DNA of 64,000 nucleotides from the human T2T-CHM13v2.0 reference genome, Homo sapiens, in the NCBI RefSeq assembly GCF_009914755.1, contig NC_060931.1. One strand, given 5' to 3'. The stretch's first letter is position 1; each line of letters starts with the position of its first letter. Shown piece after piece: positions 1 through 64,000 of this stretch. A program made the translations under genes and the position numbers. A model generated the notes under the pieces. It did not search any database and was not told the origin of the DNA. It worked only from the letters and a program-made list of their open reading frames with translations.

Positions 1-421
1 TGCCTCACGGCCGGCCGACCTGGGGAGGGGCCACCCAGGTGCTGCAGCACAGAGTGGACCCCCATCTGGGTCCTCCTCCCCCATCTCCCCTGCAGAGAAA
101 AAGCCTCAAGCCACACAGGGGAAAGCTGCAACCCCCTTACCCTAGAACCCTAGCCAAGATCCCCTGCATCAGGAGGGCAGGGGACAGGGAAAAACCCTCT
201 TCCCTTGAGGGAGGGGTAGGAACGCATCCTGGGCTCTGACCATTAGCGATCTCCTGCCACCAGGAGCAGGGTAGGGTCACTGAGAAGACCCCATTCCCAA
301 GAACTAGGGACACAGTCTTGTTTAAGACGTAGGCTGAATTAGAACAAGAGAAAATGCACCCCTCTGCCTCCTGCCAGCCTGAGTGTTGAGTAACAAGCAA
401 AGCTGACAGGGAAAGGGTATG

Positions 422-845
422 TGTATTAGGGTTCTATAGAGGGACAGAACTAATGGAATAAATATATAGATATAAAGGGGAGCTTATTAAGTATTAACTC
501 CCATGATCACAAGGTCCCACAATAGGCCGTCTGCAGGCTGAGGAGCAAGGAGAGCCAGTCCAAGTTCCAAACTGAAGAACTTGGAGTCTGATGTTCAAGC
601 ACGGCAGAAAGATGTAGGCTGGGAGGCGAGGCCAGTCTCTCTTTTCACATGTTTCTGCCTGCTTATATTCTAGCTATGCTGGCAGCTGATTAGATTGCGC
701 CCACCCAGATTAAGGGTGGTCTGTCTTTCCCAGCCCACTGACTCAAATGCTAATCTCCTTTGGCAACACTCTCACAGACACACTCAGGATCAATACTTTG
801 TATCCTTCAATCCAATCCAGTTGACACTCAATATTAACCATCACA
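422..845 (-). mobile_element. MLT2A1/MLT2A2 solo LTR (ERVL)
   Basis: tgtattagggttct...aatattaaccatcaca matches the reverse of the recalled MLT2A consensus; 5-bp TSD gtatg (417-421) / gcatg (846-850). Confidence 0.88.
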
Positions 846-1432
846 GCATGGAAAGACCCTCTTTGCCGTGTGAGCACAAAAAGAAGACTCAAGGCTGAGA
901 ATAGAGCTGACGTCTTGTGACCCAGCCCCAGCCCTAAACACAAGGTGGCACTAAAGGGGTTGGAAGTCTGTGGTGTACCGGGGTATCCACAGTCACAACA
1001 AAACTGCAATCCACGCAGAGTCCTAACTAGTTCAGCTAACTCCCTGCCCACACACTAAAGGCCTAGCAAAAGGCCCATTTCTGGGCATAAAACCTATTTA
1101 CCTTGTTGTCTACTGTCTACACGAGCTATCTAGCTTTCAACAGAAAATTATGAGGCATAAAGAAGCAAGAAAAAACCACACACTAAGAAACAAGGCAATC
1201 AGTAGAACCAAACTGGGGCATGAAACAGATGTTAGAACTATAGATAAGACATTTTAGAAGCTATGCTACAGGCTCTAGTGGGAAATGTGATCAATGTGCA
1301 TGATTGGGTAGGTAAACTCTGAGAAAAAAGTCAAATGGAAATGCTCCAAGAGCTTACCAGCCGGCTTGATACAGCTGGAGAAAGAAAGAATGAGTGAAAT
1401 TAAACACAGGTCAATAGAAATAACACAAATCA

Positions 1433-2087
<655 letters not shown>

Positions 2088-2419
2088 AGGATAGAACATT
2101 CAAGAGCTGTGGGACAATATGAAATGACATGAAATAGGTGTAACTGGAATCTCAAAAGAAGAGAGAGAGAATGGGGAAGAAAAAATTTTTGAACAGATAA
2201 TGGCTGAGAATTTCCAAAGCTAATGGTGGGCATCAAACCACAGATCCAAGAAGCTCTAAGAAAGTCAAGAAGGATAAATATAAAAAAAACCCAAAGCTAA
2301 ACATAGCCTATTCAAAGTGTGAAAACCAAAGACAAAGAGAAAGGCAGCTAGAGAAATAAAGACACATTGCATACAGAGGAACCATAAAAATTACAGCAGA
2401 TCACTCATCAGAAACTGCG

Positions 2420-2490
2420 TGTTATGGACTGCCCTGTGTCCCTCCCAAACCCATACGCTGAATCTGTAACCCCCAACGTGACTGCATTTG
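2420..2490 (+). mobile_element. MLT1 (MaLR) LTR 5' fragment
   Basis: tgttatggactg...tgtgtccctcccaaa...aacccccaacgtgactgcatttg. Confidence 0.6.
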
Positions 2491-3093
2491 TGTCTATAAT
2501 AATAATTGAAAAGTGCTAGACATGGTATAAATAAAGGCACATATAAAATTCATTTTTCTTCTTTTAATTGCTCTGAAAAACAACTGATTGTCTAAAGCAA
2601 GTATAATAGCAATTTGTTGTGCATTTATAGCATATGTGCCAGCTGCACGAAGGACAGAAGGGAGAAATTAGGGGTGTGCTGTTTTAAGGTCCTCACATGA
2701 CACAGGATGTGGCATAATATTTCAAGGTAGGATCTAATTCATTAAAGAGATGTACACCTTAGGACAACCATACAAAATAAAAAGATATAAATAGGCCAAT
2801 AGTGAAGATGAAATGTGATCATAAAAATATTAAATTAATCTAAAGGCAGAAAATGGGGAAAATAAAACAACACATAGGAACAAATGGAATACAGCTAAGA
2901 TGGTAGATATTAATCCAACCATATTAATAATTACATTAAGTATAAATGGTCTAAACAGATTATGAGATGATGGATTGTCAGACTGAATAATAAAGTAAGA
3001 CCCAAATGTATGATGTCTACAAGAAACCCACTCTAAACATAAAGATGTAGACAAGTTAAAGGATAGAAGAAATAGTCCAAGAAAACATGACTT

Positions 3094-3470
3094 ACATATA
3101 CACCATGGAATACTATGCAGCCATAAAAAAGGTTGAGTCCATGTCTTTTGTAGGAACATGGATAAAGCTGGAAACCACCATTCTCAGCAAACTAACACAG
3201 GAACAGAAAACCAAACACTGCATGTTCTCACTCGTAAGTGGGAGCTGAACGATGAGAACACATGGACACAGGGAGGGGAACATCACACCCTGGGGCCTGT
3301 TGGAGGGTAGGGGGCTAAGGGAAGGATAGCATTAGGAGAAATACCTAATGTAGATGACGGGTTGATGGGTGCAGCAAACCACCATGGCACGTGTATGCCT
3401 ATGTAACAAACCTGCACAATCTGCACACGTACCCCAGAACTTAAAGTATAATAATAATAATAACAATTAA
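3094..3470 (+). mobile_element. L1PA (about L1PA7/8) 3' end, 5'-truncated
   Basis: ORF2 C-terminal and 3'UTR text, (TAA)n tail, TSD-like aaaacatgact / aaaacataact. Confidence 0.92.
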
Positions 3471-5089
3471 AAAACATAACTCAAAGAAAGCTGAAATAGT
3501 TATATTAATTTAGATACAGTGGACTTCACAACAAGAGCTATTACCAAGGGTAATGGGGATGGCATATGATAGAGGGATCGATTCTTTGTAAGACATAACA
3601 ACCCTAAATGTACATGTAATGGACAACACGTGTGTTGCCAAAACTTTAAGGATAAAAGGAAGTATCAACAGATGTGCAATAACAGTAGGAGGGGCCACAT
3701 TGCCATGTACCTTCTTCCATGTCAGGCTTTACACCCTTCTGGGGGGATTTGTGTATAAGATGGTCCTAAAATTATAGTTGCTGGAATCCTTTTTTGTTTT
3801 CTTTCTCATAAAACACTTTAAGGTACTAAAGTTCCCCAAAACTTGCCTGAGACAAGTGATTTAGAGTCTTTTTAAGCAAACTTGACTTGGGTGACTTTAT
3901 GGCAGTGGCAGTTAGCCACAGTCAGTAAAGGCATCAGCACTGTGCCATTTAAGTGCTATTGATCGCACTGGGGAGTATTGGACGATAAGAAGCAGGAAGA
4001 CGTAGTTTTTGTCAATGGGATCATTTAAAAAACATGGGGGAGCATCAGTATTAAAAATGCTCCTATTAAAATTAAAATTTCTTTTTACCAGTAAAATAAT
4101 CATTATTTTTACTATCACATTGGGGATTAAGTAAAAGAAAGCCATTATTTTGGGGGCAAGTTACTTATTTATAGTATTTAAACCTGGTTTCTTACAGAGG
4201 TGTACAATGATGCCCAATCTGCGTCCATTAATCTCACCAATTCCACCCTTGTGGAGATGACAGTGAAGATGGTATTATCACCCTAAGCAACCTTGCTTCT
4301 GAAAAGATGTCTCATTTTTTATCATTGCTTTGAACTGAGGTCAGTAGGGGCAAGTGCTGTCATCTCTGTCTTCCAGGTCCAAAAGCTAAAACCCAGTGAG
4401 GGCGAGCAGAAAACAGGGTTTGAATCCATGTTTCCTGCCATCCAGTTGAGAAAGTTTTCCGACTAAGCTGATGAGGTCTGGGAATTCTTGATTCTGCTGG
4501 AGTCTGGAGCAACCCATGCAGTCAGATGGCCAGGAGTCAGAGCCTAGACTTGCTCTTTCTCTTGTATCTCTTCTCTTTTGCTCCATTGATTTAGGTAAAT
4601 TAATGAACCACAAGGACTGCTGAGAAAAAGTTAGGTATTTCCAGGGTTAAATTTTAACAATAGAGAATGAAGTTTGGGACTAAACTTAACATGCTTTTAT
4701 CTTCAAAATGACCCCTGACAGCACCCTCAAAGACAAAACATGGGGCTGTGCCAAGATGTGCCAAGGCTGGGAGGGGGTGCTAATGATCTCATAAGCAGCT
4801 GACCACAGTAGTTTGAATGCTAGGCCATATTTCTAAATATTTCCAAAACCAGAATGGACAGCATCCTGGCAGTATGTGCTGTATTCTCAGGGGCCTGTGA
4901 ATTTTATAAAGCAAATGTGTTTGTGGTTTCATTTTAATTGCAATCTTAAAAGACATGAGCATGTTCCGGGTCCCTGGGTTACGCCTTATAACTATGTACT
5001 GCTGTGCAACTTTGGTACCTAAATTTGCCTAAATTTGAGTTTATGCTAATATTGAGGCCAAGTAATGTGCTAAATTGATAAGATTTAAC

Positions 5090-5223
5090 TTTAAAATATT
5101 TATTTTGAAGTATAACTTACATATAGCAAAGGGTACAAATCTTAAATGAAAAGGAGATATATATATATACATGTACATATATATGTGTATATATATGTGT
5201 GTGTGTGTATACATATATATAGA

Positions 5224-5270
<47 letters not shown>

Positions 5271-6450
5271 CGGCATAGCCACCACTTTGAGATCAAGATA
5301 GAGTAATGCTTACAGCACCCAGAAGCCTCCTTTGTGGCTCTTTCCTAAGTCAGCACTATTTCTTCTTTTCTTCCTGCACAGTTCCCCACCATAGATAAAG
5401 AGCTTTCTGACTTTCCTCACCTTTGATAAGTTTTACCTCTATGTATCATTATATGTACAATTGTTTTGTGTTTTCATCTTTTGCTCATGATTATGTCTAT
5501 GAGATTCAACCATGCTGTGCATGGAGTAGACCAGTTTGTTATCGCTATGCACTGTACCAGTGTATAATTATGTCACAATAATTCAAATCCATTCTACTCT
5601 TCATAGGCAATTGATTTGTTTCCAGTTTTATGCAAATGATAAATAAAGCTGTAATATATTCATGGCTATAACTTTTGGCAGTCGTATGCACTCAGTTCTG
5701 TTGGGCATATATCTAAAAGTGGTATTGATGGGTGATAGAGTAATGGCATGTTTAGCATCAGTAGATACTGCAGTTGCTCCAAATCCTCACCAACACTTGG
5801 TACTGTCAGTCTTTAATTTTAGTCATTCTGGTGGGTGTGTGATAACTCAGTGTAGCTTTAATTTGCATTTATCTGATGAGTAATGATACTGACAACTTGT
5901 CATATGCTTTTGGCCTTTTGGACATCCTTTTTGGTAAATTGCCTGTTTAAGTCTATTACCTACTTTAAAAAAGTGGGTCATTTGATTTTTTCTTAATGAT
6001 TTGTAGAAGTTTTACATATTGTGTACACAGGTCCTTTGTCAAATATATGTATCTCTTAGTCTATGTCTTGCCTTTTCAGTTTCTTAGTGGTATCTTTTGG
6101 TGAATAAAAGTTTCTTTTTAGTTGCTGAGAATGGGGCAGAAAAAATAAGTTCTTAATTGTGATGCAGTTGAATTTGTCAATATTGTCTTTTATGTTTAGA
6201 GGTTTTTGTGTTCTGTGTAAGAAATTTTCCCTCCCCCATGGGAGTATTCTGCTGTGTTTCTCCTAAAAGGTTTAGCGTTTTACTTTTCACAGTTACGTCT
6301 ATGATCCAATTTGAATCAAGTTTTATATGCTGTACAAATTGGAAGATGAGGCTTATCACGTCCCACACAGGTGTCCAGTTAACTGGGCTGGTCTTCCAGG
6401 GGCACTTGTGCTGGAAATTAACTTGTGATAAGTTAGTATACCTGTAGGTC
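5090..6450 (-). mobile_element. Old L1M (L1ME/MC-like) 3' portion
   Basis: T-rich antisense L1 text (cctcaccaacacttgg, ttaatttgcatt, atgatccaatttgaat). Confidence 0.7.
5157..5270. repeat. (TA)n/(TG)n compound microsatellite
   Basis: Direct reading; ends in a long pure TG run. Confidence 0.95.
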
Positions 6451-6959
6451 TAGGACTCTTTTTCCCCCACCTTAGGAAGAAACGTTTAATAGGGACTTAC
6501 TAACAGAAGCCACGTCTGTGTCTCGGGCAGTGGTGAGACAAGATGGTGGATACCCATACCATATTTCCTTTTGAGCTATAAATAGCTATAAATAGCTCAA
6601 AAGGAAAAAGATTTTCCTGACTCATCTTCAATCACAGTAGCGGCTTTCTAAACAAGATGTTGTCCATTTACCTTGGAGCTGCCCTCCACCAACCACACAG
6701 CTCTTTGTCAGTCACGTGAGAGGCATTTATCAGGCACTGTAAATTCCAGCAGCTCCTCACACAGTTCCTAGGGGAAAAAGGCCTCCTGCTTGTGAATATC
6801 TCCTCTGTGCCCTCCCCAGGTATCAAGATCCTATGTAAACCATGTCCGTCTTATCATGGAACCCTTTTGGGCATTGCTGTTCCTCTTAGGATAAGGGTAG
6901 CTTCAGTTAACATCTCATAGCAAGGCAGTAAGTGCCCCTCAAGTGGAAATTCTCTAGTC

Positions 6960-7489
6960 CAGTGGTCCCCAACCTTTTTGGCATCAAGGACCATTTTGTG
7001 GAAGACAAATTTTCCATGGACGACTGGGGTCGGGGGGATGTTTTTGGGATGATTCAAGCACATTACATTTATTGTGCACTTTATTTCTATTATGATTACA
7101 TTGTAATGTATAATGAAATAACTATACATCTCACCATAATGTAGAATCTGTGGGAGCCCGGAGCTTCTTTTCCTGCAGCTGGATGGTCCCATCTTGGGGT
7201 GATAGGAGACAGTGACTGATCATCAGGCATTAGAGTCTCATAAGGAGCATGCAACCTAGATCCCTTGCATGTGTGGTTCACGATAGGGTTCTTGCTCTTA
7301 TGAGAATCTAATGCTGCTGCTGATCTGACAGGAGGTGGAGCTCAGGTAGTAATACGAGCGATGGGGGGCGGCTGTAAATATAGATGAAGCTTTGCTTGCT
7401 CACCTGCCACTCATCTCCTGCTGTGAGGCCCAGTTCCAAACAGGCCACAGAGTGGTACTGGCTAACGGTCTGGGGGTTGGGGACCCTTG
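6960..7489 (+). mobile_element. MER1A (hAT-Charlie non-autonomous DNA transposon), full length
   Basis: TIRs cagtggtccccaacc / ggttggggacccttg; exact 8-bp TSD ctctagtc at 6952-6959 and 7490-7497. Confidence 0.95.
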
Positions 7490-7712
7490 CTCTAGTCCAA
7501 AGTACCAGTAGTCAAAGTTGGGAGGCGCTAATAGGCTTTTGTTGTAAGCCCCAGTAAATGTTCCACAAAGGGCCACCAGGTGCAGAATTTGTCCTGACCA
7601 GCACTTCAGCTTCTCCACTCTCTGTGGGCTTGGACAATCTTACTGGTTCCCATTTAGTCCAATTAATATTAATTAATATTTTTCACAGGGCAGCTTTACA
7701 TACCTTCTGGGT

Positions 7713-8007
7713 TGTTTTTTTTTTTTGAGATGGAATCTCACTCTGTTGCCCAGGCTGGAGTGCAGTGATACAATCTTGGCTCACTGCAACCTCTGCCCTC
7801 TGAGTTCAAGCAATTCTTCTGCCTCAGCCTCCCAAGTAGCTGGGATTACAGGTGCCTGCCACCGCGCTCGGCTAATTTTTTGTATTTTTAGTAGAGATTG
7901 GGTTTCACTATGTTGGCCAGGCTGGTCTAGAACTCCTGACCTCATGATCTGCCCACCTCAGCCTCCCAAAGTGCTGGGATTACAGGCGTGAGCCACCGCG
8001 TCTGGCC
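7713..8007 (-). mobile_element. AluS
   Basis: Antisense full dimer; ataccttctg on both flanks. Confidence 0.95.
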
Positions 8008-8902
8008 CATACCTTCTGTTTTATAGTACCAGGTAGAGGAAACATTCCCCAGTTGGATACTATATCCATTTTTAGAGACTGTTTAACTAAAGAAGACAAA
8101 ACTACTCTCCATAAAGCCTGTGTAAACATTTTCACTTTCATAATCCTATCAACCCTTACATTTTTATGTTCCAGTCCTAGGAACTTCTTTTATCTACCCC
8201 CAGACCATTTTACCTTCTGTTGTGAAAAAGGGTTTGGGTCCCCAGCAACTCTTAAAACTCTGCTAAGATGTAGGCATGGTTTTTATCATCCCTTCCTGCT
8301 CAGGGGTCATGTGGTTGAGCCAAGAGACTTGGGGACCCTTTTGTCAATCTTAGCTTGACATCAACATTGCCCCAGACAGTTGTTGGTCAGCTTTCTCATT
8401 GCAATCTTTGCCCTCTAATTAAAAAGAGAAATCTCTAATCTGGGGGTAAATACAGAAAACTTGTTTGGGGCCCCTTAGTGTTGGGAGACCAGCAGGGGCT
8501 CCCTTTGGTTCACCCAGTCTTCTGTATTGTTGTATTAAGACCTTTTGTTTAACCTCATCGGTTTCCATTTTATTCATTGCATTTCTTAATAACTGTATAC
8601 ATATTTCTACCCTGTTGGGGTAGGTCCATGACTCTTCCCTCTCATTAATTAACCTAATATTTTTATTAGCATTTGTAAGATAAGGCTTCTCCAATTGTTA
8701 GATTCTGCCAGAATAACATGAGGTGCCCATATAGAAGGGGCCCTATTCACCATAGCACTTACCATGACCTGGGTAACAGGCATATTCCCTGGGTGAAAGT
8801 CCCTGTCATCATAAAGCAAATCCCCCACGGCTTGCATACAAAACATATCAACTGCATCATCTAGGGTGCTTCACTTGGCATTTATAGGGAGGGTTGCATT
8901 AC

Positions 8903-9575
8903 ATACAGTAGGTAGTCAGGCAGGCATGAGCAGGGCAGGAATGTCAGGTGACCATCAGGTGATAGGCAATTGCTAAGCTGGCTCTTTAAAATAATAATTG
9001 GTTAGAGCTGGTGCCAGAGAAAGGCAATCTCCTAATAGATAGAAAAAACCTGAAGCTGGTGCTAGCGGCTTCCCAGTAAGATCTCAGGAGCTGGGTGAGT
9101 GGGCTCAAGCATATGCATTAAAAGGCAAAGAGGCAGGGTTTAACCAGTATATGACCTTCCTCTAGGAATGCTCAGCTAGTAAGGGAAGAAGGCCTCGAAT
9201 GAGCATCTGCACAACTTCAGTAAACACACTGTGCATGTGGCCCCTCCCAAGTGCTGGCAGGCCAGTACACATGCAGACAGCCTGCCCCCAGGAAAAATCA
9301 AGGGAGAAGTAATGCAATCCTGGAAGCATGCCAGCATATGAAACCTCAAGTCAAAGGTCAAACAGAGCACTTAACTCTCTCAAGTTGCTTGCTTGGCTGT
9401 CTTCCAAGTATTCTTCCTTTCATTCCTGCTCTAAAACTTTTTAATAAATGTGCACTCCTCCACTAAAACTTGCCTTGGTTTCTCACTCTGCCTTATGGCC
9501 CTCAGTCAAATTCTTTCTTCTGAGGAGGCAAGAATTGAGTTGCTGAAGACCCATATGGATTCACCACTGCCAATA
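8903..9575 (+). mobile_element. MER50 LTR (ERV1)
   Basis: agtaggtagtcaggcaggcatgagcagggcagg...aagtcaaaggtcaaac...gaggaggcaagaattgag matches the recalled MER50 consensus. Confidence 0.85.
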
Positions 9576-10128
9576 ATAGTTTAACTTGAAAGCAAGGATG
9601 CTAATAGTCCCCCACCCAAACTAATCCCCTCCTGGCTTAGGGACCGAAAATCACCTTCATGAGACTAATAAAAGGCCACAAGAATAGGATTATGGAAGGG
9701 GCCTGAGTTCTGATAAATGTTGGTATAGTTTCTATAACCCCTTGCTGCTCAGAAGTCATGTGGCCAGATGTCACAAGATTTGTGGCTTACCCAGTTGCTC
9801 CTATAGATAACATTACTACTGCAGAACCTAAGATTGCTTTTTGAGATATTTTTCAGATGGGCCCCATCCAGATTCATGATTCATGACTCAGCTTGTCCTG
9901 TGGCCCCACCCAAAAGTGGACTCAGTGCACGAGGACCATTTTCCACACCCCTGTGATTTCATGTCCAGTCAATCAGCAACTCTATTCCCTAGCCCCTTGC
10001 CCACCAATTGTCCATAAAAATCCTAACTTCCGAGGCTTCAGAGAAACTGATTTGAGTGGTAACTCCAGTTCTCTTGTGTGGGTTGGCCTTCTGTCAGTTA
10101 AACTTTACTGCAATACTGTGGTCTCAGG
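9576..10128 (+). mobile_element. LTR8-family LTR (LTR8A/B), truncated at both ends
   Basis: aagcaaggatg...gtcacaagatttgtg...ggccccaccc...gaggaccattttccacacccct; homologous to 19162-19911. Confidence 0.8.
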
Positions 10129-10787
10129 ATTACTTAGTTTAACATGACTTTAAGACTTCAAATTACTCAAGAGAATTTTGAAACTAGTTTATTTACCAAA
10201 GATTACCAAAGTCACATGAACTAAAAGATATTTGAGCTAGCTTCTATTTTTTAAAATAAAAATTTGATTTAAGCACTTGATTTTTCCTTAAGCCAATTGA
10301 TTAGAGCCCTTTCATATGTTTTGGTAGTGAAATGTCACATACTCATGACACATATAAGCATATAGACAGATGCTATATACATCTGTCTATATGTATGTAT
10401 ATAACAGATGTATATGTATGTATATAAGCATATAACAGATGCACAGAAGCAGATCTTATGAATTTATAAGACTTTTCACTCACCAGTTTTCAAAAAGTTT
10501 ATTCCCTATCTTAGAGTATTAATCTCTTGCATATCTGTTCCATGCATCTCCAAAGGCAGGACTCAGGAGAAACAAGATAGAAAGTTTACCTCTCAAAGAC
10601 ACAGGACTCGGATCTAAACAAAAGCAAGGTTTCTTATGTAAACTCTAAGCCATTGTCTTCCCATAGTGAACATTCCTAGTGGCTTAAGTGCAGTGACAGA
10701 GATGCCCTTACAAATGGAGATTTCCTTTAAAGATGTAAATTTCTTCTACAAAGAGTTTCAAAGACTGATTTAGTTTGATAAGTGGTC

Positions 10788-11002
10788 TTTTTTTCCCCTC
10801 TAAAATACTTAGCTTTATTAGAGAAATGGTACTAAAATAACAGATTCCAACAACATTTGCTGTATTTCTACTTATATATCATAAATAAGACAGCTGTTGA
10901 TGCAAGACACCCTCTTTCACAATCTTTCCATACGCACCCAAGATTCTTGTATCAGAATAAGCTATTTACCAGCCAACCATATGTGGTTGAATGATTAAAA
11001 TG
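10788..11002 (-). pseudogene. 5'-truncated processed retrocopy of an unidentified mRNA 3' end
   Basis: 15-bp TSD gataagt(g/t)gtctttt at 10777-10791 and 11003-11017; minus-strand AATAAA at 10814-10819, 19 nt before a short A tail. Confidence 0.75.
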
Positions 11003-11482
11003 GATAAGTTGTCTTTTCAACTTGGCTTGTCTCTTAATTAGATCATAGCTTTATAGTGAAGCCCTTTAAAGAACAAGGCCAAGAAGGCATGCAGTTTTTA
11101 GGGCCTGCACCCTGCTTTTCTTATCCAAATGTCCAAAGAACCAAGCAGCCTCCTGCAGCAATGACCATCTCCTGCAAACAACTGTCCTCAGCTACTCCCA
11201 GCACTGAAGCTCTCACTGCCATCACACTGCCAGACACCACACATGCGTTGAGGTCAAATCCACTCATGGTACCATCCAGTCTTTGGTATCCCCAAAGCCA
11301 AAGAGATCAGGAAAAGCAATATAAAAGGCAGTAGAGTCTTATCTGTCCACTTATGACTCTTGGAGTTCCATGAAGAAAAACCAATGATCCTTCTAGAAAG
11401 AGTCTGGTATCTGTTCCATTTTCCCCAAGGGATCCCAGGCTGTCAGAAATTTCCCTTTTTGGGTCCCTCATATGGCATTGAG

Positions 11483-11940
11483 TATGCAGTCCTAATTAGA
11501 GAAGAGGTGTCAGGCTGGTGGGAGCAGGGGAAAGCAAAAAGAAAAAGCAGATGAGCTGTAAGTCTGCCTTTCTTAATGGTCCAGGACACGTAGCCCTCCT
11601 GCACAGATAACTCACATGACCCATGATCTTCCCACCCAACTTATCATCAAACACCTCGACTTATCAAACAAACACCTCGCTGATAGAAGAATGCAAGCTA
11701 GCTCACTGCAACCTTAGGGTTATCAGAACTGCGTGTAGCCCTCTCCAGCACAAGCATCATCCTATAAAATCCCCAGCAATCCTCTGTCTCCTGGAACTCA
11801 GCTCCTCTCTTGCTGATCTGCCCACTGCTTTCTTGCAACTTTGCACTTTCTCTGATAATCTGCCTTTCTTTACCTACGACTATCTTGGTAAATTCCTTTA
11901 CTGCCTGTGCCGCTGGCCCAGATAGTTGCTACCTGTGACA
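11483..11940 (+). mobile_element. ERV1 solo LTR, MER84/MER83/LTR56-like
   Basis: Start resembles TGTGGAGTCCTAATTAG, TATA-like cctataaaa, ends gtgaca; TSD ttgag / ctgag. Confidence 0.7.
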
Positions 11941-12479
11941 CTGAGGGTGGCAAGAGGAAGGAGGGACAGGCAGAAGCAAATGAAGAAACAGGATCCAGTG
12001 GATGGAGAAATTTTACAGAGACAGAACAGAGGCCTTAAGGCTGTGTATGTATATGTATATATGTATACATATATCAACAAAACGTCAGTTTTAACTAAGT
12101 CAACTTTTTATTATAGAGCTCTAAAAAAACCTTTTTCTCAATTGTAATTCCTACTGGGGCCATTTTACGTTGCTTCTTCTGGCTGGGTTTCTGTCACCAA
12201 ACATTCAACCCACAGAAGTGGCCATCCACACACTGCCCTGCTTTACTGCAGTGAGATAGAAGCTCTCGGCTAACCATCATTCTAAATATACCAGTGTTTT
12301 CAGGGAGTCCTTATAGGTCATTCTCTAGACTATCTGTCCTGTTCCACTGGTCTCTTTATTTAACTTTCAGTGCAGATTTGATCAAGCCTTTTCTCTGGGG
12401 TCTGCAAGTGATCATATCTGAGACACCCTGCTGTATTTGCTGGTCCAAGGCTTCTGGAGTCTGGCTGAGCCTCAGGGTA

Positions 12480-12620
12480 ATCTGAGGAGCTTTTTCAAAA
12501 CACTCACGTCCCCTCTGTGAGGTTGTGGTTCAGTGGGTCTGTGCTGGGGTTAGGAGTCTCAGGTGTTCACAAGCTTCCCGGGTGATTCCAATGATTGGCT
12601 GTTTGGGAACCACTTCTGTG
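12480..12620. mobile_element. MER5-type hAT MITE
   Basis: tcagtgggtctg...caagcttcccgggtgattcc...tttgggaaccact. Confidence 0.6.
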
Positions 12621-12659
12621 GGCAGTGCTCTCTGGTCCAGCTGAGGGAGTTCTCATCGC

Positions 12660-14170
12660 TCCTATGAAGTGAGAACTGGAAGGGAATTTGAGGATAAGGT
12701 ATCCCCAGTTTCTCCCTGTAAGATGAAGGACTTAAGGCTTAGAGAAAGGAAACAAAGAGTCCAAGTTGTAAATAACTCAATGGCAGAGCCAGCATTTGGC
12801 TCAGTTTCTTAAGCATCACCCATTTCTATGCTCGTTCATTTATTCATCCATTTGTTCATACATTATTTCTTTCAATCCTTTTTAGTTTCTGTGGGTTTTA
12901 TTTTTCTTGTTATTTCTGTCAAGCATCAAGTATTTGTAAGGGCCTATTGTATGTGAAGAAGTGCTATGCTAAGTACTGGAGATACAGGTAAACATACATG
13001 ATCCCTGAACTCTCGAAGCTTAAAATCTTGTTGGAAGACAGGCATGCAGGCAGACAATTGAAATCTGATTGCACATGTACTAGAATAAATGGATGCTCTG
13101 ATGATAGCGAGATCATAGGGAGGCAACTCAAGTACAATGAAGGGAGTCAAGCTGAGCTTGATAAGGGGGGCATTTGGGATGGGACTGGGTGTGAGGCTGA
13201 GCTTGCCTGGAGGATATGGGCAGGGAAGGCACTCAGCAGAGCTGCAGACTGAGCACCGAGTCAGGGAAGGATGGGAGAGTTGGAGAGGGCATATCGTCTG
13301 TTCTTGGATACCACAGCCTGAGTACAGAGGCAGGGAAGGATGGGAGAGTTGGAGAAGGCACATTGTCTGTTCTTGAAGACCACAGCCCGAGGACAGAGGC
13401 ATGAAGGATAAGAGAGTTGGAGAAAGCACATTGTCTGTTCCTAGGGGGCACAGCCTGAGAGCACAGAGGCAGGAAGGATATGAGAGTCGGAGAAGGCACA
13501 CTGTCTCTTCCTGGAGGGCACAGCCTGAGAGCATAGAGGCAGGAAGGATGGGAGAGTCGGAGAAGGCATGTTGTCTGTTCCTGGAGACCACAGCCTGAGA
13601 CAGGAGAGACAGGGGTGGGACTGAAGATGGAGCTAGGACTCACCCACCTTGGAAAGGTCCTGCCTGCCGTTCTTCTGTCTTATGTTGGTACTGATAGGGA
13701 CTCAGGAAAGACTTTCAACAAGAAGATGACTGATCTAATTTCTGTGCAGAAAGGTCATTCTGCACAGAAATGGCCAATGGGCCAAAAAGAGGAGAGAGTA
13801 GAGGCAGGGACTCCAGGGGGGATGAGAGAATTCAGCAAATTCAGTGAAAATGAATGCCTGAACCGGGTCCTGGCATTGTGAGTGGGGAGGAGAGGCAAAC
13901 AGGAGGTAAGGAGGCACCTCTCTGGACTTGACGGTTGGTAACATTTGGGAAGAAAGAGTGGGAGGAAATTGGGATGCCACTTCATTTTCTGGCCTAACAA
14001 ATGAAGCGCATGGTGGTGCCGCTAATCGAGATAGGGAATTCAGAAGGAGTGCTTGTGGAGGGAGGTAGGAAGATGAGCTCATTCTCATATGCTAAATTTG
14101 AGGTACCTGTGGGTCAGGCAGAGGCAGGTGCCACCTGGAGCTTAGGAGAGAGAAATGGGATATAACAATG
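12660..14170. mobile_element. MIR (about 12660-12800) followed by L2 fragments (about 12835-14170)
   Basis: agatgaaggacttaaggcttagaga (MIR core); ttcatttattcatcc and tttgaggtacctgtggg (L2). Confidence 0.6.
13251..13600. repeat. Minisatellite, five diverged copies of a ~69-70 bp purine-rich unit
   Basis: Unit approx. gagcacagaggcaggaaggatgggagagttggagaaggcacattgtctgttcctggagaccacagcct, starting near 13251, 13320, 13389, 13459 and 13529. Confidence 0.92.
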
Positions 14171-14253
14171 GACTGGTAATGTAATCATGACCTTTGCAAA
14201 AACTTGGCTGTTTCGTCATATAAAATAGGAACTTAACTTTGGAGACTTAAAAT

Positions 14254-14552
14254 CTTTTTTCTTTTTTGAGAATGGGGGTCTTGCTCTGTTGTCCAGGCTG
14301 GAGTGGAGTGGTGTGATTATAGCTCACTGTATCTTCCACCTCCAGGGCTCAAGCCTTCCAAGTGGCTGGAACTACAGGTGTGCACAACCATGCCCAGGTA
14401 ATTAAATTTTTTTTTTTTTTTTTTTTTTTTTGGTAGAGATGGGGGTCTTGCTATGTTGCCAAGGCTGGTCTTGAACTCCTGGGTTCAAGCTGTCCTCCTG
14501 CCTTGGCCTCCCCAAATGTTGGGATTACAGGTGTGAGCCACTGCGCCCAGCC
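14254..14552 (-). mobile_element. AluJ
   Basis: Antisense dimer with J diagnostics and an expanded middle A tract. Confidence 0.9.
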
Positions 14553-14822
14553 TAAAATTTCTTAACCCACATATAAGTAGTCATCGATTATAAAAATAGG
14601 CTTTCAGCATGAAAATGATTTTTCCTGAAGTTGGAGAAATAGAAGAGGATTCTTGGCCTCATGTTCTTTCCAGTTCCCATGATCTTTCAAAATCAACTTT
14701 GGCTCACTACCCTGTTTCCTGATGTGCTTTGCCTGCTGGCTTGTTCTGCTGGCCCCTGTCTTCTGCCCATGGGCCTTGCTTTGACCTATCTTGGTCTCCA
14801 GCCTCCATGTTGTTCCATTTAC

Positions 14823-15770
14823 TGTGGCTGTGTAATACATTACCCCAAACTTAGTGGCTTAAAAAGCAACCATTTATATTGCTCATTGTATTAGTCCATT
14901 CTCACATTGCTATAAAGAAATACCTGAGAATGGGTAGGTAGTTTATAAATCAAGGAGGTCTAATTGGCTGACAGTTCTGCAGGCTGTGCAGAATGCATGA
15001 TGCCGGCATCTGCTTGGCCTCTTGGGAGGCCTCAGGAAACCTACAATCATGGCGGAAGGCAAAGGGAGAAGTAGGCATGTCTCGCGTGGCTGGAACAGGA
15101 GGAAGAGTGAGAGTGGGGAGGTGCTACACACTTTTAAATAACCAGATCTCCTGACAACTCTATCATGAGCACAGCTCTAGAGGGATGGTGTTAAACCATG
15201 AAAAACTGCCTTCCTGATCAAATCACCCACCACCAGACCCCACCTCCAACACTGGGGATTATAATTCAACATGAGATATGGGTGGGGACACAGATTCAAG
15301 CCATGTCACTCATGCGTGTGCAGTTTGTGCAGGTCTTGATGGGGATAGCTTGTATTTACTCCATTCACCATCAGTGAGGGCAGGTTGAAGACCAGAGCTG
15401 GAATCTTCAGAAGCCTCACTCACTCACTCACTCACTCTGGTAGTTGCTGCTGAATGTTGTCTGACACCTCAGCGGGGACTCTCAGATGGAACATACTTCA
15501 TGGGGACTTGGATTTAAAACAACATGGTCACTGGGCTCCAAGAGCACAGACAACTTGTGCTTGAGAGTGCGCATTGCCTTTTATGACCCTGCTCTGGAAG
15601 TCACCCAGCATCATTTCTCTTGGATTCTATTCATTGAGGCAGTTAAAGTCCCTTGTATCTTCAAGGTAAATAGACTTCCTCTCTCAATGGGGAAGGGTAA
15701 GATCCTAGAAGAGCCTGGGAGATATTTTTATTCTGTGGACACTTTTGAGAAATGTATTCTGCCACACATG
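14823..15770 (-). mobile_element. Old MLT1 (J/K-like) LTR split by MSTA
   Basis: taccccaaacttagtggcttaaaa before and gcattgccttttatgacc...ggaagtcac after the MST. Confidence 0.6.
14887..15308 (-). mobile_element. MSTA/MSTB solo LTR (MaLR)
   Basis: tgtattagtccattctcac...ccatgtca; exact TSD ctcat at 14882-14886 and 15309-15313. Confidence 0.9.
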
Positions 15771-16648
15771 TATTTATGGTGCAGTGATTCCCTGAGCCTG
15801 CACGCAGCCCTGCACCCCACCTCTCCTGGCCCTTGCTGCCTTCCTTCCTTCGTGCATTGCTGACCATGGTTCAGACTCACAGGATGAATGGGGCACAAGT
15901 CGTCCTTTTTCACAGTCTCCTGCCAAACAAACAAAGTGATCAAAGGTGACAGCATCAAATTGGCAGCCACTGGTGAGGAATACCAAAGCCAAGAAAAATG
16001 TCTGCAGAATCTGAACCTTCCAGACTTTCCTTTCTTGTCAGCAAAAACAGTTAGATTTAGGGACTTGTAGTCAGCAGTGAGATTTAAGATGTTTGGTTAC
16101 ACAAATAAAACACTACAGGTCTTCTTGGGTTAACCAGAACAAATTTATGATGGAGAAATTATGTTTTTTATTTTTAAAAGACTCTAAGATTGGCTAAAAT
16201 TCCTCTACCTGTAGGGCAATATTTTTCTTTTGAAAATTTGAATTTCTCATCAAGGTGAAAGGTAGTGTTGGTGACCTTGTTTATGATGGAGAAAGCTATA
16301 TATTTGCAAGGCAAAGTTCTTCCCGGGAAGTTATACTGTCCCTGACTTTTGTTGCAAAGCTGCTTTGATTTATCCATAAGCCTAACTTTCCCGACAGAAG
16401 GGATGATTAAACTGGCTGGCAATTGAAATATGATACAGGCTAGTTCTGATTGGGGGAAGCCACATGATTAGGCTTCTCCAGGAGGGCCTGGTGACCCTGG
16501 GCCAGATGTTTTGAGAAAAATTTATAGGATGAATGGAAAAACAAAGAAGATAGAAGGAAATGGGAAAAATAAATCCCTATTCTGAAATCACCAAAAGCCA
16601 GAGAGTTTGAAGGAAACTTTGAGATAAAAACAAATGGCTCACCAATAC

Positions 16649-16776
16649 TTTTTTTCTTTCTTTCTTTTTTTATAAAGTTTGCCCAGGCTGGTCCCAAACT
16701 CCTGGGTTCAAGTGATCCTCCTGCCTCAGGCTCCCCAAATGTTGGGATTACAGATTTGAGTCACCACGTACCGCCT
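16649..16776 (-). mobile_element. FLAM / Alu left-arm monomer
   Basis: Poly-T, then gcccaggctggtc...gggattacag. Confidence 0.8.
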
Positions 16777-17022
16777 CACCAATGCTTTTTAAAGTGCATA
16801 TGCAAAATATGTTATAAGGCAAATATATATTTGTAAAAAAAAAAAAGTCAAAGACTAGCTATGGAAACTCAAAAGTTAAGGTGGTGATTGTAGAAGGATG
16901 GGTAGTTAAGTGAATGCATTCATCTGGCAAACTTGGTTGAGCACTGGTAACCTTACAACGTCCTGTGGATGGAGTTGGAAAGGCAGTTCTTACCCCTTAT
17001 ACATTCATTGTCTTGTAGGGGA

Positions 17023-17496
17023 GTGTGGTTGGCTGAAGAATGCTCCCCAAAGATATTCATGTCCTAATCCCTGGACTTGTCAATGTTACCTTATATAGCA
17101 AAAGAGCATTTGCAGATGTAATTAAGTGATGGGTCTTGAGTTGGAGAGATTAGCCTGGATCATCTGGGTGAGCCCTAACTGCAATCACAAGTGTCCTTTT
17201 AAGAGGGAGGCAGAGAGAGACTTGGCTACAGAAGAAGAAGGCCATGTGATGCTTGAAGCAAGATGCTGCACTGCTGGGCTTTGAAGATGAAGGAAGAGGC
17301 CACGAGTCAAAGGGGGCAAAGAGCATGGCTCTGGAAGTTGGAAACAAGAGCCTGGCCCTGCTGGCACCTTGGTTTTTAGCCTAGTGAAACCCAGTTTAGA
17401 CTTCTGACCTCCAGATTTATAAGATAATAAATTTGTGTTGTTTTAAGCAAAAAGTTTGTGATAATTTGTTATAGCAGCCATAGGAAGCTAATACAG
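17023..17496 (+). mobile_element. MLT1D-like LTR
   Basis: tgtggttggctgaagaatg...ttgcagatgtaattaag...gcagccataggaagctaataca. Confidence 0.85.
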
Positions 17497-18509
17497 AGAT
17501 TTAGACTTAGTAGATATCTGTATCTGCTAAGATGTAATTTTAAGCTATGTCCAACTGCCTTTCTGAAAATTTTTATCACTGAACTTATGATAAATAAAAA
17601 ATTTTTACTGTTTATTTCTTTGGCTTTAGGATTTGTTCAGTAGTCAAACATCAAATACCCTGGGTATAGAATTTTGGCCTCTTTGTCAATGCTCTTGCTA
17701 GAAGATTTTAATAATGGTATGGAGAAGGAGAGGAGAGTTTGAAGAGGCCCCTTTAAGATACTTCTTCATTTTAAGATATGTATGAGGTCATACGATTATT
17801 TTTTAAAAAGTAGACAGATTAAAATGTAGGCATCCAAACAAATTTTATTCCTGTCAAATGTCCATGTGGGATGTTGTGTAATAACTTTAATGGTATTGCC
17901 GTGGCTTAGAAATAAGTTAGATATTTTTCCTCTTAGAGCCTTTGAATATCCTCTGTGGTGTCAACTCCATCATCCAATGGAGAATCTGATTTCCTATATA
18001 AACATGAATTTTCTCCAAAATCCAGTGATTACGTGGAGTATGATACTGACTATTACTATTTTGACTAAAGACAAACTACTTCACACATACAAACAAATCC
18101 CTACCCCAAATTTTGTGACTGGAATAAAGACAGAGTTTCATTTCCATGTGTCTCTGTTTGCATGTGTGATCTTTCACTGAAATCAGGTCATTTTATGCTA
18201 TAAGGAGCTTTTTATTTTTTGTCTCACTAAAAAAGTAATGTGCCAATTAAACAACATAATTCTTTACTAGAAATTTTGTATTTATTGAAAGACATATTTT
18301 AGCCTTACTTAGACAAATTTAAAAAATTATCACTCTGTGCAGGTCTGAAAAATAAAAAAGTAAAATTGGTTAGGATAGTCCTGAGATGTCTTCTCATCCA
18401 GTATCTGATGCTTTAGAATCATTTTTTGACTTAGTGTCACTAATATCCAGGGCTGCAAACACGGTAATGTCCTCTATGCCCTGAAGAGCATCAGTAAAGA
18501 TGGATTCTA

Positions 18510-18827
<318 letters not shown>

Positions 18828-19161
18828 CTAGAAGGACTGCTCCTCTTGATTCTCCTAGATTTTCTTCAAGTCTCTCTCACTGCTGGTGCATGTTTTGAGG
18901 TTGGTTGCTCCTTCTCCGATGATGAATATTTGCTTTGCTAATATCACATTTATTTCTGGCTGCTCTGCTTCCACGCCTTTCTGAGTACCCAATAGCGTTC
19001 TGTTTAATGTGGAACCATGTCACTTTTTCTTAAGGTAGTAATTTTTTAGTCAATAGACTATTTTTCAGAGGATTTTTAGGTTTATAGAAAAGTTGAGCAG
19101 GACGTACACAGAGTTCCTGTGTCCTCCCATCCTCCCACCTGTCATCTTTTTGAAGACATTT

Positions 19162-19911
19162 TGTAATCACCCAGTGGATTCCTCTTGCATGCTGCACAGA
19201 CAAAATCAATTCACTGAGACCATGGCATTGCAGTAAAGAAAGTTGAATTGGTGTGAGGCTGGCCCATGTGGGAGAACTGGAGTTAGTACTCAAATTAGTC
19301 TCCCTGAAGGCTGGGGTATGGTTTCTCAAGGATAATTTGGTGAGCAGGGGTCTAGGGAATGGGGAGTGATGACTGGTTGGGGAGGAAATCACAGGGGTGT
19401 GGAAAACAGTCCTCGGGTGCTGAGTCTGCCTCTGGGTGGGACCGCAGGACAGGTTGTCATGAGTCTCAGGTTCAGGTGGAGGCAGCCAGTCTTCAGGAAT
19501 GCACAAGTCTGAAAAAAAAAAATCTCAAAGGCCAATCTTAGATTCTATAATAGTAATGTTATCTACAGGAGTAATTGGGGAAGTTACAAATTGTGTGACC
19601 AATTGTGTTACAAATCTTGTGACCTCAGAACAATGGCTGGTTATCTCTTAACTACACCTACCTCTTAGCAGAATTCAAGCCCCTCTTATAATCCGAACCT
19701 TGTGGCCTTTCATTAGTTTCAGAAAGGTGATTTCATTTTGGGGAGGGCTATTATCATCCTTGCCTTAAGATTAAACTATAAACTAAATTTCTCCCAAAGT
19801 TAGCTTGGCCTGTATGCAGGAATGACCAAGAATAGCTTGGAGGTCAGAAGCAAGATGGAGTCAACTATGTCAAATTTCTCTTACTGTCATAATTTTGCAA
19901 AGGTGGTTTCA
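19162..19911 (-). mobile_element. LTR8A/B solo LTR, full length
   Basis: Reverse complement begins tgaaaccacctttgcaaaattatgacagtaagag and ends gtgattaca. Confidence 0.88.
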
Positions 19912-20034
19912 TTTTATTAGGAATTAAACTCAACACGTGGTACAGACATTGCATGCTATCAACAGAAGTGAATACAGGGTGAAGTTAGGGTTTACACACC
20001 CACAAACCCCAATGACAACCATGGTGTGACCATC

Positions 20035-20449
20035 TGTCTCAGTCCCTTTGTGCTCCTATAGCAGAACACCTTAGTCTGGATAATTTATACAGAAGAGAAA
20101 TTTATTTCTCATAGTTCTGCAGCCTGGGAGGTCCATGATCAAGGCACCAGCAGACTTGGCCTCTGTTGCTTCACAAAGCTTACTCTTTTCATAGATGGAG
20201 CCTCTTGCTGTCTGCTTACCTGGAGGAAGGGCCAGAGAGGGGCAGACGCTGTGTGCTCACATGGAGAAGAGATGGACGGGCCAGACAGCTCCCTGAAGCC
20301 TCTTTTTAAAGAGCATTCATCTCATTCCTGAGAGTGGAGTCCTCATGGCCTAATGACTTTTCAAAGGCCCTCCTCTTAATGTAATCACTTCTGGGGTTAA
20401 GTTCCAACATATGAATTTTGGAGGAACATGTACATTCATACCATTGCAC
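20035..20449 (-). mobile_element. MaLR LTR (MSTC/MSTD/MLT1A-like)
   Basis: tgtctcagtcc...aatttatttctcatagttctg...atgaattttggaggaac...accattgca. Confidence 0.8.
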
Positions 20450-22049
20450 CATTCCTCAGCTGACAGTGATTGCAGGACTATAAGACACCCTGATTTCAGA
20501 GATGTTAAGATGTGAAAAAAATACGCCTTTTGGAATCCCTAAAGTTTATCACCTTTGTTTAAGGTTGCACAGTTTTAAATCCATGTATAATATTTTTGTG
20601 AGCTGTCTACTGCACTGTTGCTATTTCCATGTTATGAATAAATTGCAGCTTAGAAAGGGTAAGGGATTTTCTCAAGGTCAAACACATTCAAGGACATTGG
20701 CCCTTGGCCCAGAGTCAGTAAGGCAATCAGCCTATTTTTGTTTTCTTTTTGTGGCAATAGGATGTAATACAGCAGGCTCTTTATAGTAGTTTTTATTTCC
20801 TTTAGAACCAGATAGACCTGACATAATAGTTTTTGAGAAACAAAACCATGTGTATACATATTTACTATAGGAAGACAAATACTCTCGTTTGCGTTCAGTG
20901 TTGATTCCTGCATGGTTGATAAGCATCAAGAAAGCATTTATGCATGCTCAGTGGAATAGAAGAGAATCTCTACATATTCTGTTTCGCATTTTCCAATGGT
21001 AATTGACTTTTTAGAGGACCGAAGATGATTCTGTTTCCTTCCTTTCCTCTCTCCTACTTGTGCATTTATCCTCAAATGTTAGCCCCAATGGGAATGAATC
21101 CCAGTTTTTTAAAGGTCTTTAAAACACTTTCATTTAAAAACCTCATTTGCAGGGACTATTGATTTAATTAGCCTGAGGTCATTTGTTGGATTACCAGTGT
21201 CTCCATGTTCTCTTCTGGAAGTAGAGAAGTGGGAATTGTGGTGGAAGGAGAGATTATTAGTTTAGCTCCGTGAACAATTCAGTTAAGGTCTCCTGGTGAT
21301 GGCTACTCTGTTTTTCTGTCTGGATTCAACCAGTATGGTCCACTATTTGCCTGACTGCTACAGAAGCCACTTAAATTATTGATAAGCACAGAAATCTATG
21401 AAATTTAGAAAAGATGGCATCACAGGATAGGATACTGTTTAGCCAGTGAGTTGATCATTTTGGCTTCAAAAGCGAAAATGAAATCACAAAGGTATGATTT
21501 TCATGGGGGGCAGGAGGAGCTGCTGGTATTTGTTCTCTTATTTCTACTCAAGCATCTATAGAGACTGTATCTGACATGATGGTGGAGACTGGAGAGACAA
21601 GCATGAAAAACACAGGATTCCTGCTCCTGGCATGCTTGCCCATTAGTAGCAGAGGCAGATTAACAACAAATGGAGTTAGTCCAAATAGCAGGGTGTAGAG
21701 GGTGGTGCGGGCACCCTGAGGAGAGTGTATCCCAGCCTGGGTAGATAACCTTATGCATCAAACTGAGGAATTCTCTTGGTAGCAGGTGCCTGGGAAGAGC
21801 ATCTATAGGGCAGGACTTTGGGAGATTGGGGATGGGGCTTTCCTTAAGACCTGACCAAGACTCCAGATTCCCCTCTCTCATGAATTCATCATTGACATGC
21901 TGGTCTCCAGGAGCCTTCCCCTTTTCTAAATTATTAATCTTAAAATTTGCTTCACATGTGTTTTCTTTGTTGCCAGACATTTCCTTTCCCCTCATTTTTA
22001 TAATTTCCACGTGAAATTGTTAATTATACTGATATAGAAGTATTTTCTA

Positions 22050-22296
<247 letters not shown>

Positions 22297-22653
22297 GAGT
22301 ATTGGAGGAGGGGTCTGTAGTTTTGAAAGACACTTTCCTGGAGACAGATGCATTGAGGAGGTTGATGATTACATGAGGAATGTCCCTACTCTTTCAGGAC
22401 TAAAGATACTTTTTACCATCTCATCCCAGGACCCTTCTATTTATGCTTTTTTGATTGGGTGGATAGGAAAACAATTTCTAGCTCTGCTAATGTTACAGGA
22501 TCCCAGAGAGTTGAGCCTCCATTAATATGGTAGACATTCTTATACTTTGATGAGCTACTCCATGGTCATATGTATGTAATATGTGATTGGTTTTGTTCAC
22601 TTATTCAAACATTTATTAAGCACTTATTTAAAATCAAGACTGTAGTTTCTGGA

Positions 22654-22956
22654 ATTTTTTTTTTTTTTTTTTTTTGAGACAGAGTCTCACTCTGTTGACT
22701 AGGCTGGAGTGCAATGGCGTGATGTTGGCTCACTGCAACCTCTGCCTCCCAGGTTCAAGTGATTCTCTTGCCTAAGCCTCCCAAATAGCTGGGATTACAG
22801 GTGCCTGCCACTATGCCTGGCTAAGTTTTGTATTTTTAGTAGAGATGGGGTTTCAGCATGTTAGTCAGGCTGGTCGTGAACTCCTGGCTTCAGGTGATCC
22901 AGCCACCTTGGCCTTCCAAAGTGCTGGGATCACAGGCGTGAGCCACTGTGCCTGAC
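22654..22956 (-). mobile_element. AluS
   Basis: Antisense full dimer; tctggaa on both flanks. Confidence 0.95.
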
Positions 22957-23344
22957 ATCTGGAAGATTTTAATTAGAAAATTGAGACTAAAGTCTTTCTC
23001 TTATTCACTTAAATCTCTGCAGCGCTGATAGTTAGAAATATGATCTCTTATAACTTTATTCATTTATGATTTAAACTCTATTGTGGATTCTGTTCCACCA
23101 CTCTTAGCTGGATCTCACTGTAACCTCTCTGCTGCCTGTTTCTCTCAGGCTTCTTTCTCTACCTTTTCCTTAATGCTTATACCTCTGGTCCTTTTCTCTA
23201 CTTACCAGTCCTCTCTTTGTATGATTGTCTCCTTGCCTGCTCAAGGGTTGCATCCCACCTATCCCTGTATAAGGAAAATTGACCCAACAGATTATTATCA
23301 AGAAGGGGCTTGACAATGTTTTTCATAAGGCCCAGGTGAAAGAA

Positions 23345-24768
23345 CAGAAGTCTATATGCAGAAAAATAAAACTACCTTTCACCCTATACAAAAATCAACT
23401 CAAAATGAATTAGGCTGCTCTGCTTTTACTTTCTTAATAAACTTGCTTTCACTTTACTCTATGGATTCACCTTGAATTCTTTCTTGCGTGAGATCCAAGA
23501 ACTCTCTCTTGGGAAAAAAACGTGAATTGAAGATGTACATGTAAGACCTGAAACTATAAAACTACTAGAAGAAAACATAGGGAAAATGCTTCAGGATGTT
23601 GGTCTGGAAAAAGATTTTATGAATAAGACCTCAAAAGCACAGGCAACAAAAATAAAAATGGGATTACATTAAACTAAAAAGATTTGGCACATAAAAGACA
23701 CCTACAGATTGGGAGAAAATATTTGCAAACTATTCATCCAAAAGCTGGGGGGACGGGAGTCAATATTGAGAATACAGAAATAACTCAAATGTCTCAACAG
23801 CAAAAAAAAAAAAAAAAAAATGGGCAAATTTTCTGAATAGATGTTTTTCAAAAGAAGACAACAAATGGCCAAGAAATGTATGAAAAAATGTTCAACATCA
23901 CTAATCCTCAGGAAAATGCAAATCAAAACCATCATGAGGTATCATTTTATCCAAGTTAGGATAACTATTAAAAAAAAGACAAAATAACAAATGCTAACAA
24001 GGATATGGAGAAAAAGGGAACTCTTATACACTGTTGGTGGGAATGTAAACTAGTATAGCCACTATGGAAAACGGTATGGAGATTGCTCAAAAAACTAAAA
24101 ATAGAACTACCGTATGCTCCAACAATCCCATTACTGGGCATTTATCCAAAGGAAAGGAAATCAGTCCATCGAAGAGACACCTGCACCCCCATGTTTATTG
24201 CAGTGCTGTTCACAAAAGCTAAGATGTGGAATGAACCTAGGTGTCCAACAACAGATGAATGGGTAAAGAAAATGTGGTATATATACACAATGAAATACTA
24301 AGCCATAAAAAGAACAAAATTCTATCATTTGTGGCACTAAGCACGAAACTGGAGGACATTATGTTAAGTAAAATATGCTAGGAATAGAAAGTTAAATACC
24401 ACATGTTCTCACTCATATGTGGAAGCTAAAAACAAGTGGATCTCATAGAAGTAAGAAGAAGTAGAACAGAGAGCACTAGAGGCTGGGGAGGGTAGGGGGA
24501 AGTGGGGGTTAGGGAGAGATTTGTTAAAGCATGCAAAATTACAGCTAAATATGAGGAATTTCTAGTGTTCTATACCACTGTAGGATGACTACAGTTAATA
24601 ATATACGATATAGTTTCAAATGGCTAGAAGGAGGATATTGAATGCTCCCAACATAATAAATATTTGCAGTGATGGATATGCTACATTACCCTGATCTGAT
24701 CACTATACATATATGTATTAACACTACCCCCTAAATATGTATAATTATTATATGTCAATTTGAAAAAG
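23345..24768 (+). mobile_element. L1MA-type 3' fragment (end of ORF2 plus 3'UTR)
   Basis: ORF 24083-24301 [20 protein letters not shown]...CTPMFIA is the L1 ORF2p C-terminus. Confidence 0.9.
23413..23520 (+). mobile_element. MER41 LTR 3' fragment with short A tail, inserted in L1
   Basis: ggctgctctg...ttcttaataaacttgctttcactttactctatgga...gagatccaagaac...cttggg followed by A7. Confidence 0.75.
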
Positions 24769-25824
24769 AACAGAGGATATTAGGTCCTCAGAGAAACTTT
24801 CTTGAGCTAAGAAGAGTGGGAGGAGTAATACCTTGTTTTCAAGTAAGGTGTTAGTTAAGAGCAATCACTTATATACTACTTTAAGTAGATAGAGTGTTAG
24901 GATATGTGTCTGGGAATAGGATGGGGTAAACACAGGGGCCCCAGGAGGAAGGGAAGATGAGAAGGTGCTGGTGCATAGTTCCTGTCTTTGTTTTGCAGAA
25001 CGCCTGTTCCATTGGCTGCTGCCAACTCCGACATATCCCCAACCGTCACCTCTCACCATCATACTGATTAAAATAGTATTAGCTTTATAGATCCCCAAAG
25101 GAAGGAAACATTAAAGTGGGTGGCTTAGGCAGAAAAAGTGGAGAAACTCTTGGTGAATCAAATCACAAGTCTGGGCTGAAAATCACATAGAGCTTTTTTT
25201 GTTAGGGCACAGATCCACGATTGATCCAGCACTGTTTCTGAATGTGCTTATTTCCCCCTGCTCAGGATCTTCCAGGGTAGATGCAATGTAACTCAAATAA
25301 TTAATGGCTGTGTAAAAATATCATGACCATTTGATTTTTATAACCAAGCCTGTATGTAGGAAGAGCCATTGTTATGGTTTCACTTTATGGATGAAGAAAC
25401 CCAGGAGAAAGAGGTTAAGAAATGTGCCTGAGGTTACCAGTTCGTGACAAATATGTGTCACTTAAACCTCAGCTCCAAGAATCTAGACAATTTTAGTTTC
25501 TTAAGAAGCAGTAGAGTGGGATAGGGCTGAAAAGTATTGAAGAAAAGCCATCCCCTGGGTCTCAGCATCATGCAGCTGCTTTCTTATGAGTTATTTCTCT
25601 TAAACTAAGAGGGTCAACTTGCTGATCAGGCAGTAATTTCTGGCTGTACTTAGTGGGACGATGCAACCTAGGAGGGCTCCTCTCAGCTTGTAGGATGGCT
25701 TGGACGCTTGACAGCTGTTATTGCTGCTGTTCTTCCTACCTGGGGCGAAGTTGACATTGAAGCTTTCAGCCTGAATTAGCTGTAGCCAAGACAACTTAAG
25801 GGACTTGTATTCTCTAAAGCCTCC

Positions 25825-26255
25825 AGCTGGGAAGGTTCTTACTATAACAAAATACTGCAAGCTTCGTGGCTTAAAACAACAGACATTGATTCTCTTATAG
25901 TTCTGGGGGCCAGCAGTGTGGGCTCAAGGTTGCAGCAGGGTCATGCTCTGGCCCCTTTTAGCATCTGGTGTTGCTGGTAATCCTCGCTGTCTCTTGGCTG
26001 GTAGATGCATCACTCCAGTCTCAGCCTCTGTTGTCACAGTTTTCTTTCCTGTGTATTTGTCTCTGCCTCCAATTGTCTCTCTCCTTATGAGGACACTAGT
26101 CAGGCGGGCTTAGGGCCCACCTAATCCAGTATGCTCTCATTTTAGCTTGATGACATCTGCAAACCCTAGTTCCAAATGAGGTCACATTCATAGGTGATGG
26201 GGAGAAGTTTAGGATGTCAACGTATCGTTCTGGAGGACACAATTTAACTCACAAT
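25825..26255 (-). mobile_element. MLT1B/C LTR; a further MLT1 piece lies at about 26440-26620
   Basis: gtggcttaaaacaacag...gatgcatcactccagtctc...ttccaaatgaggtcacattc. Confidence 0.8.
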
Positions 26256-27074
26256 GGTAAGCAACAGAAAAAAAGGGGGAAGTTTCCATATATTTGTGTC
26301 AGTTGATGTATTCTATTCTTCAGTTTTTTGCTCTTGAGAATTTCTCCAGGAAAACTCTTGCATCACAAACCAATTTTTATGAACTCTCATTTAAAATGTG
26401 ACTGCACAGGTTAAAGCAGCTGTACCAAGGAATTGGGTCCAAATCCCCTTTTATTCCCATCTGAATAATCCAAGATAATCCCCCTACCTCAAGATCCTTA
26501 ATGTAATCCCATCCGCAAAGCTCTCTTTGTCACAAAAGGTAACATAGTGACAGGTCATGGGAGTTAGGACATGGCCACCTTTGTGTACGTGTGTGGAGGG
26601 CATTATCCTGTTTACTGCACCATCTGATTTCAGAGTGGAGAGCTACAAAGGGCAGCAACAGCCTGCCCAGCACGGTGCCTCACCCATCATGATGGACTCT
26701 GTTTATTTTTTTGTTGAATTGAACTAGAGTTTATGTAAATCTGTTGCTCTTAAAGTTGCCCTCAGTAAGAGGGAAATTTGATAGGAACCTGTTAAGCTCC
26801 CTGCTTGGAAACCCAGAGGCCTTGACAGAGACTCTAAGGCCAGACTGGGTGTGGGACCATCTGGATCCTGCCCCAGGCTGTGAAACACAGTGCCAAGGGG
26901 TCTTCCTAAACAGGGGTGAGGTGGGAATATTGATTCCCAATGAAGCAGCCATGGAGGGCTTTGGGAAGAAAACCCAATAAGAGGTACAAGGCAAAGGGCA
27001 GCAGGTAAGGCAGATGCACAGAGCATGTGAGGGTGAGGACCTGAGAAAGGGCATCGTCCGGAGAGATGAATAAT

Positions 27075-27330
27075 GACAGTGGCAACAAGAACTCGTTTTA
27101 TAAACACTCATTCTGTACCAGCACTATGTTAACTGCTATACATTCTCACATTTGACTCTCACCGTAACTTTATGAGGCAGGTATTGTTAATATCCTCATT
27201 ATACAGATGGGGAAACTGAGGCAGATAGCATAGCAATAACTTGACAAAGACCAAGAGCTAGCAAGTGGCAGATTCAGTATTTGAACTGAGGTCAGTTCAA
27301 CCCCAGAGTCCATAAGATGGACCCACTTCA
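27075..27330. mobile_element. MIR
   Basis: tacagatggggaaactgaggca core. Confidence 0.8.
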
Positions 27331-28139
27331 ACACGCCTCTGTCACTTTTCCGGTCTGGAATGTTTGAATGTGGTACCTGCAGCTTTGCTCAGGGGCTGGA
27401 TCCCTAGGAGAGCAAGCCTTAGGGGATGAACCCAAGATGCTGGTTTTATTTGTACTAAATCCTGAACAACTGAGCTGACTAGGCTCAGATCATTGACAAT
27501 AATTTGCTTTGCATCATAACAAACTGTTCTTTTGTTATTATCGTTGTTGTCACCGTTATTTTTCATTGGCAAAGTGCTCTTGCAGTGTTATTTGCAACTC
27601 TGGTAAATCGATGGCTTCTAAATTAAGTCCAGTCCAAGCTGGCTGTTATGAATTCTGCTGGAGCTGCCCACGCATTTTGGCAAGAGCACCCAACTGGGGT
27701 GAGCCCTGTATTAGCATTTTAATTGCTGGCTGATTGCTTTCCTGTTGCAAGACTTAGCCCACAAAGGTATGCAAGCAAGTTTCAATTAGTTCTTATCCTG
27801 TGATTTACTGAACCTATAAAGAACATCTCCCTGTAGCACTTGGAAAGTAATACCCTTAATGTACTAAAAGCAATACAGAACATTAAAGAAAAAGAATTGC
27901 CTTTACCAAGGTGTGCGCGTCTAGAGTCCCAAGGAAAATTCCTGTTTGAATGATAGTAAATTTTCTTGGGTGAGTTCTCATTGAAATGAAATGAAACACA
28001 CAAAAAACAAGCCCTTCCAAATTCCAGCTTCAGAATTATCTCCTTAATATGGAAATATCATCCCTGAGGTTTTCCCCTTGGCCTACTAGGGAAAGATAGT
28101 TTTGTGGGGGAAGATAGTTCATCAAAATGACATTTGTTA

Positions 28140-29730
28140 TTGAGTTTGTATGAGTTTCTTATATGTTGTGGCTATTAACTCCTTATCAGAGATACAGTTT
28201 GCAAATATTTCTCCCCATTCCATAGGTTGCCTTTTTATTTTGTTAATTGTTTCCTTTGCTCTGCAGAAGCTTTTTAATTTGATGTAGTTCCACTTGTTTG
28301 TTTCTGCTTTTATTGTCTGTGCTTTTGTGTCACCTCCAAAAAAACCTGAACAACGTGATTAAGAAATGGGCAAAGGATCTTTGCATTAGCTCATTTTCAC
28401 GCTGCTGATAAAGACATACCTGAAACTGGGAAGAAAAAGAGGTTTAATTGAACAGTTTCATATGGCTGGGGAGGCCTCAGAATCATGGCAGAAGGTGAAA
28501 GGCACTTCTTATATGGCAGCGGCAAGAGAAAAATGAGGAAGAAGCAAAAGTGGAAATCCCTGATAAACCTGTCAGATCTCATGAGACTTATTCACTATCA
28601 TGAGACTAGCATGGGAAAGACTGGCTCCCATGATTCAGTTATCTCCTCCTGGGTCCCTCCCACAACACATGGGAATTCTTGGAGATACAATTCAAGTTGA
28701 GATTTGGGTGGGGACACAGCCAAACCATATCAATATTAATAGACATTTTTGCAAAGAAGATGTACAAATGGCCAACAGGTATATGAAAGATGCTCAGCAT
28801 TACTGGTCATCAGAGAAATGCAAATCAAAACTACAATGAGATATCACCTCATTCCTGTTAGGATGGCTGTTACCAAAAAGACAAATGTTGGTGAGGATGG
28901 GAGAAAAGGGAGCCTTCGTGCACTGTTGATGGGAATGTAAATTGGTACAGTCATCATGGAAAACATTAGGGAGATTCATCGAAAATTAAAAATAGAACTG
29001 CCATATGACTCAGCAATTCCACTGCTAGGTATATATCCAAAAGAAATGAAATCAGTATGTCCAGGAGATATCTGTACTCCTGTTTTCACTGCAACACTAT
29101 TCACAATAGCCAAATTGTGGAAACAACCTAAGTGTTCATTGATGGATGAATGGATAAATAAACTGTAGTATATATATATATACACATGAGAGCACTATTT
29201 AGCCTTAAAAAAAGGGAAATCCTGCCATTTGTGACAATGTGAATGAGCTTGAAGGACATTATTCTAAGGGAAATAAGCCAGACAAAGACAAATATTGTGT
29301 GACATCACCTATATGTGGAATCAAAATCGTTGCACTTTGAGTAACAAGTAGAGTGGCAGTTGTCAAGGTCCTGGGGACGGGGGAGATGGGGAGTTGTTGA
29401 TTAAAGGGTACAAACTTTCAGTTATAAGATGAATAAATTCTGGGGATCTAATGTACAGCATGGTGTTAGTAATAATGTATCTTATATTTGAAATTTGCTA
29501 AGAGACTATAGTTAGTAATAATGTATCTTATATTTGAAATTTACTAAGAGAATAGATCTCCAGTGGTATCATTACACACACAGAAATGGTAACTATGTGA
29601 GGCAATGGATGTGTTAATTAGCTTGATTGCAAGAATCATTACACAAGGTATACTTAAATCACCATGAAGTGCACTATGAATATATTCAATTATTTTTGTC
29701 AATCACCCCTCAATAAGGCTGGAAACAAAG
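28140..29730 (+). mobile_element. L1MA insertion with 5' inversion (about 28140-28345 antisense, remainder sense)
   Basis: 14-bp TSD aatgacatttgtta at 28126-28139 and 29731-29744; ORF2 C-terminal peptide in ORF 28956-29168. Confidence 0.88.
28382..28732 (-). mobile_element. THE1 (B/C-like) solo LTR inside L1
   Basis: ttttcacgctgctgataaagacatacc...gggacacagccaaaccatatca; TSD-like atctt / atatt. Confidence 0.9.
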
Positions 29731-29890
29731 AATGACATTTGTTAAGCTTAGCAAATTAATATACCATGTTCCTAGTTACTCTGGTTATTGTATTTAAGAA
29801 TTGGAAGTTGGCACCCTTTGAAACAATCAGATAGCTTGCCAAAACACAGATTCCTGGGCCCTGTCTCCACAGAGTTTGATTCAGTATGTC

Positions 29891-30412
29891 TGTAGCCGTA
29901 ACCACAGCAGCCTTCATGTTCCCTCAGCTGGACTGACCTTTAGACAGGTTTTTTCCTCCTATAGGTCCCTGACCTCCCTTTCTTTAGAACATTTACTTTA
30001 GGAAACTTGGAATTGTAAATTCTTTGAGATGTAAATCTTCTTCCAGCCTCTTGCCAGTTTTACAACCCAAGAGTGACTTTCTCAAGGACCTAGGAGCCAT
30101 CTCTTTGAGATATAATCATCAAGGAAGACAGGTCTCCAGTGGCTGTCCAGTCTCTCTGGGAGGGTGGGAGCCTAACTTTGATAAGCTCCAATTAGCAAAC
30201 ACAGATGCCTAATCACATTGACCAGTCTCTCCCATAACATCCTCCAAGACTTCTCCACTAGTTCACCCAGCACTCAAAGTCCCCTGCCTTCTGTTTCAGC
30301 AGAGTGGAGTTTATTCTCTCTCCTCTATTGCACTTGTCTTGGCCCTGATTGCAATACTCTTGAATACAGTCTCCCTACCCTGTTTAACCTCTGCCCAGTG
30401 CAATTTTTCTTC
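29891..30412 (+). mobile_element. ERV1 LTR (MER67/MER31 group) inserted in a MER5A
   Basis: tttagacaggt...ctcaaggacctaggagccatc...gcctaactttgataag; MER5A halves at about 29820-29890 and 30440-30520. Confidence 0.6.
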
Positions 30413-30932
30413 TGCGCTGAGTTTGGCTAAACTCAGTCTGGCTTGAGTTTCTGCATTTATAATAAGCTCCCAGGTGATGCTGATGATGCTGGCCTATGGG
30501 CAACACCTTAAATAGAGACTTTAAATAGTTGGAGGCAGCACAAATGGAAGAAATGCAGGGTATGTACCTTGGAAGACCTTAGGGTACTTGTCCTGCTCTC
30601 TGTCCTGAGATCAAAGCAAGAAAGCATCTCACTTGGGGTTGGGGTGGGCTGTGATTTCATTATTGGTGCCTCCTGGAGACAACACGGACCATCCTGACAG
30701 GTCAGCTGGTACTGCTAAGGTGTCTTGTTGACTGGTTGCCTTTTGTACCATCTAACTCCTTGGGTCCTGGAATTCTTCCTCTTGTTGGGGAGGATAAAAC
30801 TGTAGTTACACCCTAGCAACTGTAAATTCTTTATTTTTACAGTTTTATTTATTTATTTAAATCATTTTGGCTTTGATGTTAGATTCAGGGGGTACGTGTG
30901 CAGGTTTGTTACCTGGGTTATAATTTTACAAC

Positions 30933-31546
30933 TGTAAAGGAGACCAGTATTTTCAGGCCTCCCTTCTGCAGACTTCTTAAATCTCAAGGCTTTTGGCACA
31001 ACTTTAATAGTATCTTCTGGTGTGAGTGAGATCAAGCTGTGGAATATGATGAGGTTTCCCTTCACACAGCCTGATCAGTCCTTTCTTCTTTAATTGGTAG
31101 TACCCTGCCCCCCCCCACCCCTTTTTCCTTTTTCTCTTTTCTGCCTTTGTTACATGCCCGGACATGCCACAGTACAGGCTTATCAGTACCAGCTCCCATT
31201 CCTTTCCTTATTTGGAAAGGAGACTAGCTCTCTAGCTCATTGCAGACACCCCTTCCTCTTTTTTTTCCCCCTCTCTCCCTTACGTGCTCACCTTATCTAA
31301 AGAAAGTTCAAATATCTAGCCAACCAGGATTAGTTCAGATTGTTCGACCCGACCCCGGCCAATGGGGAAAGGGTGCGGGGCAGGACTTGCATCAGGAATA
31401 AAGGCTCTCATGCCTCTTTGTTCGGGTGTGCTCTCATGGTGACTGGCCAAGGAGGCACCCCTCTGCACGGAAGTAAAATTGCTTTGCTAAGAATTCTTTG
31501 TTTGAATGTTCAATCTCCTTAGGATTTTGAGCGTTTATTCCCAACA
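30933..31546 (+). mobile_element. LTR10-family solo LTR (B/C/D/E-like); left boundary uncertain
   Basis: catgcccggacatgcc, tcagtaccagctc, ccaat box, ends ttcccaaca. Confidence 0.65.
31150..31169. promoter_or_regulatory. Candidate p53 response element (two adjacent half-sites)
   Basis: ttaCATGccc ggaCATGcca versus RRRCWWGYYY x2; cores intact, 3 flank mismatches. Confidence 0.5.
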
Positions 31547-32177
31547 ATTCACTTGCTAATGACTTGGTCTTAACGTAAACTTTCACTGCAGCCTTCAAGG
31601 TGTTCATGGATCCCCTAAAGAGACCATCTTCAGGGCTGTCCATGCTTTGGTGTTCATGCTAGACTGAAAGGGGAGCAAAGAGAAGATCTTCCACATTTCG
31701 TGTTAAAAAAAATGTTTAGGCAAATTAATAAAAAGGAATTGTGCTTCATGTAATCATATATATTTTTTAGTTTTCTACTAGTGTTTGAAACCACTAAGAA
31801 GATAAAAGACATGACCAAAATGGCAATAGTAATTTTTGTATAAATCAATCTTCTAAATTTAGAATTTTTCTCAAATCACAAATAACAATTTTATAAAATG
31901 CTATTGTTGCTTGTAGAAGGTAAATAATAAACCCAGCACCCTCTCGCTATCCATCAATGGTGGTGTAATTGGTGCTATCCTATTTCTTAAGGTCTTTCCT
32001 TCAAAGAATACTAAGAACCCATTAACTTGTGCCATTGCCCTGGGATAAGAGGAACGGAAGTCAGGAGGGCTTTTGTGAAAAAAGAGATATTTAAATGTAT
32101 CCTATTTATTTATCATTTCTATCATCTATCTAATCTATCCATCCATCATCTATTTATCTATTTATCCACCATCTATT

Positions 32178-33915
32178 TGGGAAAGGAAAATAAAATCTCA
32201 GGACCCCAAACTCACTATGCCAAAGGGAAAAGTTAAGCTTGGGAACTGAGTCATGCAAAAAACTGCCTTCCGTTTGTTCCTCAACAGATAGCTGCAAAGA
32301 TAGAAGGCCACATATCTCCCCAGGTGGCCTCCTTCCCCCTAACATGTAAATTAACAGCTTATCTTCATAGGTACGGGACAAAGACAAGGCTAGAAATTAT
32401 CCCTCCACCTACCCTGAGACAAATGTATATTTAATTTCTTCCTCTACTTGATGTTAACTTTATTGTATGTAAAATGCAGATTAAAAATTTTTTTATTTTA
32501 AGTTCTGGGATGCATGTGCAGAATGTGCAGGTTTCATAGGTAGATGTGTGCTATGGTGGTTTGCTGCATCCATCAACCCATCACCTAGGTATTAAGTCCA
32601 GCATGCATTAGCTGTTTATCCTGATGTTCTCCCTCCCCCTGACCCCTGACAGGCCCCAGTGTGTGTTGTTCCCCTCCCTGTGTCCATGTGTTCTCATTGT
32701 TCAGCTCCCACTTATGCGTGAGAACATGTGGTGTTTGGTTTTCTGTTCCTGTGTTAGTTTGCTGAGGATAATGGCTTCCAGTGTCATCCATGTCCCTGCA
32801 AAGGACATGATCTCATTCTTTTTATGGCTGCATAGTATCCCATGGTGTGTATGTACCACATTTTCTTTATCCAGTCTATGACTGATGGGCATCTGGGTTG
32901 ATCCCATGTCTTTGCTATTGTAAATAGTGCTGCAGTGAACAAACAAGTGCATGTGTCTTTTTTATTTAATGATTTCTTTCCCTTTGGGTAGATGCCCCGT
33001 AGTGGGATTGCTGGGTCAAATGGTATTTCTGGTTCTAGATCCTTGAGGAATCGCCACACTGTCTTCCACAATGGTTGAATAATTTACAGTCCCACCAACA
33101 GTGTAAAAGTATTCCTATTTCTCAACAGCCTCACCAGCATCTGTTGTTTCTTGACTTTTTAATAATCACCATTCTGACTGGCATGAGATGGTATCTCATT
33201 GTAGTTTTGATTTGCATTTCTCTAATGATCAGTAATGTCGAGCTTTATTTCATATGTTTGTTGGCCACATAAATGTCGTCTTTTGAGATGTGTTCTGTTC
33301 ATGTACTTTGCCCACTTGTGATGGAGTTGTTTGTTTTTTTCTTGTAAATCTATGTAAGTTCCTTGTAAATTCTGGATATTAGACCTTTGTCAGATGGGTA
33401 GATTGCAAAAATTTTCTCCCATTCTGTAGGTTGCCTGTTTGCCCTGATGATGGTTTCTTTTGCTGTGCAGAAGCTCTTTAGTTTAATTAGGTCCTATTTA
33501 TTAGTTTTTGCTTTTGTTGCAATTGCTTTTGGTGATTTTATCATAAAATTTTTGCCCATGCCTATGTCCTGAATGGTATTGTCTAGCTTTTCTTCTAGGG
33601 TTTTTATAGTTTTGGGTTTTACATTTAAGTCTTTAATTCATTTTGAGTTAATTTTTGTATAAGGTATAAGGAAGGGGTCCAGCTTCAGTTTTTTGTAAGA
33701 TGCAGATTTACTGAGTGTAAGATGAATGCATAATTGACTGTTCCTCTTGCCCCTCCTGCTCATTCTTTCCCCTTTAAATAATTAGGTGCTCAAAATCCTC
33801 TTTGGAAAAAGCACAGGCCACAGATCCCATGTGACTTGTGTCTGTTTTTCCTGGGCATGTTCTCAACCTTGCAAAATAAACCTCTAGACTGATTGGGACC
33901 TGCTTCAGATGCCAG
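32178..33915 (+). mobile_element. MER4C-like LTR split by an L1PA
   Basis: gaaaggaaaataaaatctcaggaccccaaactcactatgcc...; resumes at 33694 and ends near gcaaaataaacctct. Confidence 0.75.
32483..33693 (-). mobile_element. L1PA 3' 1.2 kb
   Basis: ORF 32784-33071 [22 protein letters not shown] is L1 ORF2p; TSD tgtaa(a/g)atgcagatt at 32468-32482 and 33694-33708. Confidence 0.93.
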
Positions 33916-33933
33916 ATGCTTTGTGATTTACAT

Positions 33934-33975
33934 TATCTATCTATCTATCTATCTATCCATCCATCCATCCATCCA
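33934..33975. repeat. (TATC)n(CATC)n tetranucleotide STR; degenerate relative at about 32105-32175
   Basis: Direct reading. Confidence 0.9.
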
Positions 33976-34214
33976 GATGGAAGAGATACTCAAAAGCGGA
34001 AGAAAATTATGTCCTCGGCAGAATATACTGCAGATCTGTGCATCAGTAGCTGTGGTCAGTGGGCCTTTGTGATCAGGGCAAGTATGATATGTGAATAAGT
34101 TATTCCTAAATCTTTTCTCCGTAACAGTCAGATCTCAGGATGTACATGTTTGTGTTCATATATGAGTGGCTGAAGATAGCCAAGAGTGGTTGAGTGAGGC
34201 CTAGTTATAGGAGT

Positions 34215-35560
<1,346 letters not shown>

Positions 35561-35771
35561 GGGGCAAAAGGGTGATTAACTGAAGCCAACCAAGGCTGTC
35601 CAAGGAGCAGCTGTTAGAAGAAGCTTCCTGGTTAGAAGGAACAGGCTTAGAAGCTAGCTCTTCTGAGGGCGAATCCCAGCCCTGCCCCTTGGTGTGTGAC
35701 TTTGGGCAAGTTACTTGCCTCTCTGGGCCTTAGGTTCTTAATATGCAAAATGAAGATAATGGAATAGACGT

Positions 35772-36582
<811 letters not shown>

Positions 36583-36623
36583 AACAACCATATAGGGTTT
36601 CCATGAGGATTAAAAGGATTACT

Positions 36624-37109
<486 letters not shown>

Positions 37110-40100
37110 TAAAAACACGTAGAAGGCTACTCAGCTCCTCCATAATAAATAAAGCCTCACCTTTGTCCCTGAATCTTGTGGGCTGTTGGCCAGTTTCTTG
37201 ACAGTCTAAAGGAAGAGGTCAACTTCTCTGGAGACAAGAGGGCAAATAGATGTCCTGCCTCCAAAATGCCTAGTCTAAGCAAACTTCTGGTCTGGAGGGA
37301 TGGGAGAAGCTGCTTGCAGCTTGTGGAGATGAGACATATATTTTACAACTTGCAGAGTAGCCTCTCCTCTTCTAGAGGAATATTTGCCAAATGTTGGGGG
37401 CAGGTAAACAGGCACAGGGGTTCATAAAACCTAGACCATACTTGCTCCGGAGTAGTTTCCAAAAGAGGGATCCTTGGAATCCCTGTTTCACAGGACACTT
37501 TGAGAAAGGATTTGTTGCTTAGAAAATATTAGAGAGCATTAGACAATTGGCAATTAAAAGCGTTTCTTTATTGCTTGATTCTAGTCTGTATTTTGCTAAT
37601 GTACCTTGTAAATCTGTGAAATGACGGTGAGATAGGGAGCATTTTCCAAACTTATTTAAATTTGTCAACTCTTCTCGTCTCATAACAAATCTTCCATAGC
37701 ACATAGTCTGGGGAAAAAGGTGCCCCAGAGACATGTGGGTTACCTATATCTACCTATCTGCATTTAGTAGTGTTGGCAGGGATTCTGTGAAGTCAGAAGT
37801 GCCCTGGTTCTAGCAAGGTGAAGTCAGTTACCACCAAATTCAGAACGGATTTCTCCAGAGGAAATAACCCGCATGGCAACTCACGGCAAGAAGTGTCCTT
37901 CTAGGGAAAGGAGTTTTCATCCATGTGCACACTCTCCAAGCAGAGCCTCTGGATCTGGGTAAATATGTCTGTGGGGTCATGTGGGGTGCGTAGTGTTGGA
38001 ATGAGCATATACTGCGTTGTTCATTGATGTCCCCTAGTGTTTCAATCAGTTGCTTTTATTGTTAATGCTTTCTCTCTCTACAGTTTATAATAATTTCTCC
38101 ATGCTTAAGAGTTGTCCGTAACTTGGCCTTATGGATACCAGAAAGTCCCAACTATCTCTCATTACCTGAAGCTGTACCTGAAATGTCTCCATCAAATTGA
38201 CTCTTCTTGGGTTAAGTTATCATTTCCAGAATGCTTGTGGAAGAAGGCACACATTGTTGGCAGCATTTACCCAGGAATAATTGATCAGAGTAGGCTGGAC
38301 AACAGGCAGGGCCCAAGGTCATGCAGAGCTCCTTGAGGGAAGAGAATGGGAACTTGTGGGCAGGTGGGCCGTGAGCCCCCAGGAACTTGGCACAGCAGCA
38401 GGACCCTGGCACTTAAGCGGGGGAGTTGGGCAGAACATCCTCCTCCGGGATTCTTGCTGATTTCCCAGGCTCAGGCTCTCCCAGCTCCATTGGGCCTCCT
38501 GTGTACAGAGGTACTTCTAAAATTACTGTCTACAAGAAATATATTTGTGGTATGCTGTTCTTAAGCTCTAGTTCACTGAAGATTTGAAGGTTCTGGGGAG
38601 GTAGTATCATCTTCTGGCTCCAGCCTGTCTCCTCTTCCATCACCTCCTGACTCTCTAGAGAAAAGATTCCATCTACACATCTGACCCTGGATATCTCATC
38701 TTCTACTCTAAGTACTTTTCAAGAGGTCCTCCCAGCAAATAGATCTTCTTCCTAAAAGCATTTCTAAAACTAGCTGTTAAAAATGTTCAAATTTCTCCAC
38801 TTTCTCCGTTAGGATCAGCCAGAAGAGAGAAGCAACTTTGATTTATAAAGTAGGAAGAGACTCGATATTGAGAACTGTGAGATTAAACAACCACTGGAAA
38901 GCTGAGGAAGTGAAGACAAGGGAGGTTATTTTCGGGAAATCTGGAAGTGTAGAGATTGCTGGAAATCATACCTTTAATAGCATCAAAGTGGGAGAGTCTT
39001 GGGAGGACACCCAGAGATGTTGAAGATGCCAATGAATGCTGTCAATACAGCACCAGCAGGTGAACTGAGAGCCTGTGATTGTTTATCTTGCAAGTTCCAA
39101 GCCACTGAGAATAATGGCATCCTCTTTTTATCCTGCCTGCCAAGTCCTGCACAAGTTTCTCGTTGGAGGTATCAAATTGGGATCTGGCTGGCAAGGGGTC
39201 TGGGAAATGTTATTTCCAGTGCAGGGTGAAGGATGCTGAGGATCAAAAGCAACGTCCAACACATCCCTGGTTTATACACAATTTCAGGAGGCGAAGGAAA
39301 AGGAGGGAGAGATTCTAGGCAGGCAAGTGGCATGACCGAAGGACAGCGTAGGGCACAGGCCTGAGGCCAGGCCCACAGAAGCTTAGGGTGTCTCTGTCAC
39401 AGGAGGGGCTGGAAGTCAGATGGTGACCAGGTTGTGGGGCTTGTGAGTGCCACAGGAAGGGTCCAGTGAAGACATTACATGAGGAAGTCATGTGATTAGG
39501 AAAAGGTGTTGGGAAAACTGAAGGGCTGGAAGTGGGGACAAGGCTCGGTTGGTTGCGCTGACTTTTCTCCCTTCTCCTGGATCTGGATCCTGGGTTTGGA
39601 TTGTTTCCCGTCACAGTCACTGAGAGGGCGATGACTTGAAGGAAACAACATTGTCCCAGCAGGAGCAGTCAGGACAGTTGTAAACCCCTATGCTTTATTA
39701 TCTGTGTACTTGCCACCAATTTAACAGGGTCTTGAACAAGGTCACAAGAAAATAGCCTCTTCCCCTGATGAACTGCTGATGCAGTGTCAGTTACTGGGGT
39801 TGGCAAAATAAACCTGCTTTTATAGGCTGTTTGCTTTCAAGGGTGAAAGCTCTTGAAAATTATATTTGGGTCCATTTTTCTGTCAACCTTTAAACTGTGA
39901 CACATGAGTGTGCTTGGGGATTGGTGCTTTCCTTGTGGGGTCTCCGGTTCTAACTGAATCGATCAACCCATCAGTCAATCAGTCTATTACACAAAGCCCG
40001 GAAGGGTGGTGTCAGGGCTTCTGGGGACAACGTGGCAAGAATTAAAGTAATGGAAGATTTCAATGTCCCACTGATGAGGCTGGGCTTAATTCTGATGCAA

Positions 40101-40188
40101 GACCGAGGCTTGGAAGGGCTTGGAAAGGCGTTGTATTAGTCTGCTTTTGCACTACTGTGCAAAAGAATCTGAGACTGTGTAATTTATA

Positions 40189-41030
40189 CTTGTGTATGCC
40201 TCATGAAGTTCTCGTGCTGTGTTTTTCAGCTCCATCAGGTCATTTAGTTTCTTCTCTAAACTGGTTATTCTAGTTAGCAATTCGTCTAACCTTTTTTCAG
40301 GGTTCTTAGCTTCCTTACTTTGGGTTAGAACATGCTCCTTTAGCTCGGAGGAGTTTGTTATTTCCCACTTTCTGAAGCCTACTTCTGCCAGTTCATCAAA
40401 CTCATTCTCCATCCAGTTTTGTTCCCTTGCTGGGGAGGAGTTGTGATCCTTTGAAGGAGATCAGGTGTTCTGGTTTTTGGAATTTTCAGCCTTTTAGCAC
40501 TGGTTTCTCCCCATCTTCGTGGATTTATCTACCTTTAGTCTTTGATGTTGGTGACCTTCGGATGGGGTCTCTGAGTGGATGTGCTATTCCTTTCTGTTAG
40601 TTTTCCTTCTAACAGTCAGGCCCCTCTGCTGCAGGTTTGCTGGAGGTCCACTCCAGACCCTGTTTGCCTGGGTATCACCAGCGGAGGCTGCAGAACAGCA
40701 AAGATTGCTGCCTGTTCTTTCCTCTGAAAGCTTCATCCCAGAGGGGCACCCACCAGATGCCAGCCAGAGCTTTCCTGTGTGAGGTGTCTGTTGGCCCCTA
40801 CTGGGAGGTGTCTCCCAGTCAAGATACATGGGGGTCAGGGACCCACTTGAGGAGGCAGTCTGACCCTTAGAGCTTGAACGCTGTGCTGGGAGGTCCACTC
40901 CTCTCTTCAGAGCCATCAGGCAGGGAGGTTTAAGTCTGCTGAAGCTGCCTCCACAGCCGCCACTTCCCCCAGGTGCTCTATCCCAGGGAGATGGGAGTTT
41001 TATCTATAAGTCCCTGACTGGGGCTGCTGC
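40189..41030 (-). mobile_element. L1PA internal fragment (distal 5'UTR plus N-terminal ORF1), no 3' end
   Basis: ORF 40152-40412 MENEFDEL...LKEHVLTQ...RITSLEK...LMELKNTARELHEAYTS is the ORF1p coiled coil; flanked by a 20-bp direct repeat. Confidence 0.92.
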
Positions 41031-41162
41031 CTGAGGCTGTGTAATTTATATAGAAAAGTTGTTTAATTGACTCACAGTTCTGCAAGGCTGGAGAGGCCTC
41101 AGGAAACTTACAATCCTGGCAGAAGGCAAAGGGGAAGCAAGGCACATGTTACATGGTGGCAG

Positions 41163-41212
41163 GAGAGAGAGAGAGAGGGAGGGAGAGAGAGAGAGACAGA
41201 GAGAGAGAGAGA
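41163..41212. repeat. (GA)n-rich polypurine tract in the THE1 LTR
   Basis: Direct reading. Confidence 0.9.
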
Positions 41213-44200
41213 ATGCAAAGGAGGAAGTGCCATACTTTTAAACCATCAGATCTCATGAGAACCCCCTCACTATCATGAGAACAGCATGAGGGAAACTGCC
41301 TTTATAGTCCAATCACCTCCCACCAGGTCCCTCCCCTGACATGTAGGGATTACAATTCAAAATGAGATTTGGGTGGGGACACAAGACCAAACCATTTCAT
41401 TTTGTCCCTGGGTCCTCCCAAATCTCATGTCCTTCTCATATTTCAATACCAATCATGCCTTCCCATATTTCAATACCAATCATGCCTTCCCAATAGTCCC
41501 CCAAAGTCTTAACTCATTCCAGCATTAACTCAAAAGTCCAAGGCCAAAGTCTTATCTGAGACAAGGCAAATCCCTTCCACCTATTAGCCTGTAAAATAAA
41601 AAGTAAGTTAGTTACTTCCAAATGACAGTGGGGGTACATGCATTCCTATTCTAAGTGGGAGAAATTGTCCAAAACAAAGGGGCTACAGGCCCCATGCAAG
41701 TCCAGAAACCAGCAGGGCAGCCATTAAATTTAAAGCTCTGAAATAATCTCTTTTGACTCCATGTCTCACATCCAGGGCATGCTGATGCAAGGGGTGGGCT
41801 CCTATGGCCTTGGGCAGCTCTGCCTCTGTGGCTCTGCAGGGTTCAGTCCCTATGGTTGCTTTCACGGCTGGTGTTGAGTGCCTTAAGCTTTTCCAGGTGC
41901 ACAGTGCAAGCTGTTGGTGGATCTACCATTCTGGGGTCTGGAGGATGGTGACCCTTTTCTCACAGCTCCACTAGGCAGTGCCCCAGTGGGGACTATGTGT
42001 GGGGCTCCAACCCTACATCTCCCTTCTGCATTTCCCTAGTAAAGGTTCTCCATGAGGGCTCTGCCCCTGCAGCAGACTTCTGCCTGGACATCCAGACATT
42101 TCCATACATCCTTTAAATTCTATGCAGAGGTTCCCAAACCTCAACTCTTGTCTTTTGCACACCTGCAGGCCCAATACTATGTGGAAGCCACCAATACTTG
42201 GGGCTTGCACCCTCTGAAGCAATGGCCTCAGCTGTACCTTGCTGTCTTTTAGCCATGGCTGGAACTGGAGTGACTGGGATGCAGGACACCATGTCCTGAA
42301 GCTGCACAGAGCAGCAGGGCCCTAGGCTCAGCTCACAAAACCATTTTTTTTCTAGGCCTTTGGGCCTGTGATAGGAGGGGTTGCTGTGAAAATCTCTGAA
42401 ATGCCCTGGAGACACTATCCCCATTATCTTGGCTATTAACATTTGGCTTTCCATTACTTATGGAAATTTCTGCAGCCAGCTTGAGTTTTTTTTTTTTTTT
42501 CCCAGAGAAAAAAATGGGTTTTCCTTTTGTACCACATGGTAGGCTGCAAAATTTCCAAACTTTTATGCTCTGCTTCCCTTTTAAACATAAGTTCCAATTT
42601 TAGATCTTCTCTTTGCGAATGTATATGACTATATGCTTTTAGAAACTGCCAGGTCAAATCTCAAATGCTTTGCTTCTTAGACATTTCTTTTGCCAGATAC
42701 CTTAAATCATCTCTCCCAAGTTTAAAGTTCCACAGATCTCTAGGGTAGGGGTAAAATGCATCCAGTCCCTTTGCTAAAAGATAGCAAGAGTCACCTTTAT
42801 TCCAGTTCCTAACAAGTTCCTCATCTCCATCTGAGACCACCTCAGCCTGGACTTCATTGTCCATATCACTATCACCATTTTGGCCAAAACCATTCAACAA
42901 GTCTCTAGAAAGTTCCAAATTTCCCACATTTTCCTGTATTCTTCTGAGCCCTCCAAACTGTTCCAACCTCTGTCTGTTACCCAGTTCCAAAGTTGCTTCC
43001 ACATTTTCAGTTATCTTTATAGCAGTGTTCCACTGCTGGTATCAATTTTATGTATTAGTCCATTTTCACACTGCTACAAAGAACTACTTGAATCTGGTTA
43101 ATTTGTAAAGAAAAAAGGTTTAATTGACTCAGTTCTGCATGGCTGGGGGGCCTCAGGAAACTTATGGCGAAAGGCGAAGGGGAAACGTGGTACATCTCAC
43201 GTGGCAGCAGGAGAGAAACAGAGATCAGGGGAAACTGCCACTTTTAAAGCATCAGATCTTGTGAGTACACTCTCACTATCACCAGAACAGCATGAAAAAA
43301 AATCAGCTCCCATGATCCCATCACTTCCCACCAGGTCCCTCCCCTGATTATACAAGGATTACAATTTGAGATGAGATTTGGGTGGGGACACACAGCCAAA
43401 CCATATCAGGTGCTGTGGTTGCTGTTGCAGTTGGCAGCAAATCTCAGTGAAGATCCTAAACCACCAAGTCTTCACAGTGTGAGCCCACCATGAAGACCTT
43501 TACATGACCTTGTTTTGACTAATGAAGAACTCAAACAGGGCAGGCATTTACATGCAAATAGTGGCTGTGCCTTACCTGGCCTTTCCTTTTTTAAAGTTGA
43601 CGCTGAGGTTAAAATTAGGAGGCTTGAATTTTATTCTCAAAATATAATATGTACCTTATGCACATATACATTCCCAAAGATGACTAATTCAATATATATC
43701 ATAGATGAGAAATTTTACTTTATAAAATATGACTAAAGATTTCCCCACTGTGAATTGCAGATTTGAAAAGGCTTTGCATGTTGCTCACAGATTCGACCAG
43801 TCTATTATTGAGGCCGCCACATGACCTTTAATTTGATTAAATAAAAATCCTATCCAGGACTATTAATTGAATGTTTAAAATGTGCATATTATTGTGCTAG
43901 CTGTTGTAAGGTTTTGGGGGCTCAACACATATGCTATGGACTTTAGCAATGCGAATTGTACTTGCCCGTGGCTTGATCATTTACAAAGCACTTTCCCGTA
44001 CATCATTACAGCCCTGAAGCAACCTTGCCCAATGAGACAGGGAAGCATTACTTCCTAATATTTTCTTTAAGGTGACAAAATCAAAGTTGGGGGAGGCTAA
44101 CTAAGGCTGCACATGAAGTCACAATGCTAGTGCATGGCAGTAAAATTCATGGCAACACAAGGCAGCCACATTGCTAACTTTGAAAAGTGTTTTGTTAAAG

Positions 44201-44560
44201 TGTTGTAATTTAAAAAATATGTATCATTGAAGACATTTATTGAATACTAACCAGTGCACAGGGGCTCAGGATGGGAATTATCTAGTCTGTTTTTATCAGG
44301 TTGTCCATTTTTCTAGGCTCTCTTAAATATTATACATATGTTTGTAAAGACTCTCCCCCTCCCTCCCTAACTCTCTCCCTCATCCCCCACACTTCCTCAT
44401 CCCACAGGAAACACTTCTTGAGCTTTTATGTGGTGCCACAGAATAGGGCCTGGTCCCACCCTCTGTGGCACGGCTGACTCTGTGAAACACTGTCTAGCTG
44501 GTGCCAGGGGCCCACAATTCATCAGCTGTTAGGTTTTGGTTCTTAAAAGATTTGTTTCTC

Positions 44561-45125
<565 letters not shown>

Positions 45126-45929
45126 TCACTCAGAGCTCTGCTCTCATCTAGGAATCCAGCCTGAATGCTGGTGGCCGTTTCTAGGTTGGGGCTTCTTATA
45201 AGTTGGTAAGAGAATTCCTAATAAATTTTAGAATACGTGGGTTGAATTTGAGCAAAATATACGAATTGCAGGCACGTTTAAAAGTGTCCTGACAATGCCC
45301 TCAATCCTCATATAATTTTATCACACAACTTTTCTCGTAAAATGCACTTGTGACAATAATTGGAGACCGGCAGCCACGCACCGATGCGGTGTGGAAGCTG
45401 AAAGTCAGCCAGGCTGTGTCCCCTGCTGACAGCCTCCTTCCCTGGCTGCAGCTTCTTGGTATAAAAGGTTCAAATTCCCGCTTCAGCAAAAATGCAATGG
45501 ATGATTCCACGGGGTTTTAGTGGCCTTGCTTCAATACTGGAGGTCAGAAAGTCCGGTGGCTCTGAGGGTCTCTGCGTAGATGCCCCTGACTTGTACCCTT
45601 TGCTCCGAGCCTGGGGCAGCTCTGCTGCCACTGAGGCCAGAAGCTCCTGGGGTCCCTTCCTGCTGCTTGTGGCCTCACTGCGGCCTACCCTCCATCTCAC
45701 ACCGCAAGGCCCTCGGCCTCGCTGGAAACGCCAGCAGCCCTTTGCAAGGATGACTGTGACTCCCTGTGTGTCTCAGAACAGCTTCAGCCTCTGTTCAGTA
45801 CACCGCCATGCTTTACACAAAAGGACAGACAACGCCGAAATCAGCAAGTGGTGCAGCAAGACGTTCAGTAAAAACAGAAATGATTCAGAGAGAAAGAGAC
45901 CGCCTTCACCCTGTGGTATTCGTCACTTC

Positions 45930-46951
<1,022 letters not shown>

Positions 46952-48714
46952 TCCTTCCTGCTGTGGGTCTACACAAGTGGTACTTTGGGTGTCCTCACAA
47001 AATACAACACTTTGTGTCTCTAAAACAGCGGTGCGCTTTTTCATCACTTACCTGTGTCTCTGCCATGTGGCTTCTAAGGAAGTGTTTTCAGTTGAAGGAA
47101 CAGCTTTACTCCCGAGGAAGAGGGGGTGGATGACTGTGGACCATGTGCCTGTCTCCCTAGCAGTTCTTACCAGTCCCTCGGACCCGGTTGTAGATACAAT
47201 TCACAGGACCCCAAGGAAAGAAATACAAGCAATAAGAATTTATTGAAAGACTTTTTAAGGCTCTAATGGAAGACAAACATTATTCAAAGATTTACTATTC
47301 TGGCCCTCAGCCAAAGGGCTGAAACTGAAAAGAAGGAATTTCAGGCATTTGCAGTAGGAATTTGGGGGCCAGAGTATCTTTCCTCGAAATCACCCCATTG
47401 CCTCTAACATCACCCCAAGGCGAGAGTCACAGCTTCAGTGCCGCATAGGAACAAAATAGTAATTACAACATGCCTTTCATTTGACTGGCTACCTCAGATT
47501 CATGTCCTACAAGCTGGGCTGGGCTGGTTATAACCAACGTTGCTGAGGTAGCTACTGCACAAATACCTGCCTTTCCCTCAGTGTCTGGAGCTTGGCCATC
47601 TAATATCTTTCTACAAGGCAATGAGTCTGGGGGCTTGAGGGAGCATACCCCAGAGCAAAACTTTCATGTCAGAGGGGACCAGGGTCCCAGAGACCCCCAG
47701 ACTGTGCAGGTGCCCTCACAGAGACAGCTGGGGCCAATCTGGGCACTTAGCACAGGGCTTCCACTCCACAGGAAGACTACCCAAAGCTCAGGTGCCAGGG
47801 TGTAAATGTCTCCTGTTCTAGAGGCAGAACTCATTCCCTCACTTCTCATTGTCCCATGGGCCCAGCTAGAGGCAGCAGGGATTGCCCAGGACAGTCCTTA
47901 ACCTTGCACTGTGGGTTTCCACCCATTTCAACAGACGCATTTCTGTTCAGCCAACTTTTATTGTGTGATGGTTGCGGAGGACATTTCATCCTTCCCAGAG
48001 ACATATTTACAACGAGCAAACATTCTCTGGGAACTCAGGGTCTTCACCAATCTTCTAAGGCTCAGGGATCATGGGTGGGTCTGGCCCTATCTAGTTGTAG
48101 GGATCTGGGCCTACGATGTTCCACAAAGCTCCCCACCGTCATTTTGGTGTTCCCCCAGGACTGCCACAGGTCCTATTATAAGACAGTCGTGGGGAGAACA
48201 TCACCAGGAGTGGTGGGGGAGCCAGCGGGAGCCACCCTCGATATCCCACCCATGGTGGCTTTTCCTCCTGTCCTTTGGTGAGTGTTGGCTGGTGTGATTC
48301 CCGGCACATGCTTGTGAGCCCTGAGGGACCCTGGCTCTACCACCCATCCTAACACCGAGGCCTGGCATGGATCCCCTTCACTTGCAGCATCCACGGCTCA
48401 GATGACTATTGAATATAGTCAGGTCCTAGATACTGACAAAGGGAGAGGAAGGTGCAAAACAACCCAAGATGAGAGTGGGGTGCTAGTGCTGTCGGGTGGA
48501 GGCGGAGGTGCCACTCATTTCAGGATCACAGGGGCCGCTTCCCTGCCCATTCATCCGTGTATTCATTCATTCACTCATTCAACAAACGCTTGCTGTTTGA
48601 GGAACTGCTGTGTGCTAGGCATTGTGTAGAAGAGAAAATACAGGCCCAGAGAAATTGTGACTTGGATAAAGTAACTGAGCTGGGCTTGGCGACTTCGCTG
48701 TTGAGCTGGGTGTG

Positions 48715-49200
48715 CTCTGCTTGTCTCTCCAGATCCATTCTCCCTGCCTCCATTCTTACACACCGCTCTGCACCGCGTAAGGCTGGGCTCCGGACACATT
48801 CAGGCTCCTTTGTCCAGTGGCTTCGCGTTGTATTCCACCAACGAGAGGCACCGACAGGAGGTGGAAAGCAGGGAGGAGAGGCCAGGCTATGTACCGCCCT
48901 GGGACGTCTTTGCTGGGTTGCAGTATGGCAATGTTTGCCCTTCTCCACCTGATGTTTTGGGCTCCACCTTTTCTAACAGTTACAGCTCTCACTAGGTTCG
49001 GATAACCAAGCCCTCCCCTTCCATCTCAGGCTAAGGAATGCCCATGGCTTCCTAAAGATGTGGGCTCCAGGTTCACTCATCTTCCTTTGTTGATTTCCCT
49101 TAACCTGGCCAGCAACTTTGGGGGTACCCCTCCCATAAACCTTCTTCATTTGCTTTTATTCAAGCATGCTGTTTCCGTCAGCATCCTGACCGGTGCCATA
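48715..49200 (+). mobile_element. LTR33-like old ERVL LTR
   Basis: ctctccagatccattctcc...ccaacgagaggcaccgacaggaggtgga...gggaggagag. Confidence 0.6.
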
Positions 49201-49409
49201 ATTGGTACTCAAAGTCCCCGCAGCAAGTAGAATCTCAAAACAGGACCCCGGGATTGTGCAGAGCAGGTTTGCTAATCACTAATCCCAAGGGAGGACTCCC
49301 AGACAGGGTAGAAAGCGAAGATCATCACCCTGCCAGTTTCCAGGAGTAGGAGTCCAATCGCTTCTGCCCATGCCATCTTGGGCTACAGATTTACCAACTG
49401 CCCAAGTCT

Positions 49410-49885
49410 GTGAAACAAAACACGCTCACACGAAACCAGCTATGTGAGGTGGGTATTCCTTAGAAATTGGCAGCCAGGGACAGAAGATGTCTCAGATCCA
49501 TTGTGAGCCTGTCCCCCAAGGTTCAAGAAGGCTATCCCGGGGCTGATGGAGTCTCAACTGCGTGTGCCCCACTTAGACCACGGCCGAGGGACCCTGAAGA
49601 ACAGCCCACCTGGGTAATGTAGTGCAGGGCTGGGCAAAGCTTTGAAGGACATCCTGCTCCCAGGGGAGGCAGGCACGGAGCCGGGGCTGTCCCGGGCAGC
49701 CTCTCCCTAACTCAAGATCTGATATTCTTTAGGAGGAACAGGACAAGGCCTGGCTGCTTCAGGCAGTTCCTCCCTGTCTCAGGATGTTACATCCCCAGCA
49801 CATCTTACAGTTATTCTGAGAGCTACATGCTGGGAAAAAGGAGAGAAATGGGTGGGTTCGAGGCTACTTGGAGAACCATCCTGAG
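49410..49885 (-). mobile_element. ERVL LTR (MER54/MER74-like)
   Basis: ggcagttcctccctgtctcaggatgttacat...acagttattctgagagctac...ggagaaccatcct. Confidence 0.5.
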
Positions 49886-50610
49886 GGCCCCTGGGACTGT
49901 GTGCTCACATCTTGGATGAATGCACAGATGATTTTCCTCGTGGAGAGAAAATGGCTTTAAATAGAAGGTGAGACCTCAGCTGATCCCATGAGAAGGGTGA
50001 CTTCAACTGGGGTGCTGTGTCCCAGGGCTTCCTAAGCCTGGGATTCTCAACGAGGAATCTGGGAAACAGGATGGAAAGCAACGGAGGAATAGAAAAAGAT
50101 CTTGTTTCATTGATTCTCAATGAGCCAAGTTTAGCAGTTCCACGAGGGCACCTGGTCAGAAAAGGAGAGCTCTGGTTCCATTTCTTCTAATAATTTACTC
50201 TGTGACCTTGGGAAATGTCCTCCATTCTAGTGCTCTGCATGATACATGAGTCTATGTGAATGCCAGTTATTTTTATTTTTATATTCCTCTCTCTCCTCTC
50301 TTTACTACTGCCTTACTTAGAAAGTAGCTTTTTCTCAATATTCCCAAAAACATATTTCAAAAGTTTTTTTTTATGACTTATTGGAAATAATGCTATTAGA
50401 GAATGAGAAAGTACTGGAAATGCCGCTGGCTGGCTCCATGCAGATGCGTGGACTGGGCACTCTGGTGGTGATGGTTATACAGTCTGAGAAGCCAGCAGGG
50501 CTCTGAGCTCTATCCCCAGCCAAGTGACTTGCTGGCATTAGGAGACAGCTTTGCCAGCCCAGAGAGAAATGCAGCGGGGAAGAGGCTGTGTCCTGGTTGA
50601 CTGCATGAAG

Positions 50611-50937
50611 TCTTTTTTTTAATTTGAGATAGGATCTCACTTTGTTGCCCAGGCTGGAGTGCAGTGGCACGATCATGGCTCACTGTAGCCTCAACCTCTG
50701 GGCTCAAGTGATTCTCCTGTTTCAGCCTCCTGAGTAGCTGGGACTACAGGTACATGCCACCACGCCTGGCTAATTTTTGTTTTTGTTTTGTTTTGGTTTT
50801 GGTAGGTGGGGTTTCTACAAAAAAAAAAATGTTCACAGTGTTGCCCAGGCTTGTCTCAAACAACTGGACTCAAGCTATCTGCCCACCTTGGCCTCCCAAA
50901 GTGTTGGGATTATAGGTGTGAGCCACTGCACCTAGCC
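50611..50937 (-). mobile_element. AluJ
   Basis: gatcatggctcactgtagcctcaacctc J diagnostics. Confidence 0.9.
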
Positions 50938-51118
50938 TCATTAAGATTTTAATATGCGTAAGTTTATCTTTTTAAAAAACCCATACTGAGTATATAGGAA
51001 AAGAGACAACATATAAATAAGCTTTTTCACAATCAAATTAAATATTACTTAAATAAGCTGAGCTTTCCTAACTAAATGCTGCCACAGGTATGATTTTAAA
51101 ATATTTTTCTTTTTCAGA

Positions 51119-51260
51119 ATTTTTTTTTTTTTTTTTTTTTTTTAAGAGACAGAGTCCTGCTATGTTGCTCAGGCTGGTCTTGAACTCCTGGATTCAATCA
51201 GTCCTCCCGCCTCAGCCTCCCTAAGTGCTTGGACTACAGGTGTAAACTCCTGTGCCCGGC
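51119..51260 (-). mobile_element. FLAM_C
   Basis: Poly-T followed by left monomer only. Confidence 0.85.
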
Positions 51261-52974
51261 TTGCACAGAGTCTTGATAACCTTCTGTGGCTGGCAGGTAT
51301 CCAGTGCTTCCCAGAAGACCACTTGTGGGTCCGCAGGAAGAGGGGGTTTATTTCTGAAGGTCCAGTCTTAGCTTGTCCATAAAATCAGCCTCTTCACGCT
51401 CATCACCCCAGGCTGCACTCTTCCCTCTTTAGTCATTATGGGGAGATGGTGATATGTGCCCTCCCCTGACTAGAGGCAGGGCTTCAGCTAAGCCTTGACC
51501 TGGGGTGCAGCAGATCGCCTGTGCAGGGGGTCTCCTCAGCCAATGATGACTTACTCCCTGGAAACTGCCCCAGTACACAGGAGATGCTCATGGTTTCTGA
51601 GCCTTCTTGTCCTCCCCATGCACTGACTTGTGGTCACTGACTGATTTGGGGACAGCATTGTTTCCATCTCAGGCCAATCACAGTTGTCCTCCCGGGAACG
51701 GGAATGGTGAGCGGTGGCCACGCAGACTGGAGCTGGGACCCTGGTGATTGTGCAGAGCGATGGGAGCTTGGCCAGGACTGTCTAGTTTCCGTCTTCCTGT
51801 GGTTTGGCTGTTCAGCCCTTCCCTCAAATTTGGGAGTTACTCAGTCCCTCGGAAATGCGTCCAGCTCGAGTTTGTGAGAGTCACTTTCTATTTCTTCCAT
51901 TTTATTACTGGGGTGGTGGAGAGGAAGGCAGCATGCTTCTGATTGGCCTGCGAGACACCCCCTAGCGGGTCCTCATTCCCACCAGGGCCTGGTTCCCAGC
52001 GCCTCTTCATGCACATGCCGAACAGTGATAGAAGCTCTTGCACAACCCTCTGCCTTCGCTGCATTGAGACTGCCTTCACATCCTTCTGTTTCCTCTTGCC
52101 TGATCTCACCTCAGTGTCATGGTGCAGCTCAGCCTCCTCCTCTGTGAAGCCTTCTTTGTCCCCCTTCTTGGGTGCTCTCTTTCCAGTGCTATGGGATCAG
52201 TCAGGCCCAGCAGTGTGACATTCAATTGATCACCCAGAGTTTCTGGTGTGTTTCTGCTCCCTGGAGGCATGGACTCATTCTGACACTTCCTTTCTATCCC
52301 TCAGTGCTGAACGCAGAGTCACACACCTTTAGGTGCTCAATGGCACTTTACTCAGCAGAGATGGGAAGGAGCAAACATCTTGAGGAACAAGAAGACCCCA
52401 GTTCCTCATCAGGATAAAGACTGTATTTTCAGAGGAAGTCAGGCCAGAATGTGGCGGGCATCGAGTGTCAGGATGAGGAACTCGTCCCAGGTGTGAGTCC
52501 TCAAAATGCAAACACAGCCACTAATTGTAAGGAGCCTCCAAAGAGACAGTGATAGTTGATGGAAGGAAGCAGCATGGAGGAAAGGACAGTGGCATAGGAA
52601 GAGTGACCTATTCCATTGGGGTGGAAGGGTGCTGATCAGATTTAGTCAACAGTCATCGAGTTCCTCCCTTGTCCTAGAGACTGGTCTGAGTGTTTTCACA
52701 CTACCTGGTTTAATTTACGCAAAACCCTGTGAGGTGCATAGTCCAGGCTCGGAGATAAGAGGATTGAAGCTCAGGATGCTGAGTGACTTGTCCATGGTCA
52801 GATGGTGATTAAGGGGCAGAGCTTGGGCAGGAAGCCAGGTGTGCCCCAGGTGTTCTGACTCCAGAGCATCTTCCCTCTGTAGCCTTTGGCTTTCCTTTTA
52901 CGTGAGTCACTGCGGTCATCCTCTCAGCTGTGAGCTTCACCACTAGAGACTAGTTGCCAAAACTGTGCTGGACA

Positions 52975-53449
52975 TGTATGTTTATTGCAGCACTATTTAC
53001 GATAGCAAAGACTTCGAATCAACCCCAAATGCCCATCAATGATAGACTGGATAAAGGAAATGTGGCACATATACACCATGGAATACTATGCAGCCATAAA
53101 AAAGGATGAGTTCATGTCCTTTGCAGGGACATGGATGAAGCTGGAAACCATCATTCTCAGCAAACTAACACAGGAACAGAAAACCAAACACTGCATGTTC
53201 TCACTCATAAGTGGGAGTTGAACAATGAGAAGACATGGACACAGGGAGGGGAACATCACACACTGGGGTCTGTTGCGGGGTGGGGGGCAAGGGGAGAGAG
53301 AGCATTAGGACAAATACCTAATGCATCCCGGGCTTAAAACCTAGATGAGAAGTTGATAGGTGCAGCAAACCACCATAGCACATGTGGTATACCTATGTAA
53401 CAAACCTGCACATTCTGCACATGTATCCCAGAACTTAAAGTAAACAAAC
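52975..53449 (+). mobile_element. L1PA 3' end
   Basis: ORF2 C-terminus in ORF 53039-53221; exact 16-bp TSD aaaactgtgctggaca at 52959-52974 and 53450-53465. Confidence 0.95.
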
Positions 53450-54279
53450 AAAACTGTGCTGGACACACCATCCTTTGGCACAATGTGGCCTGAAGGGACC
53501 TGCCTAGTCAGGTTTGTGCTGTGCCCTCTGCAGCTGGGCAGAATTAATTCCTCCACATCTCTTCAGGTTTCAGTTCTCACAGCCCTGTGCACCTGTTTTA
53601 ATCGCTTGTACCGGAACTGTAATCTTCTACTTATTTGTATGATTATTGGGTGATGGTGGTCTCCCCGCTGCCCTGACACACACACACACACACACACGTG
53701 CCCATGCACAATTGTGAGCTCCATTAGAACAGACAGCTGTGTGCTGCTGTTACCATCTCCATCTGTTTTCATTAGTTATGACCATTCCTGGCACATGGCA
53801 GGTACACAATTATTTGTAGGTGAGCAGAAGTGTGAATGAACAAGTGCTTGAATAGAAAATAAAGGAATGGATTGTGGATGTGACACATTTGGCCCAAACA
53901 TTCAAATCCCTCATTATGGGTCTGAATAAATGCTGCGAGGAAGCTAGAGATTGCTCCAGGACTTCCCACCTCTTCTGTTCTGCCCTGGCCTCTGAAAACT
54001 CCCTGCCTCCGTCCTCTCCTCTCAGAATCTGCCTTCGGACCATGTTTTCCATCAGGAAGCTCATCACATGCCCCATGCTAAGAGGGAGATGACCGCCAGT
54101 GGCCTCTGTGCCACCCTCCTGTGGGGCTCTGTGGTGAACAGAAAGCGGCTCCCTAACTGGGGAATGATGTTGTAAAGGCGATAGGTTGGGAGATGCATTC
54201 CTCCTATCATGCCAGTTACACCAAGACTGAGGTCTGCAACTTTTACAAATGTGCAGATCCACGAAGCCCACAGCCCTAT

Positions 54280-54872
<593 letters not shown>

Positions 54873-56793
54873 TCAGTTCAAACACGGGAAGGAAGGGAAA
54901 GTGGAGGGGGAGTTTACCACAGAAGCAGTGATTCAATCACCCATGCCAAAGTCCCAGCTACTCAGGAGGCTGAGGCAGGAGGATTGCTTGAGCCCAAGAA
55001 GTCAAGGTTGCAGTGAGGGGTGATCATGCCACCGCACTCCAGCCTGGGTGAAAGAGTGATGTAAACAATCTCTATTCTCCAAAAGTTCTCCGCGGCCTTT
55101 CACAACCAGCCCTGATTTCTCCCACAGTGAGAGAATGGCTATTATTATTATTATTATTCTTTTTTACCTTCGATTAGTCGATCTGCTGCAGAACCTCCTG
55201 TAAGTAGAATCTAGAACATACACGCTTTTGTGTCTGGCTTCTTTTGCTCAGCAGAATGGCTGAGAGAGTCGCCCGTGTGTTGCATGAGCAGACTTTTAGT
55301 ACCAAGTATGTTTTGTTACGTGACTACACCACAGTTTGTTTATCCATTTTCCTGCTGATGGACGTTTGGGCTATTTGTTCTTATAAGTCTTTCACTGTGT
55401 CGTCTGCATTTTGTTTTGTGTTTTGTGAAGTTCCAACAGGAAGATTTTTTATTTGTCTTTAGAATGGTAACTGCATAGACCACCTTCCTCTTTTAGTCCC
55501 TGCCCCTTGTAAAGCCGTAAGGAAAGGATCATGTTTCTTCTCCTCCACCCACCCTCACCTAATTGTAGCTAATGTTATTTTTCTCAGTGTTAACTTTGTT
55601 CTTTTGTTACTTGGCCTGGGAGTTTCAAATCACAGCTGTTACTCAGCTCATTGATACCACAGCCTCCACCTCTGGGGTTCAAGCCATTCTCCTGCCTCAG
55701 CCTCCCGAGTAGCTGGGATTACAGGCATATGCCACCACATCCAGCTAATTTTTGGATTTGCAGTAGAGATGGGGTTTCACCGTGTTGGCCAGGCTGGTCT
55801 TGATCTCCTGACCTCAAGTGATCCACCTGCCTTGCCTCCTAAAATGCTGGGATTCCAGGTGTGAGCTACCACACCTGGCCAGTATACCTTTTCTATCGTC
55901 TACCTTCTTTCCTCTTCCACTCCTATTTATTTATTCTGTGCATCATTTCTACATTGCTGGACCCATAATATTTATATTCTGCTCTGTCACTAATCCTCAT
56001 GTATGTTTTAGCGTTTATTTTACAATTAAATGCAGCCAAGGCTCTTTGTTAGCCTGTCTGGTTTAGTTTTCCTTTGAAAACTTTTAAAAAAAATTTTGAT
56101 TCAGTAGAAATGGGGTCTCACTATGTTGGCCAGGCTGGTCTTGAACTCCTGAACTTAAGTGATTCTCCCACCTCGGCCTCCCAAAACACTGGGATTACAG
56201 GTATGAGTCATTGTGTCTGGCCTGTCTGGTTTAACTTCCTAACCAATCTTCAGGTTAGCTGAATTTCGTACCCCAGCACTTTCCTGAAGGAGACTCATAA
56301 GAGCAATATCATTCGAATTCTTTCCTGTTAAAAAACTTTTGTCTGTCATCTATGAATGAAGGACCATTTGGCTGGATACAAAATACTTGGCTTACACTCT
56401 CTGTACTTGAAGGCCTAGTGTGTGTTGTTACATTGTCTTCTGGCTTTGAATTTTTCTGAGGCAAGCCCAATTTCTTCCCTTAGAAGTGACTTTTTTTGTC
56501 TGACTGCACGAAGGATTCCTTTTTAATCTTTGAAGTTCAATAACTTTAATAGCCCATGTTGTAAGGTCAACAATTCTGGGTTAATTTTCCCTGGTTACAT
56601 TGTATTTCTTTTAAATGTATACATAAAATCTTTATTTTATGAAAGAGTTCTTCGATTATACATTTAATTTGTTCCATTATTTTGATTTTCTTTTTTTGTA
56701 AAAAAAGAATTTGATTATGCATGCATCGGCTTGCTTTTACTTGTTTTCTGCATATATTCTATTCTGTCTAGTCGTTTTAATTTCAGTCTTTGG

Positions 56794-57495
<702 letters not shown>

Positions 57496-58624
57496 ATTCA
57501 GTTTTTCTTTTCACTCTATCACTTGTGTACTTTTTATCCCTCGTATCACTTAGTGGCTGTACCAGTATCTATGCCTGTGGTTTGCCCTGGTCTCATTCCA
57601 ATTTCATCTTAATTTCTGCAATGATTTTATTTTCTTCTCCAACTTATTTTCCCAGTTTGCCCACTGCTGCTTCATCTTGTTCTTACCATCTCATGCTCTT
57701 TCCTGAGTAACTGAGTGTCCGTCCGCCTGATGTTTTTCCTTAATAGGGGCAATTCTTAAGATTAAAAAAAAAGCACAGGAAATATCAGGTCACTATTTTT
57801 AATTGTTTTATGGCAGCATTTTTTTTGGTGAGTGTTATTTTTCTGTTAGGACATTTGATTGCTCATTTCCCGCCTTTTTCTAACAGCATCTTTAACTTAT
57901 TTTGTATTAGTTATTATTAAATAAGTGAGGCTTTCCTGGAGACATGAGGGATCTTCTATCAGAAGAGGCAAATTGTTTCCTGAAAATAAGACTCATCCAC
58001 TTAATAAGCTTTGACCTGAATAGTGGGCAATCAGTATATATAGTTGTGGGTTGAATAAATACCAGAAAAGTATCTGATTAATGCATTCATACTCAGTAAT
58101 AAGCGGCTTTGCACTGATTTTCAGGACGTGAATGGGAGACTTCTTGTTGAGACTGATTAAACCTCAGGGAATAAATAATAAATTAAGAATATCCTTTGTA
58201 ATGCAAATGAAGTTATTGTATATGTAAAAACAACTTAAAAGTGTTTTAAAAAGAGATAAATCTAAAATGTTTTTCTTCTCAGTTTTCAGCGTTAAAAACT
58301 GGAATTATAAAATTGAGTATAAAAATAATTAAAATGAGCTTTCTTTAGTGTGGGGGTTAATAGAAACAGGAGGGAGGGAAGAACCAGAGGGAGAGGAGGA
58401 GGAAGGGACATCAAGAGAGAAAAACAACTTTGCTCTTCAGAGAAGCATGAGGCCCAGATCCCCGGGGCAGCCTCGTGAGGGATGCCTGGGGGCTGGGAGA
58501 GACTGGAGAGTTCGCCCTGTGTGGTGGCAATGTCCCCAGCGGCCGGGCTGCATGCAGCCACAGGGTTTATTTCTCCGTGCTGCCACACGTGGAACGGAGT
58601 GTGTCTGGGTCCAGCAGAACGGTG

Positions 58625-58691
58625 CTCACTCTGTCTCCCAGGCTGGAGTGCACTGGTGCAATCTCGGCTCACTGCAACCTCTGCCTCCCGG
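58625..58691 (-). mobile_element. Isolated Alu right-arm fragment, no tail or TSD
   Basis: ctcactctgtctcccaggctggagtgc...ctgcctcccgg. Confidence 0.85.
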
Positions 58692-58829
58692 TGCCATTAA
58701 TCCGGATAACTGAAGTCAGGGCCAAGCCGAGGGCGAGTGCTCCTCTACAATCATAAAAATGCAGAAAGTGCCCTGCCTGGGAGCCCGCAGAACAACTGGC
58801 TTGTAGACAAATCTTGGCAGTAAAAGCCA

Positions 58830-59226
58830 GGTGACCTTGGGCAAATTACTTCTCCTGTCTGGGCCTCTATCTCTCATCTGTACGACAAGGAGGCGACTTC
58901 ACGGCCTCCTCTTGCCCCCTCGGTTCCAACAATTTCATTATTGGAGTCGTCTTCGGAGAGAAGGATGCATGGCGTGTTTCCGGGCACCCAGTCTGATGTC
59001 GAGCCATTACGGCTGGAATGTGTCTTTGCAGAAAGCCGCTGTCCTGCATGGATGCCAGCTTTTCCCAGCAGTCATGCTGGGTGGGACAGTGGCACCAGGG
59101 GAGGCGACAGGACTGGGGCAACCTGGGGAATGAAGACTCAGTCTTTCCACGTCTGCTCCTTCTGGAGGATCTCCTGGCTTCAGGGACTTCAGGGACTTTG
59201 GCTTGAAGACAGAAATGAAATTCTCA
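58830..59226 (+). repeat. Source copy of the 397-bp duplication; begins in a MIR remnant
   Basis: gtgaccttgggcaaattactt...tcatctgta is MIR-like and sits in uninterrupted context here. Confidence 0.95.
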
Positions 59227-59284
59227 ATAATTTCAAAAAGATGAAAAATACTGTAGTCCCTCCTACACATTGCCACCCACATTC

Positions 59285-59605
59285 TTTCTTTTCTCTCTTT
59301 TTTTTTCGAGAAAGAGTCTCCCTCTGGTTCCCAGGCTGGAGTGCACTGGTGCAATCTCGGCTCACTGCAACCTCGGCTCACTGCAACCTCTGCCTCCTGG
59401 GTTCAGCAATTCTTGTGCCTCAGCCTCCTGAATAGCTGGGACTACAGGCACCGGCCACCATGCTCAGCTAATTTTTTGAATTTTTAGTAGAGACGGGGTT
59501 TTGCCATGTTTCCCAGGCTGGTCTCGAACTCCTGAGTTCAGGCAATCCTCCTGCCTCGGCCTCCCAAAGTCCTGGGATTACAGGTGTGAGCCACCACACC
59601 CAGCC
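59285..59605 (-). mobile_element. AluS with an internal 16-bp tandem duplication
   Basis: ctcggctcactgcaac twice at 59356-59387; TSD-like cacattct. Confidence 0.93.
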
Positions 59606-60029
59606 CACATTCTCTTTCTAAAACACATCTTGTTACTCCCCAGGTGTCTACTGACTGACGCGTCCCTTGGCCTGAAGTTTGCATTTTGGGCCTATAAGGA
59701 CAGACTTTGTTTTACTCGTCTTCATGTCCTCAGAACTTAGAATGGGACCTCACATGAACCCTGATGGCCGAGGCCCTGCTGTCTTGAGACTTATGTCCAG
59801 GTCCATCTTCCTTACAAATCCCTGGGCCTCAAACCAAGGGCTGAATGGAGGAAGGGAGAGGGTGGGCTGCTACTGAGTGAGCAGACTTTCTCTCTGCAGA
59901 CTTAGGCTTTCTTCTGGGTCATCCGTGGTTTAAATTAAGTTTTAATGGTTTCAACCTGGGAGTTCCCTGATGGAAGGTGTAGCAGCCAGATGCTGAGGGG
60001 CCCCTTATCCGCACTTACCAGTATCTCAT

Positions 60030-61345
60030 TTGTGGAAGCCCCTGCCCTCCACAGAACAATCAAATGTTGCTTCCATGATTATGTTATGTAAGATTAGAAG
60101 ATGTTACACATTTTGTCCTGCTGGCTGACTCTCTTGCCTCGCTCCCTTGCTGGATTTTTTTTTTTTTTTTTGAGACAGGGTCTCACTCTATCACCCAGGC
60201 TGGAGTGCAATGGCATGATCACCACTCACTGCAGCCTTGACCTCCTGTGCTCAAGCAATCCTCCAGCCTCAGCCTCCTGAGTCACTGGGACCACAGGTGC
60301 ATGTCCTGCCCAGCTAATTTTTGTATTTTTTGTAGAGACGAGGTTTTGCCATGTTGCCCAGGCTGGTCTCAAACTCCTGAGCTCAAGCAGTCTGTCGCCT
60401 CAGCCTGCCAAAGTGCTGGGATTACAGGTGTGAGCCGCCACAGCTGGCCTCTTTGCTGGCTTTAATGATACTCACTGACATATGCAGACCGCTGCACCCG
60501 GCCTCTTTGCTGGCTTTCATGGTGCACGCTGCCATATGCAGAGACCTGCAGGACAGGGAACTGCAGGTGGCCTCCAGCCAGCAACCAGCAGTGAGCTGAG
60601 ATCTCGCCCCACCTCATAAGGCACTGAATCTTGCTCTCGGCCCTGTGAGCTCAGAGGCGAAGCCTCAGTCGAGACCTCAGATGAGACTCCAGCCCTGGCC
60701 GATGCCTTGAGTGCAACCCGATGAGATACGTTGGTGCGGCAGAGGAGCCCGCTGAGTCGTGCCTGGATTCCTGATAGACAAACTGGGTCATAATATACGT
60801 GCATTGTTTTAAACTACCAGTAAGGAAGGAGACCACTACTACTCCTGCTGCCCTCCTCCCCCGACCTTGCCTAGTTCACAAGACAGGAGGAAAGAGAGAA
60901 AGCAAAAAGTTGGAAAGAAACAAAAATAAGATAAATAGCCAGACAACCTTGGCACCACCACCCGGCCCTAGGAGTTAAAAAAGTAATAATAATAACATCA
61001 ACCCCTGACCTAAACTACTTGCGTTATCTGTAAATTCCAGACATTGTATGAAAAAGCATCGCAAAACTTTCTGTTCTGTTAGCTGATGCATGTAGACCCC
61101 AGTCTCGTTTCCCATGCTAGCTCGATTTATCACGACCTTTCACGTGGACCCCTTAAAGTTTTAAGCCTTTAAAAAGGCCAAGGATTTCTTTTTTGGGGAG
61201 CTCGGCTCTTCAGACGCGAGTCTGCCGATGCTCCCGGCCGAATAGACCACTTCTTTAATCCGGTGTCTGAGGAGTTTTGGCTGCGGCTGGTCCTGCTATA
61301 CCAAGTGTGTGCTGATTTGCTCTGTACCTAAGGATAACTAGTAAA
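60030..61345 (+). mobile_element. MLT1E/F-like LTR interrupted by an AluJ (about 60155-60449, -) and LTR2B
   Basis: catgattatgtta...cccttgctgg...cagatgagactccagccctggccga...tgttttaaac...gataactagtaa. Confidence 0.7.
60821..61300 (+). mobile_element. LTR2B solo LTR (HERV-E/Harlequin group)
   Basis: taaggaaggagaccactactactcctgctgccc...gtcctgctata, close to the recalled consensus; TSD ccag / ccaa. Confidence 0.88.
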
Positions 61346-61349
61346 GAAG

Positions 61350-62970
61350 GTACCCAGAGTTAGTGACACTCAAGGTTCAGGGCACAAACTTTAAGACTGC
61401 CACGTTGGCCTAAGTCTCTGAAACCAGTCACAAGATTGGGGATATCAGGGACCACCCTCACTTCAGACCACGTGGCTAGGAATATGGGGTTCCCGTGACA
61501 ACCTTCAGGTTCAGTAATTCACTAGAAGAACTCACAGAACTCAAGAAAGTGCCGTACTTACAATCACAGTTTCATTGTCGCAAAAGGATACAAACTAGAC
61601 CCGGCCAAAGGAAGAGACGCAGAGGATGAAGTCTGGGGGCTCCCATCACCCTCTCAGCGTGGGTGTGTGATGGTGCAGAGTCTCTGCACCTGGGAGCTCA
61701 CCTGTGCTTTGAGTCCGGGGAGTTTATGGAGGCTTCATCGCCTAGGCATGGGTGATTGAATCATTGATTTTGTGGCAAACTCCCCTCCGTTTTCCCTTCT
61801 CTTCTCAGTTTGAACTGATATATTAGGCTGTTCTTGAATTGCTATAAAGAAATACCTGAGACTGGGTAATTTATTTAATTTTATTTTTTATTTTTCATTT
61901 TACTTTAAGTTCTGGGATACATGTGCAGAATGTGCAGGTTTGTTACATAGGTATACATGTGCCATGGTGGTTTGCTGCACCTATCAACTCGTCATCTAGG
62001 TTTTAAACCCTGCATACATTAGGTATTTGTCCTAATGCTCTCCCTCCCCTTGTCCCCCACCCCCCAACAGACCCCAGTGTGTGATGTTCCCCTCCCTGTG
62101 TCCATGTGTTCTCATTGTTTGACTCCCGCCTATGAGTGAGAACATGCAGTGTTTGGTTTTCTGTTCCTGTGTTAGTTTGCTGGGAATGATGGCTTCCAGC
62201 TTCATCCATGTCCCTGCAAAGGACATGAACTCATTCTTTTTTATAGCTGCATAGTATTCCATGGTGTATATGTGCCACATTTTCTTAATCCAGTCTGTCG
62301 TTGATGGGCATTTGGGTTGATTCCAAGTCTTTGCTATCGTAAATAGTGCCGCAATAAACATATGCATGCCTGTGTCTTTAATTGGCTCAAGGTTCTGCAG
62401 GCTGTACAGGAAGCATAGTGGCATCTGCTTCTGGGGAGGCCTCAGGAAGCTTTTACTCATGGTGGAGGGTGAAGCAGGAGTAGGCACTTCACATGGCTGG
62501 ATCAGGAGCGAGAGAGAGAGAGGAAGGTGTCATGCTCTTTTAAACAACCAGATTTTGTAAGAACTCACTATCATGAGGACAGCACCAAAGGGATGGGGCT
62601 AAACCATTCGTGAGAAATCCGCCTCCATGATCCAGTCACCTCCCACCAGACCCCACCTCCAACACTGGGGATTACAATTCAACATGAGATTTGGGGGGTG
62701 ACAAATATCCAAACCATGTCAGCAGATGTCACACAGCTCAAAGCACCAATCCTCGAATGATATGGCTGTTCTTTCTGGCTGGCCCCACCCTGAGTCACCC
62801 CATGGGTATAAACTGCCAGATGGTTGGAGGGGCCCACCGTGAACAGACACTCCTGTCGCTTGGGACCTTCTAGGAGTTCAGGGACTTTCTCCCAGGACCT
62901 GGGACAGAGGTCAGGCCTTTCTTTGGGTAAAGTTAATTCCTCACGAGGTAGCAGGGATGGTTTCTGGGCA
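61350..62970 (-). mobile_element. MER21-like LTR split by an MST LTR
   Basis: gtaattcactagaagaactcacagaactca...aaaggatacaaa; resumes after 62721. Confidence 0.7.
61818..62721 (-). mobile_element. MSTA/B LTR containing an L1PA 3' end (about 61875-62375, -)
   Basis: gctataaagaaatacctgagactgggtaattta ... ttaattggctcaaggttctgcaggctg...aaaccatgtca; L1 ORF2 C-terminal peptide in ORF 62032-62487. Confidence 0.88.
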
Positions 62971-64000
62971 ATGGAAAGGAGTGTTGGTTATTCGGGAAGC
63001 AGAGGATGGGTCCCGCCCTAAGGACAGGGACCTGGAGGCCAGGTTGAACACAGCTTGGGTTGAAGTTATCCTTGTGTGAGACACACTAAGGGCGGTAGAA
63101 TTTTTCATGCAGAGGATTTTCAGGAAAAAGTAGCCTAACATTTGAAAAAGGGCAAAACACGGTTTCACAACCTGTGAATATCATGTCCACCTGAAGGTCA
63201 TCTGACTCATGGGAAGGGTAATTGTGTTTCACTAGCAATTGATTGAGACCCAGGTGTTTTACAACCCTGTAAAATTAGCGGTTAACTTGCAGAAATCTGA
63301 CAAAGGGTTCTCATTTTTTTCTGACTAATAGCAAAGATAACCTCAAAGTTTATGGTTTTATTGACCTACAGGACATTTACCAGTTTCTTAATATAGAATT
63401 CAGCAAACTTACTTCCTTTTCCCTCTGCCTGTTGTTCTCTTTCCCCCTGTTGATTTCTCTTTCATTCTCGTCCTCTCTCCTGTCCGCCTTTCTCTTCGCC
63501 TCTTTCCCTTGGCTCCTCACAGCCTTTCCTGTCTCCACTTCCCGTGACTCCTTCCACAATTACGGTGGCCTGAATACTCTGTTTCCTCCCCACTGTGGGG
63601 CAAGTAGAGGCTGTGTGTTCTCAATCCCAGAAAACAGGAGGTGTATTTCAGTAGCAATATTTGATTTCCCTAAGTATAGTGAAGAATAATGCCCAATTCA
63701 AAACTGGTTCATTGAGTCCCCATGTATTACTCCCTGGCGGGGAGGGTAATAGATCTTTGTGTCCTGAACTGTTCCTGCAGCTCAGGGAAAAATAAAAGAG
63801 CAGCGAGCAATAAATTATAGGATAAATGAAAATATACACAGGACCTCTGTGATTTTGTCTGAATGCAACACTGGGTTCTAATCAATATAATGTATTTTTT
63901 AAAATAGCCCATTATAATATAATGGGGCAATAAATACTGATAAACGTGTTCCCAGTGAGTCATTCCTTTTGGAATAATGACTATTTGATTATAGAATGAT

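What the first reader, a model, noticed from the sequence alone, without database searches (positions are those of the whole stretch)
10777..11017. Hidden ~210-bp retrocopy of a cellular mRNA 3' end inside ERV internal sequence
Seen: a 15-bp direct repeat gataagt(g/t)gtctttt (10777-10791, 11003-11017) brackets AT-rich sequence unlike its flanks. On the minus strand it ends ...ttctctAATAAAgctaagtattttagagggg-A7, with the signal 19 nt before the tail. The target reads ttg/aaaa on the minus strand. Established: TSD, poly(A) signal, A tail and a TT/AAAA-like site indicate L1-mediated retroposition. Inference: a severely 5'-truncated processed pseudogene with 3'UTR only, which ORF-based annotation would miss. 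It records a germline poly(A) site of its parent and could terminate minus-strand transcripts. I cannot name the parent gene.
Basis: partly seen in the sequence, partly recalled or inferred. Interest (0 to 1): 0.7.

Follow-up and report, generated by a model that had tools for sequence, protein, structure and literature searches.

The report
Tiny SREK1 3'UTR retrocopy inside ERV
A 206-base copy of part of the SREK1 gene's 3' untranslated region sits inside an old retroviral repeat on chromosome 7, likely pasted there from the mRNA by LINE-1 enzymes, and it is a real but ordinary, probably inert, short processed pseudogene.

Summary
Window 10797-11002 (minus strand) is a 96% copy of chr5:67,001,892-67,002,096, about 2 kb into the 3'UTR of SREK1. 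Published SREK1 primers, siRNAs and exon coordinates map to that locus. Homology stops 17 nt after the parent's AATAAA, where a U/GU-rich tract begins. A 15-bp target-site duplication (14/15) brackets the copy. Of 24 paralogous host-repeat copies, 16 show both flanks: 13 have the empty site and none has this insert. One carries an independent truncated Alu at the same target, which shows the site is an L1-type substrate. Two corrections: the insert is no more AT-rich than its left flank, and four of the seven A's belong to the duplication, so the tail is weak evidence. It fits the known class of short mRNA pseudogenes (Terai 2010, hundreds in human), but I did not find it in that catalogue. 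It is probably 15-40 My old and most likely inert. Use of the poly(A) site and any terminator or antisense role are untested. New member of a known kind, low interest.

The parts
10797..11002 (-). Copy of SREK1 3'UTR, chr5 (C5):67,001,892-67,002,096 (+); 195 matches, 8 substitutions, 3 small indels
   Evidence: parent identity
10814..10819 (-). AATAAA, conserved from the parent (C5:67,002,074-079)
10792..10796 (-). Tail remnant GGAAA between end of homology and the downstream duplication (only 3 A outside the TSD)
10777..10791 (-). Downstream target-site duplication, 15 bp; its T4 end on the + strand is the inferred primer for reverse transcription
11003..11017 (-). Upstream target-site duplication, 15 bp; blunt junction with the 5'-truncated copy, no microhomology
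11014..11019 (+). Inferred L1 endonuclease site TTTT/CA (one departure from TTTT/AA)
   Evidence: site tally in paralogues
10126..11486 (-). Host: decayed non-coding internal (leader-side) region of an LTR retroelement; dispersed repeat, interrupted by the insert
   Evidence: orientation from paralogue L033 (LTR, PBS-like TGG, PPT, second LTR start)

Best explanation
This is a 206-bp copy of an internal stretch of the SREK1 3'UTR flanked by a 15-bp duplication, likely made when LINE-1 reverse transcriptase copied an SREK1 mRNA ending at a poly(A) site about 2.0 kb past the stop codon, and it is probably non-functional. Shown: the source, both breakpoints, the duplication, the empty site in paralogous repeats, and the direction of copying (chr5 to chr7). 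Inferred: L1 ORF2p nicked the + strand at TTTT/CA, primed on the mRNA's poly(A) tail, copied 206 nt and stopped. The second-strand cut 15 bp away made the duplication, and the tail later shrank. This happened in the germ line or early embryo of a primate ancestor roughly 15-40 My ago, after the host provirus had integrated.
For: The only non-self genome match is chr5, at 94% by BLAST with E 1e-81; K2P distance is 0.041. Homology ends 17 nt after AATAAA, before a U/GU-rich tract; only 3.9% of positions in this UTR lie 10-30 nt after an AATAAA. The TSD is 15 bp, the modal length in Terai 2010. The empty site is seen in 13 of 16 paralogues with both flanks, of 24 examined; the insert is in 0 of 24. 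Both chr7 TSD copies share a base at position 5 that none of those 16 paralogues has, so the duplication arose in place. Paralogue L049 has an independent truncated Alu in the same orientation at the same target, with the target duplicated. My implementation of Terai's TSDscan score gives 1832, or 1396 without the TTAAAA term, against a threshold of 1100. Three of 3 exon siRNA/primers from PMC8927159 tested by search map to the parent locus. An RT-PCR primer pair for the SREK1 3'UTR from PMC4926211 has its reverse primer inside the copied segment.
Against: The tail is nearly absent: 3 A outside the TSD, and the parent has a templated AAAA at the same place. No exon junction is spanned, so splicing is not shown. 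The endonuclease site departs from TTTT/AA by one base. There is no 5' microhomology. I found no published coordinate confirming this poly(A) site (no relevant hit). Primate orthologues were not available.
Confidence: 0.93

Rival explanations
1. It is still L1-mediated, but primed internally on the genomic AAAA of a longer SREK1 transcript or pre-mRNA, so it records no real poly(A) site.
For: The parent has AAAA right at the breakpoint, and only 3 A lie outside the TSD.
Against: Only 5 of 42 A-runs of 4 or more in this UTR start 10-30 nt after an AATAAA, and this is one of them. The 2 extra G and 3 extra A are not explained by simple annealing of the target T4 to the templated A4.
Confidence: 0.04
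2. An orphan 3' transduction: an L1 or SVA upstream at the SREK1 locus read through to this poly(A) signal, and truncation removed the element.
For: It leaves the same hallmarks (TSD, tail, truncation); PMC5470649 describes the mechanism.
Against: The first 2,070 nt of the terminal exon match nothing else in the genome. The 3.6 kb upstream gives only 39-135-nt repeat scraps among 40 scored candidates (that search skips very common words). SREK1's own mRNA supplies the template without a donor.
Confidence: 0.01
3. DNA-level or repair-templated insertion at a break, not reverse transcription.
For: No splice junction, almost no tail, and a blunt 5' junction.
Against: A 15-bp TSD starting AAAA, an end at the poly(A)-signal distance, and an Alu using the same target with the same geometry in a paralogue.
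Confidence: 0.015
4. The segment is native to the ERV internal region or was captured by the retrovirus itself, or chr5 is the copy.
For: None found.
Against: 0 of 24 paralogues hold it. There are only 2 genomic matches. The best 12-mer across the chr5 flanks is 9/12, so chr5 has no duplication, and the chr5 segment is continuous with the rest of the UTR.
Confidence: 0.005

Closest known systems
Short (<=300 bp) mRNA-derived pseudogenes, Terai et al. 2010 NAR (PMC2831318)
   Same: 3'UTR-only, 206 bp, 15-bp TSD, TTAAAA-like site, from a long mRNA's last exon, missed by ORF-based annotation; passes their score by my implementation.
   Different: Not among their chr7 rows that I could find. Very short tail. 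No 5' microhomology, which their model invokes. It ends at an internal rather than the most distal poly(A) signal.
5'-truncated Alu/L1 TPRT insertions
   Same: Same target chemistry; an Alu sits at the same target in paralogue L049.
   Different: The template is a single-copy gene's mRNA.
Orphan L1 3' transductions
   Same: Unique sequence plus tail plus TSD without element sequence.
   Different: The source is a gene's own terminal exon, and no donor element is evident upstream.

Membership tests
Short mRNA-derived processed pseudogene (Terai 2010) | Homology to the 3'UTR of an mRNA elsewhere in the genome | tested here: met
   96% to SREK1 3'UTR; a published RT-PCR primer lies in the source segment
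Short mRNA-derived processed pseudogene (Terai 2010) | Length <=300 bp, 5'-truncated | tested here: met
   206 bp; starts about 1.8 kb after the stop codon at C5:67,000,080
Short mRNA-derived processed pseudogene (Terai 2010) | TSD of 5-30 bp at both ends | tested here: met
   15 bp, 14/15; single copy at paralogous empty sites
Short mRNA-derived processed pseudogene (Terai 2010) | Poly-A tract directly downstream | tested here: inconclusive
   A7, of which 4 belong to the TSD; the parent has genomic AAAA there
Short mRNA-derived processed pseudogene (Terai 2010) | TT/AAAA endonuclease site (not always present per the paper) | tested here: inconclusive
   TG/AAAA, one departure. Of 16 paralogues with both flanks, the + strand reads TTTT/CA in 6, TTTT/AA in 4 and other in 6
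Short mRNA-derived processed pseudogene (Terai 2010) | TSDscan score >=1100 | tested here: met
   1832 (1396 without the TTAAAA term); my hand implementation, HOXD70 values recalled
Processed pseudogene (general) | Loss of introns | tested here: inconclusive
   The copy lies wholly within the last exon; no junction is spanned
Processed pseudogene (general) | 3' end at a used cleavage/poly(A) site | tested here: inconclusive
   AATAAA 17 nt upstream and U/GU-rich tract downstream; no 3'-seq data; coordinate searches found nothing relevant
Processed pseudogene (general) | Orthologous empty site in an outgroup | not testable with these tools
   No other primate genomes held; paralogous empty sites used instead
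ERV-internal native sequence | Present in other copies of the family | tested here: not met
   0 of 24 paralogues
Host as LTR-retroelement internal region | LTR, PBS, PPT around the homologous region in a paralogue; named family | tested here: inconclusive
   L033 shows LTR, PBS-like TGG, PPT and a second LTR start. No retroviral Pfam hit in 30 window frames. The family name (ERV1/MER4 group) is recalled; no Dfam library is available

The most novel reading that the evidence does not exclude
The flanking LTRs, in a region RefSeq marks as enhancer, transcribe across the insert. A + strand transcript would then carry 206 nt antisense to SREK1's internal poly(A) site and could bias SREK1 3'-end choice or feed endo-siRNAs in embryonic or germ cells; a minus-strand transcript would end at the borrowed AATAAA.
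Probability: 0.03. Interest if true: 0.55.

Novelty: new member of a known kind. Interest (0 to 1): 0.18.

Why it matters
Modestly. It adds an apparently uncatalogued retrocopy, the only copy of the SREK1 sequence I found in the searches run. It is a fossil record that an internal SREK1 poly(A) site was probably used in a primate ancestor's germ line. It is a possible mis-mapping source for reads and probes in that 206-nt part of the SREK1 3'UTR. It shows that paralogous repeat copies can stand in for outgroup genomes as empty-site controls. It does not change any model: hundreds of such elements are described.

Tried and rejected
Rfam scan of 9500-12500: 11 sub-threshold matches, all to AT-repeat stretches and none in the insert. 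Pfam on 68 unchanged stop-to-stop frames: no family in any of the 30 window frames, including the two over the insert. One RVT_1 hit (E 9e-5, below cut-off) lay in L044 well away from the homologous region, so coding remains do not identify the host. PDB and Atlas searches with the parent's RRM exon gave only generic RRM hits; the gene name came from published primers and coordinates instead. Other SREK1 retrocopies that might share the 3' end: none for the first 2,070 nt of the last exon or the RRM exon. The distal 3.2 kb search was swamped by an Alu (40 of 8,313 candidates scored), so it is uninformative. Literature: 'SREK1'+'retrocopy' gave 0 papers; 'SREK1'+'pseudogene' gave 17, and none of the 15 listed is about this by title or abstract start. 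Searches for recalled transcript-end coordinates gave nothing relevant. Enhancer role for the insert: all 4 octamer-like, both SOX-like and the one NANOG-like motif in 9515-12141 lie outside it, which is weak but gives no support. 'Hot spot' reading of the shared target: 1 other clear insertion among 16 paralogues in Alu-rich loci is not enough to claim enrichment, and I ran no statistical test.

Full report
Observation. There are 15-bp repeats at 10777-10791 and 11003-11017 with one mismatch, a minus-strand AATAAA at 10819-10814 lying 19 nt before A7, and the target TTG/AAAA. The repeat by itself is weak: 6 of 100 shuffles of a 2.5-kb region give such a pair. The insert's GC (0.33) is like the left flank (0.32-0.37) and unlike only the right flank (0.46). 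Four of the seven A's belong to the duplication.

Source. A search of the own genome with 10792-11002 gave 2 matches, from 2 candidates scored: self and C5:67,001,892-67,002,096 (+), E 1e-81. Pairwise alignment gives 195 matches, 8 substitutions (5 transitions) and 3 small indels, K2P 0.041. Homology starts abruptly at the upstream duplication, without microhomology. It ends at window 10797, 17 nt after the end of the parent's AATAAA; the parent then continues with AAAA and a U/GU-rich tract. The chr5 flanks have no duplication (best 12-mer 9/12), so chr5 is the donor.

Parent gene. Upstream of the match on the same strand are exons for an RRM (Pfam RRM_1, E 5e-12), RS-rich and EK-rich segments. 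The last coding exon's stop ends at C5:67,000,080, so the copy covers about nt 1,812-2,016 of the 3'UTR. Two exon-10 siRNAs and one exon-9 primer published for SREK1 (PMC8927159; passages and supplement passages seen) each match once, exactly, in this locus (3 of 3 tested). The hg19 chr5 SREK1 exon coordinates in a supplement row of PMC6203201 fit one offset in the range scanned, 1,525,384, which puts the breakpoint at about hg19 chr5:65,476,712. PMC4926211 (passages and supplement rows seen) reports SREK1 3'UTR shortening and used an RT-PCR pair whose reverse primer lies inside the copied segment (exact on chr5, 2 mismatches on chr7), so the segment is part of the mRNA. Six more AATAAA lie within 2.8 kb downstream, so the site is probably internal rather than the gene's most distal. 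My recollection that an older RefSeq SREK1/SFRS12 model ended within 2 nt of this point comes from no call; searches for those coordinates found nothing relevant.

Empty site. The flanks are a dispersed repeat (40 of 252 candidates scored, 64 matches). I compared 24 paralogous loci pairwise. Sixteen had both flanks by my score cut-offs and 8 were dropped; in 13 of the 16 the flanks are joined by 20 nt or less, with one copy of the target, and none of the 24 holds the insert. Both chr7 duplication copies share a base at position 5 that none of the 16 has, so the duplication arose at this locus. Of the three exceptions, L049 carries a roughly 166-nt truncated Alu (82.5% to the window's Alu-type repeat at 7705-8010) in the same orientation, with the target duplicated around it. 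L013 has a T-rich run at the site, and L037 is diverged. In paralogue L033 the homologous region lies about 1.1 kb downstream of an LTR and a PBS-like TGG, with a purine tract and a second LTR start further on. The host is therefore an LTR-element internal region on the window's minus strand, and the retrocopy is in the host's sense. The family name (ERV1, MER4 group) is recalled; no retroviral Pfam domain was found in 30 window frames. Paralogues were held as 3-7.5-kb loci, so the host's full extent was not mapped.

Mechanism. Shown: source, breakpoints, duplication, empty sites, direction. Inferred from established L1 biology (PMC2831318, main text parts 1-3 of 4 read; PMC5470649, passages): ORF2p nicked TTTT/CA on the + strand, primed on the poly(A) tail, copied 206 nt, and integration duplicated 15 bp; the tail later shrank. 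Controls for the 3' end: 3.9% of UTR positions, and 5 of 42 A-runs, lie 10-30 nt after an AATAAA. This favours a real poly(A) site over internal priming without proving it. Age: the host flank differs from 14 paralogues by 12-22% (median 18%) while the insert differs from its parent by 4% (Poisson range 1.7-7.8%). With assumed rates of 1.0-2.2e-9 per site per year, point estimates run from 9 to 41 My depending on whether the parent was constrained; 15-40 My is my working range.

Function. Most likely none. The copied AATAAA is in the host's sense, but the parent's U-rich downstream tract was not copied, and three other minus-strand AATAAA lie within 9515-12141. The RefSeq enhancer tiles (hub annotation) span two further LTR-like insertions absent from the paralogues (about 9578-10125 and 11487-11933), and the pluripotency-factor-like motifs I scanned all fall outside the insert. 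No expression data were available.

Comparison with what is known. Terai et al. 2010 (reached through a passage in PMC4509998) defined this class: about 650 pseudogenes of 300 bp or less from 3'UTRs, with TSDs peaking near 15 bp. This element scores 1832 against their threshold of 1100 by my implementation. In their Table S1, a whole-file search for coordinates beginning 1519-1522 gave two chr7 rows, of 511 and 947 bp. In parts 15-16 of 25, which hold the chr7 block, no chr7 row of 190-240 bp lies near 152 Mb. The hg17 position (about 152.1 Mb) is my estimate from recalled offsets, and supplement file 1 could not be searched. 'SREK1'+'retrocopy' gave 0 papers, and the 15 listed of 17 for 'SREK1'+'pseudogene' look unrelated from the search listing. 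GENCODE, RetroGenes and RCPedia could not be checked, so 'uncatalogued' is provisional.

Verdict. A real, well-supported short processed pseudogene of SREK1; new member of a known kind; interest 0.18.

Noticed in passing
L049:3453-3652 (C10:123.54 Mb): A paralogue of the host repeat carries an independent 5'-truncated Alu at the same target, same orientation, with the target duplicated: a parallel insertion at one site of a repeat family.
   Followed up: partly
L013:1484-1510 (C15:60.01 Mb): T-rich run at the same target site, possibly a poly(A)-only insertion or a slippage expansion.
   Followed up: no
window 11487-11933 and about 9578-10125: Two LTR-like insertions absent from paralogues of the host element; the one near 11508-11940 has TGTCA...TGACA ends and a TATA box near 11765 on +. 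The three RefSeq enhancer tiles (9515-12141) span both.
   Followed up: partly
window 13252-13613: Tandem array of about 70-bp purine-rich units, 5 copies.
   Followed up: no
window 10336-10437: AT-repeat stretch forming an imperfect hairpin; gives sub-threshold Rfam miRNA matches, probably chance.
   Followed up: partly
L003:9912-9930 / window 10964-10982: A published SREK1 3'UTR RT-PCR reverse primer also matches the chr7 copy with 2 mismatches; its forward primer does not, so no cross-product is expected.
   Followed up: yes
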